Source: Candidatus Velamenicoccus archaeovorus | GTDB taxonomy: Bacteria; Omnitrophota; Gorgyraeia; Velamenicoccales; Velamenicoccaceae | Assembly: GCF_004102945.1 (NCBI RefSeq) | Contig: NZ_CP019384.1 | Span: forward strand, 1,710,001 to 1,742,000 | Direction of reading: 5' to 3' | Length of the DNA: 32,000 nucleotides | In this document: piece by piece, positions 1-32,000 of the stretch | How positions within the stretch are numbered: the first letter of the stretch is position 1 | How the letters are laid out: the number at the start of each line of letters is the position of its first letter | The notes under the pieces: model-generated | What the model was told of the DNA's origin: nothing | Database searches by the model: none | The model's input: the letters and a program-made list of their open reading frames with translations, nothing else | Position numbers and translations under genes: made by a program

Positions 1-2206
1 TGACGGGGTTGGGGAGATATTTTACCGCAAGACGGTCGGGTAATTCAACTTCCAATTCATCTTCTTCTACGCGCAGGCCGCCGGTTTGCAAGGGATAGCG
101 GCGCGCCTCCCTGGCGACAACCGACGTATCGAATCCGCTCATCTGGCTCATGATGCGCGACCGCCCCGCCTTGATGAAATATCTGGGGGCTTCAAAACGG
201 TAAAAGAAAATAACAGGATCTTCAAGGCTGTCAGCGTTCTTGATCGTATAATCGAGAAGACGGCCATTTTCGGAAATGGAACGCACCCTCTGCTTGATGC
301 TCTCCTCGATAAGGGAGGGCATCGTGAATCTCAGCCAATACCGCTGGGCCTGAAGGAAGAAACCTTCCGTCTGGAGCCTTCGCTCGCCCAGAATGGACTC
401 GTCCTTGCGGACTTCGATCTTTGTCTTCGTCACGGCGCGGTTATGGGAAGGCTCGAACAACGGCGTTTTTACCAACTCGTAATCCTGGGGATAGAAAACA
501 AGGACCAGCCTGTCCTGGTCCGGCTCCGGCAGGTCCCCGAAAGATGTCGTGGAAGCCGTGGCATCCATAAAAACCAGCCGCCCCCTCACTTTGACCGCGG
601 CAATCGCATGGTTGAACAAAAGACTCGGAAGGTCCTCCTGATTATCCAGTTCGTCATCCGTCGAGATCAAGACAGGATATGCCTCGATACCGGCCTTCTT
701 CAACATCGCGACAAGCAGGATAGCTTTGTCCTTGCAGTCTCCGTATTTATTGCGGAATATCTCCGGGGCCTCATGGGGCTCATAACCGGCATCGCCGTAT
801 TCCACCGCCACATAGCGGATCTCCTGCGCGCAATAATCATAGATGACGCGGATCCTTTCTTCTTCCGTCTTTTTGCCTTTCACCAGCTCCTCGACCTTGG
901 CGGCGATCGCGGCATCCGCGCGGATCTTGTCCTGATAGAGATCACGCCACCAGCGATAGATCTCCTCCCAGCTTGCAAACGTCGTCCACAGGACATAGGG
1001 GTTGATCTTGGAAACAGGCGGCATGGACGGCTCCGGGATGATCTGCGGCACATCCCTGAACTCCAGGGCATAAATACGGCTGTTTCCTGTCTCGCGGACC
1101 TGGGGCGTCATCGTGAAGCCGAACGTATTGTAGCCGGCGTTGACCACCTTATAGCGCAATTGCCGATCCCTGGGAACGGCAAGGGAAACGCGCTGCAAAA
1201 GGACCGGCTCGTCCATCTGGAGCCAATAAACACTGTCAAAATCCTTCTTGTTGGGAAGTTTGGTCTGCAGGATCCTCACCTTATATTCGATGACACACCC
1301 CGGCGCCACCTCGGGCATGGAAATGATGCGGGCCCGCGCGTTGCTGTAAAGAGGATAATTCAGGTAGAGCGAGACATCCCTGATGTTTTTGTCGCCGACG
1401 GATATGACCGTGCCGTCCGGCCGGATGGTGCGGGCATACTCAAGCTCCACGGTCTCGTAGGTCGAATCGTATGGCAGCGTCACCTCGCCATAACCCTCCT
1501 TGCCGCGGTCGTTCAATATCTTGACGACATAATGAAGTTCGGATTCAACCTGGAAGTTTTCCGTCAGACGGATCGCTTCGTCCGCCAAAAGATACAGGAC
1601 GCTGGCATCCGGATAGGCCTCGGCCGCAGGGCTCTTTTCGATCAAAGAACGGACCTCGGGCGAAACGCCGGAAAAACGCGCCTCCGGCATAGACAGGCCG
1701 ATGAGGGCGATGCGCTCCCGCGCGCGGGCGCCGAACCCGGGATCCTCCTGGATGCGGCGATAGATTTTTAGCGCCTGGTCGTAGAGATTGGATTTCTCTA
1801 AAGTCATGGCGTAATAATACAGATAATCAGGGGCCCCTTCTTCGCCCAGGCGATTAAAGACATCGAGGGCCCGGGTGTATTCGCCGTTCTGGAAAAAGGC
1901 CTCGGCGAGGAGCGACTGGGATTGAGGCGAGCGGCCGTTTTTCAGGCACTCTATCGCAAGACCAAAACGCCCCATGTTCAGGTAGAGGCGCCCCAGCTTG
2001 ACGCAGACAATGTCCCTGGCCTGACCTTCGGGCAAGGCAACCAATGTTTTCTCGTAAAGACGGGCGGCTGTCTGCGCAGCAGCCTGGGAAACAGCGGCAT
2101 AGCGGTCTGCCGTCCACGTCTCGATGTCGGAGACGCGGCAGCCGCAGAGAGACAGACAAAAGAAACATAACAAAAACGACCTTCTTATCAATAAGCGATA
2201 AGTCAT
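1..2206 (-). CDS. TPR + DUF3857 + transglutaminase-like domain lipoprotein (C-terminus lies beyond the left edge)
   Basis: Absent from the track because no stop codon lies in the window. My reverse-strand translation from ATG 2206 stays open to position 2. It starts MTYRLLIRRSFLLCFFCLSLCGC (signal peptide with lipobox-like LCGC). TPR-like repeats follow (LGRLYLNMGRFGLAIECLK, AEAFFQNGEYTRALDVF). Then comes a Cys/His/Asp transglutaminase-like core: YGDCKDKAILLVAMLKKAGIEAYPVLIS ... NHAIAAVKV ... FMDAT. The 561-aa plus-strand ORF 86..1771 is its antisense shadow. Confidence 0.8.
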   Translation of the reverse strand, partial: MTYRLLIRRSFLLCFFCLSLCGCRVSDIETWTADRYAAVSQAAAQTAARLYEKTLVALPEGQARDIVCVKLGRLYLNMGRFGLAIECLKNGRSPQSQSLLAEAFFQNGEYTRALDVFNRLGEEGAPDYLYYYAMTLEKSNLYDQALKIYRRIQEDPGFGARARERIALIGLSMPEARFSGVSPEVRSLIEKSPAAEAYPDASVLYLLADEAIRLTENFQVESELHYVVKILNDRGKEGYGEVTLPYDSTYETVELEYARTIRPDGTVISVGDKNIRDVSLYLNYPLYSNARARIISMPEVAPGCVIEYKVRILQTKLPNKKDFDSVYWLQMDEPVLLQRVSLAVPRDRQLRYKVVNAGYNTFGFTMTPQVRETGNSRIYALEFRDVPQIIPEPSMPPVSKINPYVLWTTFASWEEIYRWWRDLYQDKIRADAAIAAKVEELVKGKKTEEERIRVIYDYCAQEIRYVAVEYGDAGYEPHEAPEIFRNKYGDCKDKAILLVAMLKKAGIEAYPVLISTDDELDNQEDLPSLLFNHAIAAVKVRGRLVFMDATASTTSFGDLPEPDQDRLVLVFYPQDYELVKTPLFEPSHNRAVTKTKIEVRKDESILGERRLQTEGFFLQAQRYWLRFTMPSLIEESIKQRVRSISENGRLLDYTIKNADSLEDPVIFFYRFEAPRYFIKAGRSRIMSQMSGFDTSVVAREARRYPLQTGGLRVEEDELEVELPDRLAVKYLPNPV

Positions 2207-2225
2207 AAGTTTTAAGTCCTAAGCT
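2191..2225. repeat. Tandem heptamer array (ATAAGCG ATAAGTC ATAAGTT TTAAGTC CTAAGCT)
   Basis: Five consecutive 7-nt units with AAG in fixed phase, read directly from the sequence. The array overlaps the predicted ATG (2206..2204) of the lipoprotein gene. Confidence 0.8.
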
Positions 2226-2231
2226 TTTTCA

Positions 2232-2351
2232 TCAAACCCTGAGCATCTTTCCTATCTCTTCAGACTTAGCAAACATATCCTTAAAAACGCCATCATTTGC
2301 GAGCGCTAAACTGTGTGCCTTACTCCAAACCTTCAAATCTTTAAAGTTCAT
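2232..2351 (-). pseudogene. Internally deleted remnant of a four-helix-bundle protein gene (23S rRNA intervening-sequence protein family)
   Basis: 39-codon ORF, apparently below the track's size cutoff: MNFKDLKVWSKAHSLALANDGVFKDMFAKSEEIGKMLRV*. The first ~17 aa match the family's conserved start (f-x-dL-x-vW-x-kA). The last ~12 aa match its C-terminal helix (eEigkmL). About 80 central residues, including the NIAEG block, are missing. The patch is AT-rich compared with its neighbours. Confidence 0.55.
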
Positions 2352-2360
2352 ATTTTCTTC

Positions 2361-2395
2361 CTAACTTATGTTTTATAACTTACAGCTTAAAGCTA
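2361..2395. repeat. Heptamer array in inverted orientation (CTAACTT ATGTTTT ATAACTT ACAGCTT AAAGCTA)
   Basis: 7-nt periodicity, with CTT in fixed phase in three of the five units; CTT is the reverse complement of the AAG phase of array 2191-2225. The two arrays flank the four-helix-bundle remnant. Confidence 0.7.
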
Positions 2396-2397
2396 TT

Positions 2398-3258
2398 CTA
2401 CCGGATACGGCACGTCTTCTCAATGTCGTTTTGATAAACCGTGACGAGACGGCTGGTCACCGGTCCCGGATGGCCGCAACCGACAGGCTTGCCGTTGTAT
2501 CGTGTCACGGCCGCAACGCCAACGAGGGCGTTCGTCACAAAGATCTCATCGCAGCCATAGAGCCATTCGGGGCCGAATGCCGTCTCATAACAACGGACCT
2601 TCATGCCGGCCAGGAGTTCCAAAACTCTCGCTCGCGTGATGCCGGGCAGACAGCCGCCCTCCAGGGACGGCGTCAGGACATCCCCCTGCTTGACACAAAA
2701 GACGTTCGTGCGCGACCCTTCCACCACCTCAAAGCCGGCATTCAGGAAAAACGCCTCATCCGCTTTGCGGGAAGCGGCAAACAGGCCGACACGGCGGTAA
2801 AAATCCCGATGAGTGGTTTTCACGCAAGGGACGCCGGAAAACCCAGCCCGTTCTTTATCGTACAGAACGGCGGAAAACACAGGGGCTTTCTTCGAAGAAA
2901 TCTCGACGGGCAACGGCCTCTCCACTATGCAAACTTCTGTTTTGCGGCGACTCGCCCCGCCACAAACCCCATTGGCAGCAGGGGCTGTCGAAACAACCAA
3001 CCGCAGGGCGCCATCCCGCAGGCCGTTACGCCGGATCAATTCCCTCACAGCCCCCGCAAGTCCCCGGCAGCTCGGGGCTTTAAGGCCGACAACCGGACAG
3101 CTTGCATACAAGCGTTCCAGGTGCCTCTCTAGAAGATACACCCTGGCATGGCGCACGCGCATGGTCTCAAACAAACCGGCACCTGACTTCAGGCAGGCCG
3201 CGCCGGTGCCGGCCGCAGCCTGCCGGATAAAATGCCCGTCAAGATATAGCTGTTTCAT
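2398..3258 (-). CDS. pabC: Aminodeoxychorismate lyase (class IV PLP aminotransferase fold)
   Basis: 286-aa ORF with class IV blocks RTNVFCVKQGDVLTP and GCLPGITRARVLE. Its ATG overlaps the pabB stop (ATGA). Confidence 0.75.
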   Translation of the reverse strand: MKQLYLDGHFIRQAAAGTGAACLKSGAGLFETMRVRHARVYLLERHLERLYASCPVVGLKAPSCRGLAGAVRELIRRNGLRDGALRLVVSTAPAANGVCGGASRRKTEVCIVERPLPVEISSKKAPVFSAVLYDKERAGFSGVPCVKTTHRDFYRRVGLFAASRKADEAFFLNAGFEVVEGSRTNVFCVKQGDVLTPSLEGGCLPGITRARVLELLAGMKVRCYETAFGPEWLYGCDEIFVTNALVGVAAVTRYNGKPVGCGHPGPVTSRLVTVYQNDIEKTCRIR

Positions 3259-4676
3259 AACTCCTGCTTTCCTGTCAAGGCCTCGAATAAAACGCGTGCC
3301 TTGACCAGGGTCTCCTCATATTCCTTCCGGGGATCCGAATCCGCGACAATGCCGCCGCCGACATGAAAGCTCACCCTCTCTTTTTGTTTCAGAAGCGTGC
3401 GGATGAGGATGCTGAATTGCAGCGTCTCATGGAAACTCATATATCCCAGCGACCCCGTATAGATGCCGCGGGCTACAGGCTCCAGCTCCTCGATCAATTC
3501 CATGGCGCGGATCTTCGGACACCCCGTTATCGACCCGCCGGGGAAACAAGCCCTCAATAAATCCCAACGGTCGCAACTGGGGCCAAGCCGGCCTTCGATC
3601 TCCGACGTCGCCTGAAAGACCGTCCGGTAGGCCTCGATGGTCCGCTTCTGGCGCAGACGCACCGTGCCGTAGTCGCAGACCCGTCCGAGATCGTTACGCT
3701 CCAGATCGACGACCATCAACAACTCCGCCTTCTCTTTTGCGCTCTCCCACAGCTCCCGCCTGTTCCGCCCATCTTTGCGGCGGTCGCCCGTCCTGGGGCG
3801 CGTCCCCTTCATCGGCCTCGTCGTCACCGTCCTGCCGTCGTAAGACAAAAATTGTTCGGGAGAAGCGCTGATAATGCTGAAATCATCGCCGCGAAAAAAT
3901 GCGCCGAAAGAAACGGGAAAAGCGCGGACGAGACGTTCATAAAGCTGCCAGTCTTCCAAAGAGGTACGGCCGGTGAACCGCTGAGACAGGTTGATCTGGT
4001 AAATGTCGCCTGCCGCGATATGCCCCTTGGCCTTCCTGACCGCCGCAAGATATCCTTTTTTGGTAAAATCTGACCGCCAGTCAGACGGGCCCGGCAAAAA
4101 TGGCTCCTGGCGCAAAACGCGCCCGTCTGGCCCGGATGCTTCCAGCGCGGCCAGCATCTCTTCGAGGCGCCGCCGGGCCCTTTTCTTGCGGCTGCGCCCG
4201 TGTTCGGGAAAACCGCTTGAAAAAACAAGCATCTCGTTTTTGAGCCGGTCGAAGACGGCGGCGCCATCATAAAGGCCGAACAGGACATCGGGCACGCCTG
4301 TCGGAGGTTTTTTCCTGCGCCGGATATTCTCGAAAGAAAAACCAAAATCATACCCCACGAATCCCGCCGCCCCGCACAAAAACGGATAGGCCAGGCGCTC
4401 ATCTTCGGCCAGGACGTATTCTTCCAGGCACGACCGCAAGAAGCCGCCGACAGAATCTTTGATCTCCTCTTCCCTGTTTCCTTTCTTGAGTGTCGTGCGG
4501 CCGTTCTGGCAGCGCAAGACGGCAAAAGGTAAAACGCCGAAAAAAGAAAAACGGCCGCGCCGGGAATGCCCCTGCGCGCTCTCCAAGAGGAATGCGTGCG
4601 GTTCGCCGGAAAAAGACCCAAAATACCGGCGCACAGGCGCCGGGCCTTTGATCAACTTATAGGAAACATGCATCAT
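3255..4676 (-). CDS. pabB: Aminodeoxychorismate synthase component I (chorismate-binding enzyme)
   Basis: 473-aa ORF with PGGSITGCPKIRAMELIEELE and RGIYTGSLGYM signatures. Translationally coupled to a class IV aminotransferase gene, which favours PabB over TrpE. Confidence 0.8.
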   Translation of the reverse strand: MMHVSYKLIKGPAPVRRYFGSFSGEPHAFLLESAQGHSRRGRFSFFGVLPFAVLRCQNGRTTLKKGNREEEIKDSVGGFLRSCLEEYVLAEDERLAYPFLCGAAGFVGYDFGFSFENIRRRKKPPTGVPDVLFGLYDGAAVFDRLKNEMLVFSSGFPEHGRSRKKRARRRLEEMLAALEASGPDGRVLRQEPFLPGPSDWRSDFTKKGYLAAVRKAKGHIAAGDIYQINLSQRFTGRTSLEDWQLYERLVRAFPVSFGAFFRGDDFSIISASPEQFLSYDGRTVTTRPMKGTRPRTGDRRKDGRNRRELWESAKEKAELLMVVDLERNDLGRVCDYGTVRLRQKRTIEAYRTVFQATSEIEGRLGPSCDRWDLLRACFPGGSITGCPKIRAMELIEELEPVARGIYTGSLGYMSFHETLQFSILIRTLLKQKERVSFHVGGGIVADSDPRKEYEETLVKARVLFEALTGKQEL

Positions 4677-5565
4677 CTTTCAGGAGAACGGTGTAATTCG
4701 GGACGATCTGCGCCGGATGGTACATTTCTTTTGTCCGGCGGATGTTATCAAGACCGACGGCATCCATGATGTTGATCTCTTCAGAGAGGCTGCAGCGACG
4801 GCTGAATTCCCGGAAGACATAGGCGGCGATCCCCTTCAGGGCGAGGTCCGCAAATTCAAAGTTAATGCAGAATTTCCCGTCGGAGAGAAGAAAACCGGAG
4901 CTGAAGGCCGCCGGGCGGCCGCCGCACTCCACGACCACAGCTTTCGCTTTCAACCCCGCAAACGACCCCAGCATGGCCTCCAAGACCCGGCGGCTGTCGT
5001 CGAGCATCGCCAGATAAATATCATCGCGCCCTTTCTCTCTTCGCTGCGCCGCCCACCGGTCATAGAGGCCCAAAACCGCGCGGCGGTCGCCCGGCCGGTA
5101 CGCCCGCACCCGGGCCCGGCAGTGTTTTTCAAAATAATTGCAAAGGTTCCTCTGGTGCCGGTAGCTGTTGCCGGCGAGCGCGGCCATGTCTCGACGGCGC
5201 ACGACATACTCGTCGCATTTCTTGTAATGACGAAAGGTTTTATGATCGAACACAGCCAGATCCTCTGCGGCCGCGTTTTCGATGCGCGAGATGTCCCGGT
5301 TGCGGTTTTTCTCTTCCATGAACCGGAAACACTCTTTCAAGATCCCTTCATCGCCGCAGCCGAGGGGCGGCAGATACATAAAACAACCGGCCCTATTTTC
5401 AAAAAAACAACACAAGGCATCCTGCACAAAGGCCCAGCGGATCGCAAACAAGCGGCGCCAGACGACGATGTTGGCAAAGGCATACGCCGCCAGCGGCCGG
5501 CGGACCCTTGAGAGATAACGATCGAAGATCCCGCGGTCAGAAAGACGAAGAAGACGAAGTTTCAT
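4657..5565 (-). CDS. DUF2156 domain protein (MprF C-terminal, aminoacyl-tRNA transferase-like GNAT fold)
   Basis: 302-aa ORF. GNSYRHQRNLCNYFEK and IMDAVGLDNIRRTKEMYHP resemble the conserved G-k-x-y-x-x-KRN and D-x-G-x-x-gLR-x-x-K-x-x-Y-x-P blocks of DUF2156. Its stop overlaps the pabB start by 20 nt. Confidence 0.65.
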   Translation of the reverse strand: MKLRLLRLSDRGIFDRYLSRVRRPLAAYAFANIVVWRRLFAIRWAFVQDALCCFFENRAGCFMYLPPLGCGDEGILKECFRFMEEKNRNRDISRIENAAAEDLAVFDHKTFRHYKKCDEYVVRRRDMAALAGNSYRHQRNLCNYFEKHCRARVRAYRPGDRRAVLGLYDRWAAQRREKGRDDIYLAMLDDSRRVLEAMLGSFAGLKAKAVVVECGGRPAAFSSGFLLSDGKFCINFEFADLALKGIAAYVFREFSRRCSLSEEINIMDAVGLDNIRRTKEMYHPAQIVPNYTVLLKDDACFL

Positions 5566-5577
5566 GTGTCTATAGGA

Positions 5578-6099
5578 TCAAAGTCCAGGCAAGACGGCCA
5601 CGACATCATAATCCGACGGATATTCCTGGAATAGCCGCGGCTCTCTCGCCGCCGCATCCTTGAAGGCCTGCGAAAGAAGAAACTTTTTAAGATAGACAAT
5701 GTATTCGCGGGTCAAGGCATCCTCCAGGTGTTCGCGGATATACGGGCACTTGGTATCCACGGCAAGGACCGCCTGTCCCTCGTGGCGCGCCAGAAGGAAC
5801 GGATAGATCTGGCAATCGAGCGGCCGGGAAGGATATATCTTGCATTTCCGGCCGGAGGCGTCGAAACAGGAACAGATGAAATGATCCCCGTCGGCCACGA
5901 GGTCGATGCGCGCCGCCTGGTGGCCGGAGGCACCCTCATGGCTGAAGACACAGCTGGGGACGATATCTTTTTGCGTCAGCTCCCTGATCTCCTCGAAAAG
6001 GAACAAAGGCGACCAGGCGCTCGGGTTCTCGGCGAAACGACAGCAGCCGTCGCAGGACAAACACACATCCGAAGGTATCAACTGCCGCAGGACGATCAT
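5578..6099 (-). CDS. YkgJ-family CxxCxxCC cysteine-cluster protein
   Basis: 173-aa ORF with N-terminal CLSCDGCCRF and a second Cys group (CSCF, CKIY, CQIYP). Its ATG overlaps the upstream stop (ATGA). Confidence 0.75.
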   Translation of the reverse strand: MIVLRQLIPSDVCLSCDGCCRFAENPSAWSPLFLFEEIRELTQKDIVPSCVFSHEGASGHQAARIDLVADGDHFICSCFDASGRKCKIYPSRPLDCQIYPFLLARHEGQAVLAVDTKCPYIREHLEDALTREYIVYLKKFLLSQAFKDAAAREPRLFQEYPSDYDVVAVLPGL

Positions 6100-6518
6100 G
6101 ACTCTCCCTGAAGCTGGACAATAATCTTCCTCTCCCGGGGGCGGTTATCGAAATCGACCAGGACGATCTGCTGCCAGGTGCCCGAAGCGAGTCTGCCTTT
6201 CAAGAAAGGAACGGCGAGGGACGGTTTTAACAGCGAAGCGCGCAGGTGGGAAAACCCGTTGGCATCCCCCCAGGTCGCATCATGATGGTATCCCTTCTTC
6301 TCCGGGATAAGCTTCTCAAAAAAAACCCTGATGTCCTGCTCGAGGCCCGGCTCGTATTCGCAGGTCGTCAGGCCGGCTGTGGAACCGACGACAAAAACAA
6401 ACACCATCCCTTCTTTCAAGCCCGAACGCGCCACCACGCCGGAGACATCCGACGATATATCGACGATATCGCAATGCCCCTTGGTTTGATAAGTCAATTC
6501 TTGAGAAAATATTTTCAT
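6096..6518 (-). CDS. YjbQ/UPF0047 family protein (secondary thiamine-phosphate synthase family)
   Basis: The track ORF starts at an alternative codon inside the heptamer repeat. I prefer ATG 6518 (MKIFSQELTYQTKGHCDIVDIS...). HHDATWGDANGFSHLRASL and QQIVLVDFDNRPRERK are typical of the family. Confidence 0.85.
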   Translation of the reverse strand: MKIFSQELTYQTKGHCDIVDISSDVSGVVARSGLKEGMVFVFVVGSTAGLTTCEYEPGLEQDIRVFFEKLIPEKKGYHHDATWGDANGFSHLRASLLKPSLAVPFLKGRLASGTWQQIVLVDFDNRPRERKIIVQLQGES

Positions 6519-6519
6519 G

Positions 6520-6654
6520 CAATCACCAATAACCAAGTGACAAACTCCAAACAAAACCTAATATCCAATCACCAAACATCAAACGTCCTTCTCTGGTCAT
6601 TCGAATTTGGTTATTGGGCATTGCTTGGTTATCGCGTCTTGGGATTTGGTTATT
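6520..6654. repeat. Inverted pair of 7-nt periodic arrays (AAnnnCC units on the left, GGnnATT units on the right)
   Basis: Left, 6521-6548: AATCACC AATAACC AAGTGAC AAACTCC. Right, 6595-6654: GGTCATT CGAATTT GGTTATT GGGCATT .. GGTTATC GCGTCTT GGGATTT GGTTATT. The two unit types are reverse complements of each other. The element fills the whole spacer and contains the TAA stop (6650-6652) of the upstream gene. Confidence 0.75.
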
Positions 6655-6970
6655 TTACAATACTGCCTTCTTTGACGGTGCGGTCGGGAGAGAGCACAGA
6701 AACGCCCGCGTCATCGGAGGCCGCCAAAAGCATCCCCTGGCTCTCGACGCCGCGGATGACCGCCGGCTCCAGGTTGTCGACGAGGACGACTTGGCGGCCG
6801 ACGAGCTTTTCGGCTTCATAAAAAAGACGGATGCCGGCGACGATCTGCTTGATCGTTCCGCCAACATCGACAGTCAGGACATAAAGGCGGTCCGCCTGGG
6901 GGTGGGGTACGGCCGTCTTGATCGTCGCGATCTTCAACTCTGCCTTCCTGAAATCCTCATAAGTGATCAT
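6650..6970 (-). CDS. tRNA-binding domain protein (CsaA / MetRS C-terminal EMAP-like)
   Basis: 106-aa ORF. DFRKAELKIATIKTAVPHPQADRLYVLTVDVG ... VVLVDNLEPAVIRGVESQGMLLAA is the typical OB-fold tRNA-binding domain pattern. Confidence 0.8.
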   Translation of the reverse strand: MITYEDFRKAELKIATIKTAVPHPQADRLYVLTVDVGGTIKQIVAGIRLFYEAEKLVGRQVVLVDNLEPAVIRGVESQGMLLAASDDAGVSVLSPDRTVKEGSIVK

Positions 6971-7024
6971 GATTGCCTGCTCTTCCTTTGTGTGAGATGA
7001 CCCAAACGACTTTTGCTTATCCTT

Positions 7025-8389
7025 TTAAACGCCGAGGCCTTTAAGTTCTTTTAAGGCCTCCTCGATCATCTCCTTCGGATAGTGGAAATCCTTGAGGTTG
7101 CCGGAGAGATAATTGTCATAAGCGGTCAGGTCAAAATGGCCGTGACCGCTGTAATTGATCACGATGCATTTGGCTTTCTTCTGTTCCCTGGCAACCAGGG
7201 CCTCCTGGATACCGGCGTGAATGGCGTGCGCCGTCTCCGGCGCAGGCAGATGCCCCTCGGCCTTGGCAAAAAGGATCGCCGAAGAAAAGATCCCTGTCTG
7301 GGAAACGGAGACGGGACGGATGATCTTTTTGTCGATCAGCGCGCTCACGAGAGGTGCGCAACCGTGATAACGCAGTCCGCCGGCGTGGATGCCGGGCGGA
7401 ATGAAGCTGTGGCCAAGCGTGTACATCTTCAACAGCGGCGTCAGCTTGGCCGTGTCCCCATAATCATAACAGAAAGGCCCGGCAGTCATCGTCGGACACG
7501 CCGTCGGTTCTACGGCCACAAAATCGATCTTGGCCCCTTTGAGCTTGTCCTTGACAAACGGGAACACAAGCCCCGCAAAATTACTGCCGCCGCCGACACA
7601 CCCGACAAGGACGTCCGGTTTTTCGCCGATCATCTTGAGCTGTTTTTTGGTTTCCAGGCCGATCACGGACTGATGCAAGAGCACGTGATTCAAGACGCTC
7701 CCTAAAGAATACTTGGCGTCGTCGTGCGTCGCCGCGTCTTCGACCGCCTCTGAAATGGCAATCCCCAGACTCCCCGGCGTATGAGGATGCTTTTTAAGGA
7801 TCTCCCGGCCGACGCGGGTATGCTCCGAAGGGGACGCAAAGACTTCGGCGCCCCAGATATGCATGAGGGATTTCCTGTGGGGTTTTTGCTCAAAACTCAC
7901 CTTGACCATATACACCGTGCACTTCAATCCGAAGATGCTGCAGGCGTGGGACAGGGCGGATCCCCACTGGCCTGCGCCTGTCTCCGTGCAGATGCGGTTA
8001 ACGCCCTCTTTCTTGTTGTAATACACCTGGGCAATGGCCGTATTGGCCTTGTGACTGCCCGGCGGGCTCAAGGATTCATCTTTGTAATAGATACGCGCCG
8101 GCGTCTTTAAGGCCTTCTCAAGACGCACGGCCCGCTTCAATGGCGACGGCCGCCAGATCTTGTAGATCTCGCGGATCTCGTCCGGGATATCGATCCAGCG
8201 CTCCCGGCTCAACTCCTGTCTGATCAGAGACTTCGGGAATATCGGCTCCAGGTCCTTAGGATCCAGGGGTTTCTTGGTCGCCGGATTCATGGGCGGAGCC
8301 AGCTCAAACGGCAGGTCTGCGGCAACGTTATACCACGAGCGGGGAATATCCTTCTCCGACAAATAGATCTTTTCGTCAGATGTCTTCAT
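7025..8389 (-). CDS. trpB: TrpB-like PLP-dependent enzyme (tryptophan synthase beta chain, TrpB2 clade)
   Basis: 454-aa ORF with PLP-lysine motif [10 protein letters not shown] and GGGSNFAG. The long N-terminal extension ([14 protein letters not shown]) is typical of TrpB2. No trpA is adjacent. Confidence 0.85.
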
Positions 8390-8399
8390 AGGATGACCC

Positions 8400-8675
8400 T
8401 CACTTGATTTTGTCTTCCAGTCTCTTTAAGCGTGCCAGAATTTCATTGGTCTTGAGATAGCCGCAGATCAGCTCACGGATGAACGCCGTCAACAGAAAGA
8501 TGACAAAGAACGCCACCCCAAGCGAAATCCACGGATGCTGCCGGATAAACTGTCCCCAAGCATCCATCCAGCTGGGCCGCTGGATACGCTGGGAGGCCTG
8601 GGTAAAGGCCTCGATCAAGGCATTACGGAAGGCTTCGCTATCCTGGAGCACGGGGTCAAAGGAATTATAGGGCAT
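8400..8675 (-). CDS. Hypothetical small membrane protein
   Basis: 91-aa ORF with AGGAG 4 nt upstream of the ATG. One hydrophobic helix ([18 protein letters not shown]). Only a 10-nt gap to trpB. First gene after the predicted promoter. Confidence 0.6.
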
Positions 8676-8698
8676 AAGTCTCCTGTTTTTAGGACATT

Positions 8699-8727
8699 AT
8701 TATACCCTGAGATGGAGGGATTTTGAA
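8699..8727 (-). promoter_or_regulatory. Sigma70-like promoter for the 8675->2398 operon (TTCAAA - 17 nt - TATAAT)
   Basis: On the minus strand the -35 TTCAAA is at 8727..8722 and the -10 TATAAT at 8704..8699, with a 17-nt spacer. The -10 lies ~24 nt upstream of ATG 8675. Confidence 0.45.
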
Positions 8728-8766
8728 TAGAAATCACGGGGAAGGACCCCCTCCGCTTGACCACTC

Positions 8767-8826
8767 GAAAATTTCGTGCACGGTATAACCGTGCGTGAAA
8801 TTTTCTTCGTAAGCTTCGGGGTGGTT
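8767..8826. repeat. Left terminal module: GAAAATTT-ended hairpin (8767-8805) + TT + 19-mer CGTAAGCTTCGGGGTGGTT (8808-8826)
   Basis: 17-bp stem (gaaaatttcgtgcacgg / ccgtgcgtgaaattttc) with a 5-nt loop. It has two G:T pairs as read on the plus strand. The 19-mer recurs inverted at 9417-9435 (18/19 identical). Confidence 0.8.
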
Positions 8827-8911
8827 CACACGGCTATACAACCGTGCGGGATAATCCCTGTCTAGTAACAGACAGACATAAGTCGTGGCCTCCCTGAAAG
8901 GCCACCTCTTT

Positions 8912-8941
8912 CTACCCCGATTCGCCAAAGACGCTTCGTAA
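8912..8941 (+). repeat. 30-nt direct repeat, copy 1 (ctaccccgattcgccaaagacgcttcgtaa)
   Basis: 27/30 identical to 9092-9121. A nearby 17-mer, cataagtcgtggcctcc (8877-8893), recurs as cataagccgtggcctca (9224-9240). Confidence 0.75.
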
Positions 8942-9091
8942 GACGATAAACGACATGATCCACCCACCACTACTGCGTCCGCCGCCACTTCTTCGGCGGA
9001 CGGCCGACGATGCTTTAGTGGCGGCCTTTGGCGGGTTTTGTTGGGTCAGATAACTTATGTTCGGTATCGCTTTATAATTCTCTTTTATAGA

Positions 9092-9158
9092 CTACCCTGA
9101 TTCGCCAGATACGCTTCGTAAATTTTTTTACGAAAATTTACTTCGCTGGCGAACAGGG
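9092..9158 (+). repeat. 30-nt direct repeat, copy 2 (9092-9121), which forms the left arm of a long nested hairpin (9095-9158)
   Basis: Outer stem CCCTG(A)TTCGCCAG / CTGGCGAACAGGG. Inner 9-bp stem GTAAATTTT / AAAATTTAC. Read directly from the sequence. Confidence 0.75.
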
Positions 9159-9164
9159 TTAATT

Positions 9165-9184
9165 CCTGCCTGCCGGCAGGCAGG
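9165..9184. repeat. 20-nt perfect palindrome CCTGCCTGCCGGCAGGCAGG, copy 1
   Basis: Exact self-complementary 20-mer. An identical copy lies at 12154-12173. Confidence 0.9.
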
Positions 9185-9242
9185 CGGCCAACGACTTATG
9201 TTCACTCAGCTTACGCTTCGTTCCATAAGCCGTGGCCTCATT

Positions 9243-9272
9243 AAAAAAAGAAGGCTGGGGTTAGCCAGCCTT
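9243..9272 (-). terminator. Rho-independent terminator (minus strand)
   Basis: Minus strand reads AAGGCTGG-CTAACC-CCAGCCTT followed by CTTTTTTTAA: an 8-bp stem, a 6-nt loop and a T7 tract. It lies ~270 nt downstream of the stop at 9545. Confidence 0.7.
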
Positions 9273-9416
9273 GATGAGTGAAGCGCTTAGTGCGACTCTC
9301 TCGCACCCGCTCCTTTCTTGTATAGACAAGTTTACGGATTTTGCCAGGCCAAACAAGGGAAAAAACAGCTTTTCAAGAAAGCGTTTTCTTGTTTAGTCCG
9401 CCCTAAGGGCGGACTA

Positions 9417-9509
9417 AACAACCCCGAAGCTTACGCAGAAGATTTCGTGCCGGATGGCCGTCCTGGCCGGCTACGCCAGGCCGACGGCCTACCCTGGCAT
9501 GAAATCTTC
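9417..9509. repeat. Right terminal module: inverted 19-mer (9417-9435) + CA + GAAGATTT-ended hairpin (9438-9509)
   Basis: aacaaccccgaagcttacg is the reverse complement of the left 19-mer with one mismatch. The hairpin arms are gaagatttcgtgccgg / cctggcatgaaatcttc (one G:T pair, one bulge). They enclose an inner GC hairpin ggccgtcctggc...gccaggccgacggcc. Confidence 0.8.
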
Positions 9510-9544
9510 AAGTGCTTAAGCAAGGGGCTAAATCAAAAAACTGC

Positions 9545-9793
9545 TCACTTCTTCTTCAACCCTTTCGGGGAATCGACGGAAAGGACGTTCGTGGACTGGA
9601 CGAAATAAACGGGGTTACCCTCGGCGTCATAGCGATCATCGATCCGGAAGACCTTTGTCGCCACCAGCTTCATCTTGAGGACGGTGCCGTCCTCCAGGAA
9701 ATACTGGTTGAAATATTCGTTGGCCTGATTGATATCAATGGGCGTCGCATCGACGAGCTCCGCCCCGAAATTAAGCTTCACCTTATCCGCCAT
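9545..9793 (-). CDS. Hypothetical protein (82 aa, no family recognised)
   Basis: GTGAGG RBS 6-7 nt upstream of the ATG. 7-nt gap to the upstream gene. Protein-like composition (MADKVKLNFGAELVDATPIDINQANEYF...). Confidence 0.6.
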   Translation of the reverse strand: MADKVKLNFGAELVDATPIDINQANEYFNQYFLEDGTVLKMKLVATKVFRIDDRYDAEGNPVYFVQSTNVLSVDSPKGLKKK

Positions 9794-9800
9794 AGGAGCC

Positions 9801-10331
9801 TCACTTTGCCTGTGATTCGACAGTATCTTGGGTGTTTTGAATGATCTGCTTGACCCTCGGGTTGTTCATAAACCTGAGGAATTTCTCGTTGGTCCGCAGG
9901 TAATCGAGGTCCTGGCGCTCGATCGCCTCTTTGATCTTGGGATCGGAGACGATGGCTATCACTTCCTGGTCTTGGGACAGGTCCTGGATGCCGGAGATCG
10001 TCTGGGGATTTTCCGTAATGGCCTTCTGGTATTTCTCCCAGTTCAACTCGCCCCTGTCTTCGAAGCTTGCAATATCCGTCTCGCGTATGGTCACGATCCC
10101 CATCGTGGAGGTCATGATGCGGTAGTTGCCGTCTTCCTTGCCCAGGACCTGCCCGACAACGACCCCGCCGTCCTTCAATTTAATGAAGGCGTTGGCCTTG
10201 ACCTTCTCCTGGCCCTGCTCAGCCGCAAAGCCGGCCAGCGCAAAAAAGCATAAGCCGCAAAAAATGACGACGGGAATCCCGAGGAAATGTTTGGACCCAA
10301 AAACGCCTTTATCCTTCACCGTCTTTTCCAT
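9801..10331 (-). CDS. Hypothetical signal-anchored or secreted protein
   Basis: 176-aa ORF with an N-terminal hydrophobic segment (FLGIPVVIFCGLCFFALAGFAA). Contains a beta-rich module, FIKLKDGGVVVGQVLGKEDGNY, also found in the 27176..27997 protein. C-terminal helical repeats (DPKIKEAIE, NPRVKQIIQ). Confidence 0.65.
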   Translation of the reverse strand: MEKTVKDKGVFGSKHFLGIPVVIFCGLCFFALAGFAAEQGQEKVKANAFIKLKDGGVVVGQVLGKEDGNYRIMTSTMGIVTIRETDIASFEDRGELNWEKYQKAITENPQTISGIQDLSQDQEVIAIVSDPKIKEAIERQDLDYLRTNEKFLRFMNNPRVKQIIQNTQDTVESQAK

Positions 10332-10353
10332 TGGAGTTGTCCTTGCGGGTTTT

Positions 10354-10377
10354 CAGCCGCAGGCCCGCCTGCGGCTG
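10354..10377. other. Perfect 10-bp GC-rich hairpin (CAGCCGCAGG cccg CCTGCGGCTG)
   Basis: Lies between the predicted promoter at 10383-10411 and ATG 10331, so it would sit at the 5' end of that mRNA. There is no T tract on the minus strand, so it is not called a terminator. Confidence 0.6.
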
Positions 10378-10382
10378 TGTTT

Positions 10383-10411
10383 ATTCTCTCAACTGCCGTG
10401 CCTTTTGTCAA
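10383..10411 (-). promoter_or_regulatory. Sigma70-like promoter (TTGACA - 17 nt - GAGAAT)
   Basis: On the minus strand a perfect -35 TTGACA is at 10411..10406 and the -10 GAGAAT at 10388..10383, with a 17-nt spacer. It lies upstream of gene 9801..10331. Confidence 0.45.
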
Positions 10412-10436
10412 GCAACACCGCCTGCCGCCGGAAACC

Positions 10437-10946
10437 TCACGGCTCCAAGCACCTGACCACTTCGCCCACATACATCTGGTGGTAATCTTTTTTGGGATAA
10501 TTGTCCTCAATGGAGGGATCCAGGAAACATCGGGGATCGACCCTCTGGGCATAGATCTTTTTACAGACGATCACCAGGTGCGCCTGGGCAAAATAAACCG
10601 CCCCGCTCTTGTCGGAGCGCACGGTCAGGCCGGTCGCCTCCACCTTGTTCACATCCCTGCCGGACTTCGAACCGCAAAAATTCAGGACCTTCCGATATTT
10701 TTCCGTAAAAAAATTCAGCGTGTAAAAAGAGTTCTGCTCCATGAACCCGTAGGTATGGCGGTTCGGCCGCACGAAGCAAAAACAGACCGGCCTGTGCCAC
10801 AAAACACCCCACGCGCCCCAGCTGGCGGTCATCATGTTATGCGCCTCCTGCGTGCCGGCGGAGATCAGCATCCAGTCCTTGCCGACAGCCCGGAAAGGAT
10901 TGTCCTTGATCTGTTCGGGTTTCAATATCATGGATTTCCTGGCCAT
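10437..10946 (-). CDS. Flavin reductase family protein (FMN-binding split barrel)
   Basis: The track ORF (210 aa) has a spurious N-terminal extension overlapping the next gene. ATG 10946 is preceded by AGGAGG 7 nt upstream (MARKSMILKPEQIKDNPF...). NMMTASWGAWGVLWHRPVCFCFVRPNRHTYGF is typical of the family. Confidence 0.75.
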   Translation of the reverse strand: MARKSMILKPEQIKDNPFRAVGKDWMLISAGTQEAHNMMTASWGAWGVLWHRPVCFCFVRPNRHTYGFMEQNSFYTLNFFTEKYRKVLNFCGSKSGRDVNKVEATGLTVRSDKSGAVYFAQAHLVIVCKKIYAQRVDPRCFLDPSIEDNYPKKDYHQMYVGEVVRCLEP

Positions 10947-10965
10947 AACCACCCTCCTAAGACTC

Positions 10966-11301
10966 TCAACTGCGCAGCGCCGCATTGTCCGTGATCTGGA
11001 CCGCGACCAGGCCGGCATACTGTTTATCGACGTATCTGACGGACACCAAATCGCCCTGATTGACGTCATTGAGCGAGATGACCTTGCCGAATTGCTCCAC
11101 CTCGGTATTATCCGTCACCACAAACGTGATTTCATCGCCGCCCGTATTGACGACAAGCTTGTCGCCGACCCAGTCGACATCGGCGACCCATCCCTGGATC
11201 TCCGGCATCCGGGGGACGGCCGCAGGATCCACATCCTCGGCCGGCACGTCCCCGCAGCACAGGAGCGCCGCAGACAAAACCATAAATGCTGCTTTTTTCA
11301 T
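10966..11301 (-). CDS. Small secreted hypothetical protein
   Basis: I prefer the internal ATG 11301 (MKKAAFMVLSAALLCCG... signal peptide, GAAAGGA RBS) over the Arg/Cys-rich 51-aa extension in the track ORF. Confidence 0.6.
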   Translation of the reverse strand: MKKAAFMVLSAALLCCGDVPAEDVDPAAVPRMPEIQGWVADVDWVGDKLVVNTGGDEITFVVTDNTEVEQFGKVISLNDVNQGDLVSVRYVDKQYAGLVAVQITDNAALRS

Positions 11302-11341
11302 GCGTATCCTTTCGTTTGGACTTTGCAGAAACCCTCCACGC

Positions 11342-12067
11342 TTATTCCTGGGCGGCCAATATCTGAAGGCGCCGCAAAACCTCCTGCATCGCCGGAACGG
11401 ACAGGTCGCGCTCCAGAGAAAAACGCGGCTTGCGGGCAAATATCTTCTTTGCATCCTGCGTCAACAACTCAAAGCCGTCGGCAAACAGCGACAAGACAAC
11501 CGGCTTCACCTCAGTATCGGCCAGGAACGCCTGGGCCCTGACCGGCTTATCGGACGTCACAAAAAATTTGGCGAACTCCACATCCTGCATCCGGACTTCA
11601 CTCAGCCATCCCAGATACTTGCCGGCGCGGTGCGCCCAGGTCTCCCTCTGGACCTTGACGACAAACGAACTTTTTTTGAAAAGGTACACTTCAAGATATG
11701 AAGGCGAATTCCTGCTTTCCGGTATCAGCCGCACGCGCAGGCGGTATCCGCCGACAGAAACATCCCAGACCGGAAACAAGGAAAACCGCGCCACGCGGCC
11801 GCCGAACTGCCTTTCCAGCGCCTTGAGAGCGCCGACCCTCTTCAGGTTCCATCCGTAATAAACCCCCAGAAAAACAGCAAAGATCAGGAATAGAGGGCCA
11901 AATTCGACGATCACAGACCGCAGACCAGGAGGAATCCCCGAAGGCATGCCGCGCACCCCAGAGGCTGCCTCCAGCCAACCGCATCCCACAAGACCGGCCG
12001 CCGACAAGCCGAGAACGACAGGACTTTTTCTGAAAAACGGTAACGCCCGCCCCATGCTCCTCCTCAT
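11342..12067 (-). CDS. Hypothetical membrane protein
   Basis: 241-aa ORF with two hydrophobic segments (VVLGLSAAGLVGCGW, FGPLFLIFAVFLGVYYGW). No family recognised. Confidence 0.55.
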   Translation of the reverse strand: MRRSMGRALPFFRKSPVVLGLSAAGLVGCGWLEAASGVRGMPSGIPPGLRSVIVEFGPLFLIFAVFLGVYYGWNLKRVGALKALERQFGGRVARFSLFPVWDVSVGGYRLRVRLIPESRNSPSYLEVYLFKKSSFVVKVQRETWAHRAGKYLGWLSEVRMQDVEFAKFFVTSDKPVRAQAFLADTEVKPVVLSLFADGFELLTQDAKKIFARKPRFSLERDLSVPAMQEVLRRLQILAAQE

Positions 12068-12071
12068 GCCA

Positions 12072-12235
12072 TCAACTGCTACACCCCGCGCTTATCGGCA
12101 CCTGGCGCTAAATGGTATTGCGCCAGTGTTCGCCCGCCGGCGAAAATTGCGCGCCTGCCTGCCGGCAGGCAGGGGTGTTCCGCCAACTGCTACACCCCGC
12201 GCTTATCGGAATTGCGCGGGTGTTCCGCCAACTGC
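12072..12235. repeat. Short segmental duplication with hairpin insertions
   Basis: The 26-mer caactgctacaccccgcgcttatcgg occurs at 12072-12097 and 12184-12209. The 18-mer gggtgttccgccaactgc occurs at 12173-12190 and 12218-12235. Extra sequence between the copies consists of three hairpins, including the 20-nt palindrome at 12154-12173. Confidence 0.85.
12154..12173. repeat. 20-nt perfect palindrome CCTGCCTGCCGGCAGGCAGG, copy 2
   Basis: Identical to 9165-9184. Confidence 0.9.
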
Positions 12236-12846
12236 GGAAGAAGTTTGCGATAAATATAAACGGTCGCCATCATGACCGTCGGTATGGCGGCGAAGATACC
12301 GATCAGCAACGCCGCCATCCCCAAAAGGACCACGCCGATGCCTACCAGGTCGAACCAAAAAATATCCCAACGAATACCCTCTGTCACCTTCGAGCTCAAT
12401 TTCAACGCCTCTACAGGCCCCGCCTTTTTGTCGATGATGAAATAGGAAAAAAACTGGAAACGCACCGCCCACATGAAGCCGGGCACGACCAAGAGAATGA
12501 GGCCACCCAGGACAATGAGGGAATAAAGAACAGAACTGGCCAGGTATTTGAAAAAAAGACCGTAATCCGCAAAAAGGCTACCGAGCCCCGTCGGCGCGCC
12601 GTCATGGATCTGGAGCGTTACGCGGATCATCCCCATCTGGACGACAAGGCCGACGGCCCAAAAAACGAAAGTACCCACGACATGGGCCACGGGAAAAAGC
12701 TTGGGGTTCAGGTGGGAAAAATAACTCTGCACGCCGCTCGCAGCCATGACGATCAAAAGCGCTCCGGCAAAAAACCAGAAGTGTTTTTTCATCTTTTCCC
12801 ACCCAAAACCAAACGCCTCCTGCCGGGTAAATCTCTTGGCTTCCAT
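12190..12846 (-). CDS. Polytopic membrane protein (possibly DUF975-like; family uncertain)
   Basis: 218-aa ORF with a GAGGGGGGG RBS and about five hydrophobic helices. The last 7 codons and the stop are encoded by the duplicated 26-mer. Confidence 0.65.
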   Translation of the reverse strand: MEAKRFTRQEAFGFGWEKMKKHFWFFAGALLIVMAASGVQSYFSHLNPKLFPVAHVVGTFVFWAVGLVVQMGMIRVTLQIHDGAPTGLGSLFADYGLFFKYLASSVLYSLIVLGGLILLVVPGFMWAVRFQFFSYFIIDKKAGPVEALKLSSKVTEGIRWDIFWFDLVGIGVVLLGMAALLIGIFAAIPTVMMATVYIYRKLLPQLAEHPRNSDKRGV

Positions 12847-12890
12847 TTAGCCCCCCCTCTTTGCCTTCACATACGGTTATGGACCGTTCT

Positions 12891-14288
12891 TCAACGGTCA
12901 AGAACTTTCAAAAAAGCCTCCACGACGGCCGGGGCGAATTGCGTCCCGCTGCCTTTCTTGAGCTCGGCAATAGCGGTCTCTTTACTAAGCGCATCGCGGT
13001 AAGACCGCCTGGACGTCATCGCATCGTAGGCGTCCGCGGCGGTCACGATCTGCGCCCAGGGATCGATCTGACCCTCTTTGAGCCCGTCGGGGTACCCCTT
13101 GCCGTCATACCGCTCGTGATGAGAGCGCACAACAGCCAGCATCTTCTTTTCCAGAAAAATGGGCTTCAGGATCTCCTCCCCTGTCACGGGATGCTGCTTG
13201 ATTGTGGCCCATTCCTCATCGGTAAGCTTTTCGACCTTGTTGAGGATCCTCTCATCAATGCCCAGCTTGCCGATATCGTGGAGCTGGGCCGTCTCCTTGA
13301 GCATGTCGGCTTCTTGGACGCCAAACCCCATCTGGAGGGCGATGGCCCTCGAATAATCCGCTACGCGGTCCGAGTGTCCGCGCGTGTAGCTATCTTTGGC
13401 CTCGAGTCCCCGCACCAAAGACTCGACGATACGGTAAAAATAATCGCGCAGGGCACGGCGCGATTCAAGCAGGCTTCCTGCCATCTTATTGAAAGAATCC
13501 CCCAGCTGGCTGATCTCATCATGGCCCTTGATATCGACTTTATAGCCCAGGTCTCCGGCAGCGATGCGCTGCGTGGCCTCCCGGAGTTTCAAAATAGGCC
13601 CTGTTGTCTGCCTGGACACCCAGATGCCCAAAAGAAGAGAAAGAACGATGCCGAACGCCAGAACGATCAGAAAACGGCGGTTGAGTTCCCGCTCCATGTC
13701 GAAGACGTCTTTGGCGGAAATATCAATACCCAGCACGGCCACGGCCCGGCCCGTCTTGTCGCGCACAGGCGCATAGCCGGACAAAGTGACGCCCCACTCG
13801 TCGACCATCAGCTTTTTGTCGGCCGACGGGGCCTCGAACGCCTTTTCCATCTCCGGGAAACGCGAGGCGTCATAGGGATCGCCGGGATAAGAAGTCAGGA
13901 CGCGGTTGTTCTTATCCTTGACCACAGGATTGATGTCCACAATGAACTGCCAGGCCCCGTGCTTCTGCGTCTGCGTCATCGTATAGATATAAAGGATCCT
14001 GGGGTTTGTCTCCTTGATCCGGCGCAGGACCGCGGCGATCGCCTGATAAGCTTCGCTATCGACCCCTTGCCTGTCGAGGGGGACGGACATCAGCGTATCG
14101 CCGTCGATCATCAGGCTCGCCGTCTTTGTCAGGACGATAAGCCCCTGCCTCAACTGCTGGAACTGGGCCTCAAGGCTGACGCGATGGATCAGGATGTTGC
14201 CGAGGAAGGTGACGAAGAACAAGGAAAAGATGAACGCGACGGTGACTTTCGCGCGGAAACTCAAATACAGAGGAAATATTTTCTTCAT
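12891..14288 (-). CDS. Sensor HD-GYP phosphodiesterase (TM - periplasmic Cache-like domain - TM - HAMP - HD-GYP)
   Basis: 465-aa ORF. HAMP segment ILKLREATQRIAAGDLGYKVDIKGHDEISQLGDSFNKM. HD-GYP motifs HSDRV, LHDIGK and HHERYDGKGYPDGL. Confidence 0.9.
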   Translation of the reverse strand: MKKIFPLYLSFRAKVTVAFIFSLFFVTFLGNILIHRVSLEAQFQQLRQGLIVLTKTASLMIDGDTLMSVPLDRQGVDSEAYQAIAAVLRRIKETNPRILYIYTMTQTQKHGAWQFIVDINPVVKDKNNRVLTSYPGDPYDASRFPEMEKAFEAPSADKKLMVDEWGVTLSGYAPVRDKTGRAVAVLGIDISAKDVFDMERELNRRFLIVLAFGIVLSLLLGIWVSRQTTGPILKLREATQRIAAGDLGYKVDIKGHDEISQLGDSFNKMAGSLLESRRALRDYFYRIVESLVRGLEAKDSYTRGHSDRVADYSRAIALQMGFGVQEADMLKETAQLHDIGKLGIDERILNKVEKLTDEEWATIKQHPVTGEEILKPIFLEKKMLAVVRSHHERYDGKGYPDGLKEGQIDPWAQIVTAADAYDAMTSRRSYRDALSKETAIAELKKGSGTQFAPAVVEAFLKVLDR

Positions 14289-14415
14289 GGACGAGAAATC
14301 GCTCCTGTTCTTGCCGTAGTGTTAGCATCAGCATAACGCAAAAAAGGGGAAATGGGAATAAAAAACCGCAAGAAGGAACGCTGAAAAGGAAGCGGACAGG
14401 CCCGACAAAAACTTG

Positions 14416-14444
14416 TTGAATTCGAAAGGTATTTTTTGTATAAT
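14416..14444 (+). promoter_or_regulatory. Sigma70-like promoter (TTGAAT - 17 nt - TATAAT) facing the tRNA-Asp locus
   Basis: -35 TTGAAT at 14416-14421 and a consensus -10 TATAAT at 14439-14444, with a 17-nt spacer. The duplicated tRNA 5' segment starts ~20 nt downstream. Confidence 0.6.
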
Positions 14445-14463
14445 CTTCCCACTCTAAAGATTG

Positions 14464-14550
14464 CTTCGGGGACGTCGCTTTCCCGCCTGGCGCCCTTCGG
14501 GCTTGGCGGGATCCCGCCCAAGCGCAAGCGACGGCGGGAAGCCTGGTTTA
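14464..14550 (+). other. Stranded copy of the tRNA-Asp leader plus nt 1-24, split by a 59-nt twin-hairpin insert
   Basis: cttcGGGGACGTCGCTT (14464-14480) and AGCCTGGTTTA (14540-14550) are identical to 14832-14848 and 14849-14859 of the intact gene. The insert at 14481-14539 sits at the D-stem/D-loop junction. Confidence 0.85.
14481..14539. repeat. Twin-hairpin element E1 (TCCCGCC..GCGGGA | TCCCGCC..GGCGGGA, centre GGGATCCC)
   Basis: Two tandem hairpins use the same stem sequence. Same architecture and size as 15289-15349. Confidence 0.8.
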
Positions 14551-14590
14551 TTATTCTGGCTGTGATCCGAAAGAATAGTTCTTTTGTACT

Positions 14591-14860
14591 ATGCATTATG
14601 TGTATATAATCAGGAGCCAGAAGAACCATCAGTTTTATATAGGTTCAACTAAGGATGTTCGTGATCGCATCAAACAACACGAGCGAAGCGAGACAAAGTC
14701 GCTGAAAAATAAAGGTCCATTTGAGATAGTTCGTATCGAAGAGTTTGTTACAAAGACGGAAGCCCTAAAAAGAGAGAAGCAGATAAAACGCTATAAGGGC
14801 GGCCGCGCATTTAAGAAACTTATCGCAAAAACTTCGGGGACGTCGCTTAGCCTGGTTTAA
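14591..14860 (+). CDS. GIY-YIG nuclease family protein (small, UPF0213-like)
   Basis: 89-aa ORF: MHYVYIIRSQKNHQFYIGSTKDVRDRIKQH ... EEF ... ALKREKQIKRYKG (GIY, YIG, Arg and Glu blocks). AT-rich. The only convincing plus-strand CDS. Its last 9 codons and TAA stop lie inside tRNA-Asp. Confidence 0.85.
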   Translation: MHYVYIIRSQKNHQFYIGSTKDVRDRIKQHERSETKSLKNKGPFEIVRIEEFVTKTEALKREKQIKRYKGGRAFKKLIAKTSGTSLSLV

Positions 14861-14914
14861 GGCCCTTGATTGTCGATCAAGTGATCGTGGGTTCAAATCC
14901 CATCGTCCCCGCCA
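14836..14914 (+). tRNA. tRNA-Asp (anticodon GTC), CCA encoded
   Basis: Manual cloverleaf. Acceptor GGGGACG/CGTCCCC. D-stem GCTT/AGGC with an 11-nt loop. Anticodon stem CTTGA/TCAAG with loop TTGTCGA. 5-nt variable loop. T-arm GTGGG-TTCAAAT-CCCAT. Discriminator G, then CCA. Confidence 0.9.
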
Positions 14915-14920
14915 AAATAA

Positions 14921-14953
14921 AAGAGGCCGCACAATGTGCGGCCTCTTCTTTAT
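14921..14953 (+). terminator. Rho-independent terminator after tRNA-Asp (possibly bidirectional)
   Basis: AAGAGGCCGCA-caatg-TGCGGCCTCTT followed by CTTTAT, and preceded by AAAATAAA. Confidence 0.7.
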
Positions 14954-14962
14954 GTGCTTGGT

Positions 14963-15049
14963 CCCCTGCAAATTTCCCCCTCGCAAAAACACTCGTAAAT
15001 TCTGTCGCCCGCCTTCGGCGGCTCCACAATTTACTTCGTTTGCAAGGGG
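14963..15049. other. Long nested imperfect hairpin
   Basis: Outer arms CCCCTGCAAA / TTTGCA(A)GGGG. Inner arms GTAAATT / AATTTAC (14995-15001 / 15028-15034). Apical stem CCGCC-ttc-GGCGG. Confidence 0.5.
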
Positions 15050-15117
15050 TATTTTAGAAAGCGCAACCGCAACTATCCCTCGCTGCCGCTTCATTTCCCG
15101 ACAGCAGCTTGGGACTC

Positions 15118-15144
15118 GATTTTACTCGCTGCGCTCGTAAAATC
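15118..15144. other. 8-bp hairpin GATTTTAC / GTAAAATC, 3 nt beyond the tRNA-Val 3' end
   Basis: Perfect stem with an 11-nt loop. No T tract follows on the minus strand, so terminator function is uncertain. Confidence 0.55.
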
Positions 15145-15147
15145 TCG

Positions 15148-15221
15148 TGGGCGATGGAGGACTTGAACCCCCGACATTCTGCGTGTAAAGCAGACGCTCT
15201 AACCAGCTGAGCTAATCGCCC
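15148..15221 (-). tRNA. tRNA-Val (anticodon TAC), CCA not encoded
   Basis: Reverse complement: GGGCGAT TA GCTC AGCTGGTTA GAGC G TCTGC TTTACAC GCAGA ATGTC GGGGG TTCAAGT CCTCC ATCGCCC A. This is a canonical cloverleaf. Confidence 0.9.
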
Positions 15222-15288
15222 GAAAGCCTAACCTCCGCCGTAGGCGGATCAGCCCTGGCCTGCCCAAAGGGCAGCCGAGGCTGAAATT

Positions 15289-15349
15289 GTCCCGACGCTT
15301 GCCACCGGCAAGGTCGGGATCCCGACCGAACGCATGTGAGCGTCGGGAC
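15289..15349. repeat. Twin-hairpin element E2 (GTCCCGAC..GTCGGGA | TCCCGAC..GTCGGGAC, centre GGGATCCC)
   Basis: 61 nt. Two tandem hairpins with the same stem. The first loop itself holds the hairpin CTTGCC-acc-GGCAAG. Same layout as E1 at 14481-14539. Confidence 0.8.
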
Positions 15350-15479
15350 GCCAACCGCCCGAAATATAACCTCCACCACGAATGGATCAGGCTCCAGCTA
15401 AAACTGCCCGCCACAAAAATATCATTTAAGGCGGGTCCGCCTCTGGCGGAAACTAACCGCCCAATGCCTCTCTTCTCTG

Positions 15480-15938
15480 TTACGCTCCGGAAAATTTGCC
15501 CAGGGCGATAAGCGAAAAGACCATGACAAAGAGGGCGACGGTCTCCGTGATACCGAGCACGGCCAGATAGTTGCCGAAACCTTTGCCCGTCTCGCCCATC
15601 GCGTCGCAGGCCACAGCCGCGCACCGACCCTGCCATAAGGCGGACAAACCAATGGCCAGGCCGCAGAAAGCGCCGATACCCCACAGATACTGTCCCTTGT
15701 TAGCCAACTCCAGGACCTTGTTCATGACGATGTTGCCGTAGATCGTCTGCGTCAGGGGCGCGCCGACAAGCGCGACGAGAAGAAAAGACGCAGTCTTGTT
15801 CTGCGAAAAGTTCTTTTTCCAGGCGCCGATGGCCGCCATGCCGGCCGTGCCTGCGCCGATCGCAGAGCCGCAGGCCGCCAGGGCCAATATGAGCGCCGCC
15901 CCCAAATCTTTAAATTGCACCAGCACATTTCCTTCCAT
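15480..15938 (-). CDS. atpK: V-type ATP synthase subunit K (proteolipid, duplicated 4-TM form)
   Basis: 152-aa ORF with an AGGAGGG RBS. Gly/Ala-rich TM helices. Conserved carboxylate in the last helix (GITETVALFVMV). Confidence 0.9.
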   Translation of the reverse strand: MEGNVLVQFKDLGAALILALAACGSAIGAGTAGMAAIGAWKKNFSQNKTASFLLVALVGAPLTQTIYGNIVMNKVLELANKGQYLWGIGAFCGLAIGLSALWQGRCAAVACDAMGETGKGFGNYLAVLGITETVALFVMVFSLIALGKFSGA

Positions 15939-16005
15939 TGTTCCCTCCTTGATTTTGCCTATAGTGGGTAACTCTTCGTTACAAAATCAACCCCGAGCCT
16001 GCGCA

Positions 16006-16059
16006 GAAAATTTTTGCCGACTGGCCAGCTTCGCTGGCCGAGTCGTGGCAAAAATTTTC
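16006..16059. repeat. GAAAATTT-ended hairpin in the atpI-atpK spacer
   Basis: gaaaatttttgccgactggccagc-ttc-gctggccgagtcgtggcaaaaattttc: a long imperfect stem. Its termini resemble the hairpins at 8767-8805 and 9438-9509. Confidence 0.75.
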
Positions 16060-16086
16060 AAGCGTTTAGGCGAGTGGGTTAATCCT

Positions 16087-17862
16087 TTATTCTTCTGCAA
16101 GCGGCTTATACGGCGTCCCCGACCACGTCACGGCCGCGTGCCCCGAAAACTCCAGCACATTCAACCGGACGCCATGCACAAGGACCGACATGGGACCCAG
16201 GACGATGTTAAGCGCGTGGCCGGCGATGACGATCGCCACGGCCCCGATGATGCCGATGATCCCCGATGCGGCGGCGCCGGCCGCCATGAAATTAAAAGCG
16301 TCGGCAATGGCGATGGTCGCCAGCCCGACGGCAAAAAGACGGATGTAAGAGACGACATCCGTAAAATTATTCACGAGGCTCAAGGCCAGCGTCCCCAGCC
16401 CGGAGCCGACGGCCCTGAAGATATTCTTCTGGAAATTGACGAACACGACCACGAGCGCGATCCCGGCGATGATGAAATATTTCCCCGCGGAAGGGAAAGG
16501 ATCGCCCAACAGCAGGGTCTTGGCCAGGAAAAACGCCGCCCAGATGATGGACAGCCACCCCAGCTCCGCCACGGCGACCGGCGACGGCAGAAGGACGGCA
16601 AAGCGCCACAGGTGCGCGATCGTCAAATGGACCGCGCCGATCCCGAAACAGAGCGCCTGGACAAAACCGGCATCATTAAGTTGAGGCAGCGGGGCCTTGA
16701 TGCCCAAGTTCACGAGCCAGGTCTGGCCGAAGAATACGCCGCTCAAGGCCCCCCAAACAATGGCGCATGAGCTCAACACATACATAAGAAAGAACGGCGC
16801 CTTGTTCTGCACGTTTTTGCCGAACTTGCGATACGCCCAGAGGGTCAAAAGAAAATAAACCAGGCCGTATCCGGCGTCGCCGATCAGGATGCCGAAAAAC
16901 AGGCTGAAAAAAAGCAAAAACGTCGGACTGATATCGAGTTCCTTATATCCAGGGGTGATCTCAAGAAGTTTGAGGACCGGCTGGATAAGAGAGATCCAAC
17001 GGGGATTGCGCAACAAGGTCGGGACGCGGTCTTCCGGCGAAGGATCGTCTGTAAAAAGGCCCCACCCCTCCTTTTGGGCGGCGCCGGACAACACCTCCAT
17101 CTGATCAGACGGCGCATATCCCGTCAGATACGTCAAAGCCCCTTCCTGCCCCATGCCGGCGACGGCCTTGGCAAACTCAAGGTCTCTCTCTAAAACTTTC
17201 TTCTGGCGCAAAAAGCATTCTTTGTGACACTGGACAGCCCGGCCTTCCCGGACCAGCTGCTCCATGACCTGTCGGTCTTCTTCGCGGCGTTTTTTCATGG
17301 CCGCCAGGCCCGTCTTCGGCGGGACGATCTCCTTGAAAGGGACAGCGACGGGCTCGCGCGAGACCACGGCGCATAGCGCGCTGCCCTGGTGCGTGCGCAG
17401 GACCTCCACAACAATGTCCCGGGGAAACTTCTTCAGATCGGAGACAGGCGCCTGATACAATCGCACATAGATACCACGGTCGCGCAACGTCTTTAAAAGC
17501 TGGGGGTCAAAATCGCCCCACGGCTCCCATTCGCCGATATTGACCGCCAGACTCCGGGAAAATTCCTTGAGATGCTGATAGCGCTTCCCCAGATCGATGA
17601 CATGAAGCACATCCTGTTTCCAGTCTTTCTCTTTCTTCGAAGCCGCAGGGGCTTTCGTCTCATCGGCAAAGATCTCTTCCTGCAGGACGACCAGGGCCTC
17701 GTCCAAAAGTTCGATGTCGCGCTGGCATGCCTCGACATCCTTGCCTGCCGGCGTTCTGTCGTGCTCGACGTGGACGACGCCCAGCGAACGCAGGCGCTCC
17801 ACCAGCCGCTGCGCGTCCTTGGCCTCGACGATAATGCCGACTTTTTTCATAGGTACAATCAT
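16087..17862 (-). CDS. atpI: V-type ATP synthase subunit I (a-subunit)
   Basis: 591-aa ORF with a cytoplasmic N-terminal half and a polytopic C-terminal half. The essential Arg context VVSYIRLFAVGLAT is present. Confidence 0.9.
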   Translation of the reverse strand: MIVPMKKVGIIVEAKDAQRLVERLRSLGVVHVEHDRTPAGKDVEACQRDIELLDEALVVLQEEIFADETKAPAASKKEKDWKQDVLHVIDLGKRYQHLKEFSRSLAVNIGEWEPWGDFDPQLLKTLRDRGIYVRLYQAPVSDLKKFPRDIVVEVLRTHQGSALCAVVSREPVAVPFKEIVPPKTGLAAMKKRREEDRQVMEQLVREGRAVQCHKECFLRQKKVLERDLEFAKAVAGMGQEGALTYLTGYAPSDQMEVLSGAAQKEGWGLFTDDPSPEDRVPTLLRNPRWISLIQPVLKLLEITPGYKELDISPTFLLFFSLFFGILIGDAGYGLVYFLLTLWAYRKFGKNVQNKAPFFLMYVLSSCAIVWGALSGVFFGQTWLVNLGIKAPLPQLNDAGFVQALCFGIGAVHLTIAHLWRFAVLLPSPVAVAELGWLSIIWAAFFLAKTLLLGDPFPSAGKYFIIAGIALVVVFVNFQKNIFRAVGSGLGTLALSLVNNFTDVVSYIRLFAVGLATIAIADAFNFMAAGAAASGIIGIIGAVAIVIAGHALNIVLGPMSVLVHGVRLNVLEFSGHAAVTWSGTPYKPLAEE

Positions 17863-17885
17863 GCTACGGCACCTTTAATGAGCGG

Positions 17886-17946
17886 ACAATTTACGCGAAG
17901 CGAATAATATGAGTAAGCGTAAATTGTAGTCCCGCACCTGCGGGAC
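17886..17946. other. Two adjacent perfect hairpins upstream of atpI
   Basis: ACAATTTACGC (17886-17896) pairs with GCGTAAATTGT (17917-17927): 11 bp with a 20-nt loop. GTCCCGC-acct-GCGGGAC lies at 17929-17946. Confidence 0.7.
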
Positions 17947-17959
17947 GTCCGCGAATTAA

Positions 17960-18227
17960 ACCCAGCACGAATTTTATATTTTTAATGATTCTGCTATCCG
18001 CGCTTTTAAATATGTCCTTGCTTGACCGTATTGCTTTAGCTTTGTCTCTCTTCTCCTTGCGTCAACTTCCGAAAGAAAAGCCTCATAATAAACGAGCTTC
18101 GATGCCGCACGATCTTTATCGTGCTGCCGGATACGTCTTTGTAAATCGCTTGTATAACCGTAATAAAAACTCGCCGCTATCTTTATCTCTTAAAACATAC
18201 ACGTAGTACATAAAATTCGTGCTGGGT
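17960..18227 (-). mobile_element. 268-bp GIY-YIG mini-element bounded by a perfect 18-bp inverted repeat
   Basis: ACCCAGCACGAATTTTAT (17960-17977) is the exact reverse complement of ATAAAATTCGTGCTGGGT (18210-18227). The AT-rich interior is filled entirely by a GIY-YIG reading frame. Both the start codon and the stop codon overlap the repeat arms. Confidence 0.7.
17974..18211 (-). pseudogene. GIY-YIG nuclease gene with a +1 frameshift in a T5 run
   Basis: Frame 0 reads MYYVYVLRDKDSGE and then stops after 29 codons. The next frame continues FYYGYTSDLQRRIRQHDKDRAASKLVYYEAFLSEVDARRRETKLKQYGQARTYLKARIAESLKI*. Removing one T from GAGTTTTTATTAC (plus-strand A5 at 18165-18169) restores a 78-aa GIY-YIG protein. 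Confidence 0.75.
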
Positions 18228-18236
18228 AGCTTCGGG

Positions 18237-18863
18237 CTAATGGCTTATGCTCGCTAACGCTCCATAAGCCATGCCCTCAGTTATCTTCCTCTTGGCGATC
18301 TTGGAACGGCCGACCGCATTCGTCATCTGGTCGCCGATGTAAATCTTGATCAGGCGGATCGCCTCTTCGGCTTCGGGGATCTTGACCTTCTCGAAAAGGT
18401 TGACGCGCTGGGTCGTGATCCGCAATTCCTGGCGCAGGATGGCCTGCGCTTCATTGAGGACTTCGATTTCTTTGCGCAAAGACACGATTTCCCTCAAGGC
18501 ATCCACGGCCTGGTCCACCCACAAGGGCGTCAGGAACAAATCGTATTCGGCAGGGTCAAAGACAAGGCGTTCAAAGACGGGCAGATCGACGCCGGCGACG
18601 TTACGCATCCCGCGCACGACCTCTTTGGGTCTCAGCCACGCCTCCAGAGAGACGCTTTTATCCGTCAGCAGGCCTGCCCACGCCTGGCGCTGCGCGACCT
18701 TCGACTTCTCTTTGGTCCGCCGGTCCTCCAGGGCCGCGTTCAAATGCAGGATCTCCAGCTGCAGCTGTTGTTTTTTCAGCTGGAGAGTCGGCAGATAACG
18801 CTCGTAGCTCTTGAGGGCATCCCGTTGGCGCTTTAATTCGCCTTTGGTCAGCTTAATCTTCAT
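18237..18863 (-). CDS. atpD: V-type ATP synthase subunit D
   Basis: 208-aa ORF: MKIKLTKGELKRQRDALKSYERYLPTLQLKKQQLQLEI..., a coiled-coil rotor subunit pattern. The last 12 codons are encoded by a perfect 10-bp hairpin (18240-18272). Confidence 0.85.
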   Translation of the reverse strand: MKIKLTKGELKRQRDALKSYERYLPTLQLKKQQLQLEILHLNAALEDRRTKEKSKVAQRQAWAGLLTDKSVSLEAWLRPKEVVRGMRNVAGVDLPVFERLVFDPAEYDLFLTPLWVDQAVDALREIVSLRKEIEVLNEAQAILRQELRITTQRVNLFEKVKIPEAEEAIRLIKIYIGDQMTNAVGRSKIAKRKITEGMAYGALASISH

Positions 18864-18959
18864 CTTATTTCTTGGGGCCCGCCCCGTTAGAAAAAATTTC
18901 CCGTTACGTTTTTTATCCTGCCAATAATACCGCCCACAACCAAAGCTTCTGTCTCAAAC

Positions 18960-20267
18960 CTACTCCATATTTTTTCTAACGGGCCAGTATTTCTCGATCA
19001 GGGCCTTCTTGATGCCGGTCTCTTCCGGCGAAAAACATTCGGCCAGGATCTCCCACCCCCGGTCCAGCGCGCGCTCAAGCGAAATATTGACCTCCAGCGA
19101 CATCATCTGGCTTTCAAAGAGTCCGCCGTAGCGCAGGAGTTTCTTGTCCCAGTTCGACATCTGGAACCCCATGGCCTGCTTCTCCAGGGTCTCCCTGTAG
19201 CTGGCAAACAACTGGATCATGGTGTCCATGATCGTGCGGTGGTCGTCGCGCGTGGCGCCGTTGACCTGTTGTTTGAGACGGGAGAGCGACCCAAAGGGCT
19301 CAATCACCTTGTTTTTGAGATAAAACTGCCCTTCGGTGATATATCCCGTGTTATCCGGCACCGGGTGCGTCACGTCGTCGCCTGGCATGGTCGTCGCGGC
19401 CAGGATCGTGATGGAACCCGCCGTATCGAAATCAACGGCCTTCTCGTAACGGCTGGCGAGCTGGCTGTAGAGGTCTCCCGGATAGCCGCGGTTCGACGGC
19501 ACCTGTTCCATAGTGATGGAGACTTCTTTCAAGGCGTCGCAGAAATTCGTCATATCGGTCAAAAGGACCAGGACCCTCTTTCCGGCCAGGGCGGATTGCT
19601 CGGCAACCGCCAGGCTCAAATCGGGCACAAGCAAACATTCGACCGTCGGGTCTGCGGCCGTATGGATGAAGAATATCGCGCGTGACAACGCGCCGGCCTC
19701 CTCCAGGGTGTCGCGGAAAAAAAGATAATCGTCGTGTTTCAGGCCCATGCCTCCCAGGATGATGATATCCACCTGCGCCTGGATGGCGATACGGGCCAAC
19801 AATGCATTATAGGGCTCGCCGGCAATCGAAAAAATCGGCAGTTTTTGCGATTCGACCAGCGAGTTGAAAACGTCGATCATGGGAATATTGGTGCGGATCA
19901 TCCGGCGGGGGATGATGCGCTTGACCGGGTTGACCGATGGCCCGCCGATATCCACCATGTTCTCTGAAAGCGCCGGGCCGCGGTCCAACGGCTCGCCCGA
20001 CCCGTTGAAGATGCGGCCTAAAAGGTTTTCGCCGGAGGCCACGCGCATGGGATGCCCCAGAAACCTGACCTGGTCGCCGGTAGAGACGCCGCGGCTGCCG
20101 GCAAACACCTGCAATGACACCCGCCTGCCGTCAATACGGATGACCTGCGCCAGAGAAACGCCGCCCTTGGTCATGACCTGCGCGATCTCCATGGATCCGA
20201 TGCCGTCGGCCTCGACGGTGATGACATCGCCTGCGATCTGGATGATGTTCGTATAAACTTTATGCAC
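18960..20267 (-). CDS. atpB: V-type ATP synthase subunit B
   Basis: 435-aa ORF whose GTG start overlaps the atpA stop by 8 nt. [26 protein letters not shown] and [20 protein letters not shown] are typical. Confidence 0.9.
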
Positions 20268-22017
20268 GTTCGCCGTCCTTTTTGGATTTAAGCTGGGTCT
20301 CTATCAAAGCCTGGATCTCGTCTTGTATCTTTTTGTATTCGCCAGTGTCCTGCGCCGCCGAGTTCCAGCCGCGGAAGAGCTGACGCAATTGGTGAAAAAA
20401 GTGCAGAGCGGCTTCCTTGTCCGTAAACGCGAAATCCGCCTGCAGGACGTTTTTGTAGATAAAGCCGTAGACGGCCTTCTGGCGCTCGGCGCTTGTCGCC
20501 TCATCGACAGGGTCGAAGGCGTTCTGCTGCAGATAGACGAAATCGAAAAATTCGCCTTTGAGATAATCCACGTAGTCCTTGAGGGACGTGCCTTCCTCGC
20601 CGATGACTTTCATCATCTGGCCGACATCGTGGCTCTTGCGCAGGATCGCGTGGCCGGCGGCGATCTCGCGGACGTCGATGATGCTGGGATACTTGCTCCA
20701 GCTGATCAAAGGGTCTATCGCCGGATACCGGCGGGCGTCCGATCGCTCGCGCGAGAGGCCGTGGAAGGCGCCGACGACCTTGAGGGTCGCCTGCGTCACC
20801 GGTTCTTCGAAATTGCCGCCCGCAGGGCTCACCGTGCCGCCGATCGTAACAGACCCCATTGTGCCGTCATAGAGCCTGACGACGCCGGCGCGCTCGTAAA
20901 AAGAAGCGATGCGCGACTCAAGGTAGGCCGGAAAGGCCTCTTCGCCGGGGATCTCTTCCAGGCGGCCCGACATCTCCCGCATGGCCTGCGCCCACCGCGA
21001 GGTCGAATCCGCCAAAAGCATGACATTCAACCCCATCTGGCGGTAGTATTCGGCGATGGTCACGGCCGTATAGACGCTGGATTCCCTGGCGGCGACGGGC
21101 ATGGAGCTCGTATTGCAGATGATGACGGTCCTGTCGCTCAAGGGCTTGCCGGTCTTGGGGTCTTTTAATTCCGGAAACGTCTTTAACGTCTCGACGACCT
21201 CGCCAGCGCGCTCGCCGCAGGCGGCGATGATGACGATATCCACGTCCGCGTGTCGGCTGATGAGCTGCTGCAACACGGTCTTTCCGGCGCCGAACGGCCC
21301 GGGAACGCAATAGGTGCCGCCGCGCGCCACAGGAAACAGGGAATCGATCAGGCGCATCTTTGTCACCAGAGGTTCCGTCGGCATGAACTTTTCGGCGTAG
21401 GCCTTGATGGCGACCTTGACCGGCCAGGTCTGGACCATCCGGCATTCGACGAGCTTGCCGTTGGCGTCCTTGAGGCGCGCCACGACATCTTTCAAGGTAT
21501 AGCGCCCGGCACCAACGATCTCGGCGACCTCCCACTCCCCTTTCAGGTCGAACGGCGCCATGATGGCATGCTTAAAAATCTTTTCCGGCACGGTGCCGAG
21601 CTTGTCGCCCGCCCTGACCTTTTGACCGGCTTTTGCCGATGGCGTAAAATCCCATTGGCCGGCGTCCGGCAGAGGGTCTTTATAAACGCCTCTCTTGAGG
21701 AAAAATCCGCATTCCTTGGCCAAATCAGGCAATGGGTTCTGCAGGCCGTCGAAGATCTGACCCAGCAGGCCCGGGCCGAGCTCGACGGACAACAAGGCGT
21801 CGGTGAACGTCACGGCGTCGCCGACCTTGACCCCTGTCGTGCTTTCATACACCTGGGCCTCGGCCTTGTCGCCGCGCACGCGGATCACTTCGGCCTTCAG
21901 GCGGTCGGCGCCGCAGGCGACATACGCCACTTCATTCTGGATGACATAATCATCAAAGGTGATCGCCACCATGTTTCCGTTGATGGCCGCCACGCGGCCT
22001 TTTCTTTCAGATGCCAT
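20260..22017 (-). CDS. atpA: V-type ATP synthase subunit A (catalytic)
   Basis: I prefer ATG 22017 ([24 protein letters not shown]). The track's upstream start would translate the heptamer array. Walker [10 protein letters not shown]. The length (585 aa) leaves no room for an intein. Confidence 0.9.
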
Positions 22018-22040
22018 AATAACCTCGCATAAGTAAAAAA

Positions 22041-22131
22041 CAAACTCAAATAACCAATATCCAAGAACCAATAACCAATCAATGACCAGTAATCAAATTT
22101 CAATTATCAAACATTCCTTTGGTCATTCCAT
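22041..22131. repeat. 13-unit 7-nt periodic array filling the DUF2764-atpA spacer
   Basis: CAAACTC AAATAAC CAATATC CAAGAAC CAATAAC CAATCAA TGACCAG TAATCAA ATTTCAA TTATCAA ACATTCC TTTGGTC ATTCCAT. Shares caaactc, atatccaa, caaacat and tggtcattc strings with the element at 6520-6654. Confidence 0.75.
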
Positions 22132-22665
22132 TCAGTTCACGACCAACGTCTCTTCCAGGATCTTTGTCCTGTCCGCCGAAGCGACGCGCTCCCAGCGTTC
22201 CAAGATCAACAGCTTCAGGCCGTAAGCCAAAAGGGCCTCGAAATCGAAATAATGCCCGAAGGATAATTCGTCGAGTTTTTTCCATCGTTCTTCGTCCAGG
22301 ATCTTTTCGGCTTCAAGAGGCGCCGGCTGTCTGACCGCGTTAAGCGCCACCTGCACCACCCAGGAATCCCACCAGCCGTCATGTCGCAGGTATCTGCCGG
22401 CATCCGTCTGTTTGCGGGCCGAGCGCAGCTTGACCAATTCGTTGCGCAGGACGACCTCAAAAAGCTTCCAGGCCTTTAGCAGAGGAATGTCCGCCGGAGC
22501 GCCGGCGCTCCAGTCCGCGCCTTCAAGAGACGCCAAGACGGAAATCTCTTCTTCGCTGATCAAACCCCTGCAGCCCTCGAGGAATTTGGCATAGCTTAAC
22601 GGCAATTTTTGCCCGAAGTGCAGCATCGGTAACGCGGAAACAACATATGTGTAATGTCCGGCCAT
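22132..22665 (-). CDS. DUF2764 family protein (V-ATPase operon-associated; shorter than I recall for the family)
   Basis: 177-aa ORF. Its position between the E and A subunit genes matches the E-DUF2764-A-B-D-I-K operon layout I recall from Bacteroidota and Chlamydiae. The call rests mainly on synteny plus the general helical character. Confidence 0.6.
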   Translation of the reverse strand: MAGHYTYVVSALPMLHFGQKLPLSYAKFLEGCRGLISEEEISVLASLEGADWSAGAPADIPLLKAWKLFEVVLRNELVKLRSARKQTDAGRYLRHDGWWDSWVVQVALNAVRQPAPLEAEKILDEERWKKLDELSFGHYFDFEALLAYGLKLLILERWERVASADRTKILEETLVVN

Positions 22666-22673
22666 AGAATCAG

Positions 22674-22701
22674 TCTTAAGTTGTAAGCCTTAAGCGGTAA
22701 G
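22674..22701. repeat. Tandem heptamer array (TCTTAAG TTGTAAG CCTTAAG CGGTAAG)
   Basis: Four 7-nt units with TAAG in fixed phase, of the same type as the array at 2191-2225. Lies in the atpE-DUF2764 spacer. Confidence 0.8.
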
Positions 22702-22718
22702 ATAAAACTGAAAATTCC

Positions 22719-23315
22719 TTATTTCAAAAGCTCTGCCAGCTTCGGACGCACCAGGCCGGAAAGGTAGGCGGCCAGGGCCTTGTCGCTGAAATCAAAATGC
22801 GATTTGCCCGCGTCAAAACTGATGATAAACCCGCCGGCGACCTCGTCGGTTGACTTCAGGACGATGTCCCGCTTCAGCTCGTCCTTCAGACGGGAAAGAA
22901 ACCCCTGTTCGAGTTTCCTCCGGTCGCCGTCCTGCAAAGACACCGTCACCTGACCCGCATCCTGGCCGCCGTATTGCTGGACGGCCAGCTTGACCAACGC
23001 CGCCAGCTCCTGGGGCCCAAGCGCCTGGCGCACGTCGAGCGTGACGACCTTCTCAAGCGTCGTCAGGATCTGTTTCTTCAGCGACAAGACAAGGTCGCGG
23101 CCGGCCTGTTTGAGGGCGGCCTCCGAGGCGTCCTTTTCCTGACGGATCTTCTCTTGGGCGTCATCCAGCAATTTTCTGGCGTCGCTTTCCGCGCGCGCGA
23201 TGATCTCATCCGCCTGCTTCTGAGCGCGCGCCTCGATCTCTCCGGCGGCCTTCCGGGCGGACTCCACGCCTTCCTTTTGGATTTTATCTAACAATGCTTT
23301 GAGTTCCTGTGCCAT
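22719..23315 (-). CDS. atpE: V-type ATP synthase subunit E
   Basis: I prefer ATG 23315 (AGGAG 6 nt upstream): MAQELKALLDKIQKEGVESARKAAGEIEARAQKQADEII... A long charged N-terminal helix plus a C-terminal globular domain is typical of the peripheral stalk subunit. Confidence 0.85.
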   Translation of the reverse strand: MAQELKALLDKIQKEGVESARKAAGEIEARAQKQADEIIARAESDARKLLDDAQEKIRQEKDASEAALKQAGRDLVLSLKKQILTTLEKVVTLDVRQALGPQELAALVKLAVQQYGGQDAGQVTVSLQDGDRRKLEQGFLSRLKDELKRDIVLKSTDEVAGGFIISFDAGKSHFDFSDKALAAYLSGLVRPKLAELLK

Positions 23316-23385
23316 AATCAACTCCTATCCGTATCAAAGTATCAGAGTGTCAAAGAAAAAAGACGACGGGTCTTGGTGCCGAGTT

Positions 23386-24132
23386 TTATAGCGCTCCCAA
23401 CATCTTTTTCGCGGCGGCCAAAGGATCGGGCGCTTCAAGGATGGGCCGGCCGACGACCAGATAATTGCTGCCCGCGGCTGCGGCAAGAGCAGGGGTTGCG
23501 ACGCGCTTTTGATCGCCGGCATCTCCATCCGGCAGCCTGATCCCGGGCGTCACGATAATAAAATTCTCTCCGCAGGCCTTGCGCACGGCGGCAGCTTCAT
23601 GCGCCGAACAGACGACACCGTCAAGGCCGCTGATCTGTGCCTCCCGCGCCAGGGCTAAAACCGTCTCTTGTGTATTGCTGCTTGCCTTGGCGCTCGTCAA
23701 AACCGTTACAGCGACGATCTTCGGCTTTTCAATCTTTAACTGCGCCGCGCGTTCCCTGGCCGCTTCCGCAGCCCATCGCATCATTTCCTGGCCGCCAACG
23801 GCATGAACCGTCATCATAAAAACCGGATATCGCACCGAATCGCCTGTCGGCGCCGGAGCTTCAGGAGAACCAATGGTTGTTTCAGAAACGATAGAAATAG
23901 CTGTGCCGGTCGCAACAACACGACGAACAGTGTTGGGAATATCGTGGAATTTAAGGTCCAAAAAAACCTTCCCGCCCGTCTTCCCGATAAATTGCACAAT
24001 CTCCGGTCCGCAAGCCGTGAAAAGCTGGCTACCCACTTTAAAATATTTCACAGCAGGATAAAGCTTTCCGACGATATCCTTTGCTTTCTGCAGGCTTTCA
24101 ACGTCCAAGGCAACAATCAAATCAGTTTTCAT
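23386..24132 (-). CDS. pyrF: Orotidine 5'-phosphate decarboxylase
   Basis: ATG 24132 gives MKTDLIVALDV. The DLKFHDIPNTV signature is present. Confidence 0.9.
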   Translation of the reverse strand: MKTDLIVALDVESLQKAKDIVGKLYPAVKYFKVGSQLFTACGPEIVQFIGKTGGKVFLDLKFHDIPNTVRRVVATGTAISIVSETTIGSPEAPAPTGDSVRYPVFMMTVHAVGGQEMMRWAAEAARERAAQLKIEKPKIVAVTVLTSAKASSNTQETVLALAREAQISGLDGVVCSAHEAAAVRKACGENFIIVTPGIRLPDGDAGDQKRVATPALAAAAGSNYLVVGRPILEAPDPLAAAKKMLGAL

Positions 24133-24164
24133 AACATAACCCTTTTGCACTGTCTACTGTTCTA

Positions 24165-25085
24165 TCAGGAGACATTCAGGCTCCCAATAAGCTCTTTGAC
24201 GTCTTTGTAGTGGTGTTGCGACAGATAAGAGGCAATGCCCTCAACGACTTCGAGAGGAGTGCGGGGGTCGACGAAATTGGCGGTTCCGACAGCGACGGCA
24301 GTGGCGCCCGCGATCAGGAACTCGACCGCGTCGCGGGCATTCATGATACCACCCATGCCGACGATAGGCAAACTGATTTTGTTGTAGACCTGCCAGACCA
24401 TGCGCAGTGCCATGGGCTTGATCGCCGGGCCGCTCAAGCCGCCCGTGATATTACCCAGGACGGGCCTGCGGGTCTCTACGTCGACGGCCATGCCCAAAAA
24501 GGTATTGACGAGACTGACCGCATCGGCGCCGCCATCCTGGACGGCCCGGGCGATCCTCGTGATGTCGCTGACGTTCGGCGACAATTTGACGATCAGGGTC
24601 CGGTCCGTCTTCTGGCGCACATCCCGGACGACCTTGTGCGTCAGTTCCTCGTCCTGGGAGATGATCTTGTCCTTATATTCGATGTTCGGGCAGGAAATGT
24701 TGAGCTCGTAGGCCGCGACTTCAGGGTAGGCATTGAGCGCCTCGATGACCTCGCCGTATTCGTTGCTCGTCTCGCCGCCGACGCTCACAATCAACTTTGT
24801 CCCCGCATCCCGGCACGCAGGCAGCTTCTCCTGAATAAAATCCTCCAGTCCTTCGTTCTGCAGGCCGATGGCATTGAGCATCCCGCCGGTCGTCTCGCAG
24901 ATGCGCGGCGGCCGGTTGCCTTCCCGGCGGTTCTTGGTGATGGTCTTCGTTACGATCGCGCCCAGCCGGGCGGGATCGACGTAATCCGCATATTCCCGTC
25001 CGTAACCAAACGTGCCCGACGCCACCATGACGGGATTTTGCAGCTTCAAACTGCCGATGGCCACTTTAAGGTTCGGCTTACTCAT
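24165..25085 (-). CDS. pyrD: Dihydroorotate dehydrogenase, catalytic subunit (class 1B)
   Basis: The track ORF (377 aa) carries a spurious Arg/Pro-rich 71-aa extension. ATG 25085 gives MSKPNLKVAIGSLKLQNPVMVASGTFGYG. The active-site motif NISCPN is present. Confidence 0.9.
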   Translation of the reverse strand: MSKPNLKVAIGSLKLQNPVMVASGTFGYGREYADYVDPARLGAIVTKTITKNRREGNRPPRICETTGGMLNAIGLQNEGLEDFIQEKLPACRDAGTKLIVSVGGETSNEYGEVIEALNAYPEVAAYELNISCPNIEYKDKIISQDEELTHKVVRDVRQKTDRTLIVKLSPNVSDITRIARAVQDGGADAVSLVNTFLGMAVDVETRRPVLGNITGGLSGPAIKPMALRMVWQVYNKISLPIVGMGGIMNARDAVEFLIAGATAVAVGTANFVDPRTPLEVVEGIASYLSQHHYKDVKELIGSLNVS

Positions 25086-25093
25086 GAATATTC

Positions 25094-25489
25094 CTACCTG
25101 TACAAAAGACTGTAAATGAGAACCCCCAGAACGAATAAAGTCACGGCCACATAAAGCTTGTCGCGTTGATAAGCGAACGCAAAAAGCGATAAAGCCACGC
25201 GCGCCAGGGGCGTCGCGATCAGGAACAGCAGGCCCAATTGGATGAGGCCGCGGCCATGCAGCGCCAGGGCGTTCTTGGCGATCCCGCCCACATGACACAG
25301 GTCTTCGGGTTCCCCCTGGAAAACCCGGTAATCGACGGTTTCGAGGCCATGACGGGACAGATACACGAGGCCTCCCAAAAACACCACAGAGCCGGAAAAA
25401 ACGACACCCGCCCTCAACAGGGCCCCGATAATGACCTCCATGCGGTGATTCATCGATGCCGGAACTGCCGTATTCATTTTATTATCCAT
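25094..25489 (-). CDS. DUF1634 domain membrane protein
   Basis: 131-aa ORF. The start is either ATG 25489 or ATG 25477 (ATGA overlap with the TauE stop). It is the usual downstream partner of TauE/SafE genes. Confidence 0.7.
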   Translation of the reverse strand: MDNKMNTAVPASMNHRMEVIIGALLRAGVVFSGSVVFLGGLVYLSRHGLETVDYRVFQGEPEDLCHVGGIAKNALALHGRGLIQLGLLFLIATPLARVALSLFAFAYQRDKLYVAVTLFVLGVLIYSLLYR

Positions 25490-26316
25490 CCCTTGAGGCC
25501 CGAATAGATCATCTGCGCCGCCAAAACAACGATCACAGCGCCGAAAATCGTCCTTAATTTCCTTGTCTCCACGCCGAAAAGATGCCGAGCCCCCAGCATC
25601 GAACCGATCAGGACCCCCAAGACGACCGGCATGGTCAAGACAGGATCGATATATCCTTTATTGAGATAGATGCCGGCGCTGGCCGCGGCCGTCACGCCGA
25701 TCATAAAATTACTGGTGGCTGTCGAAACCTTGAAAGGAAGGCGCATGGCTTGGTCCATGGCCAAGACTTTGACCGCGCCGGAACCGATGCCCAGCAATCC
25801 CGAAAGCACGCCTGCAATCGCCATCAAGCCGAATCCGGCCGGGACAGAACGGACACCATAAGACTTTGGGCCATGCGGCGTCGGATAAGTCCCGTTCATT
25901 TTCAAAAGAGCAGCGAATCGGTCCGATGCCTGGGTCCGGCGGCTTTCATCCTGGGGCCTGCTGGACAAATACGCGGAATTCATGAGGACGAGGCCGAAAA
26001 TAACGGCAATCGCATGCGTGGGCAACCGCAAAGCCAGAAACGCCCCCACAACCGCCCCCGCCGTTGTTGCAATCTCCAAAAACATTCCGATCCGGATATT
26101 GCTGAAGCCCTCCCGGACATAAGCTGCGGCGGCGCCGGAAGACGTAGCGATCACGGCGATCAGCGAAGTGCCGATGGCATAACGGATATCCACACCGAAA
26201 GCCAATGTCAGCATCGGAATGATGATAAAACCGCCCCCCAGCCCCGTCAAAGAACCGAGATATCCTGCCACGGACGAACCGAGGCCGATCAGTATCGTTA
26301 ATATCAAGACATTCAT
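25474..26316 (-). CDS. TauE/SafE family anion (sulfite/sulfonate) exporter, DUF81
   Basis: 280-aa polytopic ORF with the GLGGGFIIIPML motif. 6-nt gap after pyrK. Confidence 0.85.
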   Translation of the reverse strand: MNVLILTILIGLGSSVAGYLGSLTGLGGGFIIIPMLTLAFGVDIRYAIGTSLIAVIATSSGAAAAYVREGFSNIRIGMFLEIATTAGAVVGAFLALRLPTHAIAVIFGLVLMNSAYLSSRPQDESRRTQASDRFAALLKMNGTYPTPHGPKSYGVRSVPAGFGLMAIAGVLSGLLGIGSGAVKVLAMDQAMRLPFKVSTATSNFMIGVTAAASAGIYLNKGYIDPVLTMPVVLGVLIGSMLGARHLFGVETRKLRTIFGAVIVVLAAQMIYSGLKGWIIK

Positions 26317-26322
26317 AAACCC

Positions 26323-27171
26323 TTAATCGCCCCAGATGATCTCTTCGGCATCGAAGACAGGGCCGTCGTGACAGATGCGCCGGTAACCCGACACCGTACG
26401 GATGACGCACCCCAGACAGGCCCCCAGGCCGCACCCCATGAATTCTTCCAGAGAAACCTGCGCTGCAAGACCCCTTTGCTGCGCCAGCGCGGCAACGGCC
26501 GCCAGCATGGCCTTGGGGCCGCAGGCGCAGATGACCGGCGCACCTTCTTGCCCGTCCGCCGAGACGGCACCATCTGTTGCCGGCGGCAGAATAGTTTTCA
26601 AAAGATCAGTCACGCGGCCCTTAAAACCCTTGGATCCATCCTCCGTTGCCACATGGATCTCGCACCCCAAATCCTTGAATTCTTTTTCCCTGATGATATG
26701 GTCTTTATTCCTTGCGCCGATAAATACGACGATCTTGGGCCCTCTTGCGTTCTCTTTGCGTCCTTCGCGAAGTCTCCTGGCCAAAAAGAACAAAGGCGCC
26801 ACACCCATCCCTCCGGCCACAATATAGACACAGCGGCTCCGGCCGATCTTTTTAAGATCGAAACCGCGGCCCAGCGGCCCCAGGACGTCGATCTGTGTCA
26901 GGGGGCGTTTCTCGGCCAACAGCGCCGTACCCTTACCGACGACCTCATAAAGGATCCTCACGACATGTTTCTTCCGGCCGTTCTTTGAATGCGCCTGCCA
27001 GACGGCGTCATGAATGCTCAAAGGCCTGCGCAGGAGGGGATCGAAAGAATCTTCGATGCGCATATGAAGAAACTGCCCCGGTTCGGGCATCGCAAATCCT
27101 GCCGGAGCACAAAATTCCAAAAGCAGGTATTTGTCTCTCAAGAAAACGTTGCTTGCGATCTGAACTTTCAT
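26323..27171 (-). CDS. pyrK: Dihydroorotate dehydrogenase electron-transfer subunit
   Basis: 282-aa ferredoxin-reductase-like ORF with C-terminal 2Fe-2S ligands MGCGLGACLGCV. Confidence 0.9.
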   Translation of the reverse strand: MKVQIASNVFLRDKYLLLEFCAPAGFAMPEPGQFLHMRIEDSFDPLLRRPLSIHDAVWQAHSKNGRKKHVVRILYEVVGKGTALLAEKRPLTQIDVLGPLGRGFDLKKIGRSRCVYIVAGGMGVAPLFFLARRLREGRKENARGPKIVVFIGARNKDHIIREKEFKDLGCEIHVATEDGSKGFKGRVTDLLKTILPPATDGAVSADGQEGAPVICACGPKAMLAAVAALAQQRGLAAQVSLEEFMGCGLGACLGCVIRTVSGYRRICHDGPVFDAEEIIWGD

Positions 27172-27175
27172 AGGA

Positions 27176-27997
27176 TCAAGGCTTCTGCGGGGCCGTTCCC
27201 TCCGGCGTCTTTTGGGGAAGGGCCTTATTCTTCTTTTGCATGATCACCTGCCGGAACGACATGAGCGATTGCTGCTTGGCCTGCTCCGCGGCTTTCATCT
27301 GGGATGAAGCTTCGTCGAGCAACCCCCGCTCCAAGGCGCCGAACACCATGTATGTCGCCTTCAGATACGCCAGATAGGCCTCATGGCCCTGTTTGAACAA
27401 AGGCGGCACCGTCAAGGCGTTCAACTCGGAATAAACGAGGTCCAACGACTGGCGCGCATTGGCAAAATCATCACGCGTCGCCGTCGGAAGGTTCTGATAA
27501 AGATTGTCGATAGCGATCAGGCGGTCCGCATATCGCGTGGTGATATCAAGGAACTTCTTGTAATAGTCGAATTCTTCCTTGGTCAGGATCTCCTTGATCT
27601 CGGCCATGGTGAAAAACTGCTGATCGCCCTCCAGTTGCCCTTTTTTATACATGGACATCTCATAGACGGTCTCATTGCCCTCGGACACAGGCACCTTAAG
27701 GCTCTCCACCTCTTTCAAATAAGGGATCTGGCGGTCGACTGTCTGCTTGTCCAGTTCGACCTTGTCGACATCGTCCAGGAAAAAGCTAAGCTGCATCGTC
27801 GTGCCGCCGGTGTCGAGGGCGAAAAGATAACGGCGGTCGGACTTCCCCAGGATCCGGCCTTCATAGACCTTGCCGTTCTTGAGGATGATCTTGTCGGCCG
27901 CCTGGGCCAGAAAGGCAAACAAAAGGCACCCGGCCACAATCGCCCCTCCTATGGCCTTCATCCGATAATTTGGCATATCGCCCTTTCGTTTCTGCAT
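27176..27997 (-). CDS. Hypothetical secreted or signal-anchored protein
   Basis: 273-aa ORF whose ATG overlaps the carB stop (TAATG). 4-nt gap to pyrK. Hydrophobic N-terminus (AIGGAIVAGCLLFAFLAQA). Contains the module KIILKNGKVYEGRILGKSDRRY, shared with the 9801..10331 protein. Confidence 0.65.
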   Translation of the reverse strand: MQKRKGDMPNYRMKAIGGAIVAGCLLFAFLAQAADKIILKNGKVYEGRILGKSDRRYLFALDTGGTTMQLSFFLDDVDKVELDKQTVDRQIPYLKEVESLKVPVSEGNETVYEMSMYKKGQLEGDQQFFTMAEIKEILTKEEFDYYKKFLDITTRYADRLIAIDNLYQNLPTATRDDFANARQSLDLVYSELNALTVPPLFKQGHEAYLAYLKATYMVFGALERGLLDEASSQMKAAEQAKQQSLMSFRQVIMQKKNKALPQKTPEGTAPQKP

Positions 27998-30900
27998 TAC
28001 CTTTTATGATACGCCTGCAGGGGCGTCACATCTAAATCTTTTTTCAACAAGACCTCAATGGCATTGACCGAAGCCTGCGCACCGGAAATCGTCGTGATGC
28101 ACGGCAAGCCGTGCATGATGGCGTTGGAACGTATCTTGACCTCGTCTTCACGGGGGATCCGGCCGGAAGGCGTGTTGATGATCAGATGGATCTTGCCGTC
28201 CTTGATGTAGTCCAGGATATTGGGCCTCTCTTCATAAACCTTATGGATGACGCCGGTCTTGATGCCGTTTTTCTTGAGGGCATTGGCCGTCCCCTGTGTC
28301 GCGATGATATCAAATCCCAGGTCGATGAGACGCTTGACGATAAAGACGATCGCGCGCTTGTCCTTGTCCCGCACGCTGACAAAAACGGTCCCTGAAAGCG
28401 GCAGGTTCTGGCCGGCGGCGAGCTGGCTCTTCATGTAGGCCCGGCCGAGATCATCGTCGATCCCCATGACCTCGCCCGTGGATTTCATTTCCGGCCCCAG
28501 CATGATATCCACGCCCGGGAAACGGTTGAAAGGAAAAACAGACTCCTTGACCGATGAATATTCTGGAATGCGCTCCTGCGTGAACCCAAGGTCTTTCAAT
28601 TTCGCCCCGGCCATGACCCTGGCCGCGAGTTTGGCGAGCGGCACGCCGATGGCCTTGGAAACAAAAGGAACGGTGCGGGAAGCGCGCGGATTGACCTCCA
28701 GGCAATAAAGCTTGTTGTCGCGGATGGCATATTGGACGTTCATGAGCCCTACGACTTTCAGCTCTCTGGCCATGGCAATGGTCGACTGCCGGATCTTGTT
28801 GACCATCTCTTCGCTCAGGCTGTAGGGCGGCAGCACCATCGCCGAATCGCCGGAATGGATGCCGGCCTCCTCGATGTGTTCCATAATGCCGCCGATGACG
28901 AAGGTCTCGCCGTCGGCGAGCATGTCCACGTCCACCTCCACCGCGTCCTCAAGGAATTTGTCGATCAGGATGGGGTGTTCGCCGGAGACGCGGCTCGCCT
29001 CCAGGATAAAGCGCTCCAGGGTGTCTTCGTCGTAGACGATCTCCATGGCCCTGCCTCCCAAAACATAAGAAGGGCGCACCAAGACCGGATAGCCGATACG
29101 TCCGGCGACGCTCTTGGCCTCTTCGAAATTCCTTGCCGTCCCGTTCGGCGGCTGGCGCAGCTTGAGCTTATCGAGCATGATCTTGAATTTTTCGCGGTCC
29201 TCGGCGATGTCGATGGATTCGGGGCTCGTGCCGATGATGTTGACGCCGGCCTTCTTTAAGGCCAGTGTCAGGTTCAGGGGGGTCTGACCGCCCAACTGCA
29301 CGATCACCCCCCACGGTTTTTCCTTGTCGACGATATTCAAGACGTCCTCTTTGGTCATCGGCTCAAAGTAGAGTTTGTCGGACGTATCGTAGTCGGTCGA
29401 GACCGTCTCGGGATTACAGTTAACCATGATCGTCTCGAATCCGGCTTCCTTCAGGGCGAAAGACGCATGGACGCAGCAATAATCGAACTCGATGCCCTGG
29501 CCGATCCTGTTGGGGCCGCCGCCCAGGATCATGATCTTCTTTTTAGTATCGGGCCTGGACTCGTCTTCCATCTCATACGTCGAATAATAGTACGGGGTGT
29601 AGGCCTCGAATTCCGCCGCGCACGTGTCAACGAGCTTATATGTCGTCTTGGGCCCGCAATGACTCCTGAGTTCCTTGATCTCGTCCTCGTGCACGCCGAA
29701 AAATACACTCAGCTGCCGGTCGGAAAACCCCATCTTCTTGGACTGTTCCAAAAGCACAGGCGTCAGACGGCTTTTGAGATCACCCTTGGCGCCGGCCACA
29801 TCCCGCAAGGCCGTCTCGAAATCAACGATCTCTTTTATATTTTCCAAAAACCACCGGTCGATTGCCGTCAGCTCGCCGATCTCCCCGACGCTCATGCCGA
29901 TACGCAAGGCGTCGCCGATATAAAAAATGCGCGCGTCGCTGGGCTGGCGAAGTTTTTTGGTCACAAATTCCCGGAGATGCTGGGGAGAATCGAATTCCAT
30001 CGCACCGATCACGCTGTCGAGGCCGTTGCGTTTGATCTCCAGGGAACGCAGGCCCTTCTGCAGGGCTTCCTTGAAGGTGCGCCCGACGGCCATCGCTTCA
30101 CCGACGGACTTCATCGAAGTGCCGAGAGTGGCGTCGGCACCCGGAAACTTCTCAAAGGTAAAACGCGGAACCTTGACGACGCAATAGTCGATCGTCGGCT
30201 CAAAAGAGGCCGGGGTCTCCTTGGTGATGTCATTGGGGATCTCGTCGAGCGTGTAGCCGACGGCGAGCTTGGCGGCGATCTTGGCGATCGGAAACCCCGT
30301 CGCCTTGGAAGCCAAGGCCGAGGATCGCGATACGCGCGGGTTGATCTCGATCATGACCATGCGGCCGTTCTTTGGATTGATGGCGAACTGGACGTTACAG
30401 CCGCCTGTGTCGACACCGATCTCGCGGATGGCGCGGATGGCGGCGTCCCGCATCGTCTGGTATTCGGCGTCCGTCAAGGTCTGCGCCGGGGCGACGGTGA
30501 TCGAATCTCCCGTATGAATGCCCATAGGATCGAAATTTTCGATAGAACAGATGATGACGACGTTGTCCTTGCGATCGCGCATCACCTCCAGCTCGAACTC
30601 TTTCCATCCGAGGACCGATTCTTCCAGGAGGACCTCGTGGATCATGCTGTATTCCAGGCCGCGCGAAACAAGATCTTCGAATTCCTGCATGTTGAAGGCG
30701 ATGCCGCCGCCGGTCCCGCCCAAGGTAAAACTCGGCCGGATCACGATCGGCATGCCGAGGATCTCGACGGCCTTCTTCGCTTCGTGCATGGACTTGATAT
30801 TGATGCTGCGCGGCAGATCCAGACCGATCTTCTGCATGGCCTTTTTGAACAAATCCCTGTCTTCGGCCTTCTCGATCGCCTTGCGGTCCGCGCCGATCAT

Positions 30901-31242
30901 CTGGACCTTATATTTTTTCAAGACGCCCCTCTTGGCCACCTCCACGGCGACGTTCAGCCCCGTCTGGCCGCCCAGCGTCGGCAGGAGCGCATCCGGCCTC
31001 TCCTTGGCAATGATCTTCTCGACGACCTCGGGCGTCACGGGCTCGATATAGGTCGCATCCGCGAATTGAGGGTCTGTCATGATGGTCGCGGGATTGGAGT
31101 TAACCAGGACAACCTTATAACCCTCTTCCCGCAAGGCCTTGCAGGCCTGGGTCCCGGAATAATCAAATTCGCAGGCCTGGGATATGATGATAGGGCCGGA
31201 GCCGATGATCATGATCTTCTTCAAATCTTTGCGTTTTGGCAT
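27997..31242 (-). CDS. carB: Carbamoyl-phosphate synthase large subunit
   Basis: 1081-aa ORF. N-terminus [37 protein letters not shown]. Duplicated ATP-grasp halves and a C-terminal MGS-like domain. Confidence 0.95.
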
Positions 31243-31264
31243 AAATTCCCCTAAAAGATGTCTG

Positions 31265-32000
31265 CTATTTCCTTCTGCCCTTCCTGAACTTCCTCATCAT
31301 CTCCGTGAAGCGGCCAAACAGGTAACCCGCGTCATGCGGGCCGGGGCCGGCCTCGGGATGGTACTGCACGCAGAACAAAGGCAGCTGTTTGTGACGTAAT
31401 CCTTCCGTCGTCTTGTCATAAAGGTTGACGTGCGTCAAGGCGACGTTCTTATCCTTGATCGATTCCATGTCCACGCAAAAACCGTGGTTCTGCGATGTGA
31501 TCTCAACCTTGCGCGTCTCCAGGTCCATCACGGGATGGTTGCCGCCGTGGTGGCCGAATTTGAGCTTATAGGTCTTGCCGCCGAGGGCATGGCCCAGGAG
31601 CTGATGCCCCAGGCAGATGCCGAAAAGCGGCACCGCACCGATGAGTTTCCTGATCTCCTGGATGGTATAATCCAGGACCGCCGGATCGCCGGGGCCGTTG
31701 GAGAGAAAAACCCCGTCGGGTTTAAGCGCCAGCACCTCTTGCGCCTTCGTCGCTGCCGGCACGACCCTCACCTTGCACCCTGCCCGGTCAAGGAGCCGCA
31801 GGCTGTTGTATTTGATGCCGTAATCAAAGGCTACGACGAAGAACTCCTTACGGCCCCCCGCCCCCGGCCAGTCGTAGGCCTGTTTGCATGTCACGTCCCG
31901 GACAAGGTCGCGGCCGACCATCACGGGTGATGCCATGACCTTAGCCTTGAGGGAAACGACATCGAAATCACGCGTGGAAAGGATCCCTCTCATGGCCCCC
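31265..32000 (-). CDS. carA: Carbamoyl-phosphate synthase small subunit (N-terminus beyond right edge)
   Basis: The frame stays open to the window edge (..[12 protein letters not shown]..), so the track's Met at 31993 is internal. Amidotransferase motifs [12 protein letters not shown] and [13 protein letters not shown] are present. Confidence 0.9.

Follow-up and report, generated by a model that had tools for sequence, protein, structure and literature searches.

Several described systems join an endonuclease gene to the rebuilding or the spread of a neighbouring gene. In fungal mitochondria, the mORFs of Allomyces macrogynus atp6 and of Glomus atp6, atp9, cox2 and nad3 are endonuclease ORFs that supply or restore the terminus of the gene they have entered, and thus offer a precedent for the cassette logic considered below (PMC3630166). 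Phage T4 SegB is a free-standing GIY-YIG homing endonuclease encoded within a tRNA gene cluster; a conserved tRNA stem-loop motif (TpsiC) forms part of its recognition site, and it transmits its own gene, with the tRNA genes beside it, to relatives that lack it (PMC2330249). Slx1 cuts branched and stem-loop DNA (PMC7017083). Together with UPF0213 (E. coli YhbQ, B. subtilis YazA; structures 1ZG2, 1YWL and 4XLG), whose members are small URI/GIY-YIG domains, it provides the closest sequence and fold matches to the protein described here. The bacterial UPF0213 proteins form a large family that, to our knowledge, has had no assigned function for some 20 years and has never been reported in connection with tRNA genes or repeats.

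The present locus lies in a 32,000-nt stretch of the genome of Candidatus Velamenicoccus archaeovorus (the window, from whose first letter all coordinates are counted), where 368 nt have been inserted in or at the 5' region of a tRNA-Asp gene and the intact tRNA is retained by means of a duplicated 5' part. An original prediction had pointed to this arrangement, and the promoter, the 17-nt and 11-nt repeats, the 89-codon GIY-YIG ORF and the intact tRNA-Asp were all found where it had placed them. The parts of the locus are as follows.

14416-14444, plus strand: native tRNA-Asp promoter, TTGAAT-17-TATAAT; in the empty site L085 the same promoter immediately precedes tRNA-Asp
14464-14480, plus strand: left repeat, part 1, the 4-nt leader and tRNA-Asp nt 1-13 (acceptor 5' strand, nt 8-9, D-stem 5' strand); 17/17 identical to 14832-14848
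14481-14848, plus strand: 368-nt insertion relative to empty sites, from blastn and alignment to L085 and L088
14481-14511, plus strand: hairpin 1, TCCCGCC, 17-nt loop, GGCGGGA; identical in L091, one substitution in L092
14512-14539, plus strand: hairpin 2, TCCCGCC, 14-nt loop, GGCGGGA; absent from empty sites
14540-14550, plus strand: left repeat, part 2, a D-loop copy (tRNA-Asp nt 14-24); 11/11 identical to 14849-14859
14551-14590, plus strand: AT-rich spacer or 5' UTR, unalignable among the window, L091 and L092
14591-14860, plus strand: predicted GIY-YIG nuclease ORF, 89 aa, UPF0213/Slx1-like, catalytic domain only; final 25 nt within tRNA-Asp
14836-14914, plus strand: intact tRNA-Asp(GTC), CCA included (ARAGORN), 100% identical to the empty-site tRNA
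14921-14947, plus strand: intrinsic terminator-like hairpin 3' of tRNA-Asp

The promoter is the sole sigma70-like site between 14000 and 15400. Downstream of it, CTTCGGGGACGTCGCTT is present in exact copies at 14464-14480 and 14832-14848, and AGCCTGGTTTA at 14540-14550 and 14849-14859; together they reproduce the 4-nt leader and tRNA nt 1-24 and stop, as had been claimed, at nt 24, the final base of the D-loop. Both sequences occur twice in the 32 kb, where 100 shuffles give an expectation of 0, and a chance repeat is ruled out by these statistics. The cassette was also rightly described as AT-rich, at 34-41% GC against 55-65% in its flanks. The stop codon of the ORF, TAA at 14858-14860, lies inside GGTTTAAGG. 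The nine codons said to be drawn from the tRNA's 5' half are correct for the duplicated stretch of leader plus tRNA, which spans about that many; the tRNA by itself supplies 25 nt, namely the third position of codon 82, all of codons 83-89 and the stop. The downstream gene scores 59 bits against the Rfam tRNA model (gathering score 29). Only tRNA models pass in Rfam, even at permissive thresholds, for the window region and 20 related loci, and this rules out that the 5' region holds a group I intron, a riboswitch or another known RNA family. Among the 10 large ORFs scanned in the window, all of them housekeeping genes, no integrase or transposase was found, as the prediction had said, and the sole protein encoded by the insert is the GIY-YIG protein.

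Empty sites, in which the promoter is directly followed by tRNA-Asp, had been proposed as a check and occur in relatives L085-L087, with a neighbouring HD-GYP protein 90% identical and an identical promoter, and in L088 and L089, with the HD-GYP protein 70% identical. In all of these the promoter runs directly into cttcGGGGACGTCGCTT followed immediately by AGCCTGGTTTAAGG, and the tRNA-Asp is 100% identical to that of the window, without ORF and without hairpins. Because relatives with the same promoter and an identical tRNA-Asp are empty, the window carries an insertion of 368 nt, which owing to the 17-nt repeat can be read equally as 14481-14848 or as 14464-14831. The comparison bears out the proposal in so far as a duplicated 5' part keeps the tRNA intact. 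It also upholds entry of the cassette into the 5' region of the tRNA gene; entry at the D-loop in particular is one reading among several, the exact point not being fixable: it may lie between nt 13 and 14, at -4, or in any register within the 17-nt repeat. The two repeats being identical, the native 5' part is indistinguishable from the inserted one. No target bases are gained or lost where the hairpin unit T-CCCGCC...GGCGGG-A lies, at tRNA nt 13/14 or nt 35/36, and there is no target-site duplication of a few base pairs such as MITE- or REP-like elements leave.

The identical filled arrangement was found in four independent assemblies (L001-L004), and diverged versions of it in L091-L093, which rules out an artefact of assembly. 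The tRNA-Asp site is therefore polymorphic for presence and absence in the manner of homing endonuclease genes, with the window and L001-L004 filled and L085-L089 empty. The filled state in L091 and L092, whose ORFs differ at saturated synonymous sites, and the empty state of the much closer L085 require either gain or precise loss, and hairpins and ORF were gained or lost jointly in the window as a single 368-nt block. As in mORFs, an ORF is accompanied by a second copy of a terminal segment of the gene while the gene stays intact, and the same layout is seen in 27 and 26 other loci. A diverged inserted copy, also a feature of mORFs, is lacking at this site (17/17 and 11/11 identical); diverged partial tRNA copies do exist, at tRNA-Val in the window and in L012.

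The 59 nt that split the upstream copy had been passed over as a plain gap. They fold into a conserved double hairpin, the hallmark of the family: two hairpins with stems TCCCGCC/GGCGGGA, joined via the palindrome GGCGGGA/TCCCGCC, set precisely between nt 13 and nt 14 of the tRNA in the left copy and with a folding energy of -37.9 kcal/mol. The exact 59-nt sequence is unique within the window, its relatives being found only by structure and motif. Across three lineages, the module composed of TTCGGGGACGTCGCTT, hairpin 1, hairpin 2 and AGCCTGGT differs by 2 substitutions and one loop indel. The view of the upstream copy as an old 5' part left stranded has to be given up, since copy and hairpins are about 95% conserved, as against 75% identity and saturated synonymous sites in the ORF DNA, and since the window-type architecture recurs with tRNA-Glu in other lineages. 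Hairpin loops vary from 2 to 45 nt while the stem sequence is kept, and in a stem variant, CCCGAC/GTCGGG, all four half-sites have changed together with pairing maintained. Constant stems with variable loops fit a recognition site that is a folded stem and not a linear duplex.

The 89-aa ORF matches PF01541 GIY-YIG over residues 1-68 (E 1.9e-17, 63.7 bits, cutoff 22.6), and Y5, Y16, G18, R26, H30 and E62, as well as R61, Q64 and K66, are invariant in 24 homologues. Its AF2 model (pLDDT 85.5) shows the three-stranded sheet and helices of the GIY-YIG fold, with the tRNA-encoded tail, residues 82-89, disordered. Foldseek matched the model to 1ZG2, Slx1 (TMq 0.60-0.65), the I-TevI catalytic domain and the UvrC N-domain, and sequence matches were to 1ZG2 (E 1.4e-13), 1YWL (2.4e-09), Slx1 (~1e-4) and I-TevI (5e-4). 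By sequence, the nearest relatives are UPF0213 and Slx1, not UvrC or I-TevI. The C-terminal PHD/RING zinc finger of eukaryotic Slx1 proper is absent, the protein ending at residue 89, as is any DNA-binding or recognition domain of the kind found in I-TevI and Seg proteins; there is only a catalytic domain of about 80 aa. Compared with L091, the ORF has a dN of 0.14 and saturated dS, and its product is a predicted GIY-YIG nuclease, with a UPF0213/Slx1-like catalytic domain, under purifying selection. Homologues fall into 5,254 clusters at E<=1e-10. The phage collection held no homologue and plasmids only one weak one, so the cassette has no known vehicle for horizontal spread.

One branch of this family was sampled by retrieving genome loci with a single peptide pattern, E[KH]QIK[SR][YF]K, which yielded 80 loci with 88 homologous ORFs from Omnitrophota, Planctomycetota, Bacteroidota, Patescibacteria, Gammaproteobacteria and others. 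An intact same-strand tRNA abuts 63 of the 88 ORFs, and 82 have a same-strand tRNA, a CCCGC...GCGGG hairpin or both beside them. Hairpins of the form CCCGC-N2-9-GCGGG reach 3.42 per kb within 150 nt of the ORFs versus 0.084 per kb elsewhere, a 40-fold enrichment; no other G/C 5-mer stem is enriched near the ORFs, except overlapping shifts of the CCCGC motif. Throughout the 80-locus set the hairpin either is inserted where the D-stem meets the D-loop or takes the place of a D, anticodon or T arm, and the pseudo-copy that bears it is a partial copy of the neighbouring tRNA, matching the local tRNA in each lineage. Many different tRNA species are used across loci. There are two layouts, that of the window (pseudo-copy, ORF, intact tRNA) and another common one (intact tRNA, ORF, hairpin-bearing pseudo-tRNA). 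Tandem arrays are found in L013, L044, L047 and L075, an ORF remnant lies upstream of the left copy in L091, where a relic junction runs from the ORF 3' end and tRNA nt 1-13 straight into the hairpin, as a circle or tandem would give, and in Bacteroidales a tRNA-Pro with a GC hairpin replacing its D arm is called as a tRNA by gene finders. At tRNAs far from a GIY-YIG ORF a hairpin was seen in 2 of 15 cases, a figure drawn from few tRNAs with a distance cut-off ill-suited to the ORF-separated layout.

The window holds further members of the family, all on the minus strand.

15222-15462, minus strand: ORF-less relatives upstream of tRNA-Val (15147-15221, minus strand)
15407-15462, minus strand: relative (a), GGGCGGTTAGTT (15451-15462), then hairpins 15436-15450 and 15407-15435
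15290-15364, minus strand: relative (b), TTTC plus GGGCGGTTGGCG (15349-15364), then a 59-nt double hairpin (15290-15348)
15234-15248, minus strand: relative (c), a hairpin just before tRNA-Val
17931-18226, minus strand: second GIY-YIG gene, frameshifted, with its ATG at 18211; intact, at 78 aa, in L001

The double hairpin at 15290-15348 has the variant stems TCCCGAC/GTCGGGA, and in L091 only 15 nt separate the ATP-synt_C stop from tRNA-Val. The second GIY-YIG gene carries a perfect 15-nt inverted repeat on its flanks (18212-18226 and 17961-17975) and is followed by a hairpin, CCCGC-AGGT-GCGGG (17931-17944), with no tRNA nearby. It is absent between the V-ATPase D and I genes of L091, a clean comparison; relative to L003 the intergenic region is too diverged to align. 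The original prediction had treated duplication, GIY-YIG ORF and tRNA as going together, and this holds only in part: partial tRNA 5' copies with hairpins stand without a GIY-YIG ORF at tRNA-Val in the window and in L164 and L173, and the second GIY-YIG gene has a hairpin and no tRNA. The duplication thus goes with the hairpin module and not with the ORF itself.

These ORF-less copies bear on what the mobile entity is. At least 120 double hairpins were found in metagenome contigs. Some split a partial tRNA copy precisely at nt 35/36, and of 82 double hairpins 12 have a tRNA no more than 60 nt away, versus about 1.7% expected; about 5 of the 82 have a GIY-YIG ORF, most having none within 200 nt. 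The pattern of many ORF-less palindromic copies with few beside a nuclease gene is that of MITE- or REP-like elements, and the link between enzyme and element is accordingly statistical. The hairpin or double hairpin might then move alone, as a MITE-like palindrome served by another enzyme or by replication or repair errors, with the GIY-YIG gene a passenger or an independent gene sharing the niche; the hairpin-bearing tRNA 5' copies at tRNA-Val, L164 and L173 show that partial tRNA duplication needs no ORF in cis. Such independence is nevertheless unlikely, given that almost every ORF of the sampled branch, AT-rich Patescibacteria and the tRNA-less copy included, has a hairpin within 5-90 nt, that the window's hairpins and ORF came or went as one block, and that the insert offers no other candidate enzyme.

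Selection on RNA offers a different account of the same module. Hairpin-bearing pseudo-tRNAs could serve as tRNA-like signals for processing (RNase P/Z punctuation) or for stability (5' stem-loop protection), or as regulatory or decoy RNAs, with the gene kept in tRNA operons for co-expression. Whole arms are swapped at exact arm boundaries with the cloverleaf outline kept, the module is more constrained than the ORF and shows a compensatory stem variant, ORF, tRNA and a single promoter imply a cotranscript, and the protein is under purifying selection, all as a host device of this kind would have it. It leaves aside, however, the presence or absence of the cassette in close relatives at an otherwise identical site, the tandem amplification, remnants and frameshifted copy, the variety of tRNA species used, the AT-rich composition in a GC-rich host and the lack of any Rfam family match, and a stem sequence that stays invariant from phylum to phylum is better explained by protein recognition than by general stabilisation; a host function of this sort is accordingly quite improbable. 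An attachment-site scar of an integrase island, or chance or an assembly artefact with the small ORF incidental, is effectively refuted, for although tRNA genes are classic integrase targets and sister strains have a hotspot of variable islands 3' of this tRNA-Asp, the insert measures 368 nt and lacks an integrase, the repeat is 5'-terminal and not 3'-terminal in the tRNA and far beyond chance, the arrangement recurs in at least four independent assemblies and diverged lineages, and the GIY-YIG association holds family-wide.

The cassette is probably an autonomous member of a family of hairpin elements that target tRNA genes and preserve them by partial duplication. The family, a catalytic-domain-only GIY-YIG gene with CCCGC(C)/(G)GCGGG hairpins inside partial tRNA copies, is widespread and apparently undescribed. 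The cassette also looks selfish, in that amplification and decay, seen in the arrays, the L091 remnant and the frameshifted second copy, are typical of selfish DNA.

Beyond the observed insertion, we infer the steps that would follow from this autonomous-element reading. The left end of the cassette is the 59-nt double hairpin and then 11 nt of D-loop, and the right end is the leader with tRNA nt 1-13; the downstream gene reads as an intact tRNA, and the 5' segment with the hairpins remains behind the promoter. A single transcript from the tRNA's own promoter would carry pseudo-copy, hairpins, ORF and tRNA, from which RNase P would release the tRNA by cutting between 14835 and 14836, an event that would turn the message into a non-stop mRNA, and by this cotranscription the nuclease gene would use a strong promoter. 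The ORF itself probably does no more than read into the tRNA up to the D-loop TAA, its tail being unconserved and modelled as disordered. Given the lack of a DNA-binding domain and the kinship to structure-selective Slx1, the predicted nuclease may have as its target the hairpin or a cruciform, or else tRNA gene DNA able to form stem-loops, and may make a break there; the cutting of branched and stem-loop DNA by Slx1 fits hairpin or cruciform recognition. With similarly reduced certainty, host homology-dependent repair or recombination between the tRNA-derived segments flanking the hairpin and a chromosomal tRNA gene might integrate the unit or make a copy of it. Where the crossover falls 5' of the hairpin, the layout of the window would result; where it falls 3', the outcome would be the alternative layout of intact tRNA, ORF and hairpin-bearing pseudo-tRNA, and unequal exchange would give arrays. 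ORF-less single and double hairpins would be non-autonomous relatives mobilised in trans.

Some points stand against such a mechanism. GIY-YIG enzymes are hydrolases, unable alone to join DNA. The intact tRNA of the filled allele still carries the presumed target, and immunity to re-cleavage lacks an explanation. The precise exchange of arm for hairpin, with a cloverleaf-like outline kept, also fits selection on a folded RNA.

Compared with the described systems, the cassette shares with mORFs a free-standing endonuclease ORF (LAGLIDADG or GIY-YIG in fungi) that comes with a copy replacing one end of the gene, a gene that remains functional with its native part displaced alongside, and empty sites in close relatives (PMC3630166). 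The mORFs differ in replacing the 3' (C-terminal) end of a protein gene, in having the ORF downstream and in encoding full-size endonucleases with DNA-binding parts (PMC3630166). In the cassette, by contrast, it is a bacterial tRNA gene whose 5' end is duplicated, the enzyme consists of a catalytic domain of 80-90 aa, a sequence-specific hairpin module is obligatory, and the two copies are identical and not diverged. The original remark that no description of the arrangement as a mobility mechanism was known holds for bacteria as far as the literature was covered, and its logic has the fungal precedent (PMC3630166): no description was found of a bacterial module of small GIY-YIG gene, tRNA and hairpin, literature coverage being incomplete and the result absence of evidence only. 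With SegB the cassette shares a GIY-YIG nuclease gene embedded among tRNA genes (PMC2330249); SegB is larger, phage-encoded and site-specific, and has no hairpin module, partial tRNA duplication or overlap of ORF and tRNA. Slx1 differs by its C-terminal zinc finger and its need for Slx4.

Other mobile elements share single traits with the cassette. REP/RAYT 'REPtrons' and IS200/IS605 elements employ HUH/Y1 transposases with covalent intermediates, unlike the hydrolytic chemistry of GIY-YIG enzymes; they are alike in their GC-rich hairpins, with many ORF-less copies and few beside a small dedicated nuclease gene, and in the recognition of a folded stem with conserved sequence. We know of no targeting of tRNA arms or duplication of target genes by them. 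Islands and phages with tyrosine integrases likewise rebuild the tRNA with their own copy of the displaced segment and leave a direct repeat, but it is the 3' part that they rebuild, and they run to kilobases and encode an integrase. The double-hairpin elements and GC clusters of fungal mitochondria are also small, mobile, GC-rich double hairpins in AT-rich surroundings, and sometimes lie beside mobile endonuclease ORFs; they are organellar and unrelated in sequence, and no specific association of theirs with tRNA gene arms is known to us.

A broader reading can be offered tentatively, as a possibility that falls short of the probable. UPF0213-type GIY-YIG proteins could be the dedicated nucleases of phylum-spanning, undescribed hairpin mobile elements, autonomous with the ORF and non-autonomous without it, which would recognise folded stems, enter tRNA stem-loop junctions or loops with a built-in partial duplication, and use tRNA arms as the homology or guide that selects the target. 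If true, the UPF0213/YhbQ/YazA-like GIY-YIG family, with its thousands of clusters across bacteria, would have its first biological role, and the CCCGC hairpin or cruciform and tRNA gene DNA would be directly testable candidate substrates for its proteins. A structure-recognising nuclease with its hairpin could be of interest as a tool. The locus itself shows bacterial tRNA genes to be open to invasion from the 5' side by an integrase-less element of less than 400 bp that rebuilds its target, and it accounts for pseudo-tRNAs called as tRNAs, for tandem tRNA-like arrays and for the odd C-terminal tails of small ORFs.

The features of the original prediction (the repeats, tRNA-Asp, the GIY-YIG ORF, its stop in the D-loop and the promoter) were all found where it had put them, and the placing of tRNA-Asp identifies the two repeat pieces as parts of its leader and 5' half.

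Features of the tRNA-Asp unit in the window
14416-14444: single sigma70-like promoter, upstream of the unit
14464-14480 and 14832-14848: left and right copies of repeat part 1, CTTCGGGGACGTCGCTT, the 4-nt leader plus tRNA nt 1-13
14540-14550 and 14849-14859: repeat part 2, AGCCTGGTTTA, tRNA nt 14-24
14591-14860: GIY-YIG ORF of 89 codons (PF01541, E 1.9e-17), its TAA stop within the tRNA D-loop
14836-14914: intact tRNA-Asp(GTC), by ARAGORN and Rfam
14921-14947: terminator hairpin 3' of tRNA-Asp

Across the window CTTCGGGGACGTCGCTT and AGCCTGGTTTA occur in two copies each and no more, where shuffles predict none, and the ORF region has a GC content of 34-41% against 55-65% in its surroundings. 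An assembly artefact is ruled out by the identical arrangement in four further Candidatus Omnitrophota assemblies.

Empty sites were sought in relatives with the neighbouring HD-GYP protein as anchor (90% identical to that of the window in loci L085-L087, 70% in L088 and L089). In L085-L089 the tRNA-Asp gene is 100% identical and stands straight after the same promoter (...TATAATCTTCCCACTCTAAAGATTGCTTCGGGGACGTCGCTT followed directly by AGCCTGGTTTAAGG...), with no ORF and no hairpins found at the site. Relative to these loci the window carries 368 additional nt, at 14481-14848 or in any register inside the 17-nt repeat, consisting in order of 59 GC-rich nt, an 11-nt copy of the D-loop, a 40-nt spacer, the ORF, and at the right end a copy of the leader and tRNA nt 1-13. 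The central inference of the original prediction thus holds, namely the insertion of a cassette into the 5' region of tRNA-Asp, where the duplicated 5' segment keeps the tRNA whole, here under its native promoter. The site is polymorphic among relatives: L085 is far nearer to the window than is L091, a lineage with a diverged version of the cassette, yet its site is empty, so that either precise loss or lateral gain has occurred.

Gene order around tRNA-Asp is rearranged among close relatives; beyond the tRNA, L085 (398-2774) has genes with RES and NarE-like toxin domains in place of the V-ATPase operon. Sister strains that share the window's arrangement diverge right after the CCA (window 14915-15146; L001 5480-10900; L002 8299-11750; L003 2300-5750), with about 5 kb including DUF87 and NucS_C genes in L001, a 1020-aa Metallophos/AAA/nSTAND protein in L002 and L003, and nothing in the window. 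Thus the 3' side of tRNA-Asp is a variable, defence-island-like hotspot, distinct from the 5' cassette.

The nature of the 59 nt that split the upstream copy had been overlooked. By folding they form two hairpins, TCCCGCC-17 nt-GGCGGGA and then TCCCGCC-14 nt-GGCGGGA. They lie precisely at the boundary of tRNA nt 13 and nt 14, and every tRNA base is retained. The upstream copy had also been taken for an old 5' part stranded behind the promoter; that it is not decaying debris is shown by the same tRNA-Asp cassette in L091 and in L092/L093, whose proteins are 78% and 71% identical to that of the window. The segment TTCGGGGACGTCGCTT, hairpin 1, hairpin 2 and AGCCTGGT differs among all of them by two substitutions and one loop indel, while the ORF DNA is 75% identical, with dS saturated and dN 0.14, and the spacer is unalignable. 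The protein is under purifying selection, and within the cassette it is the upstream copy with its hairpins that shows the strongest constraint. Remnants occur as well: in L091 (2860-2935) the final ~35 nt of a GIY-YIG ORF (GACGAGCATTTAAAAAACTCATAGCAGAAAATTC) abut the left tRNA-Asp copy on its upstream side, so that a junction of ORF end, tRNA nt 1-13 and hairpin exists. A unit able to exist in tandem or as a circle would be expected to give such a junction, and the remnant is evidence for an earlier tandem or second insertion.

The linkage of ORF, hairpin and tRNA extends throughout the family. The C-terminal tails of homologues resemble translated tRNA 5' ends (SGTSLSLV, SPSSSLV, FGDVA), and a scan of one genome per species gave 80 loci with 88 ORFs, from Omnitrophota, Planctomycetota, Bacteroidota, Patescibacteria, Gammaproteobacteria, Zixibacteria, Acidobacteria, Nitrospirota and others.

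Layouts among the 88 ORFs
27 of 88: hairpin(s) upstream and an intact same-strand tRNA at or overlapping the ORF 3' end, as in the window
10 of 88: tRNA downstream, strict hairpin match absent
26 of 88: intact tRNA just 5' of the ORF, hairpin(s) 3'
10 of 88: internal units of tandem arrays
9 of 88: hairpin without tRNA
6 of 88: neither tRNA nor hairpin, several being at contig ends

Judged roughly from the usual density of tRNA genes, a random gene has a same-strand tRNA within 100 nt in well below 1% of cases. The tRNAs beside the ORFs are those for Glu, Asp, Pro, Ser, Tyr, Lys, Thr, Gln and Trp. Hairpins of the form CCCGC-N2-9-GCGGG number 3.42 per kb within 150 nt of the ORFs against 0.084 per kb in the remainder of the same loci, and among all 32 G/C pentamer stems the CCCGC stem and its overlapping shifts alone are enriched.

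A map of exact matches between tRNAs and ORF flanks, together with inspection, revealed one rule: the hairpin is embedded in an incomplete copy of the tRNA next to it. Either it has been inserted where the D-stem meets the D-loop, or it stands in place of a whole arm. Insertion at the junction is found between nt 13 and 14 in the window and between nt 12 and 13 of tRNA-Glu in L006, L017, L024 and L072, each with two hairpins linked through GGGATCCC. The hairpin replaces the D arm (nt 12-24) in tRNA-Pro of Bacteroidales, the anticodon arm in L007, L010, L015, L011, L012 and L030, and the T arm in L044, L047 and L037. In each lineage the pseudo-copy is of the local tRNA variant (GTCCCCATCGTC versus GACCCCGTCGTC for Glu; Asp in the window), and 9-15 extra nt of tRNA always lie 3' of the hairpin. 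Because the stem is unchanged between phyla and the loop varies from 2 to 45 nt, the spacing of the half-sites varies in duplex DNA and they can be read jointly solely when folded, which argues for recognition of a folded hairpin or cruciform, in DNA or RNA.

ARAGORN calls some hairpin-bearing copies tRNAs (L013, L039, L075). The 'tRNA-Pro/Lys' genes that it reports in these loci and in L021, L056 and L073, with a CCCGCC-NNN-GGCGGG hairpin as D arm, are probably non-functional pseudo-tRNAs that inflate the tRNA counts of Bacteroidota MAGs. In a Roizmanbacteria locus (L012 2880-3320), a pseudo-tRNA-Thr with the hairpin and the real tRNA-Thr beside it are set apart by compensatory changes in the acceptor stem (GCCCGGA/TCCGGGC versus GCCTGGA/TCCAGGC) and by their T arms. 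The T arm of the pseudo-copy equals that of tRNA-Thr in L011, and the T loop of the pseudo-copy is interrupted by the real tRNA and the ORF. This suggests another lineage as the source of one of the two.

The hairpin module also occurs without an ORF. Metagenome contigs scanned with CCCGCC-N5-30-GGCGGGATCCCGCC-N5-30-GGCGGG contain at least 120 double-hairpin stretches. Among the matches listed, 82 elements were usable; only ~5 of these have a GIY-YIG ORF within 200 nt, 12 have a tRNA within 60 nt (~1.7% expected from the tRNA density of the contigs), and the flanks of 13 copy a nearby tRNA. The outer stem is lengthened by at least one flanking pair in 69 of these 82 (~38% expected) and by at least four in 20 (~2% expected). 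In L145 (Glu), L164 (Ala) and L173 (Gly), T-CCCGCC...GGCGGG-A splits the anticodon loop of a partial 5' copy precisely at the nt 35/36 boundary, and the intact tRNA follows 19-47 nt further on or past an ORF. In the window itself, three modules in partial tRNA-Val 5' copies lie without an ORF at 15222-15462 (minus strand), upstream of tRNA-Val (15147-15221); in L091 merely 15 nt separate ATP-synt_C from tRNA-Val. One module is a 59-nt double hairpin (15290-15348, minus strand; stems TCCCGAC/GTCGGGA), with CCCGAC/GTCGGG at all four half-sites, a coordinated compensatory change that keeps the pairing. The distal copy, GGGCGGTTAGTT (15451-15462), matches tRNA-Val of L091, unlike the window's own GGGCGATTAGCT. 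Amplification is seen in two tandem arrays (L044 2432-2893, 7 x 66 nt; L047 2604-2875, 4 x 68 nt), each ending in a real tRNA-Pro. The repeated unit of the arrays is the upstream flank, tRNA-Pro nt 1-10 and a CCCGCC hairpin (with or without the anticodon arm); past the real tRNA-Pro lie GIY-YIG ORF(s) and pseudo-tRNA-Pro copies with hairpins for D and T arms. Hence it is the hairpin module that the partial 5' duplication goes with, whether or not an ORF is in cis.

Conversely, no tRNA is near a second GIY-YIG gene in the window (17931-18226, minus strand, ATG 18211), which shares 33% identity with the first and separates the V-ATPase genes I and D. A perfect 15-nt inverted repeat encloses it, and a CCCGC-AGGT-GCGGG hairpin comes after it, so the hairpin accompanies the nuclease gene even away from tRNAs. 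Pseudogenes are thus also found, this copy being frameshifted by an extra T; in L001 (13669-13905) it is intact, with 78 aa, and in L091 it is absent, the V-ATPase D and I genes being 9 nt apart.

The protein of the tRNA-Asp cassette has invariant Y5, Y16, G18, R26, H30 and E62 in the homologue alignment, and its AF2 model has a pLDDT of 85.5, the tRNA-encoded tail (residues 82-89) being the low-confidence exception. It has no DNA-binding domain. The nearest solved relatives are the UPF0213 proteins BH0048 and EF2693, followed by the Slx1 nuclease domain (TMq 0.60-0.65), the I-TevI catalytic domain and the UvrC N-domain; Slx1, YhbQ and YazA are held to be one structure-selective nuclease family (PMC7017083). 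A profile search gave 23,096 clusters at E<=1e-3 and 5,254 at E<=1e-10, with no homologue in the phage collection and one weak match among plasmids.

We infer that the tRNA promoter cotranscribes the unit and that RNase P releases the tRNA; since release would strip the ORF of its stop, processing and translation may be in competition. The substrate of the nuclease, a hydrolytic domain of 80 aa, would be the folded hairpin or tRNA gene DNA, and the enzyme's action there would set off homology-dependent copying or integration. If the native unit is the ORF plus a hairpin-carrying pseudo-tRNA, this simple scheme would cover both common layouts: exchange with the chromosomal tRNA 5' of the hairpin would give pseudo-copy, ORF and intact tRNA, as in the window, and exchange 3' of it would give intact tRNA, ORF and pseudo-tRNA, as in Bacteroidales and some Patescibacteria. 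Unequal exchange would produce arrays, and if the 17-nt repeats recombined with each other, the cassette would be lost cleanly and the site left empty again.

The pairing of hairpin and small nuclease recalls REP/RAYT and IS200/IS605, in which hairpin repeats have a cognate small nuclease. The cassette shares its logic with mobile ORF elements of fungal mitochondria, in which an endonuclease ORF enters a gene and brings a replacement gene end (PMC3630166), and in phage T4 SegB, a homing enzyme of the GIY-YIG type, recognises a stem-loop motif of tRNA and is spread together with tRNA genes (PMC2330249). However, none of these joins a catalytic-only GIY-YIG of UPF0213 type, a conserved arm-substituting hairpin and 5'-side rebuilding of a bacterial tRNA; the literature searched gave no description of a bacterial small GIY-YIG, tRNA and hairpin module, and Rfam has no model for it. 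We therefore rate this variant on a known logic as new. There is a substantial chance that it stands for a class of hairpin mobile elements that is itself new, and that it gives UPF0213 proteins a first function.

What the first reader, a model, noticed from the sequence alone, without database searches (positions are those of the whole stretch)
14481..14539. Twin-hairpin element family (59-61 nt) with a GGGATCC centre; two members, both at tRNA loci
Seen in the sequence: E1 (14481-14539) is TCCCGCC-18 nt-GCGGGA|TCCCGCC-14 nt-GGCGGGA. E2 (15289-15349) is GTCCCGAC-16 nt-GTCGGGA|TCCCGAC-15 nt-GTCGGGAC. Each is two tandem hairpins reusing one stem sequence. Each can therefore refold into a central palindrome (GGCGGGATCCCGCC / GGTCGGGATCCCGACC). 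One loop is similar between the members (caagcgcaagcgac vs cgaacgcatgtgagc). E1 interrupts the stranded tRNA-Asp fragment exactly at the D-stem/D-loop junction. E2 begins 3 nt after a decayed tRNA-Val 5' copy. Inference: this is a small non-autonomous insertion element, or a structured RNA module, that targets the 5' part of tRNA genes.
Basis: partly seen in the sequence, partly recalled or inferred. Interest (0 to 1): 0.65.

Follow-up and report, generated by a model that had tools for sequence, protein, structure and literature searches.

The report
Mobile double-hairpin DNA at broken tRNA copies
The two 59-base twin hairpins belong to a widespread, apparently undescribed family of GC-rich hairpin insertions that sit in broken spare copies of tRNA genes beside a tiny GIY-YIG nuclease gene in Omnitrophota, candidate-phyla-radiation bacteria and Bacteroidota.

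Summary
E1 (14481-14539) and E2 (true limits 15290-15348) are exact matches to TCCCGNC-loop-GNCGGGA|TCCCGNC-loop-GNCGGGA, with 0 matches expected by chance. A third, degenerate copy (E3, 15407-15450) and related mini hairpins lie in the same 1-kb tRNA cluster.

The pattern recurs in more than 100 genome loci, mostly Omnitrophota and Patescibacteria. Compensatory, Watson-Crick-only changes support the double hairpin.

The elements are not introns. They sit in truncated or duplicated tRNA copies, at D-arm, anticodon-arm or T-loop positions, next to an intact tRNA of the same kind. A close relative (L202) keeps the empty site for E2, which shows a precise 59-nt insertion with no target duplication.

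Hairpins with this stem are 21-fold enriched around small Slx1/UPF0213-type GIY-YIG genes. E1 lies upstream of such a gene, whose reading frame ends inside the intact tRNA-Asp. In Bacteroidota-like loci a mini version replaces whole tRNA arms.

Best reading: a mobile palindromic DNA module tied to a selfish GIY-YIG cassette that colonises tRNA genes. How it moves is inferred, not shown. I found no prior description. The closest analogues are mitochondrial double-hairpin elements and REPIN/RAYT.

The parts
14416..14444 (+). Sigma-70-like promoter (TTGAAT-17-TATAAT). It would drive transcription through the tRNA-Asp fragment, E1, the GIY-YIG ORF and the intact tRNA-Asp.
   Evidence: The homologous TATAAT region is present in L117, L202 and L203.
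14468..14480 (+). Displaced tRNA-Asp 5' fragment, nt 1-13 (GGGGACGTCGCTT).
   Evidence: Identical to 14836-14848 of the intact gene.
14481..14539 (.). E1, a 59-nt double-hairpin element of the GCC type, inserted at tRNA position 13|14.
   Evidence: Orthologs in L053, L117, L202, L203 and L204.
14540..14550 (+). Continuation of the displaced tRNA-Asp fragment (AGCCTGGTTTA, D loop), ending where the GIY cassette begins.
   Evidence: Identical to 14849-14859.
14591..14860 (+). GIY-YIG nuclease ORF of 89 aa (Slx1/UPF0213 type). Its last 8 codons and its TAA stop lie inside the intact tRNA-Asp.
   Evidence: PF01541, E 1.9e-17; catalytic Y5, Y16, G18, R26, H30, E62 invariant; PDB 1zg2, 1ywl, SLX1.
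14836..14914 (+). Intact tRNA-Asp(GTC), the working copy.
15147..15221 (-). Intact tRNA-Val(TAC), called allele B in this report.
   Evidence: Identical gene in L203.
15234..15248 (.). Mini hairpin TCCGCC-GTA-GGCGGA inside the scrambled remainder of the interrupted tRNA-Val copy.
15260..15274 (.). Mini hairpin CTGCCC-AAA-GGGCAG in the same scrambled tRNA-Val copy.
15285..15289 (-). nt 13-17 (CAATT) of the interrupted tRNA-Val copy (allele A'), immediately 3' of E2 in the tRNA's own orientation.
   Evidence: Empty site in L202: GGGCGGTTGGCG|CAATTGGTTAGCGC.
15290..15348 (.). E2, a 59-nt double-hairpin element of the GAC type, inserted at position 12|13 of a second tRNA-Val copy, with no target duplication.
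   Evidence: Covariation of its subfamily.
15349..15360 (-). nt 1-12 (GGGCGGTTGGCG) of the interrupted tRNA-Val copy (allele A').
   Evidence: The same copy is intact in L202.
15407..15450 (.). E3, a degenerate twin hairpin (CCCGCC-17 nt-GGCGGG | TCCGCC-TCT-GGCGGA), shared with L202.
15451..15462 (-). nt 1-12 (GGGCGGTTAGTT) of an older tRNA-Val copy (allele A, as in L117), abutting E3.
17929..18226 (-). Second GIY-YIG cassette, frame-shifted, between V-ATPase D and I. It has 15-bp inverted repeats (18212-18226 and 17961-17975) and a tail hairpin GTCCCGC-AGGT-GCGGGAC (17929-17946).
   Evidence: An intact homolog with the same tail lies between I and K in L203.

Best explanation
E1, E2 and the degenerate E3 are copies of a dispersed, mobile GC-rich palindromic DNA element. 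Each copy is two abutting hairpins that share the stem TCCCG[C/A]C / G[G/T]CGGGA.

The element belongs to the same selfish system as a minimal Slx1/UPF0213-type GIY-YIG nuclease cassette that colonises tRNA genes. The cassette inserts into a tRNA gene at a loop-coding position and carries its own copy of the tRNA 5' part. One working tRNA is therefore rebuilt, and the old part is pushed aside as a fragment or spare copy. The hairpin elements sit in those spare copies, at positions that encode the D, anticodon or T arms.

Shown by the data:
- family membership;
- a double-hairpin structure with compensatory changes;
- precise insertion without target duplication;
- location in non-functional tRNA copies next to an intact one;
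- tight physical linkage to GIY-YIG genes, including non-tRNA cassettes;
- stacked, repeated events.

Inferred:
- The conserved stem is the DNA feature that the domain-less, structure-specific-type nuclease recognises when it is extruded as a hairpin or cruciform.
- That nuclease makes the breaks at tRNA-gene loop positions, and these let both the cassette and solo hairpin copies enter.
- Insertions into the only working tRNA copy are removed by selection, so only those in redundant copies are seen.
For: Family and structure:
- The exact pattern gives 0 chance matches in the window.
- It occurs in at least 116 genome loci. About 100 of these are low-GC Omnitrophota, Patescibacteria or Margulisiibacteriota MAGs. 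The GC-rich actinomycete hits have unpaired N positions and act as a negative control.
- At the free stem position, 13 of 34 informative copies keep both twin-hairpin pairs, against 1 for the long-hairpin pairing.
- In 14 GAC-type copies including E2, 10 of 24 pairs show compensatory changes. There are 50 double-change cells against 13.3 +/- 3.1 in shuffles (0 of 500 as high), and only 1 G-U cell.

Not introns:
- Removing the element restores a tRNA in only 3 of 128 cases.
- 50 of 110 copies lie within 400 nt of an intact tRNA, and at least 38 abut tRNA fragments.

Mobility:
- L202 (GIY 99% identical) has the uninterrupted tRNA-Val copy GGGCGGTTGGCG|CAATTGG exactly where the window carries E2.
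- One Uhrbacteria MAG and one unclassified MAG each hold 7 to 10 near-identical 52-65-nt copies at unrelated sites.

GIY link:
- A GIY-YIG homolog starts 15-55 nt downstream of the element in 10 loci (9 genome loci plus the window). An eleventh, L107, carries only a degenerate copy upstream. Twelve sources gave GIY hits in all.
- In 80 loci chosen through the protein alone, 53 of 91 GIY genes have a same-strand tRNA within 150 nt and 53 of 91 have a CCCGNC hairpin within 400 nt.
- Hairpin density is 1.53/kb near GIY genes against 0.07/kb elsewhere in the same loci.
- Whole tRNA arms are replaced by (T)CCCGCC-N2-4-GGCGGG(A) in the copy next to GIY.
- Non-tRNA GIY cassettes carry a GTCCCGC hairpin in a tail that is far better conserved than the ORF.

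Other:
- Stacked units occur in L065, L117, L132 and at the window's tRNA-Val locus.
- The protein family is closest to bacterial Slx1-like 1zg2 and 1ywl, then to SLX1 (PMC1564403).
Against: - No test shows that the nuclease binds or cuts the hairpin. The link is positional only.
- About half of the strict-pattern copies have no tRNA or GIY gene within about 4 kb.
- For the non-tRNA copies the insertion point is not enriched in hairpin loops: 27% against 24% of random sites.
- The element stays intact next to the nuclease gene, which is unlike a classical homing site that insertion destroys.
- GIY-YIG enzymes are hydrolytic nucleases, not known transposases, so the joining step has no known enzyme.
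- UNCG- and GNRA-type loops in some copies, together with transcription from the tRNA promoter, leave an RNA-level role open.
- The strict search pattern fixed 24 of the 28 stem bases, so stem conservation across the strict set is partly by construction. The independent GIY-centred sample removes this bias for the CCCGCC core only.
Confidence: 0.55

Rival explanations
1. RNA-level cis element or decoy. The hairpins act in the transcript. One version is a stable 5' or 3' structure that protects the GIY mRNA, or that stops RNase P/Z from processing the tRNA remnant. The other version is a tRNA look-alike whose cleavable loop has been swapped for an uncleavable hairpin. That look-alike would titrate a tRNA-directed nuclease in a toxin-antitoxin-like arrangement.
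For: - E1 lies between a tRNA promoter and the GIY start codon.
- The GIY ORF ends inside the tRNA, so tRNA processing and translation compete.
- Arm-for-hairpin swaps keep the cloverleaf length, and such copies still score as tRNA (42-57 bits).
- The inner tetraloop of E1 hairpin 1 varies only as UUCG, UACG or UCCG among orthologs.
- One prokaryotic Slx1-like protein is fused to a tRNA Gm18 methyltransferase (PMC1564403).
Against: - Covariation is Watson-Crick only: 1 G-U cell among 327 counted cells.
- The element occurs in both orientations relative to the tRNA (E2 and L095 against L103 and L038).
- The whole element has dyad symmetry, as expected for DNA.
- Many copies in Patescibacteria are far from any tRNA or GIY gene.
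- No Rfam family matches.
- No GIY-YIG enzyme is known to cut RNA (general knowledge).
Confidence: 0.2
2. An independent miniature transposable element moved by an unlinked enzyme, for example an HUH/RAYT-like or IS110-like protein encoded elsewhere. Its proximity to GIY-YIG genes would arise only because both prefer tRNA loci.
For: - Solo copies lie without GIY within about 4 kb in most loci.
- Single genomes carry multi-copy, near-identical families.
- There are terminal inverted repeats and no target duplication, as for single-strand transposition.
Against: - The same stem also accompanies GIY cassettes that are not at tRNAs, in the window's D-I spacer and the L203 I-K spacer.
- The 21-fold enrichment is centred on GIY genes, not on tRNAs in general.
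- No transposase gene was noticed next to copies, although this was not searched systematically.
Confidence: 0.15
3. A bacterial tRNA intron. The element would be transcribed within a tRNA and spliced out, like archaeal introns at non-canonical positions.
For: Insertions fall in the D, anticodon and T loops without target duplication, and the exon ends rejoin exactly to tRNA sequence.
Against: - In-silico removal gives a full tRNA in only 3 of 128 cases.
- E1's host is a 24-nt fragment.
- Every full-length interrupted copy seen (L060, L129, L136) has an intact twin alongside.
- The boundaries lie at the base of perfect stems, not in a bulge-helix-bulge motif.
Confidence: 0.03
4. Ordinary GC-rich palindromes, such as terminators or chance inverted repeats, with no family identity.
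For: Short GC hairpins are common. GC-rich actinomycete genomes match the pattern by chance.
Against: - No chance matches are expected in the window.
- No T tract follows E1 or E2, and the terminator scan does not call them.
- There are compensatory changes.
- There is an empty-site polymorphism.
- Hairpins are 21-fold enriched at GIY genes.
Confidence: 0.02

Closest known systems
Mitochondrial double-hairpin elements (DHEs) of Allomyces and Schizosaccharomyces (Paquin et al. 2000; summarised in PMC10085805)
   Same: Both are short, G+C-rich units that fold into two adjacent stem-loops. Both are dispersed and thought to be mobile, with striking cross-species sequence conservation. From my own recollection, not checked here, some Allomyces copies lie at the borders of an inserted endonuclease ORF that carries a duplicated gene end.
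   Different: DHEs are found in fungal mitochondria, their sequence is unrelated, and they lie in intergenic regions, introns and rRNA variable regions rather than in tRNA copies. No defined nuclease partner is known for them.
REP / BIME / REPIN elements with RAYT transposases (general knowledge)
   Same: The basic unit is a short palindrome and the functional form is an inverted doublet. Here loop 1 resembles the reverse complement of loop 2. Both are non-autonomous, multi-copy, and presumably served in trans by a small nuclease gene.
   Different: RAYTs are HUH/Y1 enzymes and REPs carry a conserved 5' GTAG. Here the only linked gene is a GIY-YIG nuclease, copy numbers are low (a handful to about 10 per MAG sampled), and the preferred sites are tRNA-derived.
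Free-standing GIY-YIG homing endonuclease cassettes (phage T4 Seg proteins, including SegB in the tRNA cluster; fungal mitochondrial ORFs that duplicate a host gene end)
   Same: Both are small nuclease ORFs inserted in or next to an essential gene. Both carry a replacement copy of the disrupted part, leave a displaced remnant, and vary in presence among close relatives.
   Different: Classical GIY-YIG homing enzymes have a DNA-binding domain and belong to the UvrC/I-TevI lineage. This protein is the bare Slx1-like catalytic domain (PMC1564403), a group so far regarded as vertically inherited. It also comes with a conserved hairpin module.
Archaeal bulge-helix-bulge tRNA introns at non-canonical positions
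   Same: Both are short inserts in the D, anticodon and T loops, sometimes two per gene (L050).
   Different: Here there is no bulge-helix-bulge motif, the hosts are pseudo-copies, and an intact tRNA gene lies alongside.
Classical MITEs (Correia, RPE, Nezha)
   Same: Both have terminal inverted repeats, are small, carry no coding capacity and are multi-copy.
   Different: This element makes no target-site duplication, has an internal second pair of the same repeats, and no autonomous partner with the same ends was found.

Membership tests
tRNA intron (archaeal BHB type or group I) | Removing the insert restores a complete tRNA gene, and that gene is the functional copy. | tested here: not met
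   Only 3 of 128 in-silico removals give a tRNA. E1's host is a 24-nt fragment. Full-length interrupted copies have an intact twin next door.
tRNA intron (archaeal BHB type or group I) | A bulge-helix-bulge motif at the exon-intron junctions, or a group I catalytic core. | tested here: not met
   The junctions lie at the blunt base of 7-bp stems. The element is 48-84 nt long and has no Rfam intron match.
Intrinsic terminator | A GC-rich hairpin followed by a run of T. | tested here: not met
   The scan calls 14921-14947 and 15096-15114 but not E1, E2 or E3. E1 is followed by AGCCTGG.
MITE | Terminal inverted repeats. | tested here: met
   TCCCGNC ... GNCGGGA at both ends.
MITE | Target-site duplication flanking the insert. 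| tested here: not met
   Comparing the L202 empty site with the window's filled site shows an exact 59-nt gain with no duplicated bases. The tRNA flanks rejoin exactly.
MITE | An autonomous parent element with the same ends that encodes a transposase. | tested here: inconclusive
   No GIY cassette bounded by the two halves of the element was seen. GIY genes are flanked by direct repeats of hairpin-bearing tRNA copies instead.
REP/REPIN-RAYT | An inverted doublet of a short palindromic unit. | tested here: met
   Loop 1 aligns better to the reverse complement of loop 2 (score -2.5) than to loop 2 (-4.95) or to unrelated loops (-5.2). Outer and central stems extend beyond control values.
REP/REPIN-RAYT | A cognate HUH (Y1) RAYT gene in the genome, and a 5' GTAG in the unit. 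| not tested
   There is no GTAG in the unit. RAYT genes were not searched for, because only 8-kb loci were available.
Mitochondrial double-hairpin elements | A G+C-rich unit of roughly 26-80 nt that folds into two adjacent stem-loops, dispersed in the genome. | tested here: met
   structure; dispersal. The resemblance is one of architecture only; there is no sequence relation and the genetic compartment differs.
Free-standing GIY-YIG homing endonuclease cassette (for the linked ORF) | A GIY-YIG catalytic domain with conserved catalytic residues. | tested here: met
   PF01541 at E 1.9e-17. Y5, Y16, G18, R26, H30 and E62 are invariant in 48 homologs.
Free-standing GIY-YIG homing endonuclease cassette (for the linked ORF) | A separate DNA-binding domain that gives a long recognition site. 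| tested here: not met
   The protein is 80-90 aa and consists of the catalytic domain only. Its best solved relatives are the minimal bacterial Slx1-like proteins 1zg2 and 1ywl.
Free-standing GIY-YIG homing endonuclease cassette (for the linked ORF) | Presence or absence varies among close relatives, and the enzyme cleaves the empty allele. | tested here: inconclusive
   Cassettes sit at different sites in relatives (D-I in the window, I-K in L203) and form tandem arrays. Cleavage cannot be tested with these tools.

The most novel reading that the evidence does not exclude
The minimal Slx1-like GIY-YIG protein and its cognate (T)CCCG[C/A]C hairpin form a new kind of mobile system that works on DNA structure rather than sequence. 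The nuclease would cut tRNA genes where the single-stranded gene folds into cloverleaf arms. A hairpin, or the whole cassette, would then be pasted in. This can swap an entire D, anticodon or T arm for the element's own hairpin, a 'hairpin-swap' form of transposition that steadily disables redundant tRNA copies.

An equally unconventional variant is that the protein is a tRNA-directed nuclease and the hairpin-substituted tRNA copies are uncleavable RNA decoys, giving a toxin-antitoxin-like addiction module.
Probability: 0.2. Interest if true: 0.9.

Novelty: new variant of a known kind. Interest (0 to 1): 0.72.

Why it matters
- It would give a function and a selfish life-style to the bacterial Slx1/UPF0213 (COG2827) proteins. 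These are a very widespread, structurally solved but uncharacterised family that has been regarded as a vertically inherited repair factor (PMC1564403).
- It explains a class of odd tRNA calls. Copies with a GC hairpin in place of an arm still pass ARAGORN and Rfam thresholds. They are therefore probably annotated as ordinary tRNAs in many Bacteroidota, Omnitrophota and Patescibacteria genomes.
- It is a bacterial counterpart of the long-unexplained mitochondrial double-hairpin elements. Here there is a candidate enzyme and defined 59-nt substrates, so the question of how such elements move can be tested at the bench.
- tRNA loci in these small genomes emerge as fast-evolving hot spots. Near-identical strains differ by several hairpin insertions, a tRNA allele replacement and an inversion.

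Tried and rejected
- Intron reading. Removing each element with shifts of +/-2 nt and re-running ARAGORN restored a tRNA in only 3 of 128 cases, so this was rejected.
- Known RNA family. Rfam at gathering and at permissive thresholds, on the window and on 10 loci, found only tRNA.
- Phage origin. The exact pattern has 0 matches in IMG/VR.
- Long single hairpin as the conserved fold. Outer and central stems do extend above control, and 4-5 of the 19 GAC-type copies, including E2, fold that way. However, the free stem position (13 against 1) and the inner-stem covariation favour two hairpins. I keep both as accessible conformers.
- General targeting of hairpin loops. The junction lies in a hairpin loop for 51% of tRNA-associated copies. 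For non-tRNA copies it is 27%, against 24% for random sites, so this is not supported as a general rule.
- Target-site duplication. Two Patescibacteria copies show 7-8-nt direct repeats (L058, L051). The flanks there are made of iterated short motifs, and the tRNA-borne copies and the E2 empty site show none. I treat these repeats as chance.
- Intergenic or terminator-like placement of the non-tRNA copies. The ORF context was mixed and uninformative.
- Exact-protein look-up of the window's V-ATPase K subunit, to find the same contig. Nothing was on record.
- Literature searches for tRNA introns or GIY-YIG with tRNA in Patescibacteria or Omnitrophota, and for UPF0213, COG2827 or YhbQ. None described this arrangement.
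Full report
**Observation**

- E1 (14481-14539) and E2 (15290-15348) are the only matches in the window to TCCCGNC-N8-30-GNCGGGATCCCGNC-N8-30-GNCGGGA. None occur in 100 dinucleotide-preserving shuffles.
- E1 folds as two abutting hairpins (-37.9 kcal/mol, z -3.2).
- ARAGORN and Rfam find two intact tRNAs: tRNA-Asp at 14836-14914 (+) and tRNA-Val at 15147-15221 (-).
- E1 splits a perfect copy of tRNA-Asp nt 1-24 exactly at 13|14. Nt 1-13 lie at 14468-14480 and nt 14-24 at 14540-14550.

**What lies around E1**

- An 89-codon ORF (14591-14860) lies between the interrupted fragment and the intact tRNA-Asp. It is a GIY-YIG nuclease domain and nothing else (Pfam PF01541, E 1.9e-17).
- Its last eight codons and its TAA stop are encoded by the 5' part of the intact tRNA-Asp.
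- A good sigma-70-type promoter (TTGAAT-17-TATAAT, 14416-14444) sits just upstream of the interrupted fragment.
- The transcription unit therefore reads: promoter, tRNA(1-13), E1, tRNA(14-24), GIY ORF, intact tRNA.
- In 48 homologs the catalytic residues Y5, Y16, G18, R26, H30 and E62 are invariant.
- The closest solved structures are the minimal bacterial Slx1-like proteins 1zg2 and 1ywl, then eukaryotic SLX1, and only weakly I-TevI.
- Dunin-Horkawicz et al. (PMC1564403) describe this group as the minimal stand-alone GIY-YIG domain. They place it in the Slx1 lineage, outside the lineage that gave rise to known selfish GIY-YIG enzymes.

**A large family**

- By record title, about 60 loci are Candidatus Omnitrophota. 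Others are Patescibacteria (Uhr-, Kerfeld-, Gottesman-, Nomura- and Saccharibacteria), Saganbacteria, Margulisiibacteriota, WOR-1, a few MAGs labelled Planctomycetia or Gammaproteobacteria, and two Bacteroidota.
- Eighteen hits lie in DNA of 63-78% local G+C, mostly actinomycetes. Their four free stem positions are unpaired at random, so they serve as a built-in negative control.
- L053 (Omnitrophota SO_2017_LW4_130) carries an almost identical E1 locus, which places the window in Omnitrophota.
- The pattern is absent from 2.9 million viral contigs. Nothing in Rfam matches it.

**Structure**

- Among 103 distinct low-GC copies, 34 differ between the two halves at the free stem position. Thirteen keep both within-half pairs Watson-Crick (C-G with A-T, T-A with C-G, and so on), against one for the across-half pairing.
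- In the GAC subfamily to which E2 belongs, each half is a 7-bp stem, a one-base bulge and a variable inner stem.
- RNAalifold on 14 of these copies returns the double hairpin, with 10 of 24 pairs showing compensatory changes.
- On that structure 95.1% of cells pair, against 81.2% in shuffles. There are 50 double-change cells against 13.3 +/- 3.1, and the covariation score is 0.344 against 0.087 (0 of 500 shuffles as high). Slid controls collapse.
- Only one of 327 cells is a G-U pair.
- The element as a whole has dyad symmetry. Loop 1 resembles the reverse complement of loop 2, and the outer and central stems extend beyond 7 bp more often than controls.
- Four or five of the 19 GAC-type copies, E2 among them, fold as one long hairpin.
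- The element occurs in both orientations relative to the adjacent tRNA (E2 and L095 against L103 and L038).
- Watson-Crick-only covariation, dyad symmetry and free orientation together point to a constraint on DNA hairpins, or on both strands, rather than on one RNA.

**Not introns**

- The flanks of many copies are tRNA halves: GGTTC|element|AAATCC in the T loop, TCGTCT|element|AGCCTGG in the D loop, and CTTTT|element|CAAGC in the anticodon loop.
- Removing the element, allowing +/-2-nt shifts, restored a tRNA that spans the junction in only 3 of 128 cases.
- Instead, 50 of 110 low-GC copies lie within 400 nt of an intact tRNA (34 within 100 nt), usually of the same isoacceptor. At least 38 directly abut fragments of such a tRNA.
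- The junctions map to positions 10|11, 12|13 and 13|14 (D arm), 30|31 and 35|36 (anticodon arm), and 56|57 (T loop).
- L050 carries two elements in one tRNA-Glu fragment.

**Link to the nuclease gene**

- tblastn with the window's protein finds a homolog that starts 15-55 nt downstream of the element in L025, L050, L056, L065, L088, L092, L095, L103 and L110, as in the window. L107 has the same layout but with a degenerate copy upstream.
- The layout is always tRNA(1..p), element, tRNA(p+1..k), GIY ORF running into an intact tRNA. The cassette boundary k also falls in a loop: the D, variable or T loop.
- To remove the bias of starting from the hairpin, I collected 80 metagenomic loci through the protein alone.
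  - Of 91 GIY genes, 53 have a same-strand tRNA within 150 nt, and 53 have a CCCGNC...GNCGGG hairpin within 400 nt.
  - Hairpin density is 1.53/kb within 150 nt of the genes, against 0.07/kb in the rest of the same loci.
- The common form in those loci is a mini hairpin, (T)CCCGCC-N2-4-GGCGGG(A). It replaces a whole D, anticodon or T arm in a second tRNA copy next to the gene, and the rest of that copy is often identical to the intact neighbour (L125, L128, L129, L136, L138, L142).
- Such substituted copies still score as tRNA (42-57 bits).
- Twin, long-loop forms like E1 occur in L122, L126, L166 and L170.
- Tandem arrays of tRNA copy plus GIY are frequent (L065, L132, L167).

**Comparison with close relatives shows movement**

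- L202 (GIY 99% identical), L203 (GCA_028717105.1), L117 (78%) and L204 all carry E1 at the same place.
- E1 is 88-92% identical in lineages where the ORF is only 73-75% identical at the nucleotide level. Its inner tetraloop varies only as TTCG, TACG or TCCG.
- At the tRNA-Val locus three states exist.
  - L117 has V-ATPase K followed directly by tRNA-Val allele A.
  - L203 has K followed directly by allele B.
  - The window has K, Val-A(1-12), E3, 45 nt, Val-A'(1-12), E2, 67 nt containing two mini hairpins, and then intact allele B.
- L202 shares E3 but has Val-A' intact. It reads GGGCGGTTGGCG|CAATTGGTTAGCGC exactly where the window has E2. E2 is therefore a precise 59-nt insertion at 12|13 with no target duplication, into a redundant tRNA copy that is further scrambled in the window.
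- One Uhrbacteria MAG (JAZDHJ01) and MAG DeMMO3_36 (JAGVPA01) each hold 7-10 near-identical 52-65-nt copies at unrelated sites, mostly away from tRNAs and flanked by short iterated motifs.

**The hairpin also travels with GIY cassettes that are not at tRNAs**

- The window has a second, frame-shifted GIY gene between V-ATPase D and I (17929-18226, minus strand).
- It is bracketed by a perfect 15-bp inverted repeat and followed by GTCCCGC-AGGT-GCGGGAC.
- L203 has an intact homolog between I and K.
- The two ORFs are roughly 55% identical, and the inverted repeats differ while staying complementary. The 100-nt tail with the hairpin is about 93% identical.

**Interpretation**

- The data show a mobile, structure-constrained palindromic DNA module.
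- It is physically tied to a minimal Slx1-type GIY-YIG cassette.
- It accumulates in the tRNA copies that those cassettes displace or duplicate.
- I infer that the conserved stem, extruded as a hairpin, is what the domain-less nuclease recognises.
- I also infer that the same nuclease makes the breaks at loop-coding positions of tRNA genes, and that insertions into the working copy are lost by selection.

**Weak points**

- There is no biochemical evidence.
- About half of the strict-pattern copies have neither a tRNA nor a GIY gene nearby.
- Non-tRNA insertion sites are not enriched in hairpin loops.
- No joining activity is known for GIY-YIG enzymes.
- An RNA-level role is not excluded. The options are a 5'-UTR structure, a block to tRNA processing, or an uncleavable tRNA decoy for a tRNA-directed nuclease. 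This is the main rival.
- An unlinked transposase is the second rival.

**Comparison with known systems**

- In architecture and behaviour the element is closest to mitochondrial double-hairpin elements (PMC10085805) and to REPIN/RAYT doublets.
- The cassette resembles free-standing GIY-YIG homing genes that carry a replacement gene end.
- The element fails the defining tests for a tRNA intron, an intrinsic terminator and a classical MITE (no target duplication).
- Eight full-text searches found no description of this arrangement in bacteria.
- I rate it a new variant of a known kind: selfish palindromic repeats plus a homing-type nuclease. There remains a real chance that the mechanism is new.

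Noticed in passing
window 17929-18226 (- strand): A second, frame-shifted GIY-YIG gene lies between V-ATPase subunits D and I. It is bracketed by a perfect 15-bp inverted repeat (CCCAGCACGAATTTT) and followed by the hairpin GTCCCGC-AGGT-GCGGGAC. L203 has an intact homolog between subunits I and K, with a different but still complementary inverted repeat and a tail that is about 93% identical.
   Followed up: partly
window 14416-14950 compared with L117, L202 and L203: The block from the promoter -10 element through E1, GIY and tRNA-Asp to the terminator is inverted in the window relative to three relatives. One breakpoint lies in the promoter spacer next to the repeat CCCTTGCAAA / TTTGCAGGGG (about 14955-15045).
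   Followed up: partly
window 14836-14860: The GIY ORF has no stop codon of its own and ends at a TAA in the D loop of the intact tRNA-Asp. RNase P cleavage at tRNA +1 would therefore remove the stop codon from the mRNA. Homologs end in the TAG at tRNA positions 8-10 (L136).
   Followed up: no
window 9432-9510 and 16005-16063; also 9390-9421: A different family of long palindromes, with outer AT-rich arms (GCAGAA.ATTT ... AAAT.TTCAAG) enclosing GC-rich inner hairpins, lies in two intergenic spacers. A 14-bp perfect hairpin around TCCGCC-CTAAG-GGCGGA lies at 9390-9421.
   Followed up: no
window 15147-15221 compared with L117 2188-2261 and L202 580-656: Three clearly different tRNA-Val(TAC) sequences (A, A', B) occupy the same locus in close relatives. 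L202 keeps A' intact and only the 3' end of B, while the window keeps B intact and a wrecked A'. This points to rapid turnover or replacement of tRNA alleles.
   Followed up: partly
L008, L033, L043, L051, L054, L058, L078, L079, L109 (Patescibacteria copies): Copies that are not at tRNAs are flanked by arrays of short iterated motifs that differ from copy to copy (AATCC, GACATT, ACGAAT, AATTC). Two of them (L058, L051) have 7-8-nt direct repeats at the borders.
   Followed up: partly
L129 826-901, L136 1737-1812, L132, L168: tRNA-Pro copies whose D arm is replaced by CCCGCC-NNN-GGCGGG still pass the ARAGORN and Rfam tRNA thresholds (42-57 bits). They are therefore likely to be annotated as ordinary tRNAs in public genomes.
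   Followed up: partly
E1 orthologs in window, L202, L203, L117, L204: The inner loop of hairpin 1 varies only at the second base of a C(UNCG)G-type tetraloop (TTCG, TACG, TCCG), while the neighbouring positions stay fixed.
   Followed up: no
window 15009-15021 and 15096-15114: Two further decayed hairpins of the same flavour (CCGCC-TTC-GGCGG and TCCCGAC-AGCAG-CTTGGGA) lie in the spacer between the two convergent tRNAs.
   Followed up: no

What the first reader, a model, noticed from the sequence alone, without database searches (positions are those of the whole stretch)
17960..18227. 268-bp hairpin-bounded GIY-YIG mini-element inside the V-ATPase operon, frameshifted in a T5 run
Seen in the sequence: between atpD and atpI, on the operon strand, a perfect 18-bp inverted repeat (17960-17977 / 18210-18227) encloses only a GIY-YIG reading frame. 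The ATG overlaps the upstream arm (..TTTTATG). The TAA stop lies inside the downstream arm (ATATAAAATTCG). The interior is much more AT-rich than the flanking genes. The frame is broken by one extra T in GAGTTTTTATTAC; removing it restores a 78-aa protein with all GIY-YIG blocks. Inference: this is a minimal selfish cassette (arms plus nuclease). In the operon mRNA its arms would form an 18-bp stem pairing the start region with the stop region. Such a stem could be an RNase III-type processing site separating atpD from atpI-atpK. The layout parallels ORF-bearing intervening sequences in rRNA. The frameshift could reflect decay, a sequencing error in a homopolymer, or slippage-dependent expression.
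Basis: partly seen in the sequence, partly recalled or inferred. Interest (0 to 1): 0.7.

Follow-up and report, generated by a model that had tools for sequence, protein, structure and literature searches.

The report
Hairpin-nested GIY-YIG mobile mini-element
The 268-bp hairpin-bounded nuclease gene between two V-ATPase genes is real, and is one copy (here with a one-base frameshift) of a widespread, apparently undescribed family of about 400-bp palindromic elements of Omnitrophota and CPR bacteria, whose tiny GIY-YIG nuclease gene sits in the loop of a conserved DNA/RNA hairpin and which also occupy 23S rRNA helices and tRNA flanks.

Summary
In detail: a perfect 18-bp inverted repeat, a GIY-YIG ORF with its ATG and TAA inside the arms, an AT-rich interior and a T5 frameshift. 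A 98.9%-identical sister assembly has T4 and an intact 78-aa gene, so the frameshift is strain-specific or a sequencing error.

The unit is larger than reported, about 412 bp (18283-17872, minus strand). It has three parts: a left hairpin frame, the central stem with the ORF, and a right hairpin frame.

Homologues at 50-67% identity lie in unrelated operon spacers, inside 23S rRNA genes and next to tRNAs, mostly co-oriented with neighbouring ORFs. Of 67 distinct loci, 63 keep a stem of at least 13 bp around the ORF, with compensatory changes. ORF-less and internally deleted copies exist; one ORF-less copy lies at 9093-9244 in this window.

Close relatives have no spacer at atpD|atpI. A second locus shows filled and alternative alleles with 100%-identical upstream flanks.

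The closest known system is the Ssn family: single-domain GIY-YIG ssDNA nucleases flanked by hairpin repeats. Here the published repeat motif is absent and the gene is nested inside the hairpin.

Best reading: a mobile palindromic element with an Ssn-like hairpin nuclease. The stems may also keep insertions harmless at RNA level. The mechanism is inferred, not shown.

The parts
18228..18283 (-). Left hairpin frame (TAACTGAGGGC..hairpin A..GCCCGAAGCT). Hairpin A arms lie at 18263-18272 and 18240-18249. This frame supplies the last ~12 codons and the TAG stop (18239-18237) of atpD.
   Evidence: IR I4. The RNA fold shows it as a separate hairpin. It corresponds to the TCAAATGARGCC..ACTTAYGG..CRTAAGT..GGCTGAATTTGA frame conserved 5' of the arms in other loci. 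AtpD family models end at residue 196 of 208. Relatives without the element have a 203-aa AtpD.
18210..18227 (-). Upstream (5') arm of the central stem, ACCCAGCACGAATTTTAT. Its last two bases are the A and T of the start codon.
   Evidence: The arm class is shared with L002, L099 and L106.
17974..18211 (-). GIY-YIG ORF, 78 aa once one T of the T5 run (18165-18169) is removed. As it stands in the window the frame stops after 31 aa.
   Evidence: It is identical to intact protein P0001 in sister contig L001, which has T4. AlphaFold model pLDDT 92.7 with a beta-beta-alpha-beta-alpha-alpha fold; best PDB match is UPF0213 BH0048, followed by the I-TevI catalytic domain.
17960..17977 (-). Downstream (3') arm of the central stem, ATAAAATTCGTGCTGGGT. 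It contains the TAA stop (17976-17974).
17872..17959 (-). Right hairpin frame: TTTAATTCGCGGAC, small GC hairpin (17946-17929), hairpin C (arms 17917-17927 and 17886-17896), then GTCCGCTCATTAAAG. It abuts the Shine-Dalgarno sequence AAGGTG of atpI (ATG at 17862).
   Evidence: IR I2. The fold gives a Y-shaped module. It matches the frame pattern TTYAATTC..CTCATTRA seen in 20 loci. Hairpin C has 8 of 10 pairs with compensatory changes. The AAGGTGCCGTAGCATG stretch is homologous to AAGGAGCCGCGGTATG of the empty allele.
9093..9244 (+). ORF-less relative in the same window. It consists of a central-type hairpin (ACCCTGATTCGCCAG..CTGGCGAACAGGGT, 9093-9158) followed by a right-frame copy (TTAATTC..GC hairpin..GGCCAACGACTTATGTTCAC..GTTCCATAAGCCGTGGCCTCATTAA, 9159-9244).
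   Evidence: two frame matches in the window against 0.055 expected in shuffles. It aligns and pairs with the right frames of other loci.

Best explanation
This is one copy of a family of small composite palindromic mobile elements of Omnitrophota and CPR bacteria.

Architecture (shown). A full copy is about 370-410 bp. It has a left hairpin frame; a central perfect stem with outer part (A)CCC[A/C/T][G/A]C[A/C]C and a freely covarying inner part; and a right hairpin frame that is an inverted, diverged copy of the left one. The loop of the central stem holds a 74-88-aa single-domain GIY-YIG nuclease gene. Its start codon overlaps or directly follows one arm (12-24 nt further in, in the rRNA-embedded copies). 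Its stop codon lies in or within a few bases of the other arm.

Distribution (shown). The element has entered many unrelated transcribed but non-coding positions: operon spacers just 5' of a Shine-Dalgarno sequence, tips of 23S rRNA helices, and tRNA 3' flanks. In most loci it has the orientation of the neighbouring ORFs. It is present or absent between near-identical genomes. It decays by internal deletion into ORF-less hairpins.

Mechanism (inferred). The nuclease acts like the related Ssn enzymes. It would recognise the element's own hairpins when the DNA is single-stranded and nick beside them. Host repair or recombination would then copy the element into a homologous empty site or another hairpin tip. 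The same stems would fold in the host transcript. There they would let the insert be tolerated, or cut out as rRNA intervening sequences are, and would keep the nuclease start codon sequestered.

The copy in this window carries a +1 T in a homopolymer. That is either a very recent inactivation or a sequencing error.
For: - Family and architecture. 104 homologues were found. A 100%-identical intact protein occurs in a sister MAG of Ca. Velamenicoccus archaeovorus.
- Stem conservation. 63 of 67 distinct loci have a stem of at least 13 bp bracketing the ORF. On 22 distinct arm pairs, 97.3% of cells are paired against 74.8% in shuffles (0 of 500), 9 of 15 pairs show compensatory changes, and slid controls give about 40%.
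- Frames. The flanking frames are conserved and mutually inverted: 0.69 identity against 0.56 shuffled. Hairpin C covaries. The 436-nt RNA fold has z = -5.74, with the 20-bp closing stem in both the MFE and the centroid structure.
- Mobility, V-ATPase locus. The atpD|atpI site is empty in L097 and L098, differently filled in L095 and L096, and holds a decayed copy in L099.
- Mobility, second locus. At SxtJ|DUF5989 the two alleles have 1,892 nt of 100%-identical upstream flank. The downstream 109 nt are only 93.6% identical, which looks like co-conversion.
- Contexts. Genomic contexts are unrelated. Six loci lie inside LSU rRNA in sense orientation, and three lie directly 3' of a tRNA.
- Derivatives. 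ORF-less, nested and internally deleted copies occur. An ORF-less copy lies in the window itself.
- Orientation and signals. Flanking ORFs lie on the same strand in 42 of 48 cases upstream and 43 of 48 downstream. No promoter or terminator consensus is present.
- Protein. Catalytic-type residues are invariant across 57 sequences, and the model is a confident GIY-YIG fold.
- Link to Ssn. Chenal et al. 2025 (PMC11893778) show that ~94-aa single-domain GIY-YIG proteins flanked by hairpin repeats cut ssDNA next to the hairpin. This works even when the hairpin is split into two oligonucleotides. Two rhizobial 94-aa proteins flanked on both sides by that paper's repeat motif score 49 and 45 bits with this family's profile, against 37 and 29 bits for UPF0213 structures.
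Against: - No biochemical or transcript data exist for this family. Cleavage of ssDNA hairpins, RNase III processing and the mode of spread are all inferred.
- The published Ssn repeat motif is absent: 0 hits near 84 family ORFs. Assignment to CDD family cd10448 could not be tested.
- No consistent target-site duplication was found.
- At both filled/empty comparisons the whole spacer differs rather than showing a clean insertion. This fits recombinational replacement as well as, or better than, transposition.
- GIY-YIG enzymes only hydrolyse DNA, so the element cannot rejoin DNA by itself.
- Copy number in the source genome is unknown. The 18-mer scan of one-genome-per-species contigs returned 9 unrelated single hits and one family member in another organism, and did not return the source genome.
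- Strand-specific G:U evidence is thin and not independent.
- No copy was found in viral contigs.
- This copy may be dead.
Confidence: 0.6

Rival explanations
1. The element is purely RNA-level, like an intervening sequence. On this view the stems exist only as processing sites (RNase III type) in the host transcript. The ORF is a passenger, and spread is by ordinary recombination or horizontal transfer without any role for the nuclease.
For: - Relatives sit at 23S rRNA positions, and the helix-25 region follows the right arm.
- Such non-intron insertions in rRNA genes of CPR bacteria are thought to be RNase III-cleaved intervening sequences (PMC11270868).
- Co-orientation with neighbouring ORFs is strong.
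- The RNA fold is strong.
- A few G:U pairs occur on the sense strand.
Against: - It does not explain why a nuclease gene with invariant catalytic residues is kept in hundreds of copies.
- It does not explain why the outer 9 bp of the stem are sequence-conserved.
- It does not explain why the same frames are kept in operon spacers, where excision is unnecessary.
- It is not exclusive of the main explanation.
Confidence: 0.2
2. It is a classical free-standing homing endonuclease gene. The nuclease would recognise the empty atpD/atpI junction in double-stranded DNA of relatives and be copied in by double-strand-break repair. The inverted repeat would be incidental.
For: - GIY-YIG is a known homing-endonuclease fold, and the I-TevI catalytic domain is a structural neighbour.
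- Empty and filled alleles exist.
- The lower identity of the downstream flank at the SxtJ locus resembles co-conversion.
Against: - The protein is 78 aa, the catalytic domain only, with no DNA-binding domain.
- Homologues lie in many unrelated host sites, yet carry the same arms and frames. What is conserved is therefore the element's own hairpins, not a host target.
Confidence: 0.08
3. It is a resident, domesticated host function, as proposed for Ssn/NTS in Neisseria, where it controls incoming ssDNA. The hairpins would be dispersed regulatory or recognition repeats rather than the ends of a mobile unit.
For: - The protein is similar to repeat-flanked Ssn-type proteins.
- A related ORF-less hairpin frame lies elsewhere in the window.
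- The Ssn paper's discussion considers domestication.
Against: - The gene is missing from close relatives, decayed in another and possibly frameshifted here.
- It occurs inside rRNA genes.
- The gene is nested within one repeat unit rather than merely lying near repeats.
Confidence: 0.1
4. It is an assembly or annotation artefact.
For: The only support is the homopolymer frameshift.
Against: The same 412-bp structure is present in an independent MAG contig, differing only by T4 versus T5 within it, plus one base in the linker. Hundreds of metagenome contigs carry the same architecture.
Confidence: 0.01

Closest known systems
Ssn family with Ssn-related motifs (NTS-ssnA-NTS; Chenal et al. 2025, Nat Commun, PMC11893778)
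   Same: - Both have a single-domain GIY-YIG protein under 100 aa.
- In both, the gene is bracketed by hairpin-forming repeats in inverted orientation, and related repeats occur elsewhere without the gene.
- The authors themselves note the resemblance to an insertion sequence.
- This family's profile scores repeat-flanked Ssn-type proteins higher than UPF0213 proteins.
   Different: - The published degenerate SRM motif is absent.
- The protein is shorter: 74-88 aa against ~94. It lacks the ~9-residue insert after the conserved His and the C-terminal tail.
- The gene is nested inside the loop of a long stem whose arms overlap its start and stop codons, in addition to having flanking hairpins.
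- Copies occur inside rRNA genes and at tRNA ends.
- Hosts are Omnitrophota and CPR rather than mainly Pseudomonadati.
Intervening sequences (IVS) of 23S rRNA, including ORF-bearing ones, and the non-intron GIY-YIG insertions noted in CPR rRNA genes (Tsurumaki et al. 2024, PMC11270868)
   Same: - Both have a long stem closing an insert at helix tips of 23S rRNA.
- Some members of this family are exactly such inserts.
- That paper reports that GIY-YIG ORFs in CPR rRNA insertions are not in introns.
   Different: - The copy in the window is in an mRNA spacer, not in rRNA.
- The literature read here did not describe the conserved arms, the frames, the ORF-less derivatives or the non-rRNA copies.
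- The classical ORF-bearing IVSs (Leptospira, Coxiella; my own knowledge) encode an unrelated four-helix protein.
REP/RAYT (REPtron) and IS200/IS605-type hairpin-dependent elements
   Same: - A nuclease gene is flanked by its presumed cognate palindromes.
- Dispersed gene-less palindromes accompany it.
- The chemistry is thought to depend on ssDNA hairpins (comparison drawn in PMC11893778).
   Different: Those use HUH tyrosine enzymes that form covalent intermediates and can rejoin DNA. A GIY-YIG enzyme cannot. In addition, here the two arms pair with each other across the gene.
MITEs co-transcribed with operons, such as the Neisseria Correia/NEMIS elements (my own knowledge, not checked here)
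   Same: - Small palindromic inserts lie in operon spacers.
- They fold in the mRNA and are reported to be cut by RNase III.
- Non-autonomous copies exist.
   Different: Correia elements have no ORF and no known dedicated nuclease. Here an autonomous-looking parent carrying a nuclease gene is seen.
Free-standing GIY-YIG homing endonucleases (phage Seg proteins, I-TevI)
   Same: They share the catalytic fold and show presence/absence between close relatives.
   Different: Those carry a DNA-binding domain, exceed 200 aa, and target a specific host gene sequence. This protein is the bare 78-aa domain, and its host sites are unrelated.

Membership tests
GIY-YIG nuclease superfamily | GIY-YIG catalytic domain with conserved Tyr..Tyr-x-Gly, Arg, His and Glu, and a beta-beta-alpha-beta-alpha fold | tested here: met
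   PF01541 E 3.9e-12 over 76 of 78 profile positions. Y3, Y5, Y16, G18, R26, H30, E43, E55 and others are invariant in 57 sequences. Model pLDDT 92.7; best PDB match BH0048, followed by the I-TevI catalytic domain.
Ssn family (PMC11893778) | Single-domain GIY-YIG protein of about 90-100 aa with no extra domain | tested here: met
   78 aa with the domain only. Family lengths are mostly 74-88 aa, somewhat shorter than Ssn.
Ssn family (PMC11893778) | Belongs to the clade equivalent to CDD cd10448 | tested here: inconclusive
   No CDD or SsnA sequence was available. As a proxy, two 94-aa rhizobial proteins flanked on both sides by the SRM motif score 49.3 and 45.1 bits with this family's profile, against 36.9 and 28.6 bits for UPF0213 structures. 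No phylogeny was made.
Ssn family (PMC11893778) | Gene flanked by Ssn-related motifs matching HGTCWYN(0-2)YYVSBRHN(0-5)WNVSBRGN(0-2)RNCYNB | tested here: not met
   0 matches within 250 nt of 84 family ORFs. The only match in the window is at 24606, far from the element. The same regex finds 4 sites around each rhizobial control gene. Different hairpin frames flank the gene instead.
Ssn family (PMC11893778) | Cognate hairpin repeats dispersed in the genome without the gene | tested here: inconclusive
   One ORF-less copy lies in the 32-kb window and several lie in other loci. The whole source genome could not be scanned.
Ssn family (PMC11893778) | Site-specific cleavage of ssDNA next to the hairpin, with no activity on dsDNA or RNA | not testable with these tools
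   This needs purified protein and oligonucleotide substrates.
23S rRNA intervening sequence | Located in an rRNA helix and closed by a long stem | tested here: not met
   The window copy lies between atpD and atpI. Six homologous loci do lie inside LSU rRNA in sense orientation, so the family includes IVS members but this copy is not one.
23S rRNA intervening sequence | Excised from the transcript by RNase III without religation | not testable with these tools
   No transcript data. The stem is 20 bp in the predicted RNA fold.
Insertion sequence / MITE pair | Terminal inverted repeats, with autonomous and gene-less copies sharing the same ends | tested here: met
   Inverted flanks of 70-90 nt. 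ORF-less and internally deleted copies keep the same arms and frames.
Insertion sequence / MITE pair | Constant target-site duplication, and an element-encoded enzyme able to cut and rejoin DNA | tested here: not met
   Duplication of the SD region is seen in only some loci (L017, L025, L069, L072) and is absent in others. From established knowledge, GIY-YIG enzymes hydrolyse DNA and do not transfer strands.
Free-standing homing endonuclease gene | Nuclease with a DNA-binding domain that targets the cognate empty host site; same host site in all carriers | tested here: not met
   There is no second domain, and host sites are unrelated.

The most novel reading that the evidence does not exclude
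These roughly 390-bp units would be the smallest self-propagating DNA elements of bacteria. A 78-aa Ssn-like nuclease, encoded in the loop of its own recognition hairpin, would nick extruded ssDNA hairpins and so drive hairpin-into-hairpin insertion or homing. The RNA form of the same stem would be removed or tolerated by the host. That would make the family the long-sought mobile source of non-intron intervening sequences in 23S rRNA of CPR and Omnitrophota, and also of operon-spacer palindromes.
Probability: 0.3. Interest if true: 0.85.

Novelty: new variant of a known kind. Interest (0 to 1): 0.66.

Why it matters
1. It turns an oddity in one operon into a definable family with hundreds to thousands of members and a fixed, testable architecture.

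2. It connects three things so far treated separately: the recently discovered Ssn ssDNA nucleases with their hairpin repeats, the unexplained non-intron GIY-YIG insertions in CPR rRNA genes, and small palindromic inserts in operon spacers. How rRNA intervening sequences arise and move is an old open question. A family with the same arms, found with and without a nuclease gene and inside and outside rRNA, makes that question directly testable.

3. The arms covary freely in their inner part. If the enzymes read their own stems, the family would offer many natural nuclease/hairpin specificity pairs for ssDNA tools, which is the application that motivated the Ssn work.

4. For annotation: the C-terminus of AtpD here is element-derived. 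The frameshifted gene would otherwise be missed or called a pseudogene.

Tried and rejected
- Genome-wide count of the 18-mer. Nine are unrelated and one (L106) is a family member in another organism. The source genome was not returned, so copy number stays unknown.
- Look-up of the closed-genome locus through its AtpD protein. It is not on record.
- Rfam. Only two tRNAs reach threshold in the window, and no known RNA family covers the element.
- Promoter and terminator consensus scans found nothing in 17600-18600.
- A scan of viral contigs for arm..ORF..arm found 0 matches.
- The Ssn paper's SRM motif is absent near the family, so it was rejected as the flanking repeat.
- G:U versus A:C asymmetry, tried as a way to tell RNA or sense-strand folding from duplex symmetry. 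Inside the true stem there are almost no mismatches, and the few G:U pairs are partly inherited, so the test is not decisive.
- Exact-pattern searches for the right frame were too strict. A looser frame pattern with a shuffle control worked.
- Target-site duplication. No constant length or sequence was found.
- Programmed frameshifting was considered and rejected. The T run is not conserved, and every other family ORF recovered is read in a single frame, with no slip needed.
- Ancestral resident gene was rejected on the empty and alternative alleles.
- Literature searches for this architecture (GIY-YIG with inverted repeats, MITE, Omnitrophota or Patescibacteria) found only the Ssn paper and the CPR rRNA-insertion paper.
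Full report
**1. The observation**

The V-type ATPase genes run on the minus strand. In order they are subunit E 22719-23321, DUF2764 22132-22665, atpA 20260-22071, atpB 18960-20267, atpD 18237-18863, atpI 16087-17862 and atpK 15480-15938.

Between atpD and atpI lies a perfect 18-bp inverted repeat, with arms at 17960-17977 and 18210-18227 and 232 nt between them. Even allowing three mismatches the 18-mer occurs nowhere else in the window. About 0.01 matches are expected by chance, and 0 of 100 shuffles give two.

Read on the operon strand, the ATG (18211-18209) uses the last two bases of the 5' arm, and the TAA (17976-17974) lies in the 3' arm. The region has 40-45% G+C, against 52-66% in most flanking windows.

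The reading frame breaks in a T5 run (18165-18169). With one T removed it encodes 78 aa that match Pfam GIY-YIG over almost the whole profile (E 3.9e-12).

**2. The frameshift**

A protein identical to the repaired 78 aa exists in an NCBI MAG named Candidatus Velamenicoccus archaeovorus (P0001). Its contig, L001, is 98.9% identical to the window over 11,859 bases. The single gap in that alignment is T4 instead of T5. Otherwise the element and both its spacers are identical apart from one base in the linker.

The window's AtpD is 100% identical to a protein on a 1.97-Mb contig of the same named organism. The window probably comes from that closed genome, but I could not fetch that locus.

The extra T is thus either a strain-specific, very recent inactivation or a homopolymer error. 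Programmed slippage is unlikely: the run is not conserved in the family, and all other members are read in one frame.

**3. It is an insertion**

- In relatives with 90% AtpD identity (L097, L098), the atpD stop overlaps the atpI start (..GGTATGATAGTGCCTATGAAG..) and there is no spacer.
- In relatives at 93% (L095, L096) there is an unrelated ~100-nt spacer with other small hairpins.
- A relative at 81% (L099) has the same left hairpin and left arm, followed by an internally deleted remnant of the ORF.
- AtpD family models end at residue 196 of 208, and AtpD is 203 aa in the relatives. The last ~12 codons and the stop of atpD in the window therefore come from the element.
- The AAGGTGCCGTAGCATG stretch before atpI is homologous to AAGGAGCCGCGGTATG of the empty allele. 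The insert thus ends just 5' of the host Shine-Dalgarno sequence.

**4. It belongs to a large family with a fixed architecture**

Homologues of 50-67% identity come from Omnitrophota and Patescibacteria/CPR assemblies and from many metagenomes. Counts:

- An exhaustive profile search found 1,101 cluster representatives at E<=1e-10.

The first contexts inspected were all different: after an F-type ATP synthase a subunit, between SxtJ and DUF5989, and between an amino-acid permease and an RRM protein. All were co-directional with their neighbours.

In every one the ORF is bracketed by an inverted repeat. One arm ends at or in the start codon and the other begins at or in the stop codon. The window's G:C pair is replaced elsewhere by T:A or C:G.

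Over 67 distinct loci, 63 have a stem of at least 13 bp. Several arm classes occur:

- ACCCAGCAC[N]AATTTT
- ACCCCACACCCAG
- ACCCCGCCCTTTCT
- ACCCTGCACCTTT
- and others

All share the outer motif (A)CCC[A/C/T][G/A]C[A/C]C paired with its complement.

On 22 distinct arm pairs, 97.3% of cells form standard pairs, against 74.8% after shuffling partners (0 of 500 shuffles reach the observed value). Nine of 15 pairs show compensatory changes, and sliding the partner by 1-3 columns drops pairing to about 40-50%. The first eight positions were used to anchor the sequences and are biased. Positions 9-15 were not, and these carry most of the covariation.

**5. The unit is larger than 268 bp**

Aligning the flanks of the Omnitrophota-type copies shows two further conserved modules:

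- Left frame: TCAAATGARGCC - hairpin (..ACTTAYGG..CRTAAGT..) - GGCTGAATTTGA.
- Right frame: TTCAATTCGCGC - one or two hairpins (..ACTTATGTTCAC..GTTCCATAAGT..) - GCGCTCATTGA. This is followed by the Shine-Dalgarno sequence of the next gene.

The left flank is a diverged inverted copy of the right flank (mean identity 0.69, against 0.56 for shuffles). The main hairpin of the right frame has 8 of 10 pairs with compensatory changes.

In the window the left frame is 18283-18228 and the right frame is 17959-17872. Folding the 436-nt transcript gives -139.8 kcal/mol (z = -5.74). A 20-bp stem closes the ORF, and separate left and right modules appear in both the MFE and the centroid structures. Neither a sigma-70-type promoter nor an intrinsic terminator matches in the region.

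**6. Where the family sits, and its derivatives**

- Rfam models place six of the homologous ORFs inside bacterial LSU rRNA genes in the sense orientation (L033, L070, L078, L079, L087, L093). Three others lie directly 3' of tRNA genes (L074, L082, L084).
- In five of the rRNA cases shown (L033, L079, L086, L087, L093), the right arm is followed by a conserved 23S stretch. From my own knowledge of the E. coli sequence, that stretch lies just 3' of helix 25, a classical intervening-sequence site.
- One 23S gene (L093) has three further ORF-less hairpins with the same CCC(A/C)GCACCC arms.
- ORF-less hairpins with the family arms and frames occur next to ORF-bearing copies. Some are nested inside the right frame of another copy (L018, L030). 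Others keep only the first and last codons of the ORF (L059).
- The window itself holds an ORF-less central-type hairpin plus a right-frame copy at 9093-9244. That makes two frame matches in the window, against 0.055 expected.
- Flanking long ORFs lie on the element's strand in 42 of 48 cases upstream and 43 of 48 downstream.

**7. A second filled/alternative pair**

Contigs that carry the identical SxtJ protein fall into two alleles. L112 has the 395-nt spacer with the element. L114 has a 120-nt spacer made of an unrelated long palindrome.

The 1,892 nt upstream are 100% identical, and the difference starts at the third base of the stop codon. The first 109 nt downstream are only 93.6% identical. 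Both alleles occur in the same metagenome sample (L005 and L114).

This is a presence/absence polymorphism in an otherwise identical background. The diverged downstream flank looks like co-conversion, that is, arrival by recombination from a diverged donor.

No constant target-site duplication was found. In some loci the SD (and ATG) of the downstream gene is repeated at the left end; in others it is not.

**8. The protein**

Residues expected for GIY-YIG catalysis are invariant in 57 family sequences. The AlphaFold model is confident (pLDDT 92.7) and is a bare beta-beta-alpha-beta-alpha-alpha domain. The best solved-structure matches are UPF0213 protein BH0048 and, more weakly, the I-TevI catalytic domain. 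There is no DNA-binding domain.

**9. Comparison with what is known**

*Ssn family.* Chenal et al. 2025 (PMC11893778) describe the Ssn family as follows:

- These are ~94-aa single-domain GIY-YIG proteins (CDD cd10448).
- Their genes are flanked by hairpin repeats (NTS or SRM) that are also dispersed in the genome.
- The enzymes bind the hairpin in ssDNA and cut just upstream of it.
- They do not act on dsDNA or RNA.
- They still work when the hairpin is supplied as two oligonucleotides.

I tested the link in two ways. First, the SRM search pattern from that paper finds no site near any of 84 family ORFs. As a control it finds paired sites on both sides of two rhizobial 94-aa GIY-YIG genes that I recovered as weak tblastn hits of the window protein. 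Second, this family's profile scores those SRM-flanked proteins at 49 and 45 bits. That is higher than the 37 and 29 bits for the UPF0213 structures.

The family is therefore related to Ssn-type proteins and works with hairpins, but it fails the published repeat motif. Its layout also differs, because the gene lies inside the hairpin.

*rRNA insertions in CPR.* Tsurumaki et al. 2024 (PMC11270868) report that GIY-YIG ORFs occur in non-intron insertions of CPR rRNA genes. They suggest such insertions may be RNase III-cleaved intervening sequences. They do not describe arms, frames or copies outside rRNA.

Other searches found no description of this architecture.

**10. Mechanism**

*Shown:*
- the architecture and the complementarity maintained by compensatory change;
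- the many unrelated but always non-coding, mostly co-oriented sites;
- the presence/absence polymorphisms, the deletion derivatives, and the intact catalytic domain.

*Inferred:*
- By analogy with Ssn, the nuclease recognises the element's hairpins in ssDNA and nicks beside them.
- Host repair then copies the element into an empty homologous site or into another hairpin tip. The nested copies and the rRNA helix tips suggest the hairpin-tip route.
- The stems fold in the transcript, so that inserts are tolerated or excised.

*Unresolved:*
- how the ORF is translated, since its start codon lies at the inner end of a perfect stem and has no SD in the operon-type copies;
- what rejoins the DNA;
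- why the outer 9 bp of the stem are conserved;
- why an 81% relative has the element at atpD|atpI when relatives at 90-93% do not.

**11. Verdict**

The 'selfish cassette' reading is right in kind but understated in extent and context.

I rate it a new variant of a known kind: Ssn-like nuclease plus hairpin repeats, and rRNA intervening sequences with GIY-YIG ORFs. Interest is about 0.66. The family-level architecture and its link to rRNA intervening sequences are, as far as I could find, undescribed and directly testable. Against that, the mechanism is inferred, and this particular copy may be inactive.

Noticed in passing
window 14464-14914 (+): A second small GIY-YIG ORF (14591-14860, 89 aa) scores 54 bits with the family profile. 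Its last 25 nt run into tRNA-Asp (14836-14914). The 5' part of the tRNA is repeated upstream of the ORF: 14464-14480 equals 14832-14848 exactly, and 14530-14550 resembles 14839-14859. A GC hairpin (TCCCGCC..GGCGGGA) is inserted in the upstream copy. It looks like a tRNA-targeted mini-insertion that rebuilt the tRNA 5' end.
   Followed up: partly
L001 13310-18427, corresponding to window 14914|14916: The sister MAG carries a 5.1-kb island exactly at the 3' end of tRNA-Asp. It holds a NucS_C-domain protein, a DUF87 (HerA-like) ATPase, and 497-aa and 114-aa ORFs. The window lacks it. It may be a defence or integrative island.
   Followed up: partly
window 18864-18983 (atpB-atpD spacer): A perfect 15-bp inverted repeat (18883-18897 / 18969-18983) lies in a 96-nt spacer. 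A relative (L095) has only 13 nt between atpB and atpD. This is a second, ORF-less palindromic insert in the same operon, and its outer arm overlaps the end of atpB.
   Followed up: partly
window 8700-9520: A gene-free stretch is packed with hairpins: 8767-8805, 9093-9158, 9159-9244, 9389-9421 and 9438-9509. It includes the ORF-less relative of the element and repeated GATTCGCCA.A.ACGCTTCGTAA segments at about 8920 and 9100. It resembles a cluster of nested palindromic elements.
   Followed up: partly
window 16006-16059 (atpI-atpK spacer): A 13-bp perfect inverted repeat (GAAAATTTTTGCC / GGCAAAAATTTTC) lies in the 148-nt spacer between atpI and atpK.
   Followed up: no
L093 1638-4290: A single 23S rRNA gene carries four inserts with CCC(A/C)GCACCC..GGGTGC(T/G)GGG arms at different positions. 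Three are ORF-less and one bears the GIY-YIG ORF.
   Followed up: partly
L114 1893-2012: The alternative allele at the SxtJ|DUF5989 spacer is a long AT-rich palindrome built of GTAGATAGTAGGTAGTAGGTAG-type repeats. It is unrelated to the GIY-YIG element. Operon spacers in these genomes therefore seem to be exchanged between different palindromic inserts.
   Followed up: no
L002, L025, L017 and others, left frame: The left frame often starts with an SD-like sequence followed by ATG (..GGAGGTCAAATGAAG..). It can be read as a ~15-codon mini-ORF (MKPKLTERSE.K...) that stops just 5' of the central stem. In the window, atpD itself reads through this frame in another register. Whether this mini-ORF matters for translation of the nuclease is unknown.
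   Followed up: no
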